Assembly: GCA_963804165.1 (NCBI GenBank)
Contig: CAWDPO010000024.1
Location: forward strand, 32,001 to 96,000
Reading direction: 5' to 3'
Source: an uncultured delta proteobacterium
GTDB lineage: Bacteria > Desulfobacterota > Binatia > UBA9968
DNA: 64,000 nt
Shown: in pieces, positions 1 to 64,000 of the stretch
Layout of the letters: each line of letters begins with the position of its first letter
How positions within the stretch are numbered: the stretch's first letter is position 1
Translations under genes and position numbers: made by a program
The notes under the pieces: generated by a model
What the model was told of the DNA's origin: nothing
The model's database searches: none
What the model saw: only the letters and a program-made list of their open reading frames with translations

Positions 1-246
1 GTGCCGTTCGTAATGGTTGAGAAAGACGCGCATGATTTCGTGAAAATGATCAGGGGCTGCCTCAGGCAAAGCCTGCTTGAGCAAATGCTCCACGCCGCGG
101 CCAACATGAACATAAACGGACGTCTCTGGCAACGGCGCTAAATTGAAATGCGCTCGGGTAAAATTCACCGAACCGGCAAGATCATGTCCCGTGTCTGCGA
201 GCGTTCCGTCGAGGTCAAACATCACCAGATCCATCGGTATTTTCAT
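1..246 (-). CDS. HAD-family hydrolase, phosphoglycolate phosphatase-like (5' part; runs off the window)
   Basis: Manual translation from ATG at 246: MKIPMDLVMFDLDGTLADTGHDLAGSVNFTRAHF...HVGRGVEHLL. HAD motif I FDLDGTL. Confidence 0.8.
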   Translation of the reverse strand, partial: MKIPMDLVMFDLDGTLADTGHDLAGSVNFTRAHFNLAPLPETSVYVHVGRGVEHLLKQALPEAAPDHFHEIMRVFLNHYERH

Positions 247-371
247 TGGACTTGATTGAAATTGAAAAAGTCAGGGAAGTCAACGCAAATACACGCGTTT
301 TGCTCTTCGCGTGCGAGATGATGTAGTTTAGCGCCAGCGAAGCTCATGAGGGTCTTCATTGGAGGTTCGAC

Positions 372-1370
372 GTGAAATTCAAACCGGTTGATATTTTTGG
401 CGCTGTTTTCATCGCCGCTCTTTGCTTACAGCCACATTTGTCGATGGCGGTCGATAAACTCAATACAGCATACATTTCGACCACTCCGGGTTCGTCTTCC
501 GTTATCTGGGTGGCCAAAGACGCAAAAATCTTCGATAAGCACGGCATCGACGCCACGGTCATCTTCATCTCCGGCAGCGTGCGCGGTATCCAATCGATAC
601 TCGCCGGTGAGATTCTGATCGGCGAAGGCGGCGGGCCGGGACTGGCCAGCGCCCGCCTCGCCGGCGGCGATATCGTCGCCATTGCCGGCAACGTCAACGT
701 GTTGCCTTACTACCTCGTGGCGCAACCGAGCATCAGACGAGCTGAAGACTTAAAAGGTAAGATCGGCGGCAGCCACATCGCCGGCACGACGGCGGAATTC
801 GCGATGAAAGTCGGTCTGAAAAAAATCGGCATCGACCCGCTCAAGGATGTCAATCTACGCGTCATCGGCGGCGCCATCGAGCGCATGGTAGCTTTGCAGA
901 AAGGCATCGTCAATTTTACGGTCGTCACCGAGGCAGGCAAAGCGATCGCGGAAAAGCTCGGCTATCCCACCGTCGTCGATATGGTAGCGTTGCAGATCCC
1001 ATTTCCTCAGAACGGCATTTATACTTCGACAAAGCTGCTCCGTGACAACCCGGATTTTATCCGCCGCTATTTGCGCGCGTACACGGAAGCCATTCATTAC
1101 TACAAGACCCACAAAGAGGACACGCTTAAAATTATGCGCAAGTACTCGCGTGTCGATGATCGAAAGATCCTCGAAGAAGCGTGGGATTGGCACGCCAAGT
1201 TTATGCCCGAAGCGCCGTATCCACCGGCCGACGGCTATCAGCTCGTTCTACAGGATATAGCGGAAAAAAATCCCAAAGCCGCCCAGGCCAATGTCAAAGA
1301 CTACATCGACACGCGCTTTGTCAAGGAAATGGAAGACTCTGGGTTTATTAAGGGATTGTACCGAAAGTGA
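372..1370 (+). CDS. NitT/TauT (SsuA/THI5-like) ABC transporter substrate-binding protein
   Basis: Signal peptide; motifs IFDKHGID and DLKGKIGGSHIAGT; C-terminal DTRFVKEMEDSGFI; GGAGG RBS upstream. Confidence 0.85.
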   Translation: MKFKPVDIFGAVFIAALCLQPHLSMAVDKLNTAYISTTPGSSSVIWVAKDAKIFDKHGIDATVIFISGSVRGIQSILAGEILIGEGGGPGLASARLAGGDIVAIAGNVNVLPYYLVAQPSIRRAEDLKGKIGGSHIAGTTAEFAMKVGLKKIGIDPLKDVNLRVIGGAIERMVALQKGIVNFTVVTEAGKAIAEKLGYPTVVDMVALQIPFPQNGIYTSTKLLRDNPDFIRRYLRAYTEAIHYYKTHKEDTLKIMRKYSRVDDRKILEEAWDWHAKFMPEAPYPPADGYQLVLQDIAEKNPKAAQANVKDYIDTRFVKEMEDSGFIKGLYRK

Positions 1371-1395
1371 CACGACTGCGATTGGATTTCGTGCA

Positions 1396-1460
1396 AAAGT
1401 TCAAGTTTCAACGTTCAAGGAGTCCGATCCGGTTGAACTTTGAACTTTGAACTTTGAACC
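1396..1460. repeat. Palindromic array of degenerate heptamers (GTTCAAG / TTGAACT) between convergent genes
   Basis: aaagttcaagtttcaacgttcaagg ... ttgaactttgaactttgaactttgaacc; the two arms are reverse complements. Confidence 0.75.
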
Positions 1461-1464
1461 GTGC

Positions 1465-1920
1465 TCAAAGCTTCGCTCGCGAAGCTTTGAGCGCTTCATG
1501 CATCGGCTCGATATCGATGACCAGTGAGGATAATTGCAGCTTTTCATCGCGCAAGGTTTCCGGCACCTCCGTCATCACTTCCTCTTCGAGCACATGATAT
1601 ACGGGGATTTTGAGCGCGACCCCGGCAAGCGGGCCGGCATAGCTCGGATCGCCTGCGGTGACCGTTTCCGCGAACACTTCCACACCATTGGCTTCCCCGT
1701 TGCCCAACACTACCGTCAAATTTTCCGGACCATACTGGTCCGCCAGGCGCTTGATGACCCCTTGGTTCTCAAAGTTCATCGCGCCCGCGGCGGTTCAAAC
1801 AAAGCACTCCGTGGCTTGGAAGACCACCTCGTAGCCCGCGCCTTCCAAGCATTCGGCGATCACCGGACCGGGAACGCCGTCCCGTTCACCGATGGCGATG
1901 ATTTTTTTTCCTTTGAGCAT
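1465..1920 (-). CDS. grdA: Glycine/sarcosine/betaine reductase selenoprotein A, with Sec at TGA 1795-1797
   Basis: ORFs 1795..1920 and 1465..1779 are in the same frame: [26 protein letters not shown]...ATECFV-[TGA][11 protein letters not shown]...[20 protein letters not shown]. Canonical GrdA CxxU and GDP..AGPL motifs; GGAGG RBS. Confidence 0.93.
1740..1793 (-). promoter_or_regulatory. Putative bacterial SECIS stem-loop immediately 3' of the grdA UGA
   Basis: mRNA CCGCCGCGGGCGCGAUGAACUUUG-AGAAC-CAAGGGGUCAUCAAGCGCCUGGCGG pairs by eye into a long bulged hairpin starting 1 nt after the UGA. Confidence 0.7.
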
Positions 1921-1930
1921 TGGACCTCCA

Positions 1931-3364
1931 CTAAACTTTGTTGCGATCGACCAAGAACGAGCAGCCGTCCGAAATTGCGTCATCCGGCCGAGAAACAGAC
2001 TTCCCTTAGCGATCAAAAATGAATTGCGAATCTCGCCTTTCTGCAACGCCTCCACGGCATGTCCCAGGTAAACGATTGCTGAAGGAATATGCCCCTGTGT
2101 CGGCGCATAGCCTAGCATGCCGCGCTGCACGGACAAAATCCTCCATTTGGTTCTTTTGAATCTGCCCGCGCATCACGGCGAGTGCAGCCAAAGTCAAATA
2201 ATTGGTTCGGGGCACATCGCCGCTTCCCGACGGTACGGTGATCTCCGGATTGTGGAGTTCGACGGCGTAGCGGTCGACGTCGGTCAGTGTCATGCCGAGC
2301 TTGGCGAGCGGCTTTTCCGCGAGATATTCGGCCATCGCTTGCGGCGACGATCCGGCGCCGACCGGATGAAAGGCGGCGGAATCGAGCCGCAGGCAAACTT
2401 GCTCCGGTTTTGGCGGGCCCAATATCACGGCGAAACTACCGAGCACGTCTTCGAGCACCGGCATATTTTTTTTCAGATGGGATTCGAATTTCATGCCGAG
2501 CTTGGCGAGCGATCCGCCGGCGACCACGGCGACCCTCTTGGCGAGACCGGACTGAACCATACTAGCGCCGAGCACCATCGCGTACATCGGCCCGGCGCAA
2601 AACGCCTTCGTGTCGCAACCCGACGCGTTGACGCAACCGACGTCTTCGGCAATCGCTTTTGCCAAATTGCCGCCGCCGCGATTGTACCTATCGCCCACGG
2701 CCTCTTCCGAACAACTGATGACAAAATCGATGTCGTCGGGCTGGATCTCGAGCTGCTTAATCACCGTTCGCAGCGAATGCGCGGCACTGACCTTACCGGC
2801 GAGATTTTCCAGCAACACTTCGGCGGCAAGACTGGCATCCTCTTCATGCGCGGCCTCGAACGCGCCGATTACCCGTTCGCCGTCACGCAGCAGCAGCGCG
2901 CCCTTATCGCGGAGCGCTTGAATCTCGCCGAGTGACCGCAATCGAGGCGCACGGCCGATCAAATGCCGCGCTGCATGCTCTCGAAACCAACCCGCTTCAA
3001 AGGAAACCAGATCAAATTGATCCGCGCCGGCGAGTAAGCCGTAAAACTTCGATTGAGCGACCAGATCGCCGAAACGGCCTTCCGACGACGCGCCTTCGAT
3101 CAATCTCTCGTACCAAGGCTTTGGCAGATCTCTGAGCTGTTCCGGCGCGATGTTGCCGATGTAAACCTGATGCGGCGCATAAGCCGTCGCCGCGGCAAAA
3201 TCGCGCTGCTGCTTTACCAGCTGCTCAAGGAGCGCGGGATTAGCGCGAATCTCACGCAACGGCTTGGAACCGTAGCGCACCAAATCCGGCACGTGGGTCA
3301 GCGAATAAGAAACACCTTCGATCCCAACGCGCACGGGTTTGATGCCTTCTTTGAGTTCACTCAC
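1931..3364 (-). CDS. grdC: Glycine/sarcosine/betaine reductase component C subunit beta (FabH/thiolase-like fold); two apparent frameshifts (~2130, ~1975)
   Basis: Motifs [66 protein letters not shown]; continues in the next frames as [14 protein letters not shown]...[10 protein letters not shown] and [13 protein letters not shown]. Confidence 0.88.
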
Positions 3365-3387
3365 GCCTATCGCCTCGTGCCTCCCGC

Positions 3388-3948
3388 CTATTTTTTTCCG
3401 GTAAACGCATGATGCTTCAAAAAGGTCTCGGCGTCGCCGGCGCCGAAGAACACCAGCCGGACTTCTTTGAGCGTTTGATCGAACCGCAAGAATTGTTCGA
3501 TCGTTGTCGACGACACGATCGCCGCTTCGTTGGTCGGATAACCGTAAACACCCGTCGAGATCGCGGGAAACGCTATGAAGTGAACGCCGCTTTGAACCGC
3601 AAGACTGAGCGAGTTGGCATAGCATGCCGCCAGTAAATCGGCTTTGTCCTGCCCGCCCCGGCCGTACACGGGACCGACCGTATGGATCACATGTTTCGCC
3701 GCCATCCTTCCGGCGGTTGTGATGACGGCTCGGCCCGTCGGCAGACCGTCAGGAAATTGCTCGCGGCGAATTTCTTTGCACGCAGCCAAGATCGCCGGCC
3801 CGCCGGCGAGATGAATCGCCCCGTCGACTCCGCCTCCGCCCATCAGCGTGCCGTTGGCCGCATTGACGACGGCATCGACAGCTTCTCTGGTGATATCACC
3901 CACTTTGACGATTACTCGGCCATCGAGAAATGTTCCAAGAGTATTCAT
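3388..3948 (-). CDS. Macrodomain O-acetyl-ADP-ribose deacetylase (YmdB-like)
   Basis: GDITREAVDAVVNAAN..LMGGGGVDGAIH, HVIHTVGP, AFPAISTGVYGYP. Confidence 0.92.
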   Translation of the reverse strand: MNTLGTFLDGRVIVKVGDITREAVDAVVNAANGTLMGGGGVDGAIHLAGGPAILAACKEIRREQFPDGLPTGRAVITTAGRMAAKHVIHTVGPVYGRGGQDKADLLAACYANSLSLAVQSGVHFIAFPAISTGVYGYPTNEAAIVSSTTIEQFLRFDQTLKEVRLVFFGAGDAETFLKHHAFTGKK

Positions 3949-4083
3949 AATTCAGCAAAAATCATGGTCCAACCAATCCGAACGAAACGCGACACCCGTG
4001 GACTCAACGGATCGAAGTTTCCTTCAATCCCCTGAGAATAGGCGAAGTCAAATTGGTTCGGTGAGATTCTCGCGACAAATCGC

Positions 4084-4818
4084 TCAACCCAGCGGCGCAA
4101 GCCGTTCTAACACCGGCTTCAGCTCATGGTAGTCGCGAATGACGGCTCGTGGTCGGGCCGCTGTCAATGTCTCCTCGTCGTTGTACGAGTGCTCGGTCGC
4201 GAGTGCGATCGGAACCACTTCGAGATTGCTATCGCCTACTTTGCAACCATCGGCGTTGTTGCCGGCGCGAATATAGGTGGCCGTCCCCGTAAGCAGAATA
4301 ATCCGCATGTGCTTCGCCTTGTGCTTGCGGTAAAGATAATAAAGGCCCTGTTCCTTGGCGTAGTACGTCTCGTCGCGATCGACGATCTCCTCGAAATAAC
4401 CGCCCATGCCGGCTTTTTCCATCGCCTGGTGTTTGTAGCGCCGGCCGCCGGTAGTCATCAAAACATTTCGCAGGCCGGCTTCCTTCGTCTCCTTGAGCGA
4501 GGTTTCTATGCCCGGAATAAATTCCGGCGGGTCGACGTCGTATCCGCGATTTTGGGCGATCGCGAGCGCTTGCCTGCGGATCTCGACGCGTTTGGCCTCG
4601 TTGAACGGTAGATTGCGATCCTTCTCGTATTCTTTAGCGAAGATCAGCGGGATCAGGAACAAGTCGAAGGGCCCGTCGGCGATTTTTCTCAACTGCTCGA
4701 AAGCAAGCGGCGCGATACCGTAGCGGGGCAAGATCTCGTTGGCGATGATATGGACGCGCTGGATATCGGTCTCCACCGTGTCGGACATCGTGCGCACCAG
4801 AAAGGTTTCGGCTGTCAT
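4084..4818 (-). CDS. Divergent HAD-like protein
   Basis: FIPGIETSLKE..EAGLRNVLMTTG and MGGYFEEIVD resemble the HAD core; motif I DxD is replaced (LVRTMSDT). Confidence 0.55.
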   Translation of the reverse strand: MTAETFLVRTMSDTVETDIQRVHIIANEILPRYGIAPLAFEQLRKIADGPFDLFLIPLIFAKEYEKDRNLPFNEAKRVEIRRQALAIAQNRGYDVDPPEFIPGIETSLKETKEAGLRNVLMTTGGRRYKHQAMEKAGMGGYFEEIVDRDETYYAKEQGLYYLYRKHKAKHMRIILLTGTATYIRAGNNADGCKVGDSNLEVVPIALATEHSYNDEETLTAARPRAVIRDYHELKPVLERLAPLG

Positions 4819-4878
4819 CGTTTTTGCCCTCCGACGAGAGGATACTATTGAACACTGCGACCTGCCGCAAGGGGAATG

Positions 4879-5151
4879 TTATTCGCGGCCGTTTTCAAAG
4901 GGCAGACCATGCTTGCGCTCGGAATTGCACTGCTTGCAGCTCGCCACCAGGTTCCCCTTGGTCGATTTACCGCCGCGGATAATCGGCACCAAATGATCCA
5001 TCGTCAGATCCTTCGGCAGAGATTTGCCGCCGCAGTGATGGCAAATGCCGGTGGCGCGCTTGCGCTTCCACCATTGGCTCGCGCGCAGTTCGCGCGCCTT
5101 CTGGCGCTCGCGGCGGATCTGCTCTTCCGAAACTTCGACCAAGAACGGCAC
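4879..5151 (-). CDS. Small HNH endonuclease
   Basis: CHHCG...LTMDHLVPIIRGGKSTKGNLVASCKQCN; GTG start inferred. Confidence 0.85.
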   Translation of the reverse strand: MPFLVEVSEEQIRRERQKARELRASQWWKRKRATGICHHCGGKSLPKDLTMDHLVPIIRGGKSTKGNLVASCKQCNSERKHGLPFENGRE

Positions 5152-5168
5152 TGAGTCCACGGCAGTGC

Positions 5169-5369
5169 TCACTTCAATTTGTACAGGCGCGGCAAATTCT
5201 TGAGGTAAATGCCGAATCCGAGAGCGACAAAGAGATACAAGACGCAGCGCGCGATAGCCCAAGTATCGTCGCTAGCGGAATAATTCCGATACTCCCACAG
5301 AGCGAAGAAGAAAAAGAAGACCGTCGCGCTGCCGATGAGTATCTTGTGAGCCGTGATCAGTTTCATCAC
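5169..5369 (-). CDS. Small two-TM membrane protein
   Basis: 66 aa with two hydrophobic segments; lies in the same minus-strand run. Confidence 0.6.
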   Translation of the reverse strand: MMKLITAHKILIGSATVFFFFFALWEYRNYSASDDTWAIARCVLYLFVALGFGIYLKNLPRLYKLK

Positions 5370-5490
5370 TCTTATGATCTAATCAAGCATATCAGCCGCG
5401 CCGAGCGCAAGCACAAGCGCGGCCGCTTCGTTGCGCTTGGTAAAAATCTTGATATAGATTTTCCCAACAGATCCCAAGGAGAACCTCACG

Positions 5491-5871
5491 ATGAACAAAG
5501 AAGTCATCAGCACCGCTAACGCCCCGAAGGCCATCGGCCCCTATGAACAAGCGATCAGGGTCGGTGAGTTTATTTATGCCTCCGGCCAGATCCCGCTCGA
5601 TCCAAGGACCGGCAACGTCGTCGAAGGCGGCGTCAGCATTCAAACCCGCCGGGTCATGGAAAATCTTAAAGCCGTCGTCGAAGCCGCCGGATCGTCGCTC
5701 GAACGCGTCGTCAAGGCCACGGTGTTTTTAAAAGACATCGGCGATTTTGCGGCGATGAACGAGGTTTACGGAGAATATCTGGGTAAGTCGAAACCCGCTC
5801 GCTCCACGGTCGCCGTGGCCGATCTACCGCGCGGCGCCTTGATCGAGATCGATCTGATCGCGCTAGTCTAA
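5491..5871 (+). CDS. ridA: RidA/YjgF/UK114 enamine/imine deaminase
   Basis: [37 protein letters not shown]. Confidence 0.92.
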
Positions 5872-5885
5872 AATTGCCGCGCCGA

Positions 5886-6455
5886 TCAAATCCCGAGAAT
5901 CATTCGTGCCAAGCTCTGCAACACGAGCTTCGCCGCTCCGCCAAGGCTCTTGCCGACGAGATCGTCGCCTCCCTCTTCGCCGCGCGGATAGGCATAAATC
6001 CCCTTCGTGCCGGTAACCACCCAGGATTTCGGATTCGCGTAGACTTCCGGCAGCTTCGCGGCGACGGTTTCCATCGGCATTTTCTCAGCGCGCGTGCCCT
6101 TCTGAAAATCCTTGTAGCGATGGAACTGACCGCGGTTGAGCCAAATACCGTCGCAATGACGGCAGCGCTGTAGTTGAATCTCTTTCGGCAAAATTGGATC
6201 GGCAAAGACTCGCAGCTCGTCGGCACAGCGCGGGCAGTACAGAGTTTTTCGTTGAAGTGGCAATGCATCGCGCAAAAGCTTTTCATTCAACCGATCCAAC
6301 CGATCGGCTTCGTCGGGATCGATTGGAAAGAGCTCCCACTTATCGCACCAAATGCCACCGCATTTAGCGCACTGATCGAGTTGGATCAGCGATCCCGGAT
6401 TGGCCCGCGCCATCACCTCGGCCATCTCAAGATCGCATTGGGAACAACGCAGCAT
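5886..6455 (-). CDS. Tandem zf-TFIIB-like zinc-ribbon protein
   Basis: Two C-x2-C...C-x2-C-GIW-x-D/N-x2-E/Q repeats. Confidence 0.75.
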   Translation of the reverse strand: MLRCSQCDLEMAEVMARANPGSLIQLDQCAKCGGIWCDKWELFPIDPDEADRLDRLNEKLLRDALPLQRKTLYCPRCADELRVFADPILPKEIQLQRCRHCDGIWLNRGQFHRYKDFQKGTRAEKMPMETVAAKLPEVYANPKSWVVTGTKGIYAYPRGEEGGDDLVGKSLGGAAKLVLQSLARMILGI

Positions 6456-6469
6456 GGGTGAATTCTGCT

Positions 6470-7447
6470 CTATTGAACCATTTGGACTTTTGAACCTTGA
6501 ACCACGTGTTGGGTTATCCCGGCCATTCGGAACAGCAACCCAATGCGCCGGTTGATCGGCGGATGGCTCGAGAGCAGGTCCGCCAGTTTTCCCTCGTGAT
6601 CATCGACTCGCCGGCGCAATGGATTGACGAAAAACAGATGCGCCGTGCCGCGCGTTGCTTTGTGAAACGGCATTCCCGCGTCGCGGATTTTTTCCAACGC
6701 CTGCGCCAGGCCGCGCGGATTGCGCGTGTATTGCGCGGCGCCCGCGTCGGCCAGATACTCCCTCTGACGTGACACCGCCATCGCCAAAAGCCGCGCGATC
6801 AGCGGCGATAGAGCGATCAAGATCAATAGCGGGATAAACAACAGCGGATTCTTGCCGCCCAACCGTCGTCCTGACCGTGAGCTATAAAAACCCCGTTGCC
6901 CCCAGTCGGCGAGAATCGCGATACCGCCGAGGAGAATGCTCACGAGCGTCATCAACAAAATATCTTCGTTGCGAATATGCGAGATCTCGTGCGCCACCAC
7001 GCCTTGAGTTTCCTCGCGGTCCATCAACGTCAGCAGCCCCGTGGTCACGCAAATGGCCGCGTTTTTTTCATTGGTCCCGGTGGCAAAGGCGTTGGGCGCC
7101 GGATCAAAAATGACAAAGACCCGCGGCATCGGCAAACCGGAGGCTAAGGCCATTTCCGTCACGACATTGTGCAATTCGCGGTGCTCGGGAAGTTGGAGAT
7201 TGAGTTTCTCCGCGCCGAGAGATGAAAGAATGATATCGCTGCCGCCGTAGTACGCCGTGAGCGTCGTGAATGTGGCGAAACCGAGGGCGAAAATCGTCGC
7301 CACCGGAAACGCCGGCCCGACGGACGTGAAAGTATCCAGATAAATATAGTCAACAGCGCCGCCGATAAATAGAAAAAGCAGGATAAAAACGCCCACCAGT
7401 GCGGCGCTGCAGCGCTGGTTATGCGCTTGCCGTTCGACGAAGTCCAA
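6470..7447 (-). CDS. htpX: M48 zinc metalloprotease (HtpX-like)
   Basis: PNAFATG, GVVAHEISH, SRQREYLADA, SSHPP. Confidence 0.9.
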   Translation of the reverse strand: MDFVERQAHNQRCSAALVGVFILLFLFIGGAVDYIYLDTFTSVGPAFPVATIFALGFATFTTLTAYYGGSDIILSSLGAEKLNLQLPEHRELHNVVTEMALASGLPMPRVFVIFDPAPNAFATGTNEKNAAICVTTGLLTLMDREETQGVVAHEISHIRNEDILLMTLVSILLGGIAILADWGQRGFYSSRSGRRLGGKNPLLFIPLLILIALSPLIARLLAMAVSRQREYLADAGAAQYTRNPRGLAQALEKIRDAGMPFHKATRGTAHLFFVNPLRRRVDDHEGKLADLLSSHPPINRRIGLLFRMAGITQHVVQGSKVQMVQ

Positions 7448-7480
7448 GACTGGCGGGGTGTCCAGCGGCAGGCCCCTGGG

Positions 7481-8038
7481 CTAGCGTGTAAGCGACAGGT
7501 TCACGCGCGCCAGCGCCTTCTCCGCCTCGGCGACTTCGAAGAACTCGCTCGGATGGAAACCGAACAGACCGGCGATCATGTTCGACGGAAACACTTGCTG
7601 CTTGGTATTATACTGGGTCACCAGGTCATTGTAGTATTGGCGCGCGAACGCGATCTGGTTCTCCGTCGTCGTCAGCTCTTCTTGCAGGTCCAAAACGTTT
7701 TTGCTGGCCTTCAGCTCAGGGTAGTTTTCCATCAGCACAAAAACCTTGCCCAACGATTGCGTCAGAGCGTTTTGCGCTTCAGCGGTTTCTTTGACCCCCT
7801 TCGACGCCATCGCCTGGCTGCGCGCGTCGATCACTTTCTGCAACGTATCCTGCTCGTACTGCATGTAGCCCTTGACGGTCTCGACGACGTTGGGGATCAG
7901 ATCGTAGCGCCGCTTGAGCTGTACGTCGATTTGTCTCCAGGCGTTCTGAATCCGTAGCCGCAACGCGGTGAGACCGTTGTACGTGGAGATGACCCAGATC
8001 CCAAGTACAAAGATGATGGCCCAGATCACGAATATCAT
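7481..8038 (-). CDS. lemA: LemA family protein
   Basis: N-terminal TM; NAWRQIDVQLKRRYDLIPN, ENYPELKAS, TENQIAFARQYYN. Confidence 0.92.
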   Translation of the reverse strand: MIFVIWAIIFVLGIWVISTYNGLTALRLRIQNAWRQIDVQLKRRYDLIPNVVETVKGYMQYEQDTLQKVIDARSQAMASKGVKETAEAQNALTQSLGKVFVLMENYPELKASKNVLDLQEELTTTENQIAFARQYYNDLVTQYNTKQQVFPSNMIAGLFGFHPSEFFEVAEAEKALARVNLSLTR

Positions 8039-9063
8039 AAGGCGCGCGCTCCTCCCCGCTCGTCGCGAAACAACATCGACTGGGTTATGTCGGCGATGCG
8101 CGCCGCGCCGGTCATGGTCATGACCCGCTGCATTTCCTCGGTGAGAATTGCGAACACGCGCTCGACGCCGCGCGCGCCGAAGGCGCCTAGGCCCCATGCC
8201 ACCGGCCGGCCGACAAGAACGGCCTTGGCGCCAAGCGCGAGCGCTTTGACGATATCGCCGCCGCTGCGAATACCGCTATCGAGCAGCACGGGAACCTTGC
8301 CGCCGACGCCATCGACAACTTCGGGCAGGGCTTCCAGCGCCGCGCGATTGTAGTCGAGAATCCGCCCGCCGTGGTTGGAAACGACCAGAGCGTCGGCGCC
8401 GGCATTCACCGCCGCGCGCGCGTCGTCACTGCCCATGATGCCCTTGACCACCACGGGCAGCGATACCTGCTGTTTCATCCATTCGATATCCTTCGTCGTC
8501 GATTTGTGGCCTTTGCGCGGCTTGCCGTCTTTGGTCGAAAGCGGCACTTCGTCGCCGATTTTGACCGGGCGAACCGTGTCCATGGTGATTCCCACCGCTG
8601 CGTAGCCGAGATCCTCCGACAACTTGGCGTAGTCGGATATCTCATCTCTGCCACGGTTCATGTAAGCCATGAACACCAGCGGCGACTTATCCGCGTCGCG
8701 CCAGTCTTTCGGATTGAACTTGGCTGCTTGACTGACAAACATCATCGCGCCGGCCTGATCGGTGCCTTCGGCGACTTGCCGTTCGGCATCTTTGCCGAAA
8801 AGAATGAAGCTTCCCACCGGTGCCGTGATCGCTGGAATCGGCAGCTTGTGGCCGAACAGCTCGATCGATATATCGGGCTCGGAAACATCGTGAAAAATCT
8901 TCTGGCGAAATAGATACTGGTGGAATGCGCGCGAATTGCGGTGAAACGTCGCTTTGGTCTCCGCCGCGCCGTTGAAATGTTCCCACGCCTCCGGCGGCGA
9001 TTGTTGCCGCATGAGGGCACGCAAGTCGCGCAGGCCCATTTGTTCAAGCGGTTTTTCGATCAT
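8035..9063 (-). CDS. FMN-dependent alpha-hydroxy acid oxidase/dehydrogenase family
   Basis: VVKGIM, VVSNHGGR, DSGIRSGGDIVKALALGA, VGRP. Confidence 0.9.
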   Translation of the reverse strand: MIEKPLEQMGLRDLRALMRQQSPPEAWEHFNGAAETKATFHRNSRAFHQYLFRQKIFHDVSEPDISIELFGHKLPIPAITAPVGSFILFGKDAERQVAEGTDQAGAMMFVSQAAKFNPKDWRDADKSPLVFMAYMNRGRDEISDYAKLSEDLGYAAVGITMDTVRPVKIGDEVPLSTKDGKPRKGHKSTTKDIEWMKQQVSLPVVVKGIMGSDDARAAVNAGADALVVSNHGGRILDYNRAALEALPEVVDGVGGKVPVLLDSGIRSGGDIVKALALGAKAVLVGRPVAWGLGAFGARGVERVFAILTEEMQRVMTMTGAARIADITQSMLFRDERGGARAL

Positions 9064-9070
9064 GAAAACC

Positions 9071-9922
9071 TCAGTTTGGAGAAACGACTTCCCAGCAGTT
9101 AGTGCCGGGATCCCGAAAACAGAACGAGGCGGTATCGTCAATTTCTTGCAGAGGAAACAGCTCGCTCACGCCGAGCTCTTTGCCCGATTCGTTGAACTCT
9201 CGATGAGCGTCCTTTACCGCGTCTTTCGAAACCACGGTCAGAGTATTGCGAAAGTTTGGCGAGAAAACCTTTGGATTCTCGCGCAGGGCGCAGACGATGT
9301 AAGTTTTCGTGCTTGGATGCTTCACGTAGATCACGTGACTGCTGAAGCGGTGCACTTCCAGGTTCAGAACCCTCGTGTAGAACTCTTTGTTGGCCTCCAA
9401 ATCGATCGCGACTAAAGTGCCGTGGGTAAACGCCTGCGGCACGTAGCCGCGCCCCGGAAAGCGTTCTTCCGGATAGATCTCTTCCCAGTGCGGCTTTTTT
9501 ACGCCGCCGAATTTTTGCGCCGCTGCCTCTTTGCGCGAAAAATCTTCGTAACATTCGATTTCCCAACCGTTGGTGCCCGGCTCGACGAAGTAGCAAGAAT
9601 AGGATCCATGGCTCCACGTCGGCTTGCCGATCGCGCCGAGCTTGTACTGCTGCTTATGCGCGGTCAGATACTCGTAGGCTTTGTCGACTTCCTCCGTCGT
9701 CATCACGCGCACGCCCCAGTGATTATGCATGGGTTTAGCGGCAGCGTCCTCCCCTGCTTCATGGAGCACCAATACCCAGGGAGAATTGGGATGTTTGAGG
9801 GTCGCTTCGTCCGGTTTTTCGGAAATTTTTTCAAACGCAAGCAACTCGGTCATCACCGCCATCGACTCCTGCAGATTGCGGCATTCCATGTGAGTCGCGG
9901 ATAGCGCGATGGGCTGAATCAT
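9071..9922 (-). CDS. Two-domain VOC (glyoxalase/dioxygenase) family protein
   Basis: Duplicated EPGTNGWEI / DPGTNCWEV motifs with His residues. Confidence 0.8.
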   Translation of the reverse strand: MIQPIALSATHMECRNLQESMAVMTELLAFEKISEKPDEATLKHPNSPWVLVLHEAGEDAAAKPMHNHWGVRVMTTEEVDKAYEYLTAHKQQYKLGAIGKPTWSHGSYSCYFVEPGTNGWEIECYEDFSRKEAAAQKFGGVKKPHWEEIYPEERFPGRGYVPQAFTHGTLVAIDLEANKEFYTRVLNLEVHRFSSHVIYVKHPSTKTYIVCALRENPKVFSPNFRNTLTVVSKDAVKDAHREFNESGKELGVSELFPLQEIDDTASFCFRDPGTNCWEVVSPN

Positions 9923-10029
9923 GGTGCTTCTCCTCAATTGATCGGCTGAATCCAAAGTCTAATGGCGAAATTTACAGCGGTCCGACCGGGGTGTCAAATT
10001 GACTCGTTCCAGACGGGAGTCTGGAACGA

Positions 10030-10108
10030 GTCATCCTGAGCCAAGCGAAGGACCTGCGGCTTTTCCGATTCAGTGGAGAGGACTTCGCCCTGAGCAAAGC
10101 GAAGGGTC
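10030..10108. repeat. Degenerate REP-like element (GTCATCCTGAGC..GCGAAGGA family)
   Basis: gtcatcctgagccaagcgaaggacct ... ccctgagcaaagcgaagggtct; related to 12382-12460. Confidence 0.6.
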
Positions 10109-10128
10109 TATGCTTTTCGAATCCATGC

Positions 10129-10157
10129 TTGACACACACAGGTGTTTTACTTAAATT
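10129..10157 (+). promoter_or_regulatory. Putative sigma70 promoter
   Basis: TTGACA-N17-TAAATT upstream of ATG 10186. Confidence 0.55.
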
Positions 10158-10185
10158 CGCGCAGCTTTGCGGTGAGAGGAGCGCG

Positions 10186-11214
10186 ATGACAATGAAAAAA
10201 AATCGGATCGTTGTGATTTTCGCTATCACCCTTTTCGTTCAACACCTGGCGAACGCTGCGCTCGCCCAGGAACCCTTTTACAAGGGCAAATCCATTCGCG
10301 TCGTCGTCGCCACTTCCGCCGGCGGCGGTTTCGACACCTATACCCGCACGATGACTCGGCATATGAGCAAATATATCCCGGGAAATCCCGCGTTCGTGGT
10401 CGAGAATATGCCGGGGGCCGGCCACCTGATCGGCGCCAATCATATGTACAAGGTCGCCAAGCCCGACGGCTTGACCATGGGGCATTTTCAAGGCGGGCTT
10501 TTTCTTTACCAGCTACTGGGTCGTCAGGGCATCGAGTTTGACGCCGCAAAGTTTCGTTTCATCGGCGCACCGGTGACCGACAACCGTGCCTGCGCCTTTA
10601 CCAAAACAAGCGGGATTACCAGCGTGGAACGCTGGCTGGCAGCAAAAACGCCGGTCAAGCTCGGCGGCATCGGCGGGGGAGCCACCGACGATATCCCGCG
10701 CATGTTGGCGGCAACCACCGCGTTGCCGCTGCAACTCGTCAGCGGTTACAAGGGAACGTCGGAGATTCGTCTGGCGGCTGAAAGCGGCGAGTTGGCCGGA
10801 GGGTGCTGGACCTGGGATTCGATCCGCGCCACCTGGACCAAAGCGATATCATCCGGCGACGCCGTCGTGGTATTGCAAATCCTTTCTAAGCCGCACCCGG
10901 AGCTGCCCAACGTACCGCTGGCATCCAAACTTGCCAAGAATGAGGAGGCACGCCAGCTGATTCAGGTGGGCATCGAAGAGCCTTCGGATTATTACAGGCC
11001 CTATCTCCTTCCTCCTGGAACGCCGAACGATCGCGTTGAAACGTTGCGCAAGGCCTTTCAGGAAACATTGAAAGATCCCGAGTTCCTCGCCGACGCGCAG
11101 AAAGCCAAGCTCGACATCGAACCGATCACCGGTGAGGAAATGGAAAAGATGCTCAGCAAGCTATTCAAGCTTAGCCCGCCGATCGTCGCCAAGCTGAAAG
11201 AGATTTTGAAGTAA
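10186..11214 (+). CDS. Bug/TctC-family tripartite tricarboxylate transporter substrate-binding protein
   Basis: AGGGFDTYTR, VENMPGAG, KPDGLT, GYKGTSE, DPEFLADA. Confidence 0.88.
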   Translation: MTMKKNRIVVIFAITLFVQHLANAALAQEPFYKGKSIRVVVATSAGGGFDTYTRTMTRHMSKYIPGNPAFVVENMPGAGHLIGANHMYKVAKPDGLTMGHFQGGLFLYQLLGRQGIEFDAAKFRFIGAPVTDNRACAFTKTSGITSVERWLAAKTPVKLGGIGGGATDDIPRMLAATTALPLQLVSGYKGTSEIRLAAESGELAGGCWTWDSIRATWTKAISSGDAVVVLQILSKPHPELPNVPLASKLAKNEEARQLIQVGIEEPSDYYRPYLLPPGTPNDRVETLRKAFQETLKDPEFLADAQKAKLDIEPITGEEMEKMLSKLFKLSPPIVAKLKEILK

Positions 11215-11290
11215 GCGATCTCGTTTGATCGACCAATTTGGTTTACAGGATCGCGGCGATCACAGCAGGGAAATAAAGACGAGAAAAAGC

Positions 11291-12316
11291 ATGAGACGAA
11301 TTCGTCGTATCGGTCTTATCGTTCTGGGCCTAGTTTTCTGCGCGGGCAATTCCGGCGCCATGGCCCAAACCAATTTCTATGAAGGCAAAACCGTCCGCAT
11401 TATCGTCGGCCTTGCCCCGGGCGGCGGCTACGACGTTTACGCCAGAACGATTGCCCGCCACATGGGCAAACATATTCCCGGTCATCCGAGTCTGGTCGTC
11501 GAGAACATGACCGGAGCAGGCAGCATTATTTCAGCCAACTATCTTTTCAAGATCGCCAAGCCCGACGGCCTCACCATCGGCCATTATCTCGGCGGCATTG
11601 CGCTGCAGCAGCTACTGGGCAAATCCGGAATAGAATTCGACGCGCTCAAATTCAAATATATCGGCGTGCCGGCGCAGGACAACTTTATTATCGGCGTGCA
11701 CAAATCCACCGGCATCACCGACGTGAACGCTTGGATCGCATCCAAACAAATGATCAAGTTCGGCGGTGTCGGCGCGGGTTCCGGCGCCGACGATATTCCC
11801 AAAATGCTCGCCGCTACGATCAACTTGCCGGCGCAAGTCGTCTCCGGTTACAAAGGCACGGCGGAAACGCGCCTCGCCTTCAACAACGGCGAAGTCCAAG
11901 CCACGAGCAACTCCTGGGAATCGACCAAATCGACTTGGCGCAACGAACTCGATTCGGGCAATCTAAAGGTCGTGCTGCAAGCGACGTTCAAAGCGCATCC
12001 TGAATTGCCCAACATCCCGGTCGCTTATAACATGGTCAAGTCCGACGAAGCGAAAAAGTTAATGGCGACCGTGCTGGGCGCCAACAGTCCGACGGTCCGG
12101 CCCTTCGTAGCGCCGCCGGCGACGCCCGCTGACCGCGTGCAAATCTTGCGCAAAGCTTACTCGGACACCATGAAAGATCCGGAATTTTTGGCGGAGGCAA
12201 AAAAGGCCAGGCTCGACATCGAACCCGCCGACGGCGCCGAACTGGAACAAAACGTACGCGAAATGTTCAAGCTCGAACCCGCGCTGATCAACAAGCTGAA
12301 AGAGATTCTGAAGTAG
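11291..12316 (+). CDS. Bug/TctC-family substrate-binding protein (tandem paralogue)
   Basis: PGGGYDVYAR, VENMTGAG, KPDGLT, GYKGTAE. Confidence 0.88.
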   Translation: MRRIRRIGLIVLGLVFCAGNSGAMAQTNFYEGKTVRIIVGLAPGGGYDVYARTIARHMGKHIPGHPSLVVENMTGAGSIISANYLFKIAKPDGLTIGHYLGGIALQQLLGKSGIEFDALKFKYIGVPAQDNFIIGVHKSTGITDVNAWIASKQMIKFGGVGAGSGADDIPKMLAATINLPAQVVSGYKGTAETRLAFNNGEVQATSNSWESTKSTWRNELDSGNLKVVLQATFKAHPELPNIPVAYNMVKSDEAKKLMATVLGANSPTVRPFVAPPATPADRVQILRKAYSDTMKDPEFLAEAKKARLDIEPADGAELEQNVREMFKLEPALINKLKEILK

Positions 12317-12381
12317 CGTAGCCTGAGCTACGACACATTCTTACTCTAAAGCACGCGAGAAGTGGTTCAATCCTCAGGGAT

Positions 12382-12460
12382 GTCATCCTGAGGCGAAGCC
12401 GAAGGATCTCGCCTTTGGCACACGACAAGCGGTCGAGATTCTCACTTCGTTCAGAATGAC
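12382..12460. repeat. REP-like palindromic element between convergent genes
   Basis: GTCATCCTGA...GGATCTCG / CGAGATTC...TCAGAATGAC inverted ends. Confidence 0.75.
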
Positions 12461-12500
12461 GGCGGTGTCGTTCCTCGGTCGCAATGCTGCCGGATGAACC

Positions 12501-13541
12501 TCACCTCGCTTTGTTAAAAATCTCGTTGAAGCGCGCCACGGTATCGGGGTAGTTTTCGATCATCCCCTCCGGCCGCGCCGGGTAGAGCTTCAATCCTTGA
12601 GTTAGCGTCGGAGGATCGGGCAAAATATCTGGTCGCGCCGGAATTCGGCGCAAGCCGCGCAGCAAATTTTGTCCTTCCTTCGACAGCGTGAAATCGACGA
12701 ACAGTTTCGCCGCGTTGGGGTGCGGCGCTTTCTCCGGAATTCCTATGGCATTGATCGCCGTGATCGTCGGTCCTTTAAATCTCACCCAGTCGATCGGCGC
12801 GCCGCTCGCTTTCATCCGCTCCACCCGGTTCGAATAAACCACCGTCGCCAGCGCGACCTCTCCGGCCGCGACCAGCTGAGCCAGCAGTGTATGGCCTGCG
12901 CGCATCTGGAGATTTTGGCCGGCAAATTTTTTCATAAAGTCGGAGCCCTTGTCTCGACCCAAAATCTGCATCCAGTGATAAAACCACTGGTACTCTTCGG
13001 TTTCCAGAGCGATCCATCCTTTCCATTTGGGGTTTAGCAGATCTTCGTAACTCGCCGGCGCGTCCTTTGGCGCCACCAGCCGCGTGTTGTAGCCGATGAC
13101 ATAGGGAATTTGATAGAGAGCGGTCCAGTATCCCTGCGGATCTTTGAAACCGTCCCGATAACCTGCGGCTTCCTCGGAAACGTATCGCCCCAGCAGCTTG
13201 AGGTTCTTTAGCTGATAAACTTGAATGATGCTTGCCTGAAACACGTCCGCAGTGTGCGTGTTGGCGCGGTGCTCGACGAGAAAGCGCGCCTGGATTTTTT
13301 CGCCGCTGGAACGAAAGATTTCAGATTTTATGAACGGATACTTTTTCGAGAATTCGTTCGTAAAAAGTGTTGCTTCCTCAGTCTCCATGCCGGCGTAAAG
13401 AACCAGCCGGCCTTCTCTTTTCGCCCCTTCGAGGATGCGCTCGCGCTCGGCGGAGGCGCCGATGGCAAGTTGATACTGCAGCACAACCAGGGAGAACAAT
13501 AATCCACGGACGCTGTGACGCGCCCGCTGCCGACGAACCAT
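12501..13541 (-). CDS. ABC transporter substrate-binding protein (AfuA/iron(III)-like, SBP_bac_6)
   Basis: YNTRLV..PASYEDLLNPKWKG, APHPNAAKLFVDFTLSKEGQ. Confidence 0.85.
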   Translation of the reverse strand: MVRRQRARHSVRGLLFSLVVLQYQLAIGASAERERILEGAKREGRLVLYAGMETEEATLFTNEFSKKYPFIKSEIFRSSGEKIQARFLVEHRANTHTADVFQASIIQVYQLKNLKLLGRYVSEEAAGYRDGFKDPQGYWTALYQIPYVIGYNTRLVAPKDAPASYEDLLNPKWKGWIALETEEYQWFYHWMQILGRDKGSDFMKKFAGQNLQMRAGHTLLAQLVAAGEVALATVVYSNRVERMKASGAPIDWVRFKGPTITAINAIGIPEKAPHPNAAKLFVDFTLSKEGQNLLRGLRRIPARPDILPDPPTLTQGLKLYPARPEGMIENYPDTVARFNEIFNKAR

Positions 13542-13634
13542 GTGGTTTTTCCTCTTTCGTTCGTTGCTGTGCCAAGCATAAACTCCGACGGCTTTGCCAT
13601 GTCAACCGGAAAATTGTCGGGAGCTCGCGAGCGA

Positions 13635-15021
13635 GGTAGCGTCAAGACTTGTGTGTAAATTTTAGGGGTAGCTGGAGCCAATTTTGATTCAAGTGATGAA
13701 ACACAGCGAAAACGATTCTTTGTAAGCTCTGGGTATGAGCCATCACACCCATCGGGCGAGTTCTTCGTCTGACTTCCCGAAACGCTCTTTCTATTAAGTT
13801 AGTGGTTCTCAATCGGCTCCACTGCTGTGAGTTCTTGATCTGAAAAAAGCTCAGGAGCTGATCGAAATCCTTCTTTAAGCAACCCACCGCTCTCGGATAA
13901 GCTTTTCTCCACCGCGCCGAGAATCGCCAGTAAGCCTGGGTCGCTTCTCGACGGTTGGCAGCATGGCTGATTCGGTTTAAAGCTTGCTTGACCGCCGGCT
14001 GATCTTTCTTTTTCACTTTGTCCAAGACGTTTCGGGTCTTATGGGCCCAGCAGCGCTGCAAAACGATCTTGGGATAGACGATCTGTAAAGCTTGATGGAG
14101 TCCCGTGCCGCCATCGGTGGCGATCAACTCACATGGGCTCCCCGTAAGTCCCCGTTTATACAGATCGGCTAAAAACGCTTCCCAGCACGCCCCCGATTCA
14201 CTGTGCGGGATAAAAATCAATCATCTCATGGCGGCCTTCCACCGTGATGCCGAAGGCACAAAGTAAGATCTTCTTTTGCACCTTGACCGCTCCTTTGCTC
14301 TTTAACACTACGCCATCGAAGAATAGATACTGATATTGATCCTTGAGCGCACGGCCGTGATAGCCACTGACCTCCTGGTCCAAATCCCGCGCGATGCGCG
14401 AAATCGTGGAGGCCGAGACCTTCTCTCCCAGCACAGGAGCCAGCACTGAGGCGGCTTTGCGCGTCGACAGCCCTAAACAAAAACAGGCCAACAACACCTT
14501 ATCGACCGAGCGGCAGCGCCGGGCATAGCGCTCAAAGAGCTTGGAAGGAAACTTTCCCCTACGGCATCTCGGCACTAAAAGCTCGATATCTCCCATCTCG
14601 GTCAACAGATGTCTTACATAGTGACCATTTCTATAATCGTGCCGATCCCTGGCATGCTCGTAGCGAGAGACTCCCAAATAATCCGCCATCTCTTGGTCCA
14701 AGCGGTTCTCCAAAAACTCCTTGAGAGCCTGGCGCGCCATCGGCTTAAAGTCTCCCTCCCATTCAAAACCGTTGATCTCCTTAATCGCGCGCGATACATT
14801 GCCGGCTGTTGCTGGCTCGAGCAGCATCGGGGTGCCCTCCTGATGTTTGTGTTGGTCGCACAACTCTGGAGTTAGCACCCCTTCTCTGTTTTCCCAATCA
14901 ACAAATGCCCTAGCTCTTACCCCTAACCATCTCCCGATCGTGCTGCTTCGGCCAAATCTGAAAGCCATTTTTCCCCATTCCCTCTCTCCCCACCCAATTT
15001 ACACACAATTCATACATCACC
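13635..15021 (-). mobile_element. IS256-family insertion sequence (~1.39 kb) with 9-bp target-site duplication
   Basis: Imperfect TIRs GGTAGCGTCAAGACTTGTGTGTAAATTT / GGTGATGTATGAATTGTGTGTAAATTG; direct repeat CGCGAGCGA at 13626-13634 and 15022-15030. Confidence 0.92.
13642..14827 (-). CDS. IS256 (Mutator-like) DDE transposase; frameshift near 14200
   Basis: YRNGHYVRHLLTEMGDIELLVPR, GLSTRK, FFDG, TDG, QRCWAHKTRN, RTTNLIERAFREVRRR. Confidence 0.9.
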
Positions 15022-15204
15022 CGCGAGCGAAGTAAACTTGACAACCAAGGTAGGGCTCTCTTATGGTTGGCAGGGAAAGCAGTTTAAAACTTTACCTGCG
15101 CTTTTGACGCTCTACGATGATGAAGTTGGACGGATAAATCTCGCGCTTTGCGGCGACTTCATGGGGTCGCGCCGTCTGGCGGTTGATTGCTCAGGGAGAA
15201 ATTC

Positions 15205-16378
15205 ATGCCTGACTTTAAACTCATCTCCGCCGACAGCCACGTCAACGAACCGCCCGCCGCTTGGGAGCGCGTGCAGAAAGAATACGGCGAGCGCGCGCCG
15301 AGAGTCGTTAAAGATCCTCCTGGCGTGCCCAAGGGCATCTGGCTGCTGATCGACGGCTTGCCGCCCGTGGGCCTGTCGCATTATTCGAAAGGTCTCGTCG
15401 TCAGCAAGAATCAGGGCATCTCCGAGGTCGAACAGGAAAAACATTTCGAAACCGTTCGTTTTAACGAGTCGTTCCGCTACGAAGATTACCCCGGTGGTTG
15501 GGAGCCCGCGGCGCGCACAAATGATCAGGACACCGACGGCATCGACGCGGAAATTCTCTTTTCTAGCGCCGTGCGCCAACTTTACAGCATCACCGACGAA
15601 CCGTTTCAGCGCGCTATTTTTCATTCCTACAACGCCTGGCTCCATGAATTTTGCAGCGTCAATCCAAAGAGATTGATCGGCCTGGCAACGCTATCGATAT
15701 TAGACATCGAACACACAGTGGCGGACATCCAGCGCTATGCCAAGCTCGGTTTTCGCGGCGTGCAAATTCCCACACGGATCAGAGACAGCGGCTACTACGA
15801 GCCGAAATACGAGCCCATCTGGGCGGCGCTAGAAGACAGCGGGATGGTCGTAAACGTGCACACGAGCGCCACCCAAGGTGTCGCCCGCACGCATTATGAA
15901 GGGCCGCGCGACATCGATCCTAAAAAACAAAGCCTCGGTTTCGCCACCAAACAAGCGCCGGCGCAGCAATTTCTCGGCAACATGATTTTATCCGGCGTCT
16001 TCGACCGCCATCCCAAGCTTAAAGTTGTCTGCGCGGAGTTCGACGTCGGTTGGGTGGCCAATCTCGTTCAGCAGGTCGACTATTGGTTCGGCCGCGACAG
16101 CACTTTCGACTCGGAGAGGAATATCAACAAGCTCCCGCCCAGCGAGTATTTCAAAAGGAATGCTTTCTTTACCTACCAAGACGACCGTGCCGGCGTGTTG
16201 ACGGCATCCGTCTACGGCGAAGACAATTTTCTCTGGGCCAGCGACTATCCGCACGGCGTGACGACGTGGCCCAACTCGAAAGCAACCGTCGACAGGAATT
16301 GCGCCGGCATTGATCCCACCGTCAAGCGCAAAATTGAACCGAGAGAATGCGGCTAAGCTTTATCGCTTGGCCGACTGA
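15205..16378 (+). CDS. Amidohydrolase_2 family metal-dependent hydrolase/decarboxylase (C-terminal frameshift ~16330)
   Basis: ISADSHVNEP, GVFDRHPKLKVVCAEFDVGW, WASDYPH; removing one A restores KLNRENAAKLYRLAD*. Confidence 0.88.
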
Positions 16379-16401
16379 TTCGAATATTCTAAGGAGACTC
16401 T

Positions 16402-16620
16402 ATGAAAATCACGATCGACCGAACCAAATGCGAAGGCTACGCCAAATGCATTCAAGCTTCGCCCAAAGTTTTCAAGCTCGACGCCAAGATGATCGCCGAA
16501 GTGATCGATTCCAACGCCGACACCGACGAAAAAATTACCCTCGCCGCGAAAATCTGCCCGACGAAAGCGATAAGCCTGGAAGAGGAAGGAACGGGCAAAA
16601 AGATTTTTCCGACTGAATAA
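16402..16620 (+). CDS. Small mono-cluster ferredoxin ([3Fe-4S]/[4Fe-4S])
   Basis: IDRTKCEGYAKC...P.VF...ICPTKAI. Confidence 0.85.
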   Translation: MKITIDRTKCEGYAKCIQASPKVFKLDAKMIAEVIDSNADTDEKITLAAKICPTKAISLEEEGTGKKIFPTE

Positions 16621-16856
16621 GCAGGATTGCTGGAGAAAACGTCTACATTCTCACGGCTGCACGTTATCAGAACATAGCAACGAGAATTTATCCTAACGGC
16701 GTCACCTCCGAATGTTTTAATCGGTGGCAGTCCGCGACTCCGGATTCCATAGAAACAACGGGAACGCCGAACTCTGTCGGGAATCAGCTTGATGATCCAA
16801 CCATCCCCCGCCAACGGGTAATAAAGCCAAGAAGCTGCTAATATGTTCAGGATTAT

Positions 16857-17414
16857 TTAAGATTTTGCATCCTGCTTGTCTCTCACCGCCTGCATCTCCT
16901 CCAAACATCCCGCGCACATGTAGGCCGCGTGCGGCAGAAAGATCAATTCATCGGTTTCCCGCGGCTCCATGCAAATGCCGCAAAGGCGACTTTCTTTTGC
17001 CTTGGCTTTGGCCGTTTTAGTCTTGGCTTTTTCGCTGGTGTCGACCTCTTGGGCAATGATGTTCTTGCAAAGCTCGACGCATTCGTCACAGATGTGCACC
17101 GACGGCCCGGCAACGAGTTTGCGTACCTCGCTTTGATTCTTGCCGCAAAATGAACACGAAGAATGTTTGGTGTCATCGTCGACTCTCGGAACGTGAGCAT
17201 CCCAATCCTCGCCCATCGCTTTCTTAAGCGTTTCTTCGAGCGCGCTTCCGATCTGGAACAATTGCCGGGCTATTTCTCCTCTTTTCGGCGGGCTCTTGGA
17301 ATCGAGAAATTTACCGACCGACTGCTGAAACTGCCGCAGCGCCGCGCCGTATCTCTGCTCACTCACCAAATCGGCGCACTCCACAAAACCAAACTTGGAC
17401 AGGGTTTTCGCCAT
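16857..17414 (-). CDS. ClpX C4-type zinc-finger domain protein (no ATPase domain)
   Basis: [30 protein letters not shown] plus a second CGIC...CAGC pair. Confidence 0.8.
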
Positions 17415-17728
17415 AGGCGTTTCTCCTAGTTTCCTTGTAAAAACCCAAAGCGTTGACGGTGCAAATGGAACGGCGATGAGGGTTTGAAATGAGCGCACCG
17501 CCTAAGAACCTTTTACACCCTAATGCGCACTACACTCAAACGGCGGGAATGACTAATCGGCCTGGGATTTTTTTCGGCGCCAGGAATTTTTCACAATCAA
17601 CGTCGTGAAGTGAGGATTCCTCGCCTCCATTCAACACACAACACAAGCGAGCCGAGCGAAGCCTTAGGTGTTAACTTCGTCGAATGATCACCGTTCGTTA
17701 GAGCTTAGAGACGATTACTGAAGCCGTT

Positions 17729-18546
17729 CTACACCCGCTGGACTTCCAGGTAGAGCAAACTGTGATCCGAGAAATCTTTGATCCACTGGTCCTTCGCCGC
17801 CGTGGTCGCTTGGTTTGTCCAGCCGCGCACGTCGACTTCAGCCTTGGTGTCGTCGGGGCGGGTGAACGATTTGAATTTAAGATGATTGAAGCGTAGACAT
17901 GGTCGAGATTGCTGTCGGGGATCGATGAGCCTGAGCCGTTGGACCAAGAAGCGTCGTGGATCTTAGCGAGCCTACGCATATCGTAGTATTGAGATGCCCG
18001 CATGTCCCATTTCTTGAGCTCGGTCACCACATTGATATCTCTCTGATACGGGTAATCCAAGCCCATCGTATTCAGGTCGCCGAGAAATAAGTAGTGGGCT
18101 TTGCCACCGGCCGCCGCATCGAGGGTTTTGCGAAACTTGATGGAGCGGATGGCCATGTCGTCGCGCAAACCGAAACCGCGCGGCTCATTATTGCTCGCTA
18201 GATGAAGGAAAAGAACGCAATAGGACACACCAGCAACAGTAAGGGTGACCAATAGTCCCGGTCGCATCGACGTGGTGCCCGATTTAAATTCGAGCTTTTG
18301 CGTGAAAAATGCCGAGATCGATGCGCGCACGCCGACGAGGATCTCCTGGCTTTCCTCACCTTCGGTGATTTGGAACGTGTAGCCGGGAAACTTCGCCGTA
18401 ACACTGGCGAAGATTTCTCTGCTCTCGTAAAGAGCCAATACGTCCGGATCCTGCAATGCGATATAAGCGACGACGCGATCGACGCGGCTCGCATCGTTCT
18501 TGAAATGCTCGACGTTCCATGACGCGATCGAAAAGGCTTTTGCCAT
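17729..18546 (-). CDS. Endonuclease/exonuclease/phosphatase (EEP) family protein; frameshift ~17880
   Basis: SWNVEHF, LGDLNTMG, LDHVY; continues in ORF 17729..17947 ending FSDHSLLY. Confidence 0.85.
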
Positions 18547-18608
18547 ACGGTTCTCTCATGTGACGAATGGTCTGTGCGGTGCAAACGGCCGGCAGGGCTT
18601 CGCAAGGT

Positions 18609-19355
18609 CTAAATCATAACGGTTCCGCAGTTGATATTATACGCTTGGCCGGTGATATACGCCGCCGCGTCGCTGGCGAGGAAAAGAATCGGGCCGGCGA
18701 TATCGTCGGGCTCGAGGACGCGGCCCAACGGTGTCGCCCGCAAACGCGCCATCGTTTCCTCTTCCGAGCGGTGGCGCCGCGGCATATCGGTATTGGCGGA
18801 GCCGGGGCAGATCGCGTTAACGGTGATACCGTCGGGACCGAGCTCCCGCGCCAACGCTTTAACGAAGCCGATGATTGCGGCTTTCGACGCAGCGTAGTCG
18901 GCGAACTCGCGGGCGCCGGTGTGGGCGATCGACGAGGCGATGCTGAGAATGCGACCGCTCTTTTGTCGGCGCATGGCCGGGACGAAGGCCCGCGCGCAGA
19001 GAAAATTGCCGCCCAAGTTAATATCGATTGTCCGATCCCAATCTTCCTCGCTCTTGTCGACGACCGGCGCTTTAAGATAGATGCCGGCATCGTTGACCAG
19101 GATATCGACACGACCGAAACGCTCCAGGGTCTGATCCGCAAGCCGTTTCACCGACGTCTCGCTGGCAACATTGACCTCGATTGCAATCGCGTCTGTTCCG
19201 AGGGCCTGCGCTTCATCCGCCACGCTCTTGGCTCTTTCGCCTTGCAAGTCTACGATGACAACTTTAGCCCCTTCGCGGCCCATGCCTAGTGCGATCGCCC
19301 GCCCGATGCCTTGAGCGCCGCCGGTAATCACCGCCACTTTGTTCCGCAAGCGCAT
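18609..19355 (-). CDS. Short-chain dehydrogenase/reductase (FabG-like)
   Basis: TGGAQGIG, NDAG, YAASK, NAICPG. Confidence 0.92.
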   Translation of the reverse strand: MRLRNKVAVITGGAQGIGRAIALGMGREGAKVVIVDLQGERAKSVADEAQALGTDAIAIEVNVASETSVKRLADQTLERFGRVDILVNDAGIYLKAPVVDKSEEDWDRTIDINLGGNFLCARAFVPAMRRQKSGRILSIASSIAHTGAREFADYAASKAAIIGFVKALARELGPDGITVNAICPGSANTDMPRRHRSEEETMARLRATPLGRVLEPDDIAGPILFLASDAAAYITGQAYNINCGTVMI

Positions 19356-19357
19356 GG

Positions 19358-20095
19358 CTATAGCAGCCCTCCGTTGCAGTGGAACAATTGCCCCGTGATC
19401 GCGTCGCTTTCAGGAGTCGTGAGAAAATAATAAAGCTCCGCAAGGTCTTCCGGCTGGCCCGTTCGTCCGAGCGGGATCGACGAATGCCAGCGTTGCCGGC
19501 GCGCTTCGGGAGTTTCTTTTTCCATCACTCGCGGTGTGTCCGTCGGGCCGGGGGCGACGGTGTTGACGCGAATCCCGTCCGGCGCCAGTTCCAGAGCCAA
19601 ACTCTTGGTAAACGCAATGATGCCGGCTTTGGCGGCAGAATAAGGCGCGCGCAGCGCCGAACCGGTCACTCCGTAGTTGGACGCGGTGTTGAGAATCCGG
19701 CCGCTCTTATGTTTCTGCATGATCGGCGCCACTTCACGGCACATGAGGAACGTCCCCTTCAAGTTGGTGTCGATGACTTTCTTCCATTCGGCCCAGGTGA
19801 AATCTTCGATGCGCTTCGTATAGAAACTGCCGCCGGCGATGTTCGCCAACACGTCGATGCGGCCAAAGCGCTGCGCGACAGCGCTGACGACGGCTTTGAC
19901 TTCGCGCGCGACCGTGACATCGACCGACAACGCGTCAGCATTACCGCCCGCGTCTACGATCTCCGCGCGCACCTGCTCCGCGGCCGCGTGATCGAAATCC
20001 GCCACGATCACGGTCATCCCGGCGGCGGCCATGCGATGCGCGACGGCTCGGCCGATGCCGTTGCCTCCGCCAGTGATCAATGCGACTTGATTCAC
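19358..20095 (-). CDS. Short-chain dehydrogenase/reductase (FabG-like)
   Basis: TGGGNGIG, YSAAK, NTVAPG. Confidence 0.92.
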   Translation of the reverse strand: MNQVALITGGGNGIGRAVAHRMAAAGMTVIVADFDHAAAEQVRAEIVDAGGNADALSVDVTVAREVKAVVSAVAQRFGRIDVLANIAGGSFYTKRIEDFTWAEWKKVIDTNLKGTFLMCREVAPIMQKHKSGRILNTASNYGVTGSALRAPYSAAKAGIIAFTKSLALELAPDGIRVNTVAPGPTDTPRVMEKETPEARRQRWHSSIPLGRTGQPEDLAELYYFLTTPESDAITGQLFHCNGGLL

Positions 20096-21885
20096 CGTTC
20101 GTTAACCTCCACGAGCGACGAATAAATCCCGTCGATTACTGTTTGATACCGCAGCGCGACGGCTTTGCGGTCGACTTTGACCTTTTGAAAAACATTGATG
20201 CTCCGCACCTCGGCGGGAAAATCGTCCCTGACGATGGCAAATTCACGGATTCTTTCGTAGTGCTCCAGGCGCTCATTAACGCGCGCGAGCTGCGACGCCA
20301 ACGCCGCGCGCATTTCGATATCCGTCAAGGCGGCATCCGCGCATCCGAGAAATTCCGCGATCCGGCGTCGCTCGGGAACGACGAGGGCCGCGATAAACGG
20401 CCGGTGGTCGCCAAGCAAAACCGCTTGGCGGATAAATGGCTCATTCTCCAACTGCAGCTCGATGAAAGCCGGGTAGATATTGGATCCTTCCGCGCAATAA
20501 AAAACATCCTTTTTTCGGCCGATGATTCTCAGCGAGCCGTCGGGATCGAGCGCGCCGAGGTCGCCCGTGTAGAACCAGCCGTCCGCATCAAACACTTCAC
20601 GCGTCGCCTCGGGATCGTGAAAATAACCCGGCGAAACCGTGGGCCCGCGCACGAGGATCTCCGCATCGCCGGCGATACGGACTTCGACGTTGGGAAAAGG
20701 CTTGCCCAAATTGCCCGGCCGATTCTCGCCGATACCGCAAAGAGTGACGCCGCCGCACTCGGTTGAACCATAGGAACCGAGCAACGGGATGCCGATCAAT
20801 TCGAAGAATCGCATGATCCGCGGCGGCATCGCCGCACCGCTGTAAGTGATATATTTGATGCGCCCGCCGAGCGCTGTGCACGCGGCGTCCTTGAGACCGA
20901 TTCTTAGCTCTTCAAATTTCATGCGATCGGAGGCACTAAGCCCATCCTTGGTTTTTTTCTGATCAAGCGCCTCGAGCACTTCCCAGCGTTGTCGATGACC
21001 CTCCTGGTCGAGAATGCCTTTCCATATTCGCTCCATGACTCGCGGCACTACCGCCATCACCGTTCCCGCCAAAGACTCGATCACGCCGAGATCCAGGCCC
21101 AATTCCGTCGCTTCGACGATCGCGGTGGTCCTGCCGGTAACGGCGCTCTTCAAAAGGCCGAATCGCCCAAGCAAGTGGTTGAGGCTCAGGACAATCACAA
21201 GCAATTCATCCGGTCTGCTGACTGTAATCTCGCGGCCGTTCGTAATGTTGGACAAGAGATTGTCTTGTGTGCGCATAACCCCTTTCGGCTCGCCCGTTGA
21301 GCCGGAGGTGTACATGATCGTCGCGAGATCGTGCGCATGCACGGATTCGAGAATTTCTTCCAGCCGTGCGGGGTTGATGCGCCGGCCTTTTTCCACCAAG
21401 TCATCAAAGGAAAACGTGTTTGGCAACGCTGTGCCGGTTCTCTGCATAATGAAAAGATGCGTCAACGCCGGAAGTTGTCCCTTCAGATTGAGTAACCTAC
21501 CGACGTCCGTTTCATCTTGAATAAAAGCTGCGCGACATTGGGAATGATCGAGCACCTTGAGAAGCATGCGCTCGGAGAAGGCGGGTGAAATCACCACATT
21601 TGGAAATCCGCCTGCCAAAGTCGCCAGATCGGCGCAAACCCTCTCGACGCTGGTTTCACCGATGATCGCTACGGCGTCTCCCGGAGTCAGACCGACGGCG
21701 TACAATGCCAGAAGAGTGTTTTGGACGAGCGCGCCGACATCGCGCCAGGTAATCTCTTCCATGCCGCTGTCTCTTTGAAATTTGATGCACGTGCGATCGG
21801 CAAACTCTTTAACCCTTCGGAAAAAAATTTGGCCGATATGGCGGCCCTGCGAAAAATCAACGAAAGGCGCGGTCCGAGAGCTCAT
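20092..21885 (-). CDS. AMP-dependent ligase, long-chain acyl-CoA synthetase (FAA1-like)
   Basis: IMYTSGSTGEPKGV, SYGSTE, GWFYTGDLG, IIGRKKD. Confidence 0.9.
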   Translation of the reverse strand: MSSRTAPFVDFSQGRHIGQIFFRRVKEFADRTCIKFQRDSGMEEITWRDVGALVQNTLLALYAVGLTPGDAVAIIGETSVERVCADLATLAGGFPNVVISPAFSERMLLKVLDHSQCRAAFIQDETDVGRLLNLKGQLPALTHLFIMQRTGTALPNTFSFDDLVEKGRRINPARLEEILESVHAHDLATIMYTSGSTGEPKGVMRTQDNLLSNITNGREITVSRPDELLVIVLSLNHLLGRFGLLKSAVTGRTTAIVEATELGLDLGVIESLAGTVMAVVPRVMERIWKGILDQEGHRQRWEVLEALDQKKTKDGLSASDRMKFEELRIGLKDAACTALGGRIKYITYSGAAMPPRIMRFFELIGIPLLGSYGSTECGGVTLCGIGENRPGNLGKPFPNVEVRIAGDAEILVRGPTVSPGYFHDPEATREVFDADGWFYTGDLGALDPDGSLRIIGRKKDVFYCAEGSNIYPAFIELQLENEPFIRQAVLLGDHRPFIAALVVPERRRIAEFLGCADAALTDIEMRAALASQLARVNERLEHYERIREFAIVRDDFPAEVRSINVFQKVKVDRKAVALRYQTVIDGIYSSLVEVNER

Positions 21886-23255
21886 AGCTGCTCAAAGTGT
21901 GCAGGGTCATATTTCGCCCTGGCGGGGTCTTCGACTCGTTTGAGACCCTTGATTTCGTGACGATGCGCGTACGAATAGAGAACCGCTTCGGTCACGTCAT
22001 CCATGTGTCCGCGCAAGTACTTGCGCGCCGGGATGGCGAGTCGGAGCAGCTCTACGCCGCGGCGAGCCTGGCTTGGCGCCGCCGGCGGGCCCTTGGTCAA
22101 GCGAACGCCGGACATATGATAAACGAACGCCGCCAATGCTTCGGCGGGAAAGTGCTCCGGCGACAAATGCGGCAGAAATGCTTTGACGTCAATAAAAACC
22201 GCGTGACCGCCCGCCGGTCTCACCAACGGCACGCCGTCACTTAGCCGGTGCCAAAGATAGTTCACTTGTCCGACTCGGTTTGCCATGGTCGACTCGGACG
22301 CAAAAATTTCTTCCAGAGACGTGGCCAGGAGCTCCATGGCACCGCCGGGCAGTTGAACCCCGTCGATAAACGCCTGCACGGAGGCTTTTTGGTAACTTGC
22401 CCTATCGCGCGTCATTATGAATCCGCCTGACGATACCAACAGATCTTTGAGCGCGCTCATGGTGCATGCATCCGCCAGCGCGCAGGTTTCTCGGACGATC
22501 TCACGCAACGTGCGGTCGTGATAACCCTGTTCTCGCTCTTTGACCAGGAAACTGTTCTCGAGGATGCGGCAGGCATCGAGAAAAAGTGGAATCTTGTGCG
22601 CCGTGGCCAGGGTTCTGAGTGCTTTGAGATTGGCGAGAGACACCGGATGGCCGCCACAGGCATTGACACAGAGCTCGACGTAGATGCAGCTAAACGTTTC
22701 AGCGCCGTGTCGCTCGATTGCCGCGGCCAACATTTCGACATCCACGTTGCCCTTAAACGGATTGCTTGACACCAGATCGTGGGCGGACTCGGTAATCACG
22801 TCGATGATTTTAGCGCCGTTCGTCTCGATATGGTTGCGCGTTGAGGGAAAGAGCATGTTACCGGCAACCACGGTGTTGGGCTTGATGTTGATCTTCGTCC
22901 AAATCCGCTCCGCGGACCGGCCTTGCGTGGTCGCGACGACGAAAGGAAAACCAAAGGACTGTCGAATTTGCTCGGAGAGGAGCGCGTAAGAGCGGCTTCC
23001 CTCAGCGGCCAGCCCCATGCCCGGCTCCGCAAACTTCGAGCCGGCCAAGGCGGATAACTGGCTCGTGCTCAGTGAGCTGACACCGCTGTCCGTGCAAAGA
23101 TCGATGTAGATCAGGTCCTGGGGAAGGAGTTCTGTGTTGTAATGCGCCGCACGCAGCGTCTCGTCGCGCTCGTCCAGGGTCGTTTGACGCAGCGGTCGCA
23201 CGACGGCGATTTCGTACGGCACTGAAAAAATTGTCCCTAACGAGCCCGCTTTCAT
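21882..23255 (-). CDS. Divergent tryptophanase/tyrosine phenol-lyase family PLP enzyme
   Basis: IDLCTDSG, GSRSY, QGRSAE, DACR, MSALKD (PLP Lys), GGHAVF, LRLAIPARKY; the catalytic Tyr segment is altered. Confidence 0.85.
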   Translation of the reverse strand: MKAGSLGTIFSVPYEIAVVRPLRQTTLDERDETLRAAHYNTELLPQDLIYIDLCTDSGVSSLSTSQLSALAGSKFAEPGMGLAAEGSRSYALLSEQIRQSFGFPFVVATTQGRSAERIWTKINIKPNTVVAGNMLFPSTRNHIETNGAKIIDVITESAHDLVSSNPFKGNVDVEMLAAAIERHGAETFSCIYVELCVNACGGHPVSLANLKALRTLATAHKIPLFLDACRILENSFLVKEREQGYHDRTLREIVRETCALADACTMSALKDLLVSSGGFIMTRDRASYQKASVQAFIDGVQLPGGAMELLATSLEEIFASESTMANRVGQVNYLWHRLSDGVPLVRPAGGHAVFIDVKAFLPHLSPEHFPAEALAAFVYHMSGVRLTKGPPAAPSQARRGVELLRLAIPARKYLRGHMDDVTEAVLYSYAHRHEIKGLKRVEDPARAKYDPAHFEQL

Positions 23256-23328
23256 GCCGCCCATTCACCTAAATCCATCGGACTCTGGATAGCACGAAAC
23301 TATCGGATTGAAAATCAGAAGTCGATTT

Positions 23329-24138
23329 TCACGGGTTTCTCTGCGCTCCGGGTGAACGGTTTGGCCGCTGCCGCGCGGCAAGCATCGACCACGCCCGGTG
23401 TACCATTTTGCGCTCGGTTGCGAATTTGAGCTGCTTGACGGCCTGTTCGATTGGAAACCAGCGCACGTCATCCGCCTCATGATCGTGATCGCGCACGTCG
23501 CCCCTGAGGTAGCGCAACAAATAGAAATGAACCCGCTTATAGATGCGCACCGGCTCGTGTCCTTCTTTCTCGCGGTAGGAATAACCGATGTCGCCCAGTT
23601 TCCTTATGACCTTTCCTTCGAGACCGGTTTCCTCACGCACTTCGCGCAGCGCCGCTTGCTCCACGCTCTCCCGCTCTTCGACATGTCCTTTCGGCAGTCC
23701 CCAGCGATTGCGCGTGTGGATCAGGGCGACTTCAAGATCATCGCCGATTTTTTTGTAGATCACACCGCCTGCCGAGATTTCTTTGATCGTTCGAATGCCA
23801 TCTTCTTTCAGCGGCGCGCTCGCCGGCGCCTGCTCCTGAAGCCATTGGAGATATCCTGCGCTGCCGGCGATGAGCGGCACCGCGACGATCTCCGGCACCG
23901 AATAGCTGTGCAGCTCGCGCACCTTTTTTTCCAGCGCAGGAAACAGCTCCCTGCGGGTCTTAATGATGAGCAGTTCTTCTTCGCTCTGTTCGACTTGGCC
24001 TTGCCAGCGATAGGTCGACTGAATCGATTTGATCCGATTCACGCACGCCGCAAGTCTTTCACCGACCAGCGTTTGGGCCAGTTGCTCGGCCTCTTTCGCG
24101 GATCCCGCAGTCACGTAAACAATGATAAATTCGAGCAT
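23329..24138 (-). CDS. CutA1 (divalent cation tolerance) - Nudix hydrolase fusion
   Basis: N-terminal [26 protein letters not shown]; C-terminal Nudix box [23 protein letters not shown]. Confidence 0.85.
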
Positions 24139-24283
24139 CGTCGTTAATCTTACAACTCACTTTTATGGACAGTCAATCAACCCGGCGAAAAGAGCGAAAC
24201 GAACCCATCAAGGCTTCGAGGATCGAAGCAAGACAAGCCCGTGGTGTTGCCTCCTGCCTGTCGGCTAATCTAATTTGACCTTG

Positions 24284-25000
24284 ATGCGAACCAAAAACGA
24301 AATCCGCGAACAGATTTGGAAGTTGTTACAAAAGAGTAAAGTCGCCCGCTTCCCCGGAGCTGAAGGACGCATACCGAACTTCATCGGCGCCGAGGCGTGC
24401 GCCAAGCACGTTTCTGAAACTCTGCATTGGAAAACAGCAAGGGTTCTAAAGGCCAACCCCGACTCACCGCAACGCGCCATCAGACACAAAGCGCTGGCCG
24501 AAGGCAAGATCGTTTATATGGCCGTGCCGCGGCTCCGCAGCGACAAGCCTTTCATCGAGCTCGACCCGAAGAAGCTAAAATGTTCGCCCTTCGTGGCGTC
24601 CTCGATCAAAGGCGCGACGCAATACGGCCGGCCGGTGAGGTTGGCTGAAGTGAGAAAAATCGATTTGGTTGTTTGTGGTTCGGTCGCGGTGAATCGCCAC
24701 GGCGCCCGGGTCGGTAAAGGCGGCGGTTACTCGGATCTGGAATTCGCGTTGCTCACCGAGGAAGGTAAAATCGGACCCAAGACACCGATCGTCACGTCGG
24801 TTCATCCGCTGCAAATCGTCGACGAAAAGATTCCGATGACCGAACATGATATCCCGCTCAGCGCGATCGCGACGCCGACGGAGACCATTGATTTGCAACC
24901 GCCATTTGCACGTCCCCAAGGTATTTACTGGCACTTGTTACCACAGGAAAAAATCGACGACATACCCGTCCTGGCACGGCGCGCGAAGTATCGTCCGTGA
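24284..25000 (+). CDS. 5-formyltetrahydrofolate cyclo-ligase-like protein (archaeal/MTHFSD type)
   Basis: GRIPNFIGA, KANPDSPQ, GSVAV..GARVGKGGGYSDLE, MTEHDIP. Confidence 0.85.
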   Translation: MRTKNEIREQIWKLLQKSKVARFPGAEGRIPNFIGAEACAKHVSETLHWKTARVLKANPDSPQRAIRHKALAEGKIVYMAVPRLRSDKPFIELDPKKLKCSPFVASSIKGATQYGRPVRLAEVRKIDLVVCGSVAVNRHGARVGKGGGYSDLEFALLTEEGKIGPKTPIVTSVHPLQIVDEKIPMTEHDIPLSAIATPTETIDLQPPFARPQGIYWHLLPQEKIDDIPVLARRAKYRP

Positions 25001-25074
25001 GTTTCGTCGCTCGGATCGCCATATTGAAGGCCCCCGGTATCTATGTTAGCTAAACAAGTTCGAGGAAAGCGCCA

Positions 25075-25467
25075 ATGACAGAGGTAAATATCGACTTCGC
25101 GAAGGGCAACGGTCTGGTTCCGGTGATCGTACAGGATTACCAATCGCGTGAAGTCTTGATGGTCGCATATATGAACGAAGAAGCCTGGGAAAAAACCAAG
25201 GAAACCGGCAAAGCTCATTACTACAGCCGGTCGCGCAAGGGTCCTTGGTTCAAAGGCGAAGAATCGGGGAATTTTCAGGAAGTCAAAGATGCCTACATCG
25301 ATTGCGATAACGACACCATCTTGCTGCAGGTCAATCAGATCGGCGGCGCCGCCTGTCACGAAGGTTATCGCAGTTGTTTCTTCCGCAAGCGTGCCGGCGG
25401 CGACTGGAATGTCATAGCCGAGCGCGTGTTTGATCCCAAAGAGGTCTACAAAAAATCGTCGCGATGA
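25075..25467 (+). CDS. hisI: Phosphoribosyl-AMP cyclohydrolase
   Basis: [32 protein letters not shown]. Confidence 0.96.
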
Positions 25468-25470
25468 CGA

Positions 25471-25503
25471 TTCAACGTTCAAGGTTCAAAGGTTCAACGT
25501 CAA
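25471..25503. repeat. GTTCAA heptamer array in the hisI-hisG spacer
   Basis: ttcaacgttcaaggttcaaaggttcaacgtcaa; same unit as at 1396-1460 and 6473-6503. Confidence 0.7.
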
Positions 25504-26400
25504 ATGCCATCCCAAGAATTGAAGTTGGGAATCCCGAAGGGGAGCCTCGAGGAAATGACCATCGAGCTCTTCAAGAAATCGGGATGGAAGATTTCGACCA
25601 CGAGCCGCAGCTACTTTCCTTCGATCGACGATGAAACGATTCGGTGCAGCTTGGCGCGTCCGCAGGAAATGTCGCGCTATGTGGAAATGGGCACGTTGGA
25701 CGTCGCGATCACCGGCAAAGATTGGACCCTGGAAAATGCTTCAGACGTCCAGGTGGTCTGCGAAATGGTCTATTCAAAAACGAGTTTTCGGCCGACGCGT
25801 TGGGTATTGGCGGTGCCGCAGGACTCACCGATCAAAAAAATCGACGATCTCAAAGGCAAGCGAATTTCCTCGGAGATGGTCAATTTCACAAAGCGCTACT
25901 TTGCCGAGCGCAATATCCCTGTCACCGTCGAATTTTCCTGGGGCGCCACCGAGGCCAAAGCCGCCGAAGGGTTGGTCGATGCCATTGTCGAGGTCACTGA
26001 AACCGGCAGCACGATTCGGGCCCACGGCCTGAAGATTATTCATGAGCTGATGGAATCTTGCCCGCAACTGATTGCCAACCAGCAGGCTTGGCAGGATCCC
26101 TGGAAAAGAGAGAAGATCGAGCAGATCAAACTATTGTTGCTAGGAGCGCTTTCCGCCGAGAACAAGGTCGGCATCAAACTCAACGTTGCGGAAGGTAACC
26201 TCGAGAAGATCGTCGAGCTGATTCCGAGCATCACGGCGCCCACTGTCGCCACTCTTCACCCGTCGCCCAATCTCAAGGGAGTGAAATGGTATTCCGTCGA
26301 AAGCGTGCTCGAGGAAGCGAAAGTAAGGGATCTGATTCCCAAGCTGATCCAGAGCGGCGCGGTGGGAATTATCGAGTACCCGCTGAACAAAATCATATAA
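25504..26400 (+). CDS. hisG: ATP phosphoribosyltransferase (long form)
   Basis: [31 protein letters not shown]; C-terminal regulatory domain present. Confidence 0.96.
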
Positions 26401-26457
26401 CAACCCGGCAACCGGTAATAGGCAATAAAAGCTTCAGTTTATTCGGTTGCCAATAAC

Positions 26458-27831
26458 CTACGGCCCGTTGCCTGCTGCCTGTGGCCTATCCTGGTGCGCG
26501 TCCCGCCACAAAAAAAAGTCTTTGGCGATTTCCGGGAATAATGCGTAGGTCAGCACGTCTTCTTCGCTATGCGCCATGCCCGCGGCATCTTTACGCGCCT
26601 GGTCGAGGCCAGGTTCCAACAGGTCGGCCGGCCGACAGGTAATCGGCTCCTTCTTGCCGAGAACCTTCGTTCGCATTTCTTCGCTCACCGGTCCAGGCGG
26701 CTCGCCGTACAGGCCCATCACATAATTGCGCGTTTCCATGGCGACGACGGAATAGCGTTTGCCGGTCATGACGTTCAACGCGGCTTGCGACCCGACGATT
26801 TGGCTCGTCGGCGTGACCAGCGGTGGATAGCCCAGGTCTTTTCTCACCTGCGGCATCTCGGCCAGCACGGCTTCGAGTTTATCTTCGGCTTTCTGCTGGC
26901 GCAGCTGTGCGACCAGGTTGGAAAGCATCCCGCCGGGGATCTGCGAGGTCAACACGTCCGTCTTGATCTGATTATTGACCGGGCTTTCGAACTCGGAATA
27001 ATTGCGCCGCACTGCATAAAAATAATCGGCAATCTTGTTCAGCTTAGCGAGATCCAAGCCGGTGTCATACGGCGTGTCTTTGAGGGCCGCAACCAGCTGT
27101 TCGGTAGCCGGCTGCGAGGTCCCCTGGGAAAACGGCGCAATCGCGGTATCGAGGATATCGGCGCCGGCTTCAATCGCCATCATATAAGTCATCGGCGCCA
27201 AACCGGCGGTGCAGTGGGAATGGAGATGCAGCGGCAGCGGGATGCGCGATTTGATCTTCTTGATGATTTCGTAGGCGACATAGGGCGCCAGGAGTCCGCC
27301 CATGTCCTTCAGGCAAATGATTTGCACGCCCGTGTCCGCGAGCTTTTCCGCCACGCGTAGGAAGTAATCCGGGGAATGCACCGGGCTGATCGTATAACAA
27401 ACGGTTCCTTCCACGAGCTTGCCGGCCTTGAGCGCCGCCGCGATACCGGTCCTCATATTGCGGATATCGTTCATCGCGTCAAAGATTCGGAAAACGTCGA
27501 TGCCGTTCGCCGCCGCGTGCGCGACGAACTCCTGTACGATATCGTCGGGATAATTACGGTAACCGACCACGTTCTGTCCGCGTAAGAGCATTTGAAAACG
27601 GGTTTTCGGCATGGCCGCGCGCAGCTTGCGCAAACGCTCCCACGGAGACTCTTTCAGGAAGCGCAAAGTGGCGTCGAACGTGGCGCCGCCCCAGGTCTCG
27701 AGCGACCAGTAGCCGATCTCGTCCAGTTTTGCGGCGATCGGCAGCATGTCTTCAGTACGCATACGTGTGGCGACCAGACATTGATGCGCGTCGCGCAGCA
27801 CCGTTTCCATGACCTCTATTTTTTTTGCCAT
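26458..27831 (-). CDS. Carboxyltransferase subunit (pyruvate carboxylase B / oxaloacetate decarboxylase alpha / transcarboxylase 5S type), without a biotinyl domain
   Basis: LRDAHQCL.ATRM, WGGATFD, MLLRGQN, KDMGG, HSHCT, QIPGGMLSN, PPLVTPTSQIVG; no EAMKM biotin motif. Confidence 0.9.
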   Translation of the reverse strand: MAKKIEVMETVLRDAHQCLVATRMRTEDMLPIAAKLDEIGYWSLETWGGATFDATLRFLKESPWERLRKLRAAMPKTRFQMLLRGQNVVGYRNYPDDIVQEFVAHAAANGIDVFRIFDAMNDIRNMRTGIAAALKAGKLVEGTVCYTISPVHSPDYFLRVAEKLADTGVQIICLKDMGGLLAPYVAYEIIKKIKSRIPLPLHLHSHCTAGLAPMTYMMAIEAGADILDTAIAPFSQGTSQPATEQLVAALKDTPYDTGLDLAKLNKIADYFYAVRRNYSEFESPVNNQIKTDVLTSQIPGGMLSNLVAQLRQQKAEDKLEAVLAEMPQVRKDLGYPPLVTPTSQIVGSQAALNVMTGKRYSVVAMETRNYVMGLYGEPPGPVSEEMRTKVLGKKEPITCRPADLLEPGLDQARKDAAGMAHSEEDVLTYALFPEIAKDFFLWRDAHQDRPQAAGNGP

Positions 27832-27855
27832 GTTCGACTCGCTTCCAGGACGCGG

Positions 27856-28401
27856 TTACTCGTATATCTCGCTTTGTTTCTCTTCCAGGCGCGCTTTCTC
27901 CTCGGGTTCCACGACGTAGAGTCCGTTTATTTCTTTGATCTTCGTGATGTCGTAGAAGTACTCAGACATCGCCAGGCCATCGTCGAACTCGTACATCTTG
28001 ATGGCGTCCCAGGGGCAAATCTTTTTATCCAAGCGGTCTTCCGATTCCGTACCGATCAGCTGCAATTGAATGCGCTTGGGCACGGCGTCAGGGGGTATCG
28101 GTTTGCGATTGCTGTCGAAAAAACGGTTGTTGTATTCGAAGAAAATTTCACCCGTTTCCTTATGCTGCTGGATCTTCGTCAAGTCGTCGCTGTAACACAT
28201 CTGGCAGCCGATGCACTTATCATTGTCGACGAATACTCGATACGGCTTGAGCCCACCCTGCGGCAATTCTTCGTAGAGCAGGTTGATGCAACCGTCCACC
28301 GGACAATGCAATTCGCAGATCGGCGAGCCAGCGCAGCTCGAGCAATTCTCATTCATCACCGCCAGAAGCGCCGTTCCTTTGCGCTTTTTTGCTTCAGCCA
28401 T
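27856..28401 (-). CDS. 4Fe-4S dicluster ferredoxin-like protein with a long insertion
   Basis: CSSCAGSPICELHCP and CIGCQMC...(~55 aa)...ICPWDAI. Confidence 0.75.
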   Translation of the reverse strand: MAEAKKRKGTALLAVMNENCSSCAGSPICELHCPVDGCINLLYEELPQGGLKPYRVFVDNDKCIGCQMCYSDDLTKIQQHKETGEIFFEYNNRFFDSNRKPIPPDAVPKRIQLQLIGTESEDRLDKKICPWDAIKMYEFDDGLAMSEYFYDITKIKEINGLYVVEPEEKARLEEKQSEIYE

Positions 28402-29227
28402 TGGCTTCCACCCTCGCTTTCTTAAACCGCCCTCGAAGAGCAAGCGCTATCGCCGCCGATAGCAGCACCCACCAGTAACGGATCAATCCTATTCTGCCCC
28501 ATTCCAGCCAATAAACAAAATTGGGCGAACGTGAAATGAGCTCGCCTAGCGCGCTTTGCGCGCCCGCGTAGTCCCGCGACTCGCGCAGCGACTGCGCCAA
28601 CCCGTAAAGCGCGCCGTCATCGCGCGGGTCGAGCTTCAGCGCCGCTTCGAAGTCGCGCCGCGCCTCAGCCCACTTGTCTTGCTCCGCCAAAATGCCGCCG
28701 CGGGTCGTTAGCGCCGAAGCGAAATCGGGCTTTCGTTCCAGCGCGCGGTTCAAGTTTGCGACCGCGCGGTCGAGCTCGCCTTTCCGTTTCTGCGCCACCG
28801 CAAGATTGCTGTAAGCATCCGGCAGCTCCGGATGCAGCTCGATGATCTTTTGATATTCATTGATCGCGGCATCGACATCGCCGCGCACTTCCATCGCGAT
28901 CCAAGCCAGGAAAGTCCGGGCGTCGACATGTTGCGGATTTAATGCGATTGCCCTTCTGACCGCCACTTCCGCTGCGCGCGGATCGCGCAATCGGAGCAGC
29001 GCCATGCCGAGAAACAATTGCAGGTCAGCCTCATTTGGAAAACGGTTGAGTAAAGTCTCAAATTGCGCTTTCGCTTCGGCCGCTTTACCCTCCGCTAAAT
29101 CTTTGCGCGCCTGTTTCCACCGTTGATCGCCAAGTAGGGCAGGGTCGCTAGCGGCGGCGCTGGAAAAACCAATCCCCGCGAGGACGACTAAAACAGCCAG
29201 CCAAGCCCGCACACCCACTATTTCCAC
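28394..29227 (-). CDS. Exported/membrane-anchored TPR protein
   Basis: Signal peptide, about 6 TPR units, C-terminal TM; overlaps both neighbours. Confidence 0.8.
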   Translation of the reverse strand: MEIVGVRAWLAVLVVLAGIGFSSAAASDPALLGDQRWKQARKDLAEGKAAEAKAQFETLLNRFPNEADLQLFLGMALLRLRDPRAAEVAVRRAIALNPQHVDARTFLAWIAMEVRGDVDAAINEYQKIIELHPELPDAYSNLAVAQKRKGELDRAVANLNRALERKPDFASALTTRGGILAEQDKWAEARRDFEAALKLDPRDDGALYGLAQSLRESRDYAGAQSALGELISRSPNFVYWLEWGRIGLIRYWWVLLSAAIALALRGRFKKARVEANG

Positions 29228-29403
29228 ATTTCGTTGGGGATCTCGTCTTCTCTGTCTTCTTCGATCAGCTTGTCGTTTTTGAACGCTTCACGTAGCCCTA
29301 GCCAAGTGAAGAAGATGACGAGAATCAACATTCCGACAATTGGGATATTGTCGGGTTTAGTCACGATTTCAAGAAAATTTTGCAGTCCGCTCGGCTCTTC
29401 CAT
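29218..29403 (-). CDS. Small single-TM protein
   Basis: MEEPSGLQNFLEIVTKPDNIPIVGMLILVIFFTW; overlaps the start of the TPR gene. Confidence 0.65.
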   Translation of the reverse strand: MEEPSGLQNFLEIVTKPDNIPIVGMLILVIFFTWLGLREAFKNDKLIEEDREDEIPNEMWK

Positions 29404-29548
29404 AAAACGTAAGCACCTGTAAATTCAGATTCTTATGCCAACAACATACCGGAATAAATTATTTGAAACAACCGGCTGAACGACTGTCAGCCGAGCGCCG
29501 AAATAGTAGAATGTTTCGACACAACGCCGGTACTCATTAGGCGCACGA

Positions 29549-31132
29549 TCAGTGCGACTGATGATGCCCGCGGCCATGTTCGGTGTGGCGGAAAATCAAC
29601 GACTTGATCACAACCGGCACAGCCTTGGCGTCGGGCAGTTCCTGACCGATATCGATAAAATCGAAATCCTTCAGATCGATGCCATCGATGGAAATAATGC
29701 CGGCGCCGGGAACCAACTCGCGCTCGATGATATTGCCCATCAGTTTGGCGATATCCGCGTCGAAGACCAGCACCAGAGGCTGCCCGTGGTCGATATGCCC
29801 CTTCATTGCGCCGACCAAACCCTCCGCCAGAGTGCGAATTAAAGGATAGGCGGGGCCGAGCTCCCAGCGTATCGCCAGCGCCACCGTCCGTTCGGTGTCG
29901 TGGGCGTCGAAACGTTGCAGGGCTCGGGTCACGGAATCCCGAATTTCTGCCGCGCTGATCGCTTCGGTTTGTTCAAATTGCGGCGTCACGACCTGCAAAT
30001 TGCGCAGCGGCAACAAGTCCGGATGAGAAAGATAAATCGTATTGCCGCTGACTTGGACCGTGTACTGGGAAGCGCCGATCACCGTCGCGCGAATCCGCAC
30101 ATCCGCAGGTCGGAGCGGAATATTCCCACCACCCAACTGGTTCGCTCGCGCCCGGACCTTTTTCCCAAGCTGCACGCCGAGGTCGCCAAGATTGCGTTTC
30201 TCATAGCCGTAAACGAATTCGGAAACGCCGCCCGAGAACATCACCGCGTGAATCGGGTCCTTATAATCGATGTTCGGCGTCAGCAAGAGATCTTGCACCT
30301 GCGGCGAAAGCGGGCCACGCTCCATCACCGCAAAAAGCGAATCGCACAGCGCTTGCGAGAACTTGTCTTTTTCGGCGTCAGTCATGGTGCCGCCCAATTT
30401 AAGCCCATCGATGCCGGACATCTTGGCAAACTTGAGCGCCGTATCTTCCAGGCGGTTGATCACACCATTTTCATCCATCGCCACCAACCGAGCGCCGACC
30501 TCAACGGCGCAGGAGTCGATCACCTTACCGCCCTTAACAATAGCGATCTTGCTGGTACCGCCGCCGATGTCGACGTTCATAACCGTGAAATCGCCGCCCT
30601 CGTGATAGGTCATATGCACGGCGCCGGAGCCGTAGGCGGCCAAGATCGCTTCTAAGTTATGCCCCGCCGTGGCGCAGACGAATTTCCCAGCTTCCGCGGA
30701 AAACAACGCGACGATCGCTTCAGCGTTTTTTTTCTTCGTCGCCTCGCCCGTGACGATGATCGCGCCGGTGTCGATATCCTCCGGCGTCAGATTCGCCCTT
30801 CGGTAAGACTCATGAATGAAGTCGCCGAGATTGTTAGTATCAATCGTGGTCTTGTCGAGGTAAGGGGTCAACAGGATCGGCGATTCATGAATAATTTCCC
30901 GGTTGATCACGACAAACCGGCTGGAAAGCGCCACGCCCTGGCGACGCAGCGTCAGACGGGAAAAAATTAAATGCGACGTGGACGAACCGATGTCGATGCC
31001 GACGGAATTGAGCGTGATCCGCTCGGACCGCCACATCGGATGGTTTTCATCCATCAACTCCCCGTCGTCTTCATCGAAATCGTCTTCGTGTCCCTCATGT
31101 AGCTCAAGCTTGTCGGTCTGCAAATTGTCCAT
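29549..31132 (-). CDS. eutA: EutA-family (ethanolamine ammonia-lyase reactivase-like) ATPase
   Basis: SVGIDIGSSTSHLIFSRL, DTGAIIVTGE, AGKFVCATAG.NLEAILA, NVDIGGGT, FSGGVSE, IRATVIGASQYTVQVSG, VPVVIKSL. Confidence 0.85.
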   Translation of the reverse strand: MDNLQTDKLELHEGHEDDFDEDDGELMDENHPMWRSERITLNSVGIDIGSSTSHLIFSRLTLRRQGVALSSRFVVINREIIHESPILLTPYLDKTTIDTNNLGDFIHESYRRANLTPEDIDTGAIIVTGEATKKKNAEAIVALFSAEAGKFVCATAGHNLEAILAAYGSGAVHMTYHEGGDFTVMNVDIGGGTSKIAIVKGGKVIDSCAVEVGARLVAMDENGVINRLEDTALKFAKMSGIDGLKLGGTMTDAEKDKFSQALCDSLFAVMERGPLSPQVQDLLLTPNIDYKDPIHAVMFSGGVSEFVYGYEKRNLGDLGVQLGKKVRARANQLGGGNIPLRPADVRIRATVIGASQYTVQVSGNTIYLSHPDLLPLRNLQVVTPQFEQTEAISAAEIRDSVTRALQRFDAHDTERTVALAIRWELGPAYPLIRTLAEGLVGAMKGHIDHGQPLVLVFDADIAKLMGNIIERELVPGAGIISIDGIDLKDFDFIDIGQELPDAKAVPVVIKSLIFRHTEHGRGHHQSH

Positions 31133-31281
31133 GCTCGCGATCGAATCCTTTCTCTCACTGACTTCGGTGGATCAAAATTGCATAGCACAGCGCGTTCCGT
31201 CTTGCTACCGTTTGAAAGCGTGCGTGGCGGGATAGACAAGGGCCCCTAATCGGGGATAATATAAAACTGGTTTGCCGAGTC

Positions 31282-34200
31282 ATGGGACAAGAAGAATATC
31301 AAGAGCTGTCGTCGTTTTTGCGGCGCTTTATCCGGCGCCTGAAACTTCTCCAAGGAGCTGAAGGACTGTGTCTGACGGCGACCTGCGCGCTTCTGCTCTT
31401 GGCGCTCGGTCCAGGTGTTGCCCAGCTCGCGAATTTTTTTCCCTACGCGCCGTTGGCCTATAGTCTGCTCACGGGACTGGTGTTATTGGCGGCGGTCAGC
31501 TGGTCACTGTTTCGTTTCCTGCGCCGGCTTTCGCAAGAAAAAGCCGCCCTCTACATCGAACAGAAACAACCCAAGCTACGCAATAATTTAATCAATTCGC
31601 TGCAACTCTATCCACAGGTCGTTGGCGCCGAACACGCCCAAGGCTTTTCTGCCGGAATGATCCTGGCGCTTTTGCGCACGACCCGGAAGCAGATCGCGAG
31701 CTTGCAAGTCGACGAGCTGCTCGACAAACGGCGTCTAATCACCAGTTTGCGCTTGCTCGGCTTTCTCGTCGTGCCGGTGTCGGCAATGGTGCTGCTCAAT
31801 CCCGCCTGGGTGGGCGGCACGATCAGCATGTTGACCCGCCCGCTCGATCACTTGCCGCCGACGAAGACGGCGGTGGAAATCGAGCCCAAGGGCACTCGCG
31901 TCGTGCGCGGCGCTCCGGTGACGATCCAAGCCGCCACCTCGGGCGCGATCCCGGCAGCGCTGGATTTGATCACATGGACCGGAACCAACGAACGCGGCGA
32001 ATCCATCGGCATGGAAAAAATCCCGATGGAAAAGCTCGGCGCGGGAAAATTCTCCGCCAAGGTGACGCATTTGGCAAATACCGTGAACTATCGCGCTGCG
32101 ACCGGTCCATTCTCGTCGCCGACGTACACCGCCGAAGCCGTCGATCCGCCGGAAATCGCCAACGTTCAGTTGATCCTGTATCCGCCAGCGTACAGCGGTC
32201 TTGGCTCTGTTTCCGTACCCGAAGGCAGCATCGAAGGGCTCAAGGGATCGACTCTCCGTCTGGATGCCGTGACCACCAAAGACGTCGTCAAAGCCGAAAT
32301 CGTCATGGAGGACGGCAAAAAAATCCCGCTCAAGATCGACGGCCGCAAGCTGCAGGCGAACCTGGTGCTGTTTCAAGCGCAATCCTATCGCATCCTAGTC
32401 GAAGACACGCACGGTTTTCGCAACACGCCGATCAGCTACGAGCTGCGCGTCAAACCGGATGGCTTCCCCACCGTTGACTTGCTTCGCCCGACGGAGGACT
32501 TGGAAATCAATGGCGACGAGACGTTATCGCTGGAATACGGCGCGCGCGACGATTTTGGCATCGGCGAAGTCGCGTTGATCACGAAAATCGGCGACCGCGA
32601 GGAGAAAATCGCCCTGCAGAAAGAGGAGGCAAAGCGTCTCATCGTGCGCGATCAGTACAAATGGGATCTTGGCAGACTCGGGTTGCGCGATGGCGAGGAA
32701 GCGGTTTTTTTCCTGCAGGTTTTCGATAACGACACAATCTCGGGCCCGAAAATCGGTACGTCCCGCTCGGTTCGACTGAAGCTGAAAAACGTAAAAGGCG
32801 AACACCAGCAGGTCGCCGACATGATCCGCGACTTGAATCAGCGCATGGTCGACCTGTTGGGCGACCATCTGGAAACCCCGCCGCCGGGGGAAAAATCCGC
32901 AATTCCGCCGGATTCCGACAAGAAGTTCGAACAGAATCTCACCGACGCGCTCAAGCGCACCGAAGAAGTGATGCGTCGGACGGAGAAAGATCGCATGTCC
33001 GATTTCGCCACCTGGAGCGATCTCGAGGCGTTGAAACGCAATCTTGAATTCACCAAAAACGAGCTTCTGCAAAAACAACAGCAGGCCTCCGCCATGGACG
33101 AAAAGCTCAAGGCGCGCGACGATATCTCGGCCGAGCTGGAGCGTATGTCGCTCCTGTCCGAAGACATCGGCAAACGCCTCAAAGCCCAGGAGCTGGCATC
33201 CACCGCGCAGGACTTGGCGCGCAACCAGGAACGGCTGATGGATTCTTTGGAGAAGCTCCAGAGCGGCGACAAAAATCTAGATGCCATCATGAAACAAATA
33301 TCCGAGCTGGCGAAAAATTTGGCGAGCCTGCAGCAGGCAGTCTCGCAGCTCGCGCAGCAGATGCCGGACGACTTCATGAATGCCGACGCCATGCAGGGTC
33401 TGGGCTTCAACGACATGTTCCGCGGCCTGGAAGAGATTCGCAAAAAACTCATGGAGGGCGACATCGAAGGTGCCCGCCAGTTGGCACGGGAGTTGTTTAA
33501 TCAGATGGCACAAATGGTTGCCGCCATGCAAAACGCCCAGCGCTCTGCGATGGCGTCGGGCATGGGACGCATGCAAGGCGAGATGCAGCGCCAGAGTAAC
33601 GAGCTTCAGGAAATCTCCCGCGAGCAACAAGAGATCCTCGCCAAAACCGAAGGGATCAACAACTCGGCGCTCACCCAGCGCGACGCCGCGCTCAAGAGCA
33701 AGCTCGATCGTTTCCTCGAAAAGGCGGTGGCCGAGCTGGGCCAATTGACCGAGCTCTTTCCCGACCGCGAAGGCCCGGACGATCCGAACCTACTGACCAA
33801 TATGGACGACGCGACGATGAACTCGTTGCTCAAAAACCTGATTGCTAAGCTGAGCAATAAGGATTTTCCCGGTTACGGCGAAGGCGACGGTTGGACGCGG
33901 AAAGAATTGGGGAAAAAGCGCACACCCGCGCAGGAACGCCGCGCGCAACGCGCCGAGAAAAGCCTCGATGACATAAAATCGGAGCTCGATGCCCTGATCA
34001 ACGAGCCGGCGCGTGCGCTCTCCGATTCCGACAAACGCGAATTGCGCGACCTCGCGCACCGCCAGGACGTCCTGAAGGAGCGCACGGAGGAGCTGCACGA
34101 GAAGTTGGAATCGCTCTTTCAGCTCTTTCCCCAGCTCGATCCCAAAATCGTGCAAAACATCGGTGAGGCCGGTAAGTCCATGGGCAGCGCGCAAAACCGC

Positions 34201-34590
34201 CTGGGGCAACTCGATTCCCGTGGCGCGGTGCCGCCGGAGCAATCGGCGCTCGATCGTCTGTCGCAGTCCCAGCAGCAGATGCAATCTTCGATGCAACAGA
34301 TGGCGCAACGCGGCCAGCTCGGCAATATGCCGATCACGCGCTTGTTCCGCCAGGGACGTTTTCTCCCCTATGGACAAATGACGCCGCTCCCCGGCATGCC
34401 GCAGTTTCCTCAGTTCGATATCGAAAGCGGTTTCACCGGCCTGGACACCGAGAAATTTCACCTCCCGGGGAAAGACGAGTACAAGGCGCCGCGAAATTTC
34501 CGCGAAGAAATTCTCGAGTCGCTCAAGCAAGGCGTGCCGCCGCAGATGAAAGAGCAGATCGAGCGCTATTTCAAAAATCTCTCCGAGTGA
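31282..34590 (+). CDS. DUF4175-like membrane protein (3 TM, Ig-like region, long Q/M-rich coiled coil)
   Basis: PPAY, DDFG motifs; helical C-terminus ending ERYFKNL; typical MoxR-cluster context. Confidence 0.75.
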   Translation: MGQEEYQELSSFLRRFIRRLKLLQGAEGLCLTATCALLLLALGPGVAQLANFFPYAPLAYSLLTGLVLLAAVSWSLFRFLRRLSQEKAALYIEQKQPKLRNNLINSLQLYPQVVGAEHAQGFSAGMILALLRTTRKQIASLQVDELLDKRRLITSLRLLGFLVVPVSAMVLLNPAWVGGTISMLTRPLDHLPPTKTAVEIEPKGTRVVRGAPVTIQAATSGAIPAALDLITWTGTNERGESIGMEKIPMEKLGAGKFSAKVTHLANTVNYRAATGPFSSPTYTAEAVDPPEIANVQLILYPPAYSGLGSVSVPEGSIEGLKGSTLRLDAVTTKDVVKAEIVMEDGKKIPLKIDGRKLQANLVLFQAQSYRILVEDTHGFRNTPISYELRVKPDGFPTVDLLRPTEDLEINGDETLSLEYGARDDFGIGEVALITKIGDREEKIALQKEEAKRLIVRDQYKWDLGRLGLRDGEEAVFFLQVFDNDTISGPKIGTSRSVRLKLKNVKGEHQQVADMIRDLNQRMVDLLGDHLETPPPGEKSAIPPDSDKKFEQNLTDALKRTEEVMRRTEKDRMSDFATWSDLEALKRNLEFTKNELLQKQQQASAMDEKLKARDDISAELERMSLLSEDIGKRLKAQELASTAQDLARNQERLMDSLEKLQSGDKNLDAIMKQISELAKNLASLQQAVSQLAQQMPDDFMNADAMQGLGFNDMFRGLEEIRKKLMEGDIEGARQLARELFNQMAQMVAAMQNAQRSAMASGMGRMQGEMQRQSNELQEISREQQEILAKTEGINNSALTQRDAALKSKLDRFLEKAVAELGQLTELFPDREGPDDPNLLTNMDDATMNSLLKNLIAKLSNKDFPGYGEGDGWTRKELGKKRTPAQERRAQRAEKSLDDIKSELDALINEPARALSDSDKRELRDLAHRQDVLKERTEELHEKLESLFQLFPQLDPKIVQNIGEAGKSMGSAQNRLGQLDSRGAVPPEQSALDRLSQSQQQMQSSMQQMAQRGQLGNMPITRLFRQGRFLPYGQMTPLPGMPQFPQFDIESGFTGLDTEKFHLPGKDEYKAPRNFREEILESLKQGVPPQMKEQIERYFKNLSE

Positions 34591-34597
34591 TTCCGAT

Positions 34598-36191
34598 TTG
34601 AAGTACCGAGTTTCCCTGGTTTCCGTTTTATTGTTTTTTTTCGTGCTGGCAAGGCACTCGCCCGCGGCCGAGGCCGATCCGAAATTCAAGGCCGGCGAAG
34701 AGCTGCTGGACGCGTGGCGCTTGACCCAAGCCGAAGAATTCGCCGCGAAGGCGCTCAAAGAAGAGCCCAAATCAGCCGCCGCGCTCGAATTCGATGCCCG
34801 GGTAAAATTCTACCAGGGTCGTTATGCCGACGCGTTGACCGTCTTCGATCGCGCCCTGGCCATCGACTCGACGAATCAAAGACGGCAAGCGCTAAAGCTG
34901 CTGACCCAGCTCACCGTCGACGTTCACAAATCGCTCAAGCGCCACGAGAGCGCCCATTTCGTCTTGTTTGTCGACGACAAGCGCGACGGCATCCTGGTAC
35001 CGCATGCGCTCGAGGCGCTGGAAAAAAGCTACGCCGCGATCAGCGCTGAGCTCGGCTATCAACCGAAAGAAAAGATCCGCGTCGAGATCGCACCCGACGC
35101 CACGAGTTTTAACGCGATCTCGACGCTGTCGTTGCGAGATATCGAGGAAACCGGCGCGGTCGGCATTTGCAAATTCAACAAGCTCATGATCATTTCGCCG
35201 CGCGCCTTGAGTTTCGGCTACCGCTGGCTGGATTCGGTGAGCCACGAATATGTCCACTATGCGATCGTGGGGTTGACCAGGAATCAGGCGCCGATCTGGC
35301 TGCACGAGGGCATGGCGCGCTTTTATGAAACCCGCTGGCGCAAGGCGGCGCCGGCAAAGGAGGCCGCCGAGGATTATTTGACGCCGGCGAACCAAACTTT
35401 GCTGGTTCGAGCTCTGGCAAAAAATCAGTTCGTCGGCTTCAAAAATATGGAACCGTCGCTCATCCACCTCGACACTCCGGAGCAAGTCCAACTGGCCTAT
35501 GCCGAGGCCGCTTCAGCGATCGACTTCATCAACCAGAGCAAGGGCGGAGCCGGCGTGCGTGAACTCCTCGCGACTTTAAATGACCAGCCCACGCCCGAAG
35601 CGATTGAAAAGGTCTACGGCATGTCTTTCGACGCGTTTGAAGCGAAATGGAAAGGTTTTCTCAAAACCAAAGGGCTCAAGGAAATCGAAGGCAGCCGCGT
35701 GCGCAAACTGAAGGTCAAGAAAGACCAACGGGAAGACGAAGACGTGGTGGAATTGCGCGAAATCCAGTCGGCGGTGGCGCGCAACCGCACCCATCTTGCC
35801 GACCAACTGCTCGGCAAGGGTCGCACCGCCGCCGCCGCCAGCGAATACCAGCGCGCCCTGCAGGCAAGCCCGCACTCGCCGATCATCTTGAACAAACTCG
35901 GCCGGGTGATGATCGAGACGAATCGCCCCGACGCGGCGCTCCCGCTATTTCAACAAGCCCTCGACGTCGACCCGGACAACGTCAACGCCTACATCCAATT
36001 GGGCCGTGCCCAGCTTGCGACCAAGAATTTTAAGGAAGCGCGCAGCGCGCTTGAGGAAGCGATTCAGATCAACCCGTTTAATCCCGCTTATCTACCGTTT
36101 GCTCGGCGATGCCTACGCCGCTCTCGGGGAGCAGGAAAAAGCCCGGCTCGCCAAGGCGAGTCTCGATAGACTCATGACCGGTAATCATTAA
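34598..36191 (+). CDS. TPR-containing peptidase MA (gluzincin) family protein; C-terminal frameshift ~36085
   Basis: Signal peptide; HEYVH..(P.W)LHEG.A motif; TPRs on both sides; tail continues in ORF 36006..36191. Confidence 0.8.
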
Positions 36192-36210
36192 TCGATTTAG
36201 AAGGAAAACC

Positions 36211-37239
<1,029 letters not shown>

Positions 37240-37306
37240 AGCCGTCATTCCAGATTGCAGATTCCAAATTCCATATGAGATCTGGAGTCTTAATCTGGAA
37301 TTTTTA

Positions 37307-37805
37307 ATGCGTTCCAAGTCGGACTTCGTCCATGGGATTGAAGTGCGCGGCAATGCCGAGTTCCGGCTCCGAACCAGGCACGCCCTCGCCCTGCTCTTTC
37401 CCCTCGCCCAGTTCCAAATCATCCGAGACAATGTTCAGATCATTCGTCAAGCCCGCCGCAGTGGCATGAAAGCGGCGGCGGAAAGCCCCACTTTTCTCGT
37501 CGGGAAACCGACGTGGAGCCATTCCCCGGCGTGGTATGCCGGCGCCATCGCCCACGACGCCTATCACGCCGAGCTTTATTCGGGGGCCAAGCAGCGCGAC
37601 GCGCGGCAAGCAACCGCAAGCCGACAGTTGGACGGGCACCGAGGCGGAAAAACAATGTCTGGCCTTTCAACGCCAGGTGCTTTTGGCGCTCAACGCGGAC
37701 GAGGGAATCATCAGCTATGTCGAGCTCTGCGCACGAAATCCAACTTATCAAGGGCACAACAAGGGTTGGCGCGGTTGGCTAGATTATCTGAAACGCCGGT
37801 GGTAG
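37307..37805 (+). CDS. Hypothetical protein with HDxxH..E zincin-like motif (frameshift ~37620)
   Basis: ORF 37307 (..AGAIAHDAYHAELY) joins ORF 37536..37805 (..TEAEKQCLAFQ..KRRW*). Confidence 0.5.
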
Positions 37806-37905
37806 AAATTTGGCAGACCGATGACGGTGAAGAATTCGAAGATGGAGGATAGAGAATAGCGATCATCGATCTTCGCTTCTCGATCCTCGACGATAGAATA
37901 AAGCC

Positions 37906-38796
37906 ATGCCCAACGGCGACAAAAACTATTTCGATCCCAAAGTTCTCGCCGGGATTTCGAATCTCGCCCTGCGCGCCCGTTGGGTCGTCGAAGGTCTGAT
38001 GTCCGGCATTCACCGCAGCCGCGCCAAAGGCTTCAGCGTCGAGTTCGAAGAGCACCGCGAGTACTCGCCCGGCGATGAAATTCGCCGCATCGATTGGAAG
38101 GCCCTCGGCAAATTCGACCGCTATTTCATCAAAGAATACGAAGACGAAACCAACCTGCGCGCTTATTTGCTCCTAGACGCCAGCGCGTCGATGAATTACG
38201 CCTCCGATGGAATTACGAAGTTCGATTACGGCTGCACGCTCACTGCGTCGCTGGCCTATCTTATTCTCAAACAGCAAGATGCCGCCGGCCTTGTCACCTT
38301 CTCGGACCGGATCGAATCCTTTATTCCGCCACGCGCCAAGCGTGACTACCTAACGCAAATCCTTGGCGCTTTGGAAAAGCGCGGCGCCGCCGGCGAAACC
38401 AACGTCGGAAAGATCCTCGAAGACATCGCCGGCCAAGTGAAGCGGCGCGGCCTGATCGTTTTGGTTTCCGATTTGCTCGACGAGCCCGAGGCGATACTCA
38501 AGGGATTGCGCCAGTTTCGTTTCAGGGGCAACGACGTCATCGTCTTTCACCTGCTCGACCAAGCCGAGATCGAGCTACCTTTCGATGGCAATATTTTGTT
38601 CGAAGATCTGGAAGCGGCGAACCTTCAGGTGATCGCCGATCCGCGCGCCATCCGAACGACCTACAAGGAAGTCGTGCAGGAGTTCATCGACGACATGCGC
38701 AAACAATGCCGCGATAACACCATCGATTATCAAATTATCTCGACGGCGACACCGCTGGACCAAGCCTTGGCCAGTTACTTGAGCTGGAGGGGCTAA
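37906..38796 (+). CDS. DUF58 (VWA-like) protein
   Basis: G.HRS..KG.SVEF.EHREY.PGDE.RRIDWK, LDASASM, VSDLLD. Confidence 0.93.
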   Translation: MPNGDKNYFDPKVLAGISNLALRARWVVEGLMSGIHRSRAKGFSVEFEEHREYSPGDEIRRIDWKALGKFDRYFIKEYEDETNLRAYLLLDASASMNYASDGITKFDYGCTLTASLAYLILKQQDAAGLVTFSDRIESFIPPRAKRDYLTQILGALEKRGAAGETNVGKILEDIAGQVKRRGLIVLVSDLLDEPEAILKGLRQFRFRGNDVIVFHLLDQAEIELPFDGNILFEDLEAANLQVIADPRAIRTTYKEVVQEFIDDMRKQCRDNTIDYQIISTATPLDQALASYLSWRG

Positions 38797-38803
38797 GGCG
38801 CCG

Positions 38804-40903
38804 ATGTCGGTTTTCTTTCTCTACCCGTTATTTTTGTTTGGTCTCCTGGCCGCTTCACTGCCGGTCCTGATTCATCTGCTGAACCGGCGCAAGCTGAAAC
38901 GAATTCGCTTCCCCGCGGTGCGCTTTATCTTGCTCTCGCAAAAACGCATTTCCCGCAGTTACCGTCTACGCCATTGGCTCCTGCTGGCGCTGCGAACTTT
39001 AGCAGTCGTGTTTCTCGCGCTGTTGCTCGCCAATCCGATTTTTCAGACTGGCGCCGGGCTGTTCGCCGGCGGCGGTCCCGTATCGTTGGTCCTCTTGCTC
39101 GACAATTCGCTGAGCATGACCTGGAGCGGTGACGGCAACGGTTTCAAGCAAGCCAAGGATGCCGCCCGGTTATTGATTTCAGCGCTGAACGACGACGACC
39201 GCGCCGCGATTATTCCGACCAACATCACCGGCAAGGAACCGTTCCGCCTGAAAGCGCAGAAAGACGTCTTGCTCAGAGAATTGGACGCCATCGAAATCGC
39301 CGACGGCACCGTTAATCTGGAGGCGGCGCTTGGCAAGGCTTACGAATTATTGAACGTGCCGGCGGGTCAAAAGGAAATCCGCTTCATTAGCGATATGGGG
39401 CTCACCGGGTGGGACCAGTTTTCCATCGCCGGGCTGAAACAAGTCGACCCATCGATACCGTTTAAATTGATACACGTCGACCGCAAGCAAACGCCGCCGA
39501 ACGGCAGCATCAAAGAAATCCGCCTCGGCAGTCCGGGCGTCGGCGCCAATCTGCCGCTACAGATCGACGTCACGGTGGCGAACTTCGGCGAGAGCGAGCT
39601 CAAAGAGGTCCTCGCCCAGCTCAGCATCGACGGCCAAAACAAGGAACAAAAACTCATTTCCGTGCCGGGAAAGTCGGAAGCTTCATTGAGATTTCAAACC
39701 CGGCTCAGTCAGCCGGGTGCCCATTCGGGCCAGGTCACGCTCAAAAAAGCCGGCCTCGCCGGCAACCCGACGACGAACTTCACTCTCGATGCGCAAGAGA
39801 AGCTGAAAGTCCTCGTCGTCGAAGGCGATCCGCAAACCTCGCTGGTTCAAAGCGAGACTTTTTTTCTGAGCCGCGCGCTCAGTCCCTCCGGCGAACGCGA
39901 CACGTCGCATTTTTCTTCCGACAGTGATACTTCCCGATGGCCTGAACACGGCGACACTGGACGGCTACCAAGTATTGATTCTCTGCAACGTGGCGACACT
40001 GCCGGATAGCTTTACGGCGAAACTGCAGAATTTTCTCCGCCAGGGCGGCGGCGTGTTGATTTTTGCCGGAGACAAGTTTCAAGCGGACAGCTACAGTCAA
40101 AAAATCGCTCGTGATCTGCCCGGCCAGCTCGGCGAAAAAAAACTCGCCCCCGAAGCGAGCGGTGATAAAATCGGCAAATACGCTGCCAAGCATCCGGCGC
40201 TGCAGATCCTTGCCGATCCGATCCTCGAGGAATCCATAAAGTCGACGCGCGTTTGGGGCTACTTTCGCACCACTGCCGGAGGTCAGGCGCCGTTGATCAC
40301 GCTGGCAAACGGCGACCGCTTTGTTGCTGGAACAAAAAGTCGGCGCTGGACGAAGTCCTCATGATGACCTCCTCCGCCGATCGCGACTGGACCGATCTTC
40401 CGTTGAAGACCGTCTACCTGCCGTTGATCCAATCGCTTGCGCAGTATCTCGCCGGCGGCAAGCGCGGTGTTCTGGACGGCGGTATCGCCGTCGGCGCCGC
40501 CAAGGAAATAGCACTGTCGCCGACTCTCGTCGGTAAAAACTTGCGCGTGACCAAGCCCGATAAGCAAGCCGCCGAGGTCGCCATCGCCGCCGCGAAAGAC
40601 CGCGCCGTCGCTACCATCGAGGAAAACGACCGCGCCGGCATCTACCGTTTATCCCTGCCCGCCGGCGGCGAGAAGAACGCCGGCGCGCCGCAGATGTACG
40701 CGGTCAATCCGCCGTTCCTCGAATCACGCTTGGATGAAATCAGCGCGCGCGAGCTGCAGGCCAAGCTCAGCCCGATCCGCGCCGAAGTCATTCCCGTCGA
40801 TGCGCTCAAGGAAGGCGGCAAGCGCACCGATCTCGCCCTTCCTTTGCTGGCGTTGCTCATTGTAACTTTGCTGATGGAAGGTTGGTTGGGACAGCGGTTT
40901 TAA
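38804..40903 (+). CDS. BatA-N + VWA domain membrane protein (two frameshifts, ~39915 and ~40325)
   Basis: P.LIHLLNRRK..F, LLLALR, LDNSLSM (MIDAS); continues through ORFs 39924..40364 and 40253..40903 (DWTDLP, GIYRL, AVN..ES.L, EGWL). Confidence 0.8.
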
Positions 40904-40980
40904 TAAACTAAAAATTGAAAAGGCAAAATCAAACAATGACCGTGGAGTCTTTTAACTTCAATTTCTAACTTTGAATTTTT

Positions 40981-41756
40981 ATGAATCGCCGCAAATTCAT
41001 CCGATTATTTTCACAAGGCCTTTTGGGCGCGGGCCTTACGCCGAGCCTGATCGGGCCGCCGAGCCAGCCGACAAACAACGCCTGCAGTTCGTCTTTGCCC
41101 AGATCAAGTACCGCGGCGGCGATTGGAATCCCCATCCGCTGTCGGTGACGCCGCTGATGGAAGAGCTGATGGCGCGCACCAGCGTCGAAGCCGCCAGCGC
41201 GCCGGCACGAAGTCACGCTCGGCCGATCGGCGATCTGTTCAACTATCCGTTTCTCTATCTGGCCGGCAAATACGAATTTGATCCGTTCAGCCAAGAAGAA
41301 ATCGAAACTCTGCGCCGTTTTCTTTCCTACGGCGGCTTTCTGTTGATCGACGACGCGCTCGGCCAGCAAGGCTATGGCTTCGACAAGGCGGTGCGCCGCG
41401 AGATGCAGCGGATATTTCCCGGCAACGAATTCAAGCGCCTGCCGTCCGGGTCACGCCGCGCTGCGCAGCTATTATCTCTTGCGCCGCATCGGCGGCGTGC
41501 GCATCGTCAGTCCCGACTCTCGAAGGGATCACGCGTCGGCAACTCCACGCCGGTGATCTATTGCCAAAATGATCTCGGCGGCGCCTGGGAGCGCGACCAA
41601 GTCGGCAAATGGACCAACGCCTGCACTCCCGGCGGCGAAGCGCAGCGTAAAGACGCCTTTCATCTGGGCATCAATCTTATTCTTTACGCCATGACGGAGA
41701 ACTACAAAGAGGACTTGATCCACGTCCCGTTCATTCGCAAGCGGCTCACCAGGTAA
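40981..41756 (+). CDS. DUF4159 family protein with Tat-type signal peptide (several frameshifts)
   Basis: ATG 40981 reads MNRRKFIRLFSQGLLGAGL; core GGDWN, YPFLY, GGFLLIDD, NDLGGAW, GINLILYAMT.NYK.D. Confidence 0.8.
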
Positions 41757-41759
41757 GCG

Positions 41760-44037
41760 ATGAAAGATCTCTATCTCATCGGCGCTTTGCCCGTGGTGGT
41801 TGGTCGCGCTCGTCGGTCTCGGCGCGACCGCGCGCTGTTGGTGCAGCAATTTATTGGTTTGCGACAGCGCCTGCCGCTCGGGCCAGACCGATTTTTCTCA
41901 CGCTGTCTCCGCGCTGTGCGTTTATGCCGGACTGCTTTTCTTCTTGCTCGGTCCGGCACTGATCGACAAGCGCGTGAGCAAATTGCGCCGGCCGCTTACG
42001 TTGCTCATCGACACCTCGCAAAGCATGGGATTTCCCGCGAGCGCCAAGACCGCGCGCAGGCGACAAAACGGCGCAGAGCCGGCTCGATCTCGTTCGAGAA
42101 AACTCGAAGGCGGCCAAGACGCCGCTGATCCAAAAACTCAATCGCGATTACGATCTTCGCGTGATTCGCTTCGGCACCAGCTTGGAACCCATCGCGCCGG
42201 GCAGCCTGGCGCGGTCTGAAGCCGCAGGATCCGGGCACGCGGCTCGTGGAATTGCTGCAGCACGTCGCGCGCGACAGCGCCGCGCGCAGTCCGGCATCGT
42301 CGTTTTCAGCGACGGCATCACCAACGGTGAGAGACAATCTGTCGATGGCGCGGCGCCGCTGCCGGTGCCGGTATTTACGGTCGGCGTCGGCGACACCGAA
42401 GGTTTTACCGACATGCGCATCGCCAAGCTCGGCGCGCCGGAGTTCGCTTTTCGCGGCCGCGAATTCAAGATCGATCTCACGATCCAAGCCTCTGGCATGA
42501 AGGGCAGATCCGTGCCGCTGTATTTCAATCGCGGCAAAAATCTCATCACGACTCGCGCCATCGCCATCGACGCCGACCCGTTCGAGCAGAAAGTCACGCT
42601 CAGCTTCACGCCGAAAGATTTGGGCACTCACGGCTTTTTCCGTGAGCATTCCGGCCCAACCCAGCGAACAAATCACCCAGAACAACCACAAGGAATTCAA
42701 AGTCGAGGTGCAGCGCGACAAGATCCGCGTTCTAACTCTTGTCCGGCTCGCCGGCATGGAACTATCGATTTTTGCGCATGGCGATGAAGCAGGACCCGCT
42801 GATCGAGCTCGTGTCTTTCGTGTTTCTGCGCACGCCGACCGACACGGTCGACGTGCCGGAGAACCAGTTGAGTCTGATTCCCTTTCCCATCGATGATATT
42901 TTTCTCGAAGAACTGAAGAATTTCGACGTGATTGTCTTCGATGATTTTTCGCACCGCGCTTATTTCAATCCGGTTTATCTGGAACGGGTGCGGGATTTCG
43001 TGCGCGACGGCGGCGGGCTCGCCATGCTCGGCGGCTCGCGCGCGTTCGACAGCGGCGGCTACGGCGACAGCGCGCTGCGCGAAGTGCTGCCCGTCGAGCT
43101 CGACGGCAAGGGCAATTATCAGATCGCGGCGGCAGCGGTGCATGCGGCGTTGACGGCCGCCGGCAAAGCCCATCCGATAACGCGCCTGCTGCCCGATCCG
43201 AAAACCAACGAAGAGGCCTGGAGCAAACTGCCTGCGCTGACCGGATTGAATCAAGTGCGCAGCGTGCGCGGTGAAACTCTGCTCACTGCCGAAGGCAACG
43301 GCACGCAGAGCAACGCTCCGCTGCTGGCCATCGGCCGCTTCGGCAAAGGACGAACTTTGGCGCTGATGACCGACGACGCCTGGCGCTGGAACTTCATCGC
43401 CGTCGGTAAAAAAGAAACGCCGCAAAATCATTTGAAGCTCGTTCGTCAGGCCGTGCGTTGGCTCGCGCAAGAGCCGTCGTTCGAACAGGTGCAGCTGTAT
43501 CCGGTCGCGACCCCGCAACCGGGGGAAAAGGTAGCGATCAAACTGAAAGTCTTGAACGACGACTATACGCCGACGCGCCAGGCATCGATCCAACTTCGAG
43601 TGTTTAGTCCCGACGGCGAGCCGACGCTCGTATCCACGGGTCCCGACAGCGAGGAGGGCGAATACAGCGGCGATTTCATCCCGACTAAAGAGGGCACCTA
43701 TCGGGTCGAGGCCGAGGCCAGCGCCGGCGGGAAAACTCTGGGCAAAGACAAAACCAGCTTTACCGCGGCGTTCTCCTACGGTGAAACCGACGATGGCTTG
43801 CCGCGTCCTGATTTATTGAAAAAAATCGCCGAGTCAAGCAAAGGCGAATACCTCTCGATCAATGACTGGAACGAAAAGAGTTTCGAGAAAATCGCCGCCA
43901 GACTTGAAACCATCGCGCCATCCGAGATCGTCGAACAGCGCCAGACCCGGCTGTGGAGTAACCTGTGGCCGTTCGGCGTCATTCTCGCTCTGCTCAGCGT
44001 CGAGTGGTGGATGAGAAGAAAGTGGGGCCTGATATGA
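41760..44037 (+). CDS. Membrane protein with VWA-like and class I glutamine amidotransferase-like (DUF1355) domains; multiple frameshifts in 41.8-42.75 kb
   Basis: LIDTSQSM, VVFSDG, PVFTVGVG, FVRDGGGLAMLGG, GKGRTLAL, WRW, EWWMRRKWGLI. Confidence 0.75.
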
Positions 44038-44039
44038 TC

Positions 44040-44099
44040 GTAGGGGCAGGCCGATGTGTCTGCCCTCCGTACAGGCAATCACGCAGGATTGCCCCGACA
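44040..44099. repeat. REP element of the GTAGGGGC...GCCCC(T/G)AC class
   Basis: gtaggggcaggccgatgtgtctgccct ... ggcaatcacgcaggattgccccgaca. Confidence 0.7.
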
Positions 44100-44142
44100 A
44101 ACCCCATCCGGCAATCTAAATCGCGCGCGGGGACCTCAAACA

Positions 44143-44937
44143 ATGAATGCGAAAGTGAGACTAACATCGTTGGCCCTGGTAATCGTACTTTCTGCGATAC
44201 CAGCGAGCGTCCTCGCCTTCTGCCACGAACTCGACATGGTCCAAGGCCGAATTTACCGCGCGGCCGCGAGCGCCGCCGCGCCGGTAACGGTGGAGTGGAT
44301 GGGCCATTCGACCTTTCAGATCACGTCTTCGAAAGGCACGCGCGTCCTTACCGACCCGCACGGCGCCTTTGATTTGCCGCAGCCGACTTTGCCGCAGCAT
44401 ATCGTGACCGCCAGTCACCGCCACGGCCCGCACAGCAGCGTCCATATGGCACCCGGCACCCCGGTGATTCTTCATGGGCTCACACCGACGGGCGGCGAGT
44501 GGCAGAAAATTTCGACGACGATTCGCGACGTCTCGGTTTACGTCGTCCCCGCGTATCACGATAAAAGCCAAGGTATGCAGCGTGGCAAAAACGCCATCTT
44601 CGTCTTCCGCGTCGACGACGTCTGCATCGCCCACCTGGGCGATCTCGGCCATATCCCGACGCCCGATCAACTCAAGATGATGGGCAAGATCGATATCTTG
44701 CTCGTCCCCATCGCCGGCGGCTACTACACGGTCACGCCGAGCGAAGCGCGCGAGCTTACCAAGCTGGTGAACCCAAAGATCGCCATTCCCATGCACTTTT
44801 GGTGGGAGCAAGCGGTGCAAGACTACGTTCACGGAATGGCAAGAGTGAAAACTCTGAACACCCCGATTTTGAAAATTTCCAAGCCGGAACTGCCGACACC
44901 CACCGAGGTCGTGGTCTTGCCGTGGCGACAAAGGTAG
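44143..44937 (+). CDS. Exported metallo-beta-lactamase-fold hydrolase (UlaG/UPF0173-like)
   Basis: WMGHSTF, TDP, SHRHGPH, HLGDLGH, IPMH. Confidence 0.85.
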   Translation: MNAKVRLTSLALVIVLSAIPASVLAFCHELDMVQGRIYRAAASAAAPVTVEWMGHSTFQITSSKGTRVLTDPHGAFDLPQPTLPQHIVTASHRHGPHSSVHMAPGTPVILHGLTPTGGEWQKISTTIRDVSVYVVPAYHDKSQGMQRGKNAIFVFRVDDVCIAHLGDLGHIPTPDQLKMMGKIDILLVPIAGGYYTVTPSEARELTKLVNPKIAIPMHFWWEQAVQDYVHGMARVKTLNTPILKISKPELPTPTEVVVLPWRQR

Positions 44938-45101
44938 CGAATCCACTTTATAACGCCGCAAATCCTATCACTTGCATTTAGTTGAGCTGAGCGAGTTGGA
45001 GGGGTTCGAGCAATTCGAAGGCGCTGACCGGAGTAATCTTATCGTCGTCGACTCACGGTTGGCTCGTGAAACGTCCGGAGCCGTAAATACACCTCACTGT
45101 C

Positions 45102-46439
45102 TTAAACGACCTTGCGTTTAGGAGGATCCAATGATTCGTCGGTGTCACTGCAGTCGGGCGTCAAAACGCTCGCCGATTCACCGGTAATCAATCGCGCTGC
45201 GCGGTTGCGGCTGAAATAATACCAGCCCCATTGCACCAGGACCAGGACCTTGTTTTCAAATTCGACCAGGTACATGAGATGCACAAACAGCCACATCAGC
45301 CAGGCAAAGAATCCGGCAAAGTGAATTCTACCCATGTCCGCAACCGCTGATGCTCGCCCGACCATCGCCATGCTGCCGCGATCGCGGTAAATGAACGGCG
45401 TGACGTTTCTCTGCGCCATCTTGCTCTGAAGAATTCGCGCGACGTATTGACCTTGCTGCATCGCGACCGGTGCCACGCCGGGAAGTGGTTTCCCGTCTTG
45501 GTGAGAATAGTTGGCCAGATCTCCGATCACAAATACTTCGGGGTAACCGGGGATGCTAAGGTCGCGCTCGACGATAATCCTGCCTATGCGATCCACGCTG
45601 GCACCGGTCGTTTTGGCGAGCACTTGGCCAAGAAAGGAAGCCTGCACGCCGGCGGCCCAAATAACGGTACGGCACGGGATGCGCTCGATGATCTCGCCGC
45701 GCTTGACCGTGACGGATTCCCGATGAAGTTCAGTCACAACGGCCCTAACTTCGACTCTCACTCCCAATTCACTCAGAAAGATTGCCGCCTTGGTTGAAAG
45801 CTGAGGTGGATACGCAGGAAGAATCCGATCGCCGCCCTCGATCAATAAAATTCTCGCTTTGGATGGGTCGATGCTGCGGAAATCATGCGTCAGAGTATCG
45901 TTCGCGATTTCTCCGAGGGCGCCGGCCAACTCGACGCCAGTGGGTCCGCCGCCGACGATGACGAAGGTCAGCAAGGCTTCGAGTTTTTCCGGATCACTTT
46001 CTCTTTCCGCAGCCTCGAACGCGCTGAAGATACGCCGCCTGATTTCGGTGGCGTCTTCGACGGTCTTGAGGCCCGGGGCGATCTTTTCCCACTCGTCGTG
46101 GCCAAAATAGTGATGGCGCGAGCCGGTTGAGACAATGAGGATATCGTACTCCACGAAGCCATCACTGAGCGAAACGCGGTGTTTTTTTACATCGATATCG
46201 ATCACTTCGGCCAATAGGACCCGAGCATTCCGCTGGCGTTTGAGCGTTGCCCTTAACGTCGACGCAATGTTGGCCGGAGAGAGCCATCCGGTCGCGACCT
46301 GGTAAAGAAGCGGCTGAAAGAGGTGGAAATTGCGTCGGTCGATCAGCGTCACCTGAACCGGCGCGCCGCGGAGCGACTGAGCGGCAGCAAGGCCGCCAAA
46401 GCCGCCGCCGATTATAACGACGCGAGACACTCTATCCAT
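45102..46439 (-). CDS. ndh: Type II NADH:quinone oxidoreductase
   Basis: IIGGGFGG, FQPLLYQVATG, VGGGPTGVELAG, WAAGV, IGD, APVAMQQG. Confidence 0.92.
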   Translation of the reverse strand: MDRVSRVVIIGGGFGGLAAAQSLRGAPVQVTLIDRRNFHLFQPLLYQVATGWLSPANIASTLRATLKRQRNARVLLAEVIDIDVKKHRVSLSDGFVEYDILIVSTGSRHHYFGHDEWEKIAPGLKTVEDATEIRRRIFSAFEAAERESDPEKLEALLTFVIVGGGPTGVELAGALGEIANDTLTHDFRSIDPSKARILLIEGGDRILPAYPPQLSTKAAIFLSELGVRVEVRAVVTELHRESVTVKRGEIIERIPCRTVIWAAGVQASFLGQVLAKTTGASVDRIGRIIVERDLSIPGYPEVFVIGDLANYSHQDGKPLPGVAPVAMQQGQYVARILQSKMAQRNVTPFIYRDRGSMAMVGRASAVADMGRIHFAGFFAWLMWLFVHLMYLVEFENKVLVLVQWGWYYFSRNRAARLITGESASVLTPDCSDTDESLDPPKRKVV

Positions 46440-46915
46440 ATCGGTATTCTGAAACTTATTTTCACCCCTGACAATCGCTTGCTTCCGCAGCCTCGCCCGC
46501 GGAACGCCGGCACATCGACGAGCGGCCGATCGAGTTTCGCCCTGTTGAGCGTGAGTGCCGATCAATCTGTGAAAAACGATGCCTCGTTATGGCGAGCATG
46601 GATTGACTGTCGAGTTAGCCTCGTTGAATCCGGTTTCCGGAGCGGAATTCCCCGTCCTGGGGTCGCTGGACAAACACCAAGCCGCGCGGTGTATTCACTT
46701 GGACGTACATTAAAAATGCGGCGGATTCTTGCCGTGCTAGAATAAAGCGAATCTCATCGCGGCGCCTGCGCAAAATCTTTTGATTCCGTCTGGGAATAGC
46801 GAAGGTCACATCACGTCTACGCCAAGGGTGCGGATTCTATCGTTGGAGATGTCGACAGCGGAGCCCTCACTCTATCGTCTTCCGCCAGTTTGTCCGGCAC
46901 CTGAAGAATTCGCCA

Positions 46916-47692
46916 TCATCCCGGAGAATTCGCTGAACCACGATAGTAGCGCTGTCCGCGTTCGTAGCCGCGACGAAAAGCATCCTTACGATAGATCTCC
47001 GGATAGAGCACCCTCAGGTGTTCCGACACTTCGTCATACGAACTGCCGCGCGTGTGCGGCAGGAGCGCCGATTCAAAACCAGATCGATACTCTCGTTCGT
47101 CCTGCGGAAAATCCCCTCCTGCTTGGACATAATGCTCTTTTTCCGCGTCGCGCAGACCGACCCACCATTGCTCGCGCGCCTCGTCGACGCTTTCCGCTCC
47201 GTTGCTCGCGAAAATCTCACGCGCAGCGGCGGCTTGATTGTCATCTTCGGCAAAAGCGATCAGGACCGTCCGTCCCTGCTTCAGCGCGTCCTCGTAGACG
47301 AATATCTCGTCCTTGGGCAAACCTTCGGTCAGCGCGTTTTCCAAACTGCCGCCCGCCGCGGCGCCTCCGACGGCGCCGCCGATTCCCAGTAACGCAGAAG
47401 CCGCAAGTCCGATGGCAATGGCGGGTCCCACACCCGGAACGATCGCGCTTGTGACCGCCATGCCGAGAGGGGCGCCCAGGGCCGTTCCCACGGCTGCACC
47501 GACCACACCACCGACCGCCTTCCCCATGCCAGGTTGCTCGCCTTCGGTCGAAGGAACCAAATCGAGTTCCAAATCCGACGCGTGGGGAGTTAAGAAATTT
47601 ATGCCTTCGTCCGCGATACCGTGCGCGCGCAGCTTTTCGGCGCTGCGTAGCGAAGCGTCGAACGAAGTAAAAATACCGGTGATTGCTTGCAT
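46916..47692 (-). CDS. General-stress-type membrane protein (Gly/Ala-rich hairpin), paralogue of 56908..57678
   Basis: Shared EQPGMGKA.GG, EGLPKDEIF.YE.AL.QGRTV, AES.D.ARE.WW.GLRD. Confidence 0.75.
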   Translation of the reverse strand: MQAITGIFTSFDASLRSAEKLRAHGIADEGINFLTPHASDLELDLVPSTEGEQPGMGKAVGGVVGAAVGTALGAPLGMAVTSAIVPGVGPAIAIGLAASALLGIGGAVGGAAAGGSLENALTEGLPKDEIFVYEDALKQGRTVLIAFAEDDNQAAAAREIFASNGAESVDEAREQWWVGLRDAEKEHYVQAGGDFPQDEREYRSGFESALLPHTRGSSYDEVSEHLRVLYPEIYRKDAFRRGYERGQRYYRGSANSPG

Positions 47693-47930
47693 ACTATTTC
47701 CCTTGGTTGTTTTTTGGTTTGGTTGGAGGCTGAAAACAATTGCTGCTTAAGACCTAGTCCTCCGCTGGCGACCCGTGAAGTCCACTCCACACCGGCTGCG
47801 TGTTTTGGCAACACCGGGTGGGCATTGACCTGAACTCCAGGTGTCGTCGTGACTTCAACTTTAGTGAATTCTATCCAGTATCCTGGTCCTGAAAGTTTGC
47901 GTTAAAATTGCCGCGCTATTCCGTCTGGAA

Positions 47931-48015
47931 AATCTCCCCTTCCCCTCTTTGACAAAGAGGGATGAGAACCGCACAGAGAAAATTCCCCTTTGAAAAAGGG
48001 GACAAAGGGGGGTTT
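47931..48015. repeat. Double-hairpin palindromic element
   Basis: ccctctttgacaaagaggg and cccctttgaaaaagggg. Confidence 0.65.
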
Positions 48016-48049
48016 GAGTTCGACTTCAGCTGCGCCATCGAATCCGGTT

Positions 48050-48202
48050 TTACCCGTGGCGCTTGAAATACTGTACCGCACGCTCGTGTTTTTCCGCCGC
48101 CGTACGGGTTTTGAACGTGCCTAGATTTTTACGTTTGCCGGTTTCTCTGTCCTTCTTGCGGGAGTAGAGACGGTATTCGCCGGACAGAAGCTTTCGAATC
48201 AC
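48050..48202 (-). CDS. Small basic hypothetical protein (50 aa)
   Basis: GGAGG RBS then GTG: IRKLLSGEYRLYSRKKDRETGKRKNLGTFKTRTAAEKHERAVQYFKRHG. Confidence 0.65.
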   Translation of the reverse strand: MIRKLLSGEYRLYSRKKDRETGKRKNLGTFKTRTAAEKHERAVQYFKRHG

Positions 48203-48258
48203 CAGTGGCCTCCATGCAACAATGTGCGGGGCCGATGCGGCCCCGCACATTGGCTCGC

Positions 48259-48639
48259 TCAATTGATTTTCGAAGATTTCGAACCCTCTCTCGACATTCC
48301 AGTCTTGCTGATCGAGTCCGCAATCAAAATTGCGCCTTGGTCTCGATAGGAAACGTTCACCTTGTCCCCAACCTTGATCGAGTCGAGGGACTTTTTGGCG
48401 GAGCTCCCCTGAACACTGAGATTGAGCTCCTCCTCGCCGGTCTTCACAGCCACCTTGCCGGCCTTCGGGTCAATCGACGTGACTTCGCCGCTGGCGCGCT
48501 TTGCGCTAGTGCTTTGATTTTCCATACCCCGCTCTGCTCGCTCCGGAGTCGTCGGAGGCAAGCTTTGCGAGTAACTCATTCCGGCCAAGGTCAGCATCCC
48601 CACCCCGGCGAAGAGCGATGCAACAATTTTCTTCTCCAT
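48259..48639 (-). CDS. Exported small beta-barrel (OB-like) protein
   Basis: Signal peptide; GEVTSID, IKVGDKVNVSY. Confidence 0.65.
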   Translation of the reverse strand: MEKKIVASLFAGVGMLTLAGMSYSQSLPPTTPERAERGMENQSTSAKRASGEVTSIDPKAGKVAVKTGEEELNLSVQGSSAKKSLDSIKVGDKVNVSYRDQGAILIADSISKTGMSREGSKSSKIN

Positions 48640-48676
48640 CGTCTTCCTCCAGTTTCTGTTTTTGTTCTTGAACCGC

Positions 48677-48916
48677 TTACATTGGATTCCTGGATTCCGT
48701 TGCTTTTCGGGAGGCCACGGCGTTCCGTTCGTGCCAATCTTCCGTCCAACGCGTCACTTCTTCTTTTTTATCGCCGTACCTCTTTTGAACGACGCCTAAA
48801 AACTTGTCGTAGTTGCCCTCCGCTTCCAGGAGATCATTGTCGGTCAATTGACCCCATTTCTTCTTGACCTCGCCTTTGAACTGTTGCCAGCTCCCTTTGA
48901 ATTGTTCCTTATTCAT
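48677..48916 (-). CDS. csbD: CsbD family stress protein
   Basis: KGSWQQFKGEVKKKWGQLTDNDL..EG..G.VQKRYG. Confidence 0.9.
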   Translation of the reverse strand: MNKEQFKGSWQQFKGEVKKKWGQLTDNDLLEAEGNYDKFLGVVQKRYGDKKEEVTRWTEDWHERNAVASRKATESRNPM

Positions 48917-48961
48917 GCGAAACCCCTCCTTGCTTTTAGCCGCTGTTTCTTTTCTCTCCCG

Positions 48962-49708
48962 TCAACACCACCAATAGTTTTCCTGACCGTAATGTTTGTG
49001 GAGTTGCGTCTCGTAAGCGCGATCGAGACTGTTGGGATTGAATTCCGGACTGCTCTGTATCGATTCTCGCGACAAGTTGACGTAGACGTTTGAATTCTTC
49101 CAATCGACGTGCGCGATCCATGGCGGAGCAATGAGCACCTTTTTCCCCGGCCACCAATTTCGCGTGTCGACAACGATGTATCGAATCGACCAAGACTCAT
49201 CGTCGAGGATGAAATCATCCACGTGGCCGATTTCGCCGTCGGTGGCCTGAAGGGTGTAACCCGCGACATCCTTCATGCTTCTCAAGTGCGACTTGTTGAT
49301 CTCATGAGTGAGCGCGATCCGCTTGTCGATCGCTTCGGCCATCAGATCCTGGGGTAGAGCCACTGGACCCCATGTGGCGTCGCCCGCCCAATAGTAAGGC
49401 CAACCGTAGTAATTGTAATATTTGATTTCATCTTGGGCCGAGAGCGCTTCGTCCATACTGATGTCGGGACTGTTTTTCACTTCTTCCTGAGTCAGCAGAA
49501 CCGGGAGTCTTTTGCCTTGCCAATCCGGTTCGTCGACGACAATGGGTGAGATAAGAACCTTACGGCCCGGCAGCCAACGACTCGTATCGGCGACCAAGTA
49601 ACGAACCGTCCACGCCTTGTCGTCAAAAATAAAGTCATTAGCTTCGCCGATGTCGCCGTCTTTAGCGCCTATTGAGAGGCCTTTCAGGTCTTTCATTCTT
49701 CGCAGCAT
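48962..49708 (-). CDS. Tandem PRC-barrel domain protein
   Basis: Two repeats of A.DG.IG...DFI.DD..W.VRY.V.DT..W.PG.KVLI.P. Confidence 0.88.
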   Translation of the reverse strand: MLRRMKDLKGLSIGAKDGDIGEANDFIFDDKAWTVRYLVADTSRWLPGRKVLISPIVVDEPDWQGKRLPVLLTQEEVKNSPDISMDEALSAQDEIKYYNYYGWPYYWAGDATWGPVALPQDLMAEAIDKRIALTHEINKSHLRSMKDVAGYTLQATDGEIGHVDDFILDDESWSIRYIVVDTRNWWPGKKVLIAPPWIAHVDWKNSNVYVNLSRESIQSSPEFNPNSLDRAYETQLHKHYGQENYWWC

Positions 49709-49846
49709 GGCGTCACTCTCCTTTTTTTGTGGGGCTTTCCTTGCCGATGGCTCGCGAAGCATCATTTACAGAAGAATCAAAGATGACTCCATCGAATTGG
49801 TCAATTTCTCGGTACTTAATCATTTCGGCACTTGATCTCTATCAAC

Positions 49847-49862
49847 GCACAGACGGTGCCAA
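49847..49862 (-). promoter_or_regulatory. Putative sigma54 -24/-12 promoter (PRC-barrel/csbD operon)
   Basis: TTGGCACCGTCTGTGC (GG-N10-GC). Confidence 0.6.
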
Positions 49863-50064
49863 CACCAAAACGTTCGTTCATTTCGCAACTTAGATGCGCC
49901 CTGTCATTGAAGAACAGTTCGTTTGGGGGATGATCTCCTACAATTGAAGTAGAAATCTAAGGTTTTGACCCGACACTCACGCTGCGTCAAAATGGATTTC
50001 GAATCGGCTCTAGCCAGTCTCTTGTTGAGATAGCTGGTGGGACTAGCGGTAAACGATCCGTTGC

Positions 50065-50337
50065 TTAACTGCCGCGTTGTTTCGTTGGGGCTGAGTGCTC
50101 GACATCCGCACCCGCGCCCAATGAACTGAGAGCTTTCAAGACCGCATCGAGGGTAATCGACTGTGGACCCGCGGGCGACATCCCCTCTTCATCGGCAACT
50201 TGAAGCTCTCGCATGTCGTATTCCCATCGTCGAAGAATTTCGATCTTCTGATCACGTGACATGTCGTTTCTTTCGACTACTTCTTGCGGCGTCTTGAACA
50301 TCGTGCTCGGGTCAACGAGCGTATTTTTTTGGTCCAT
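50065..50337 (-). CDS. Small acidic hypothetical protein downstream of encapsulin; paralogue of 58548..58805
   Basis: P...FKTP.E.V....SR.QK.EILRRWE.D....VADEEGM shared with 58548. Confidence 0.75.
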   Translation of the reverse strand: MDQKNTLVDPSTMFKTPQEVVERNDMSRDQKIEILRRWEYDMRELQVADEEGMSPAGPQSITLDAVLKALSSLGAGADVEHSAPTKQRGS

Positions 50338-50388
50338 CACGGATTGTCTCCTGTCGTTGATGTGCTCAACCCATCCGGCCTTCGCTTT

Positions 50389-51218
50389 TCACTTGCGTCT
50401 CTCGGAAGTTTTTTTGGATTCACCCAGGATCGTGCAGATGGCGATCGGGCGCTTCGATCTTTAAGACCAATGATTCGCTGACGGCGAAGTGTTCGTGCGC
50501 GGCGTCCGAGGTAAGATGGGCGATATGTAAGTCCTGACCAAGAACGATCGACCCCACGTCCCGGGCCACCAACACGCATCCCTCGATGGCCGCTTTGACG
50601 ATACCGCGCGTGCAAAGTCGCTTGAGATGCTCGATCTGAAGAAGGTCGGACCCGGGATATCGGCGGAAAAGATTGTTATAAAGTTCCGGCGCCAGTGCGA
50701 GCCCATAGGGACCGCGGTAACCCTTGCCGTCCAACGCGTTCACGGCGGTGATGACGTCGTCGAGCACTTCATCGACGTTACGCCAATTCCCGGCTTTTAC
50801 AGTTTGCCGGCCCTCGACTGTCAGTAATCCTCCTAGATGAAAATCCGTCTGGCCTTGGTAGACAAATTCTTCTTCGCGCTCAGCGACAGCTTGAGCCGCG
50901 TCTTCCGCGGCCTTGAGATTTAATGGTCACTCCTAGCTCTTGAAACGCCGCGATTCGCCGCTTTGAGATTGTAAAACGGCGATAGATCATCGGAACCGAT
51001 AGCGCCCGGCTGACCACCGCGCTGGCCTCGTCTGGGCCGGGCTCACGACATCGATCGTCATTTCCTACCTCGACGGTAGTCAAACCGATGCCGTAAGGGC
51101 CATCGACTTCCACGATTCGCCTGCCGCTCAGGATTTCCCGCGCAGCGGCGACCGCGGCTTCTTCGATGCGCGTCAGCAACTCTGAAGTAATGATTCCCGG
51201 TGATCTCTCGTCCGCCAT
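50389..51218 (-). CDS. Family 1 encapsulin shell protein (Linocin M18); frameshifts at ~50925 and ~50445
   Basis: RIEEAAVAAAR..LSGRRIVEVDGPYG, AEDAAQAVAEREEEFVYQG, GPYGLAL, GQDL.I, ESL. Confidence 0.88.
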
Positions 51219-51220
51219 GA

Positions 51221-51601
51221 TCAACTTCCTTTCATATCTCCGACGGTAGGTCGCAGGTATCCTCGCTCCGGCTTGGCCGGTTCGTCTCCTTCTGTTTCTG
51301 TTTTTGCGCGTTCCTCGATGGTCGTAATGTCCCCGCTCGTGAACAGATATAACTTCAAAGCTTCGTCGAACTTCGGAACGTTGCGCCGGATCCATTCGAG
51401 GGTCATGGAAGCATGTTCGATCTCCTCGTTTCGGTTGTGCTCGAGGACACCCCGCAACTCTGGATCTGTACAAGCTTCAGCGCGTTGGTTATACCAATCG
51501 ATCGCTTCAAGCTCTTCCATCAGCGAGACGATCGCGCGATGAATATCGATGGTTCGATCCGTCAATTGCCCGGCCGGTTCATGCAGCGTGAATGATGGCA
51601 T
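51221..51601 (-). CDS. Encapsulin-associated ferritin-like protein (EncFtn/Flp) with C-terminal cargo-loading peptide
   Basis: HRAIVSLMEELEAIDWYNQRA...HNRNEEIEHA.M.LEWIRR...YLFT; tail LRPTVGDMKGS; lies directly upstream of encapsulin. Confidence 0.93.
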   Translation of the reverse strand: MPSFTLHEPAGQLTDRTIDIHRAIVSLMEELEAIDWYNQRAEACTDPELRGVLEHNRNEEIEHASMTLEWIRRNVPKFDEALKLYLFTSGDITTIEERAKTETEGDEPAKPERGYLRPTVGDMKGS

Positions 51602-51649
51602 AATTTATTAACCTACCTATAGGGTGTGGTAGCGGTCGCAATTCTTTCG

Positions 51650-51666
51650 TGCAACTAGCGAGCCAA
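51650..51666 (-). promoter_or_regulatory. Putative sigma54 promoter (encapsulin operon)
   Basis: TTGGCTCGCTAGTTGCA, about 50 bp upstream of the ferritin ATG. Confidence 0.65.
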
Positions 51667-52022
51667 ATTTAAATGTCAATCGTCAAGACCTTTCGAGGGA
51701 GCGAATCTCGTTCGGTTTTGTTCCAATGGCTTAAAGAAAAAAATAGTTTGCTTAAGGCGTCCGTGAGATGGAAACGTATGAAAAGCACCGACAGGCCCAT
51801 TGACTACGTGAACAAAAAACCCAAACAAGCCCTTCCGATCCTTCAGTGATCGCTCGGCAAACAGGCGAGGAAGGAGGTCCCGACCCCGAAACTCCCGGTA
51901 ATTTTTTTACAAGGACGGGATCGAGACCTTGGCGTGGCAGACTGTTTCGGCGGGTGTGATAATCACTTTCCCGCGCCATCAGGATTGTCGCGTTCGAAGC
52001 GCGACGTATCCTACTGGCGCTT

Positions 52023-52187
52023 CTAGACCGGTGGTCTGCGACCCATCACTAGACCCACCAGGAATAAAACCAAAAACACCACGAACAAAATCCATGCGAT
52101 CTGCGTCGCTGCACCGGCCACTCCACTAAGTCCCAGAAGCCCGGCAATCAACGCGATCACAAGAAAAGTTATCGCCCAATTTAACAT
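52023..52187 (-). CDS. DUF1328 (UPF0391/YtjA-like) small membrane protein (absent from the ORF track)
   Basis: Manual translation [54 protein letters not shown]; AGGAGG RBS. Confidence 0.88.
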
Positions 52188-52220
52188 TTGCAGACCCTCC
52201 TTTCTTTCAACAGTTAGATA

Positions 52221-52358
52221 CTACACTTTGAACAGACCGAGTATTCCCGTAATGATCAGATAAATGGCAACGATGTAGTTCAACAACCTCGGAATCATTA
52301 GAATCAATATTCCCGCGATCAACGCCACCAGCGGTTGCAGAGCGATATAGATTTGCAT
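52221..52358 (-). CDS. DUF3096 small membrane protein (absent from the ORF track)
   Basis: MQIYIALQPLVALIAGILILMIPRLLNYIVAIYLIITGILGLFKV*; GGAGG RBS. Confidence 0.85.
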   Translation of the reverse strand: MQIYIALQPLVALIAGILILMIPRLLNYIVAIYLIITGILGLFKV

Positions 52359-52391
52359 TGTTTCGACCTCCGGATGCGCCGTCTATCCCGT

Positions 52392-52802
52392 CTAGGGATT
52401 TACCGCCGTTGCGTTTGAATCCTCCTCTCGCAACTCGTTGCGAGCCTGATCTGCCAGCTTCAAATAGTTTGCGCGTATGCGTTCCAAGTCCTTTTCTTCC
52501 AACTCCTCAAGATTGAGAAGAGCATTGTGTGCTTGGTCGATCGCGCGTATCAGCTCATCCAATTTTATTTGCATCGCTTCGGCGTCACGGTTCTGAGTGT
52601 TTTGAATCAAGAAGACCATCAGAAACGTGACAATCGTCGTCCCGGTGTTGATGACAAGTTGCCAAGTATCGCTGAATTTGAAGATGGGCCCTGCCACCGC
52701 CCAAATAAGGATGATCCCCAACGCCGTGCCGAAGGCGGCCGGTTGCCCCATGGCCCGCGCGATGCGCCTCGAGAAATCCCCAAACGACGACGTTGTCCGC
52801 AT
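52392..52802 (-). CDS. Low-affinity iron permease (Fet4) family protein
   Basis: FSDTWQLVINTGTTIVTFLMVFLIQNTQNRD..AMQIKLDELIRA. Confidence 0.92.
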   Translation of the reverse strand: MRTTSSFGDFSRRIARAMGQPAAFGTALGIILIWAVAGPIFKFSDTWQLVINTGTTIVTFLMVFLIQNTQNRDAEAMQIKLDELIRAIDQAHNALLNLEELEEKDLERIRANYLKLADQARNELREEDSNATAVNP

Positions 52803-52873
52803 GCCTTGTTCACCTTTAAGTCTAAGTCCTGTATATCCTGGCACAGCTTCCATGACTCGTGGTAAGCGACTGG

Positions 52874-52889
52874 AGCAACGGTCGTGCCA
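52874..52889 (-). promoter_or_regulatory. Putative sigma54 promoter (Fet4-DUF3096-DUF1328 operon)
   Basis: TGGCACGACCGTTGCT matches the consensus TGGCACG-N4-TTGCW. Confidence 0.75.
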
Positions 52890-53527
52890 CGAAACGACAA
52901 ATCAACGATCCTCTTATTTAATGAGTGGTTTAGTCGTTTTTAGACGGGCATCGGGTTTACGCGGTGCAGAGGGGTTTTTCTTACAAATTGTCGGCGTAAT
53001 CCTATCTCGATAAAAAGCTGCGATTGACGATCATTCTGTCGATGTTGAATATCTCGATGTTCAATATCTTACAGCGGAGTCTTGCCTTTTTTGCTAAACT
53101 CCCGTGACGAGAAATTCTGATGTGATTGGCGCCATCGCCGAGTACGTGGTGCCGGCACTGCCTCGTGGCCGAAACGACGATGCTCGTATTGCTTTGATAT
53201 AAGTGTGTTTTCCCTTCGTTTAGTTGGTAAAAAGCCGACAAGGGTTTCCGCGCAAAGTCATGGCACCGCTAAACTACTTGAACTAAAACGAATATTCCGA
53301 CGAACGGATTGGCACATCGTTTGATTGTTCATAGTGTCAGTGCTGAGTTTGTTTCTGCTGCCACGACTATCTCTTTGGCAGCTGAATTAAGTGTCGATGA
53401 CGCCACGCTTACCCCATCGGCAAAAACCAAGCTGACCCGCGAGCCCTAAACGGGAGTTTATGCACCACAGTGATTTCCTTGCTGCAATGCAAACGATCAA
53501 GATGTCATTTATCACGGAGATATAATT

Positions 53528-54169
53528 ATGGAGAGCAATCGAATTTACCGACCCAAACAATTTAATCTGAGCGGTCTCAAGGGAATTTCCGATCAAACGT
53601 TGGAGATGCACTTTAAATTGTATGAAGGCTACGTCAAGGAAACCAATAACCTTCAAGAAAAGATCGCCGCGATCCTGAAAGATGGCAAAGTCGATCAAGA
53701 GGAAATGCCGGCCTACTCCGAACTCAAACGCCGCCTCGGTTTTGAATACAACGGCATGGTTTTACACGAGTACTACTTCGGAAACCTCAAGCGCGACGGT
53801 GGCGGGCAACCATCGGCAAAATCATCATTCGCTAAAGCCGCGACTTCCAGCTTCGGCAATTACGACGTATGGAAAGCCGACTTCGCCGGCATCGGCAAGA
53901 TGCGCGGCGTCGGCTGGGCGATCTGCTATCAGGATCCGACAAACGATCGACTGTCCAACCACTGGATCTCATTGCACGAGATCGGCAATGTCGCCGGCTA
54001 CAACCCGGTGCTTGTGATGGATGTCTGGGAACACGCCTTCCTGCTCGATTACAAGCCGGCCGAACGCGCAAAATACATAGATGCGTTTTTCGCGAACGTG
54101 GATTGGAAAGTCATTGAGGACCGCTTGCACAAAGTGCATCAGAAAGTGCAGCGAGCCCGGGTGGCCTGA
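53528..54169 (+). CDS. Fe/Mn superoxide dismutase family protein
   Basis: H..LY.GYV, NGMVLHEYYF, GVGW, MDVWEHAF.LDY. Confidence 0.9.
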   Translation: MESNRIYRPKQFNLSGLKGISDQTLEMHFKLYEGYVKETNNLQEKIAAILKDGKVDQEEMPAYSELKRRLGFEYNGMVLHEYYFGNLKRDGGGQPSAKSSFAKAATSSFGNYDVWKADFAGIGKMRGVGWAICYQDPTNDRLSNHWISLHEIGNVAGYNPVLVMDVWEHAFLLDYKPAERAKYIDAFFANVDWKVIEDRLHKVHQKVQRARVA

Positions 54170-54253
54170 TGTGCATCGGCGGTCGCCATGTGACGATGGC
54201 GTGGCGAATCTACAAAATTTTTGAACGTCACACCTTCACGAGAAGGCGACATC

Positions 54254-54556
54254 ATGCCGAGAGGCGACAAGTCCAAATACACTCCGAAGCAGATCAGACA
54301 AGCGAGGCATATTGAAGAAGGATATAAGCGGCGCGGAGATAGTCCCAAACGCGCCGCACAACGAGCTTGGGCGATTGTGAATAAAATCTATGGCGGCGGC
54401 GAGAAACCGGGAGGTTCAGGTCGTGGCAAAGGAATAAACAGATCGCCTTACTTAAAGGGTGGAAAGCTGGGCGGCAAAGCGTCGGCCCGACGGCCTTTGG
54501 CAAAACGATCCGCTTCGGCGAAAAAAGCCGCCCGTACGCGAGCACGGAGAAGATGA
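54254..54556 (+). CDS. Small highly basic protein of the MPRGDKS.YT.KQ family
   Basis: MPRGDKSKYTPKQIRQARHIEEGY...RAWAIVNK..GGG...SASAKKAARTRARR. Confidence 0.75.
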   Translation: MPRGDKSKYTPKQIRQARHIEEGYKRRGDSPKRAAQRAWAIVNKIYGGGEKPGGSGRGKGINRSPYLKGGKLGGKASARRPLAKRSASAKKAARTRARRR

Positions 54557-54747
54557 GACGGCGCCAATTCTGGCAAAACCGCTACCCGGGTTCTGGGCCT
54601 GTGTCCGACTCGCCGAACTTTATTAGCTTACCAGATCTTCTAGACCGCCCATCTCACACTCAACGGTGGTAGTAGACTTAGGCAAGTCTGACACGTGTCG
54701 ACACGCTGCAGGTCCGACCCAGCTGTCTTAGATTTTTTAGCAACCTG

Positions 54748-54972
54748 CTAGTAAAGGATAACTCCGAACTCTACCTGTCCCTTCCGCATCTCGTAGTCTC
54801 TACGACTTATTCTCTGACCCCGATAATCTTCCTCCACCTGGTTCATCTGGTAATGGGAGTTAGAGCGGTAGCCTAACACGGGTGTCTTGTTCCCTGACGC
54901 CGTTCCAAGGAATTGGCAACCCCATTGACCAAAAGCGATCATGAGCGCTAGGAGCACGGTAAATTTTCGCAT
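54748..54972 (-). CDS. Small putative lipoprotein; paralogue of 59076..59270
   Basis: MRKFTVLLALMIAFGQWGC lipobox-like; AAGGAGG RBS. Confidence 0.6.
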   Translation of the reverse strand: MRKFTVLLALMIAFGQWGCQFLGTASGNKTPVLGYRSNSHYQMNQVEEDYRGQRISRRDYEMRKGQVEFGVILY

Positions 54973-55296
54973 GTCAACCTCCTTGGGTTGGACAGATTAG
55001 GAGGTTTAAGCAGGCTTACTTAAAAAATTTCGAGTAACCTCAGAAGTGAAACCCCACGTCTAGAATTGCTCAAACTCTACACTGACCGGAGAGGGATTAC
55101 TGTCTAATAGGGGACCCTTTCTTGAAAGGAATGAGCTAAAGAGGCGGGTTAACGAAGCGGCTTCCCGCCGGCTCGCAAACAATCAGCTAACACGCCAGGA
55201 CCGACTGGATTTCACTTAGTTGTCGGGGCACCTCGGTCGCCGTCCCATGGGACGAGAATCATCAAATGGATCGTTTTGTCCTTTAAGTCGCGCCGA

Positions 55297-56202
55297 TCAC
55301 AGCGGTCGAGTAATCAGCACCGGATCGCCGCAATGGCGCACCACCGATTCCGCGACACTCCCCAACACCCAGCGCTTAACGCCGGATCGCCCGTGCGAGG
55401 ACATCGCGATCAAATTGTCCGGCGTTTTTTGTCCTAACAAAATAATTTCATCGGCGGCAAGACCTTCCTTGGTGACGCACGTGATCTTCGCGACCCCAAG
55501 GTTTTTGAGATCGGCTGCCTTCTTGTCTAGATATTGCGCCGCTTCGTCGCGCACGCCGGCGAGCAGCTCCTCGTAATTCCCGGCGTAAAAACCCTCATCG
55601 CCGTCGTAAACGTTGTACGGAATATGATAGGTGCGGAACAACTCGACCTCCAGATCGAGCTTTTTCGCCATGCCGGCGGCCATGGGCAGCACGTCCTCGG
55701 CAAGCTCGGACCCGTCCAGCGGCACAATAATCGACTTGAGCATGGCTTCGCCTTCTGACTTCGCCTCCTCGGTAGCGCGGATCAACAACAGTGGATTCGC
55801 CATGCCGCGCAGGACCTTTTCGGCAACGCTGCCCAACAAGAAGCGATTCAATCCCGACCGGCCGTGCGTCGCCATCGTGATCAGCATCGCTTTATCGGTT
55901 GCCGCTTTTTCAATGATCATGTCTTCGGCTTTGCCCTTTTCCACCGAGCATCGAACATCGGTGCCGGCAAACGTTGTTGCCACGCTTCCTAGATAGCTCG
56001 TGAGGCGGCGGATAGCATCGTCGATGATGGTGTCGAGAAAGCGCGCCTTTTCGCTCGCCATGTGCGAGGCGACCTCGGCGATATCGACCACAGCCAACAA
56101 CTCGACGGGAACCTTAAACTTGCCCGCCAGGTAACGAGCATAGGGCAGGACCTTTTCCGCCGTCTTCGATCCATCCAACGGTACGAGTATTTTGCTGTAC
56201 AT
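55297..56202 (-). CDS. Tandem-domain universal stress protein
   Basis: ILVPLDGS x2, HGRSG..R..LGSVAE.V x2. Confidence 0.93.
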   Translation of the reverse strand: MYSKILVPLDGSKTAEKVLPYARYLAGKFKVPVELLAVVDIAEVASHMASEKARFLDTIIDDAIRRLTSYLGSVATTFAGTDVRCSVEKGKAEDMIIEKAATDKAMLITMATHGRSGLNRFLLGSVAEKVLRGMANPLLLIRATEEAKSEGEAMLKSIIVPLDGSELAEDVLPMAAGMAKKLDLEVELFRTYHIPYNVYDGDEGFYAGNYEELLAGVRDEAAQYLDKKAADLKNLGVAKITCVTKEGLAADEIILLGQKTPDNLIAMSSHGRSGVKRWVLGSVAESVVRHCGDPVLITRPL

Positions 56203-56468
56203 GCTTTCCTCCTCGCCGCCTGTTAAAAAAGTCCAGAGGGACTGTCGTCTTCCGTCCTCTGAAGGTAAAACTAACCCGTGATGGATTGCGGTCTAATATT
56301 GGACAAACTCAAAACTATAATTCTGCGTGATGAGAGCTATTTCGCGCGACTCGCAGTAGCGGTTTTGTTTCAATTATCTTTGGCGTTCCCTGTATTAAAT
56401 AGCGACAGGCGGTTTAAAACTCTGAGCCTAGATTGTTTACTCCAAGAAATATTCCAATGGTAGACTCT

Positions 56469-56555
56469 CTACTTGCTCGCCTTCTGTCTATGCTTCCCGC
56501 GCACGATCACGTGATACAGAACTCCGAGAGCCAACACCCTTCGTCGCCTCGCCAT
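56469..56555 (-). pseudogene. Short 5' remnant of a REP-associated (Y1/RAYT-like) transposase
   Basis: GGAGGG RBS, then MARRRRVLALGVLYHVIVRGKHRQKASK*; resembles the MAR.PR...G..YHV..RGN.RQ start. Confidence 0.55.
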
Positions 56556-56833
56556 GCATTCCCTCCAATAGGGGAGATAAGAAATTCTCAAGATTGGCTA
56601 GACTAGAAAAGCTGACCCCAACATTTTTTCTTGTCCCGGGGTAGCGGGCCGAAAAACTGCCGCCAAATCGACGAAATCGTCGAACTAAAGTGCAATTCAC
56701 AAACGCCACGCTGTTTGTTTCATTCCCGCAACAATTAACCGGAATCTCGTAATCCGAGGAGAATAAACAGAATGATGAAATTCGTTTCACAACAATTTTC
56801 ATTGAGAGTTTGCGGAGCGTACGCCAGTTTTCG

Positions 56834-56850
56834 TTGGCACAACAGTTGCG
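56834..56850 (+). promoter_or_regulatory. Putative sigma54 promoter (upstream of 56908)
   Basis: TTGGCACAACAGTTGCG. Confidence 0.72.
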
Positions 56851-56907
56851 CCCAATCATACCCGAATACGTGTATTCAACGACATAGAAAATCACAGGAG
56901 GCGCGCG

Positions 56908-57678
56908 ATGAAAACACTTGTTGGTATTTTTAGTTCCCCGGCAGACGCTGGCCGGGCTTATAGCGATTTACGTTCGCTCAACCTTCACGGCGAAGATCTC
57001 ATTGTCCTGACGCCCGAGGCCTCTTTACAGCAAATCGATGCCGTACCCACGGAAGACGGTGAGCAGCCGGGCATGGGTAAAGCCCTCGGAGGGGTGATCG
57101 GCGGCGCGATGGGGCTAGCCGCCGGCGCGGCGGTGGCCAGCCTGCTTCTCCCCGGTGTGGGAGCGGTATTGGCGATTGGTCTGGGAGCAGGGACTCTCGG
57201 ACTTGGCGGAGCCATTGCCGGAGCTGCGGGCGGCGGAGCGCTTGAAGAAGGACTTACACAGGGCTTGCCGAAGGATGAAATCTTTCTCTATGAGGAGGCG
57301 CTGCGACAAGGCCGCACGGTGATTGTCGTCACTTCCGAGGACGATGATCTACTGACCCAAAGCCGCCAGCTCATGGAACGCAACGGCGCTGAAAGCTTGG
57401 ATGCAGCTCGCGAGAAATGGTGGATAGGCCTTCGCGATACGGATGCGGCTGATTACGATGCGCCACAGGAGGCTCGGAACGAACCCCTGTATCGATCTGG
57501 ATTTCAAGCCGCGTTGCAACCTGACTTGAGAGGGAAGCCACTCCAGGATGGGCGCAGCATCTTGAAAGAACGCTTTCCACTCATCTATCAGGAAGAGTGG
57601 TTTCAACGGGGCTACGCGGGAGCCCAGGAATATTATTCGAACTTGCGCAAGAAAGAGCCGATAGCAGTAGCGATGTGA
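56908..57678 (+). CDS. General-stress-type membrane protein, paralogue of 46916..47692
   Basis: Same motifs as the paralogue; AGGAGG RBS. Confidence 0.78.
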   Translation: MKTLVGIFSSPADAGRAYSDLRSLNLHGEDLIVLTPEASLQQIDAVPTEDGEQPGMGKALGGVIGGAMGLAAGAAVASLLLPGVGAVLAIGLGAGTLGLGGAIAGAAGGGALEEGLTQGLPKDEIFLYEEALRQGRTVIVVTSEDDDLLTQSRQLMERNGAESLDAAREKWWIGLRDTDAADYDAPQEARNEPLYRSGFQAALQPDLRGKPLQDGRSILKERFPLIYQEEWFQRGYAGAQEYYSNLRKKEPIAVAM

Positions 57679-57894
57679 TCGCGGGTGAGTCCGAGCCAAG
57701 CGCGTGGCTCGGGAGTGAACATAATATTGTGGCGACGTTTCTTTCATCCACTCGATGAAGCGTTGACTATCTGAAGATTAAGCGTGGAAAGGTCTTGCAA
57801 TGACACATGTAATGCAAGATGCGACCCCATTAACTCAGCGTGCCACCCGCCGACAGCGCGGCCCGGTAATCTGAAAGGTCGCCACCCTGGTCGC

Positions 57895-58083
57895 TCAACG
57901 GCCAAGCAACGCCGGCAGAAGGAAGGTCCAGACCATTACCGCGGCACCAGTCAAAATCACGCCCACCATCATGGCCCAGGTCAGATGCATGGAACTAAGA
58001 TACTTTCCTCGGGTAGGGTGCGCGTGCTCCTCTTTCTTTTGTTCTCGCTCTTGTCGATGGGACAGATCGCCTTCGTGGCTCAT
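57895..58083 (-). CDS. Small single-TM hypothetical protein
   Basis: Charged N-terminus, hydrophobic C-terminus, AAGGAG RBS. Confidence 0.55.
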   Translation of the reverse strand: MSHEGDLSHRQEREQKKEEHAHPTRGKYLSSMHLTWAMMVGVILTGAAVMVWTFLLPALLGR

Positions 58084-58547
58084 ATCGTCTCCTTATTCCT
58101 GGCACCCCTCTGATCGTCTGGCAGGACCAACTTATTCACGAGAGGGCATCAGCATTTCAACGAAAAGCAGCCTTTCCGCTTTTCTGCACTCATTGTCCGC
58201 TGAGCCGTCACGAATTGCTGTCCACTATTGAACGATCCTGCAAAGAATTATTGTCCGGGAGGGCGGCAACGTCCTGCGACTAATTCCCCGGTAACTTTGT
58301 CTTATATTGAACAGACGTCCTCTTGGATGGAAGTGTATAGTGTAAGTACAATTGCGCTGATCGATGAGGGAATATTTCAAAAACGATATCAGGCTTCGAG
58401 GATAAACCCGACGGCCGGAAGCGCTATCAATTATTTTCGACGCAATCTTTAATTGTTCGCTGATCCTCAATTCGCCTGGCTAGGGTTACCACAGCGCCTT
58501 TATCCCGATAGCGGCATCATGGAATAGAAAAAGCAGGAGAAAGCAAA

Positions 58548-58805
58548 ATGGATTTGGAAAAAGCAAAGCTGAATCCCGCAGCCGTTTTTAAGACCCCTGA
58601 AGAAATCGTTTCAAGCCAAGAATTGTCGCGCGAACAAAAACTTGAAATCCTTCGGCGATGGGAACAGGACGCGATGTCGATGGAAGTCGCCGACGAAGAA
58701 GGCATGCCCGGCCCGCAACCCAAATTGCTCCAGCCGATTCGCGCCGCTCTGCACGCCCTCAACTATTGGCCGGATACCGAGCACTCGAGCCCCAGCAAAG
58801 CCTAA
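58548..58805 (+). CDS. Small acidic hypothetical protein, paralogue of 50065..50337
   Basis: FKTPEEIV..LSREQKLEILRRWEQD..VADEEGM. Confidence 0.75.
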   Translation: MDLEKAKLNPAAVFKTPEEIVSSQELSREQKLEILRRWEQDAMSMEVADEEGMPGPQPKLLQPIRAALHALNYWPDTEHSSPSKA

Positions 58806-59075
58806 GAACCGGACCGCCATCTTTCAAGATGACTTTTTTCGGTCTGGCCATCGATCCGGTAGGCAGTCGAGAGAGTCTAAAGTGGTTGACTTGAACGATT
58901 GCGAGCCGCTGGGAACCCGCTTCAGTAACCCGGCTTTTAGCTAGATTCAAGACTGCGATAATTCTTTTCAAGACACGGTCCCATATTAGACAGTAATCCC
59001 TCTCCAGTCAGCGTAGAGTTTGAGCAATTCTAAGCATGGGGTTTCTCCTAATCTGTCCAACCAAAGGAGGTTGAG

Positions 59076-59270
59076 ATGCAAAAATTTACGGTCCTACTAG
59101 CGCTCGTAATCGCTCTCGGTCAATGGGGTTGCCAATTCCATGGAGGCTACGACGCTAACTCCTATTACCAGATGAACCAGCTGGAAGATGTTTATCGAGA
59201 ACAAAGAATAACTCGCACTGACTACGAGCTCCGTAAAGGACCGGTAGAGATAGCATTTACCGTTTACTAG
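59076..59270 (+). CDS. Small putative lipoprotein, paralogue of 54748..54972
   Basis: MQKFTVLLALVIALGQWGC...YQMNQLED.YR.QRI.R.DYE.RK. Confidence 0.6.
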   Translation: MQKFTVLLALVIALGQWGCQFHGGYDANSYYQMNQLEDVYREQRITRTDYELRKGPVEIAFTVY

Positions 59271-59342
59271 GCGAAGATTCGAGCACTTCGCCTGATGATG
59301 ATCGTTTGATGTAATCATGAAAGGTGAAAGGGAGACCGACAG

Positions 59343-59574
59343 ATGCGAAAAAAAACCAAGACCACGCCGAAAAAGGCCAGCCCGAAAAAATCCCGCGCCA
59401 GGAAACGCAATTCAATCCAGACGAAGAAAGTCGCCGTGAAACCAAAGGCAGAAGACAGCGTTCTGGGAAAAACTCAAGAATGCGTTGGACGACACCGTCG
59501 CTAAAATCAAAATGTTTCTGCCCCGGGAAAGCGCCGGCAAAGAGGTCGACCAGCCGAAAAGCGCCGCCGAATAA
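59343..59574 (+). CDS. Possible Lys/Arg-rich small protein (one frameshift ~59470)
   Basis: GGGAG RBS; MRKKTKTTPKKASPKKSRARKRN...; removing one A gives GKLKNALDDTVAKIK...AAE*. Confidence 0.35.
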
Positions 59575-59610
59575 CACAGCAGCCGCGGTCAAGTCATGCA
59601 ATCCGACATC

Positions 59611-59721
59611 CTACTTCCGTCGCACTATCTGTTTGAGCCTGCGGGTCACCTTCGCGTAATGGACTCCCAAATGCGCGGCGATCTCATGCAGCCGAAACCC
59701 GTGCTCGCGGTACGCCAGAAT
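59611..59721 (-). pseudogene. C-terminal HTH remnant of a RAYT-like transposase
   Basis: AYREHGFRLHEIAAHLGVHYAKVTRRLK. Confidence 0.55.
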
Positions 59722-59975
59722 GTGCGAAATACCGATTGAACGCATTGTTAACATACATCGTCGCCTGGAACCTGCGATCTTTGAAGAAGGCAAAAGAAAA
59801 CCGTCACGCGTCGAGGTCATAATCATTTGAAAAGAAAGTCGGGAATGCCTGACCCCCCATACGGTCGGAACTGCGGCGGTGTCTATTGGGAGTATTTCGG
59901 AACGAATTTTGTTTCGCAGCACGCTACGCATGAAGCCACCGCAGAGCGGATCGCCAAGCTCGGGGACGAGACATC

Positions 59976-60596
59976 ATGACTGAAGATCCAGAGGTTCGCG
60001 CGTGGAAGAATTGCCATCCCGATGATCTTTGGATTTTTGACAAATTATTGTTGAGCAAGCAATTCAACTATCTGTGCGGTCCAGGTTGCGTTCCCGTACC
60101 GAAAGCTGATTTCTACGTCGTAAGGCCGGTCATGAATCTCTACGGAATGGGCGTCGGCGCCGAGGTCAAATGGTTGACGCCGACAGATTCCACCGCCGTG
60201 CCTCCGGGTTATTTTTGGTGCGAAGAATTTAAGGGGCGCCATTTGAGTATCGATTATGACCGGAACGGCCTCCAACTTAACTGTGTCGAAGGATTTCGAC
60301 GCGCCAACGCGCCTTTATATAAATTCTCTGAATGGAAGGTCGTGAATCAACTCAGAGAGTTTCCCGGCGTACTGAAAAATCTGGTCGGAACTTATGAGTT
60401 TTATAATGTCGAGATGATCGGCGACAAAATCATTGAGGTTCATTTGAGGCAAAATCATGATCCAATTCAAAACGACCTCAGAGTCTGTTGGGAAAAAGAT
60501 AAGAATCATGAAAACCTGAGATTATTGCCGCATCATGAAGATGCGGATGGCTATTTACCTGAAAAAAGACTCGGCTTCTATATTTCGAGGCGTTAA
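59976..60596 (+). CDS. Hypothetical protein, possibly ATP-grasp-like and phage-associated
   Basis: 206-aa open frame, visibly AT-richer; VRPVMNLYGMG.GA, FWCEEF.G.H.S.D, NVEMIGDKIIEVHLRQN. Confidence 0.55.
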   Translation: MTEDPEVRAWKNCHPDDLWIFDKLLLSKQFNYLCGPGCVPVPKADFYVVRPVMNLYGMGVGAEVKWLTPTDSTAVPPGYFWCEEFKGRHLSIDYDRNGLQLNCVEGFRRANAPLYKFSEWKVVNQLREFPGVLKNLVGTYEFYNVEMIGDKIIEVHLRQNHDPIQNDLRVCWEKDKNHENLRLLPHHEDADGYLPEKRLGFYISRR

Positions 60597-60618
60597 AAAT
60601 AACAAGGAGTAAAACCCT

Positions 60619-61104
60619 ATGCAAAGAATTAGTCCATTTTTGTGGTTCGACGACAAAGCCGAAGAGGCGGCGGTTTTTTATACCTCCATTTTCAAAAATT
60701 CGAAGATCACGACCATTGTTCGCTATGGAGATTCGGGTGCAGAGGTCACCGGAAGAGCCAAGGGAACGGTCATGACCGTGGCCTTCCATCTCGACGGGCA
60801 AGAATTCGTCGCGTTAAACGGCGGACCGCAATACAAATTCACTGAAGCCGTATCGTTTGTCGTGAACTGCCAAACGCAGGAAGAGGTCGATGAATATTGG
60901 AAGAAACTCTCGGACGGAGGTCAGGAAGTGCAATGCGGCTGGCTCAAGGACAAATACGGCTTATCATGGCAAATTGTTCCGACTATTTTAAGCGAAATGC
61001 TAAATGACCCTGATCCAAAGAAGGCGGACAGAGTGATGAAGGCAATGCTTCAAATGAAGAAAATTGACATCAAAGGTCTAAAGCAAGCGTATGAGCAACA
61101 ATGA
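60619..61104 (+). CDS. PhnB-like VOC protein (3-demethylubiquinone-9 3-methyltransferase family)
   Basis: [38 protein letters not shown]. Confidence 0.92.
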
Positions 61105-61138
61105 GACAAAATCCATTTTAGCTCGGCGTCAGAAAGCG

Positions 61139-61186
61139 GACAGGCTACCACGAGCCCGCGACCTTTCAACGGAAAAGTAGCCTGTC
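61139..61186. repeat. Inverted repeat GACAGGCTAC / GTAGCCTGTC between convergent genes
   Basis: Perfect 10-bp arms followed by a T-tract; REP-like and/or terminator. Confidence 0.55.
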
Positions 61187-61212
61187 ACCTTTTCTGCTCT
61201 CTTTTCTGCTCC

Positions 61213-62016
61213 TTATCCGTCTCCGCCCAGATCGCGGTAACGCATCATGGCCCAGGTGAACAAGCCGTGGGCAATCAAACCAGCGGCGGTAGCGCCGAGC
61301 AGCCACGGGCCGAAAGGTTGTTCCATGAGAGTCGCAAGTGCCTTTGTCATGCCGCCTGCGTTATCGGAATCGGAATTTACGGCCGCTTGCACGAGAAAAA
61401 GGCCGACAAGTGCGATCAGCAAAGCCCGTGCGCAAAAGCCCATCCGGCCGAGAGTGATCACCGCAATCTTCTCCCAAGCATGCATGTCGCGCAGCGCGAG
61501 TTTCTCGCGGAACTTCGCCCGGTAGCCCACCAGGAGCTGACTGATGCTGATCCCAAAGGCCACCACGCCCGCGGCCCCAACCAGCCAACGTCCGAATCCC
61601 TGCGACATCAGCCAGCTTGTCCCCGACTGCGCGGCTTGATCCCCACTCTCCCCGCCACCCATCACGCCGAGCCCTGACAGGACTGTCCTCGCCGCCATGT
61701 ATGCGAGATAGATATGGAGGAAACCGCTGGCACCGTACAACACCCGGGGGCCTTTGCCGACGTTTTCGGGGTCCTTGAACGCCTCCACGAACTTCCACGC
61801 CGAATAGTGCAGCAAGCCGACGGCGAGGATTACCAGAAGCGTGCCCCCGAATGGACGCCGGCCGATTTCCTCGAGAGCTCCCTTCGTGTCACCCGTTTTA
61901 CCGCCGAAACCAACCGCGACCTGCAGGGCAAGCAACCCAACGGCGAGATAAACCGCGCCCTTGGCGAGAAACCCAAAACGAATGATGAATTTTAGAAAGC
62001 GGCTTTGAGACTTCAT
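61213..62016 (-). CDS. DUF1206 domain membrane protein
   Basis: Three repeats of R.G..AKG/AR..., .QPFG..LL. Confidence 0.88.
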   Translation of the reverse strand: MKSQSRFLKFIIRFGFLAKGAVYLAVGLLALQVAVGFGGKTGDTKGALEEIGRRPFGGTLLVILAVGLLHYSAWKFVEAFKDPENVGKGPRVLYGASGFLHIYLAYMAARTVLSGLGVMGGGESGDQAAQSGTSWLMSQGFGRWLVGAAGVVAFGISISQLLVGYRAKFREKLALRDMHAWEKIAVITLGRMGFCARALLIALVGLFLVQAAVNSDSDNAGGMTKALATLMEQPFGPWLLGATAAGLIAHGLFTWAMMRYRDLGGDG

Positions 62017-62209
62017 GCCGGATAATCTGTGAGGCGAGGAAAGAACCCAACCACGGCATGCCGATGCTCGATACCGGCCATCGTTGGACGCGAGAAGGTA
62101 AGCGAAATTTCCGGTTTGTCCATCGGAGCCGAAAAAACGGTTGGTCCGGCTCGTCACCCTGAAGAGCAGAGCTATTTTTCTCCACCCAACATCGCCGCTT
62201 GGTCTACTA

Positions 62210-62455
62210 TCACTTGATCACCTTGTCCGCCCCGCGCCAGCACGTGGGCGGTACCATTACACCGATCTGCTTCGCCGTCCTTAACTTGACGACGAACCCA
62301 AACTTCGTCGGCTGCTCAACGGGCAGGTCGGCAGGCTTGGTGCCCTTCAAAATTTTGTCGCACGCACAACGAACACGCTCGCCCCACAGCTCAGGAATGT
62401 TCGGACCATACCCCATGAGGCCGCCGTCCTCTGCATGCTCCCGGAGAGGAGCCAT
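62210..62455 (-). pseudogene. 3' fragment of an ABC substrate-binding protein (ABC_sub_bind type)
   Basis: GGLMGYGP..DKILKGTKPADLPVEQPTKF..V..TAKQIG..P...ADKVIK; 5' part missing and degenerate. Confidence 0.75.
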
Positions 62456-62580
62456 TAGAGGAACGCTGGTGCTTCATGGCGAACTCGAAGCCCAACTAAT
62501 AAGTATATTGCCGCATTGCTAGCAGTGTATTACGTTCCGGTTTTCGTTCTCAATAAAGCTAAACTGCGCAAAATATCACC

Positions 62581-62965
62581 CGCCTACCCGTGCGGGATTG
62601 GGCACGATGTAGCGGCGGAGCTCCAGGAGATGAGATTCCTTATCCACCAGGATCGCCTTGAACCGGCCTTGAAACAGGTGGCCGACCCGTTTGTGACGGC
62701 GGTTTAAAACTCTGAGTATAGATCCCGTTGAGCTGGCGCATGCCAATGGACAGATTGGCCTTGGGCGTCTCGATCAGCAAACGATAATGATTGGCCATCA
62801 AACGTAGGCGTGACAAATCCAAGCATAACGACTGACCGCCCCGGAGAGAGTATTGAGAAACAACTCGCGGTCGGCGTCCGTAAAAAACACTTTCTGGCGC
62901 GCCTTGCCGCGGCTCGTCACATGATGAATCGCACGGGCAAATTCTAGGCGTAGGGGGCGCGCCAT
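62581..62965 (-). pseudogene. Decayed REP-associated tyrosine (Y1) transposase, N-terminal part
   Basis: MARPLRLEF..AIHHVTSRG.ARQKVF..D.DR..FL...HAY-fs-LMANHYRLLIETP.ANLS.GMRQLNG.YTQ.F-fs-RRHKRVGHLFQGRFKAILVD; HUH motif reads HYR. Confidence 0.85.
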
Positions 62966-63091
62966 AGCCCTGCTTTCTTTATCCGATGACGAGATGTGTC
63001 ATTGCAAGACCTCTCCCCTTTTCTTCCGGTCCCTTTTCTTCCGCCAAACATGCTATAGCTCTAATGGCTCAGAGCTTCTACACGGGTAGCT

Positions 63092-63444
63092 ATGCCAAAA
63101 ACAATCCTCGTGGTTGACAACGAACTTCGTAGTCGGCAGCTCATCGCTCACCTGTTGCGCGAGGAGGGTTATAAGGTAGACGAGGCGGACGACGGTGTAA
63201 GCGCACTCGAAATACTTGAAAAGAAGATCTTTGATCTTATGATTTGTGATGTCGTCATGCCGCGCCTTAACGCATTCGGCGTCCTCGGTTACATGAAGTC
63301 CCGCTCATTATCGACTTCAATTATCCTCATAACCGGTCACCCCAATTTGCTTGCGGACAAAGGGCTCGGAAGCTTAACCTGTTTAATGAAGCCTTTAACA
63401 TGTATGATCTATTGCATAAGGTCAAAGAAATGTTGGGTAAATAA
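63092..63444 (+). CDS. Single-domain response regulator (REC); frameshift ~63395
   Basis: ILVVDNE, DLMICDVVMP, ITG, KP; the shifted frame gives FNMYDLLHKVKEMLGK*. Confidence 0.8.
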
Positions 63445-63599
63445 ACGCAGTGAAACCACTTTCTACGTGAGTCGCTACAACGCCGTCATGACCGACCTGT
63501 TCACGGCTTTTTATTGTTATAACAGCACTAAGACATGTTGAATATTTTTCGGCAAAGAGATATTTGGCAACCAAGTTCAGCGATAGCGGAGTGTGTAAT

Positions 63600-64000
63600 A
63601 TGAAAGCAGTTCGCGTCCACAATCCCGGCGGTCCTGAAGTTCTGACCTATGAAGACATCCCGATGCCTGAGCCCAAAGCCGGCGAGGTGCGCGTGAAGAT
63701 CGACGCGACCGGAATGAACTTCATCGACATTTATCATCGTACTGGACTCTATCCGCTGAAAACCCCGTTTACGCTCGGAGTGGAAGGCGCCGGCACTGTC
63801 GACGCGGTCGGGGACGGCGTGACGGAAGTCAAAAAGGGCGAGCGCGTCGCTTACGCGATGATCCCGGGTTCCTACGCCGAATACGCGATCGTGCCCGCAG
63901 CGAGGCTCGTTCCGGTGCCGGGAAATGTCGATACCAAAACGGCCGCGGCGACTATGCTCCAAGGCATGACCGCGCATTATCTTACGCGCGGCGCATACGA
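63600..64000 (+). CDS. qor: NADPH:quinone oxidoreductase (zeta-crystallin/Qor), partial
   Basis: [52 protein letters not shown]. Confidence 0.9.

Follow-up and report, generated by a model that had tools for sequence, protein, structure and literature searches.

In the window, a 64,000-nucleotide stretch from an uncultured delta proteobacterium of soil, within the Binatia (genome G000), the inherited unit is a lyase gene together with an adenylate-forming ligase gene, a dispensable two-gene cassette lying between a CutA-NUDIX gene and a more ancient pair of SDR genes. Folded like TPL and TnaA but lacking their catalytic tyrosine, the lyase is best read as a heteroatom β-lyase, probably cleaving a C–S bond. 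The lost Tyr/Trp-cleaving residues and the co-inherited activating enzyme of fatty-acid type point to an undescribed reaction. The features discussed are as follows.

21882..23264, minus strand: P0001, PLP lyase of the TPL/TnaA fold, Tyr-less clade (460-aa ORF)
20092..21885, minus strand: P0002, adenylate-forming ligase of FadD11/long-chain ACS type (597 aa), co-inherited with the lyase
19358..20095, minus strand: P0003, SDR-A, a classical SDR (245 aa, GTG start), backbone neighbour
18609..19355, minus strand: P0004, SDR-B, a classical SDR (248 aa), backbone neighbour
23329..24138, minus strand: P0005, CutA1-NUDIX fusion, a conserved upstream neighbour occurring with or without the lyase
23004..23006, minus strand: Ala87 codon, opposite the general acid Tyr71 of TPL (phmmer alignment; Tyr in 0/121 homologues)
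22446..22451, minus strand: Leu272-Lys273 codons, opposite TPL Lys256-Lys257 (PLP lysine kept, adjoining Lys lost)
21882..21885, minus strand: ATGA in which the lyase stop overlaps the ligase start codon, read in the DNA
20092..20095, minus strand: GTGA in which the ligase stop overlaps the SDR-A start codon, read in the DNA
8035..9955, minus strand: genes for a two-domain VOC/glyoxalase protein and an FMN-dependent 2-hydroxy-acid dehydrogenase

The four minus-strand genes span 18609–23264 in the order lyase, AMP ligase, SDR, SDR, and their domain families are Beta_elim_lyase, AMP-binding plus AMP-binding_C_3, and adh_short for both SDRs. Direct reading of the junctions reproduced the two 4-bp overlaps and the 2-bp gap of the preliminary description: ATGA, GTGA, and a 'cc' between the TAG of SDR-A and the ATG of SDR-B. 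The ligase/SDR-A overlap is local to G000 and its close kin; elsewhere the tblastn matches lie ~10–25 bp apart. For the lyase itself, the second in-frame ATG (Met4 at 23255, the end coordinate of the preliminary description, giving 457 aa) is the likelier start, because AGGTGA precedes it by ~10 nt and most homologues begin there.

Homology of the lyase to TPL (EC 4.1.99.2; Citrobacter freundii and Erwinia herbicola; 1TPL, 2EZ1, 1C7G) is full-length at 37–38% identity, with residues 15–458 aligned to 1c7g/1tpl at E 1.1e-94 (phmmer). Structural comparison with TnaA and TPL, proposed earlier as a check, returned the same fold: the AlphaFold2 model (pLDDT 90) matched TPL at TM 0.89 and full-length tryptophanase chains at 0.83–0.87, falling to 0.77 for 4up2, a shorter chain, and to 0.76 for 9cen, a thiocysteine-lyase SH domain. 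Against curated equivalog models the lyase fell short of the cut-off for TPL, with 379 bits where 720.7 are required, and for TnaA, with 302 against 825.8 and 303 against 750; the one threshold it passed, 285 bits, was that of the broad 'tryptophanase' subfamily, where it scored 389. Its Tyr-less clade was seen in one bacterial family only and sits on a wider Tyr-less branch, which also includes one lyase–ligase fusion and five ThiF–lyase fusions.

The quoted motifs MGLAAEGSRSY, MSALKD, DACR and QGRSAE are all present in the translation, and the pattern of loss and retention read from them extends across 121 aligned homologues (66–90% identity to P0001; minimum pairwise identity 60%). None carries Tyr at position 87 (A 77, P 17, V 13, T 9, S 2, and Q, M and G once each), and no conserved Tyr occurs within residues 74–94 of this alignment. 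Immediately before the Tyr71-aligned site, phmmer places a four-residue insertion relative to TPL, and an inserted EPGMGLA is invariant in the clade; the cation-site Glu69 of TPL falls opposite a Leu or within the insertion. The core is retained as in TPL, with the PLP lysine Lys273 (K257), Arg116 (R100), Asn201 (N185), Asp230 (D214), Arg233 (R217), His354 (H343) and Arg408 (R404) kept in 121/121. In contrast, TPL Tyr71, Thr124, Lys256, Arg381, Phe448 and Phe449 are replaced by Ala, Pro, Leu, Lys, Tyr and Asp, and the substitutes Pro140 (T124), Leu272 (K256; Leu in 119 sequences, Met in two), Lys391 (R381), Tyr452 (F448; 117/121) and Asp/Glu453 (F449) are essentially clade-invariant. Conserved charged residues comprise Lys391, Arg449, Lys451, Glu88 and Asp/Glu453. 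The fold and PLP-binding core are likewise shared with TnaA (EC 4.1.99.1; E. coli, Proteus vulgaris, B. thetaiotaomicron), from which the lyase differs in lacking the Tyr and the Lys-Lys pair and in carrying Pro where TnaA-type sequences have Asp.

C–C cleavage in TPL is tied to Tyr71, Arg381, Thr124, Phe448 and Phe449 in the account of PMC10170061, and all five residues named there are replaced in the lyase. Together with the failed equivalog cut-offs, this supports the earlier prediction that it is not an indole- or phenol-producing enzyme. According to the same source, TPL also acts on Ser, Cys and S-methyl-Cys, and the effect of replacing Tyr71 is described as differing between substrates (PMC3870968). 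Rough dN/dS values, obtained at dS >1, were 0.11–0.15 for the lyase, 0.14–0.18 for the ligase and 0.05–0.08 for the SDRs. The lack of Tyr in all 121 homologues combined with a dN/dS of 0.11–0.15 argues for a functional PLP enzyme whose pocket has been rebuilt, under purifying selection.

The link to an adenylating enzyme was borne out. In 31 of the 33 informative lyase loci the next gene downstream is the ligase, and among 37 genomes of the family both genes occur in 25, the lyase only in one (G018) and neither in eight; a ligase fragment is all that remains in two, at a contig start in G017 and in G023, where the ligase 5' end and the lyase are deleted. G007 retains remnants of both genes. 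Well-supported branches of the SDR-pair tree force three clean losses of lyase plus ligase, beyond which the tree holds two remnant loci and one ligase-only loss; joint loss or decay has occurred at least five times. In a distant lineage, P0148 (1036 aa) fuses lyase then ligase in the same order as here. Its lyase part shares 38% identity with P0001 and also lacks the Tyr and Lys256, while its ligase part (30% identity to P0002) is barely nearer to P0002 (249 bits) than to the other G000 paralogue (211 bits). P0148 is a single sequence on a single contig, and a frame error across an overlap of the ATGA type could have created its junction. Against the pairing, an intact lyase without ligase is found in G018 and at locus L125, joint loss of adjacent genes may reflect single deletions, and within a single family synteny is mostly a matter of descent: the surroundings of the pair also conserve HisG, MTHFS, a TPR protein and an OadA-like gene. 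No transporter, regulator or sulfur gene travelled with the pair in the neighbourhoods compared.

The preliminary description had extended the coupling to four genes, and this part was not supported in that form. In G021, G009 and G008, which have neither lyase nor ligase, CutA-NUDIX, SDR-A and SDR-B are still adjacent (by coordinates only, also in the unpublished genome G005), and the SDR pair is missing beside the lyase, or lyase plus ligase, at six of 30 informative loci (L032, L033, L119, L121, L125 and L131). The neighbourhood comparison thus upheld the lyase–ligase adjacency and showed the SDR pair to be separable, part of an older gene neighbourhood that the cassette does not need. A pathway in which the SDRs oxidise or reduce the lyase–ligase product, for instance a hydroxyacyl- or oxoacyl-CoA, is consistent with the single strand, the overlaps and the 2-bp gap, and with the position of SDR-A, which comes after the ligase at 24 of the 30 informative loci. 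The TGxxxGxG and YxxxK motifs are intact in both SDRs. Each also has an Asp at the end of strand β2, which suggests an NAD-type dehydrogenase, and their PDB neighbours include hydroxyacyl-CoA dehydrogenases and BbsD. Set against their separability, an evolutionary rate about half that of lyase and ligase, and SDR-B relatives (54–58% identity) in families without such a lyase, a four-gene route is conceivable but improbable. The SDRs may be co-transcribed with the cassette in G000, and the ligase/SDR-A overlap favours co-translation there.

Our preferred reading, to which we give about an even chance as a whole, is that the lyase is a heteroatom β-lyase and not a Tyr/Trp lyase, with the ligase as functional partner and the SDRs as backbone. 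Fold, residue pattern, conservation, co-inheritance and repeated co-loss are the observations made on the pair. The lyase retains the residues for PLP binding, amino-acid carboxylate binding and α-proton removal but not the means of protonating, orienting and straining an aromatic leaving group, which should preclude C–C cleavage of Tyr or Trp. It would most likely perform α,β-elimination (or β-replacement) on an amino acid whose β-substituent leaves without a general acid. The likeliest substrate would be an S-substituted cysteine, yielding pyruvate, ammonia and a sulfur compound. The ligase immediately downstream, of long-chain acyl-CoA-synthetase type, is its likely functional partner, with the lyase perhaps acting first and the ligase then turning the released acid into a CoA thioester in a salvage or catabolic route. 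We infer the leaving group, the reaction direction, the step order and CoA as acceptor; lyase-first order, taken alone, is tentative, and it is somewhat favoured over the reverse. Ligases of this type mostly take long fatty acids, which fits a small thiol-acid product poorly.

The reverse order would amount to sulfur insertion: the ligase adenylates a carboxylic acid, the acyl-adenylate is attacked by the thiol of L-cysteine, and the lyase cuts the C–S bond of the S-acyl-cysteine, releasing pyruvate, ammonia and a thiocarboxylic acid. Since thiocarboxylates depart without a general acid, this order would explain how Tyr71 could be lost. Five of 25 scanned representatives (P0171, P0182, P0195, P0208 and P0239) carry ThiF/E1-like domains fused to Tyr-less lyases, a second, unrelated kind of carboxylate-adenylating enzyme on this branch; the common denominator would then be adenylation itself rather than CoA thioesters. 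However, these fusions belong to another sub-branch (~35–40% identity), the neighbourhood has no gene for a sulfur carrier or a downstream user, and the predicted pocket, with its conserved charged residues, is not obviously fatty. S-acyl-cysteine also readily rearranges to N-acyl-cysteine, and we know of no TPL-fold enzyme that cuts it in this manner. Precedents come from other systems. In 6-thioguanine biosynthesis, as outlined in PMC12494993, YcfA adenylates and adds Cys and the PLP C–S lyase YcfC cuts the adduct. Two-gene 'thioacid cassettes' such as PtmA3–PtmU4, in which an acyl-CoA synthetase accompanies a sulfur-transfer protein, are called prevalent in bacteria by PMC6006322, and resemble the present pair in that an acyl-CoA synthetase is one of two members. 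Neither YcfC, with its cysteine-desulfurase fold, nor the PP-loop ATPase YcfA is homologous to the lyase or ligase here. In PtmA3–PtmU4 the place of the PLP lyase is taken by a CoA-transferase-like protein that is supplied by sulfur-carrier proteins. On balance, we regard ligase-first chemistry as unlikely.

For C–S cleavage as such, a parallel to the preferred reading is offered by the 'SH' domains of leinamycin-family PKSs (LnmJ, GnmT; 9CEN). They are Beta_elim_lyase kin described as lacking Tyr71 and Arg381 equivalents (PMC3870968) and later proven to be (thio)cysteine lyases, which cleave C–S bonds (PMC8479088). Similarity to the lyase reaches only E 5.8e-28 and 24% identity. SH domains sit inside PKS modules beside a DUF domain, and their substrates are carrier-bound adducts; in contrast, the lyase is free-standing (457 aa) with a ligase partner.

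A stand-alone cysteine, cystine, cystathionine or serine β-lyase with a merely adjacent ligase is an unlikely account. In its favour, Cys, Ser and S-methyl-Cys are already substrates of TPL and TnaA (PMC10170061), the lyase can persist without the ligase, and the entire region is syntenic by descent. Against it stand the 25 genomes with both genes, the joint decay in G007 and joint deletion in G023, the identical order in P0148 and the similar rates of the two genes.

Quite unlikely is a condensing enzyme, whose quinonoid carbanion would attack the ligase product, acyl-CoA or acyl-AMP, in a Claisen-type condensation as α-oxoamine synthases do, giving an amino-ketone lipid that an SDR could reduce, by analogy with sphingoid-base synthesis. 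Kept α-proton machinery, lost leaving-group machinery, a fatty-acid-type ligase and downstream SDRs are all compatible with it, and the nearest language-model neighbours of P0148 are fusions of AMP-binding, carrier and Aminotran_1_2 (AOS) domains (score 0.93), which likewise combine fold-type-I PLP and adenylating domains. That score lies below the level for likely family membership, and the 164–169 features shared with AOS enzymes reflect domain make-up only, a weak lead. Those fusions carry Aminotran_1_2 rather than Beta_elim_lyase and need a carrier domain, absent here; the SDRs are separable from the pair and both look NAD-type, and to our knowledge no TPL-fold enzyme condenses.

A Tyr/Trp-type C–C lyase using another acid, either Tyr452 at the place of Phe448, which touches the substrate ring in TPL, or a residue from a partner subunit, as tandem-fused relatives whose second copy can supply Tyr71 suggest, is highly improbable, since Thr124, Arg381 and Phe449 are lost too, both equivalog scores are below about half of the cut-offs, and G000 (assembly 81% complete) holds no second TPL/TnaA-type gene to lend a Tyr.

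Orthologues of the VOC/glyoxalase and 2-hydroxy-acid dehydrogenase genes directly follow the ligase or lyase in other genera; here ~8.6 kb, including a transposase, separates them from the cluster.

The lyase P0001 and the genes around it lie on the minus strand of a 7.5-Mb assembly, G000 (46 contigs, 81% complete, 5% contamination), in the arrangement listed below.

Genes in the neighbourhood of the lyase, by position in the window
23329-24138, minus strand, CutA1-NUDIX fusion (P0005)
21882-23264, minus strand, Beta_elim_lyase protein (P0001)
20092-21885, minus strand, AMP-binding + AMP-binding_C_3 ligase (P0002)
19358-20095, minus strand, classical SDR-A (P0003), GTG start
18609-19355, minus strand, classical SDR-B (P0004)
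17698-18546, minus strand, endonuclease/exonuclease/phosphatase-like gene (EEP-like, P0006)
13642-14968, minus strand, Mutator-family transposase, split in two overlapping ORFs (192 + 256 aa)
8035-9955, minus strand, two-domain VOC/glyoxalase gene and overlapping FMN-dependent 2-hydroxy-acid dehydrogenase (FMN_dh) gene

The tight packing reported in the preliminary description, two 4-bp overlaps and one 2-bp gap, was read directly at the junctions (lyase/ligase, ...ctATGAgc...; ligase/SDR-A, ...cgGTGAat...; SDR-A/SDR-B, ...TAGccATG...). The fourth codon of the lyase frame (23255) is the probable start, since AGGTGA stands at a normal distance before that ATG and the resulting 457 aa match the length of most homologues. 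No Rfam element was found in 17000-25500 (E up to 1), and neither promoter-like sites (two found, 3.1 expected; one lies 9 bp before the CutA-NUDIX start) nor terminator-like sites (twelve found, 8.9 expected) rose above chance. A sequence-run search for expression listed no RNA runs and seven DNA runs with 0.06-0.11 of the sampled words. Only residues 1-220 of P0006 align with its orthologues, and the final 60 look out of frame, which may reflect a frameshift or an assembly indel. In G000 the Mutator transposase falls within the ~8.6 kb between the SDR pair and the VOC/FMN_dh genes.

By sequence, the best PDB matches of P0001 are tyrosine phenol-lyases (TPLs; E 1.1e-94, residues 15-458), followed by tryptophanases (TnaA; E 3e-77 to 7e-68). 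An AlphaFold2 model built from 33 sequences reached a mean pLDDT of 90, with the lowest internal confidence (63-65) at residues 70-90, the loop expected to carry TPL Tyr71. Foldseek aligned this model to TPL at TM 0.89 and to full-length tryptophanase chains at 0.83-0.87, the shorter 4up2 chain giving 0.77. For 9cen, the SH (thiocysteine-lyase) domain from the guangnanmycin polyketide synthase (PKS), TM was 0.76. P0001 passes PF01212 Beta_elim_lyase (147 bits, cut-off 27) and, as the sole curated model passed, the NF009709 'tryptophanase' subfamily (389 against 285 bits). Equivalog assignments were rejected both for TPL (TIGR02618, 379.2 bits, cut-off 720.7) and for TnaA (TIGR02617, 301.9 against 825.8; NF053783, 303.3 against 750 bits). 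G000 contains no second TPL/TnaA-type gene, P0001 as query giving one match; its PF01212 search otherwise returned weak matches and a 352-aa open frame (336 bits), which from length and score we take to be of threonine-aldolase type.

Alignment with Citrobacter freundii TPL revealed a split between retained and replaced active-site residues. Lys257, Arg100, Asn185, Asp214, Arg217, His343 and Arg404 are kept, with the Lys257 equivalent, Lys273, invariant in the clade (P0001 and its close Tyr-less homologues), and six positions are replaced (Tyr71 by Ala87, Thr124 by Pro140, Lys256 by Leu272, Arg381 by Lys391, Phe448 by Tyr452 and Phe449 by Asp453). The cation-site Glu69 falls opposite Pro81 (phmmer) or Leu85 (the register of the preliminary description), the alignment being uncertain at a 4-residue insertion; the invariant Glu80 of the inserted EPGMGLA adjoins the Glu69-aligned position, subject to the same uncertainty. 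According to PMC10170061, Lys257 of TPL is the base that takes the alpha-proton, Tyr71 and Arg381 act as general acid and general base, Thr124 holds the phenol hydroxyl, and Phe448 and Phe449 touch and strain the ring. Set against these roles, the residue comparison indicates that P0001 keeps the parts that make the quinonoid and is without those that break the C-C bond. What the comparison shows is an enzyme predicted to bind PLP and an alpha-amino acid and to make a carbanion, without the acid, the base and the strain that expulsion of an aromatic group calls for.

This residue pattern extends well beyond the window. A word-index search with P0001 returned 1055 proteins at E ≤0.001 among 8000 candidates scored; the 120 matches listed are 66-90% identical to P0001. 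Databases name every relative of TPL and tryptophanase, both textbook PLP enzymes, after them, and all 38 source names among the clade matches listed, which belong to 'Candidatus Binatia' or 'Deltaproteobacteria' MAGs, read 'tyrosine phenol-lyase' or 'tryptophanase'. In the clade alignment (121 sequences, minimum pairwise identity 60%), position 87, corresponding to Tyr71, is never Tyr (A 77, P 17, V 13, T 9, others 5), and position 272, corresponding to Lys256, is Leu in 119. Invariant or nearly so across the 121 sequences are the inserted EPGMGLA, Glu88 (114), NMLFPSTR, ELxVNxCGG with Cys203 (118), DACR, TMSALKD, GPPxAPSQ and Arg449-x-Lys451-Tyr452-[DE]-Pro, and 49 positions are at least 95% conserved in the clade yet occur in <15% of 39 canonical Tyr/Lys-Lys representatives. 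Pairwise dN/dS against three orthologues, a rough measure with dS > 1, was 0.11-0.15 for the lyase, 0.14-0.18 for the ligase, 0.05-0.08 for the SDRs and 0.08-0.10 for CutA-NUDIX. As judged from these alignments, the residue pattern is conserved and does not represent decay. Because a well-conserved clade has replaced the residues that enable C-C cleavage, its TPL and tryptophanase labels are almost certainly wrong, as is any inference that these soil bacteria produce phenol or indole.

The clade was found only in family f1, to which G000 belongs, among the genomes searched. P0001 matches at E ≤0.001 occurred in 30 of 61 relatives' genomes (f1, 28/36; f2, 1/5; f3, 0/19), the single f2 match being a 42% fragment. 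Across a phylum sample of 401 genomes from 255 genera, the clade appeared only in G000 and one further f1 genome (64% identity); the other ten matching genomes had ≤40% identity to P0001, and all nine rows examined (eight phylum-sample loci and locus L034) have Tyr.

The ligase P0002 passes PF00501 (204 bits, cut-off 29.9) and PF23562 (46 against 20.8), and its motifs YTSGSTGEPKG, YGSTE, TGD, GRKKD and the C-terminal Lys, which we take to be the ANL adenylate-forming core motifs, are invariant in 18 orthologues. The stretch around DGWFYTGDLG...GRKKD is presumably the fatty-acyl-CoA-synthetase signature, and in the PDB the ligase matches best the adenylation domains found in carboxylic-acid reductases (E 9e-32 to 7e-27). 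P0002 is a divergent member of the long-chain acyl-CoA-synthetase group. Its best curated match, the FadD11 fatty-acid-CoA ligase model NF038343, was rejected at 188.7 bits (cut-off 950). Both SDRs pass classical SDR Pfam cut-offs (PF00106/PF13561) with TGxxxGxG and YxxxK and have an Asp at the end of strand beta-2, which points to NAD rather than NADP. Neither qualified as a FabG equivalog under TIGR01830 (cut-off 297.75; P0003 218, P0004 224) or NF004198 (cut-off 296; P0003 209, P0004 237).

The genomic context was compared across 18 loci from relatives, 20 metagenome loci and 8 further loci; counts across kin are not independent, and several assemblies are fragmented. A shared backbone runs EutA, TPR, Fer4, OadA-like, HisG and MTHFS (both on the opposite strand), CutA(-)NUDIX, lyase, ligase, SDR-A, SDR-B and a ClpX-zinc-finger protein, with VOC, FMN_dh, LemA and M48 further on, so that much of the synteny is simply inherited. 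Of 33 lyase loci with sufficient downstream sequence, 31 have the ligase directly after the lyase. L026 (genome G018) has instead a ~300-bp gap before SDR-A, and in L125 a VOC gene comes after the lyase. SDR-A follows in 24 of 30 informative loci and is absent from L032, L033, L119, L121, L125 and L131. VOC and FMN_dh genes take the place of the SDRs at L032, L125 and L131; at L033 FMN_dh alone matched.

Presence and absence within f1 separate the lyase and ligase from their neighbours. Both genes occur in 25 of 37 f1 genomes and neither in eight. Intermediate states were also observed: G018 has the lyase without the ligase; G023 has a ligase minus its first 117 residues directly after CutA-NUDIX, the lyase being gone; G007 retains only remnants (lyase residues 360-460 and ligase residues 486-589); and in G017 a contig begins with a ligase fragment, which is uninformative on the lyase. 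In three clean losses (G021, G009 and G008), CutA-NUDIX, SDR-A and SDR-B remain, with 160-280 bp between the first two. G005, flagged as unpublished, has the same spacing by coordinates alone; it is included in the genome tallies, and the conclusions are independent of it. When the two SDRs were concatenated (27 rows) and a maximum-likelihood tree was built, the three clean losses required three separate events, even when only well-supported branches were considered. One 9-row subclade holds the three clean losses, two remnant loci and the ligase-only loss, and an 11-row subclade including the window keeps lyase and ligase throughout, bar one uninformative row. In G019 and G027 the genes lie in several frames; these look like assembly indel errors, because the CutA-NUDIX and SDR genes are broken likewise. 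SDR-B relatives with 54-58% identity were found in families without the lyase (f2, 3/5; f3, 9/9). Lyase and ligase are one dispensable cassette, and the CutA-NUDIX gene and the SDR pair, the latter counted in the preliminary description as half of a four-gene pathway, are older neighbours independent of it. Tight overlaps and within-family synteny can overstate the size of a pathway.

Two features of the flanks were also recorded. The VOC/FMN_dh pair directly follows the ligase or the lyase in other genera (L125, L131, L032 and L128); its FMN-dependent 2-hydroxy-acid dehydrogenase is LldD-like but below cut-offs, and a link of the pair to a keto-acid product of the lyase is possible. CutA1 and the MutT1-like NUDIX hydrolase, fused in the window and its genus, are separate but adjacent in related families (G037, G041, G043 and G045) and several metagenome loci, and form a conserved pairing.

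The position of the clade within the wider family was analyzed by an exhaustive search of 50%-identity representatives, which yielded 2758 proteins at E ≤0.001; among these the clade is represented by P0127 (60% identical) and fragments. A FastTree of the 100 domain rows covered to 85% or more (midpoint root; support values not shown) groups P0136 and P0145 with the clade, followed by P0144, P0138 and P0139, and further out by P0148 with P0268 and a set including P0163, P0172, P0182, P0208, P0224, P0236 and P0239. In nearly all of these neighbours Tyr71 and Lys256 are both missing, and in most of them position 140 is Pro; the remainder of the tree consists of TPL-type (Y..FT..KK..FF) and TnaA-type (Y..FD..KK..HF) rows. 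A Pfam scan of 25 representatives disclosed two kinds of fusion. P0148 (1036 aa; a single sequence, on one 37-kb contig) comprises a lyase followed by AMP-binding and AMP-binding_C_3 domains. Its lyase part shares 38% identity with P0001. The ligase part shares 30% with P0002 across the full length and scores 249 bits with P0002, slightly above the 211 bits with C43:148011-149780, which is the only G000 paralogue of P0002 and scores 224 bits with P0002. In P0171, P0182, P0195, P0208 and P0239, an N-terminal ThiF domain is found, and these fusions of a ThiF/E1-like adenylating domain to a Tyr-less TPL-fold lyase span 708-770 aa. Partnership with adenylating enzymes recurs among members of the Tyr-less branch. 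No description of the ThiF-lyase architecture was found, and a term search of a ThiF review (PMC12596934) gave no mention of PLP or lyase.

A genome-contig scan for outgroup Tyr-less lyases, using patterns shared with ordinary enzymes, gave 80 loci, in which 95 of 96 domain rows have Tyr and Lys-Lys and the remaining one is a fragment. A metagenome scan with P0136 gave 20 loci; 18, at 56-65% identity to P0001, fall in the same clade as the window's lyase, L137 is a 37% relative, and no close relative of P0136 was among the 20. A search for longer, fused forms of the clade found five tandem double-lyase proteins and no ligase fusion, and a sequence search of the PDB found no solved structure for the Tyr-less branch. 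Two TPL-like copies each were also observed in P0129-P0134, P0141-P0143 and P0146 (864-928 aa), as well as in G072, G151 and G277. All ten listed proteins have the 'AYA' Tyr71 motif in their first copy, with the PLP lysine lost or other PLP-motif substitutions in seven (P0129, P0130, P0132, P0133, P0141, P0142 and P0146); the second copy keeps Lys-Lys, with the aligned Tyr missing in 8/10 and retained in P0131 and P0143. The arrangement resembles a pseudo-heterodimer fused into one chain, with a single composite active site.

A precedent for loss of the tyrosine exists in PKS. Passages of PMC3870968 describe PKS-embedded lyase domains without equivalents of Tyr71 and Arg381, and passages of PMC8479088 identify them as cysteine or thiocysteine lyases; a Tyr-less TPL relative that cuts C-S bonds is therefore already known. 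The SH domain is built into a PKS module beside a DUF domain, whereas P0001 is free-standing, and the two are distant in sequence (P0001 against the 9cen SH domain, E 5.8e-28, 24% identity; P0172 against the SH domain, E 5.4e-28). P0001 was rejected as a PKS SH domain on these grounds and because no longer fused clade form of that kind was found. The literature searched yielded no paper describing the Tyr-less branch or a free-standing Tyr-less clade with a ligase partner.

We infer that the lyase would eliminate or replace a beta-substituent able to leave unaided, most plausibly a sulfur-linked one, since TPL does the same with Cys and S-methyl-Cys (PMC10170061), loss of Tyr71 affects substrates unequally (PMC3870968), and the only characterised Tyr-less relatives are C-S lyases (PMC8479088). 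The ligase partner suggests two orders of steps: the lyase would free an acid that the ligase then activates, or the ligase would activate an acid, cysteine would capture it and the lyase would cut to leave a thioacid. Their common core, a heteroatom beta-lyase acting on neither Tyr nor Trp and paired with the ligase, with the SDRs as backbone, has in our judgement about an even chance of being right.

Within that core, the lyase-first order is possible but doubtful; it agrees with the gene order, with a cassette that is peripheral and dispensable, and with the very large catabolic repertoire of G000. The ligase-first order giving a thioacid, which we consider rather unlikely, would explain the fusion of relatives to ThiF, a different adenylating enzyme, and its logic has precedents in YcfA-YcfC (PMC12494993) and in thioacid cassettes (PMC6006322). 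A broader proposal, that free-standing Tyr-less TPL-fold lyases form a third functional class of the family, dedicated C-S lyases serving carboxylate-adenylating enzymes and turning an activated carboxylate plus cysteine into a thiocarboxylate, is itself unlikely; the partners would be ANL ligases (P0002, P0148) and the ThiF/E1-like domains of fused relatives. If true, it would provide a PLP-based thioacid route needing neither cysteine desulfurase nor sulfur-carrier protein. Given their joint retention in 25 f1 genomes, that lyase and ligase are unrelated neighbours, as synteny inherited along the backbone might allow, seems quite improbable. A condensing role resembling that of alpha-oxoamine synthases is very improbable; P0001 gives no match to PF00155 (Aminotran_1_2). 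A hidden Tyr/Trp lyase is scarcely credible. The TPL/tryptophanase scaffold is much used in biocatalysis, and the reaction of this clade, once worked out, would bring to it a further specificity and perhaps sulfur chemistry of a new kind.

Genes from locus L125 also proved abundant in G000: its LigXa-like Rieske oxygenase gave ~45 tblastn matches on 19 contigs, and a 326-aa protein with no Pfam match gave ~30. The organism probably degrades a wide range of aromatic compounds.
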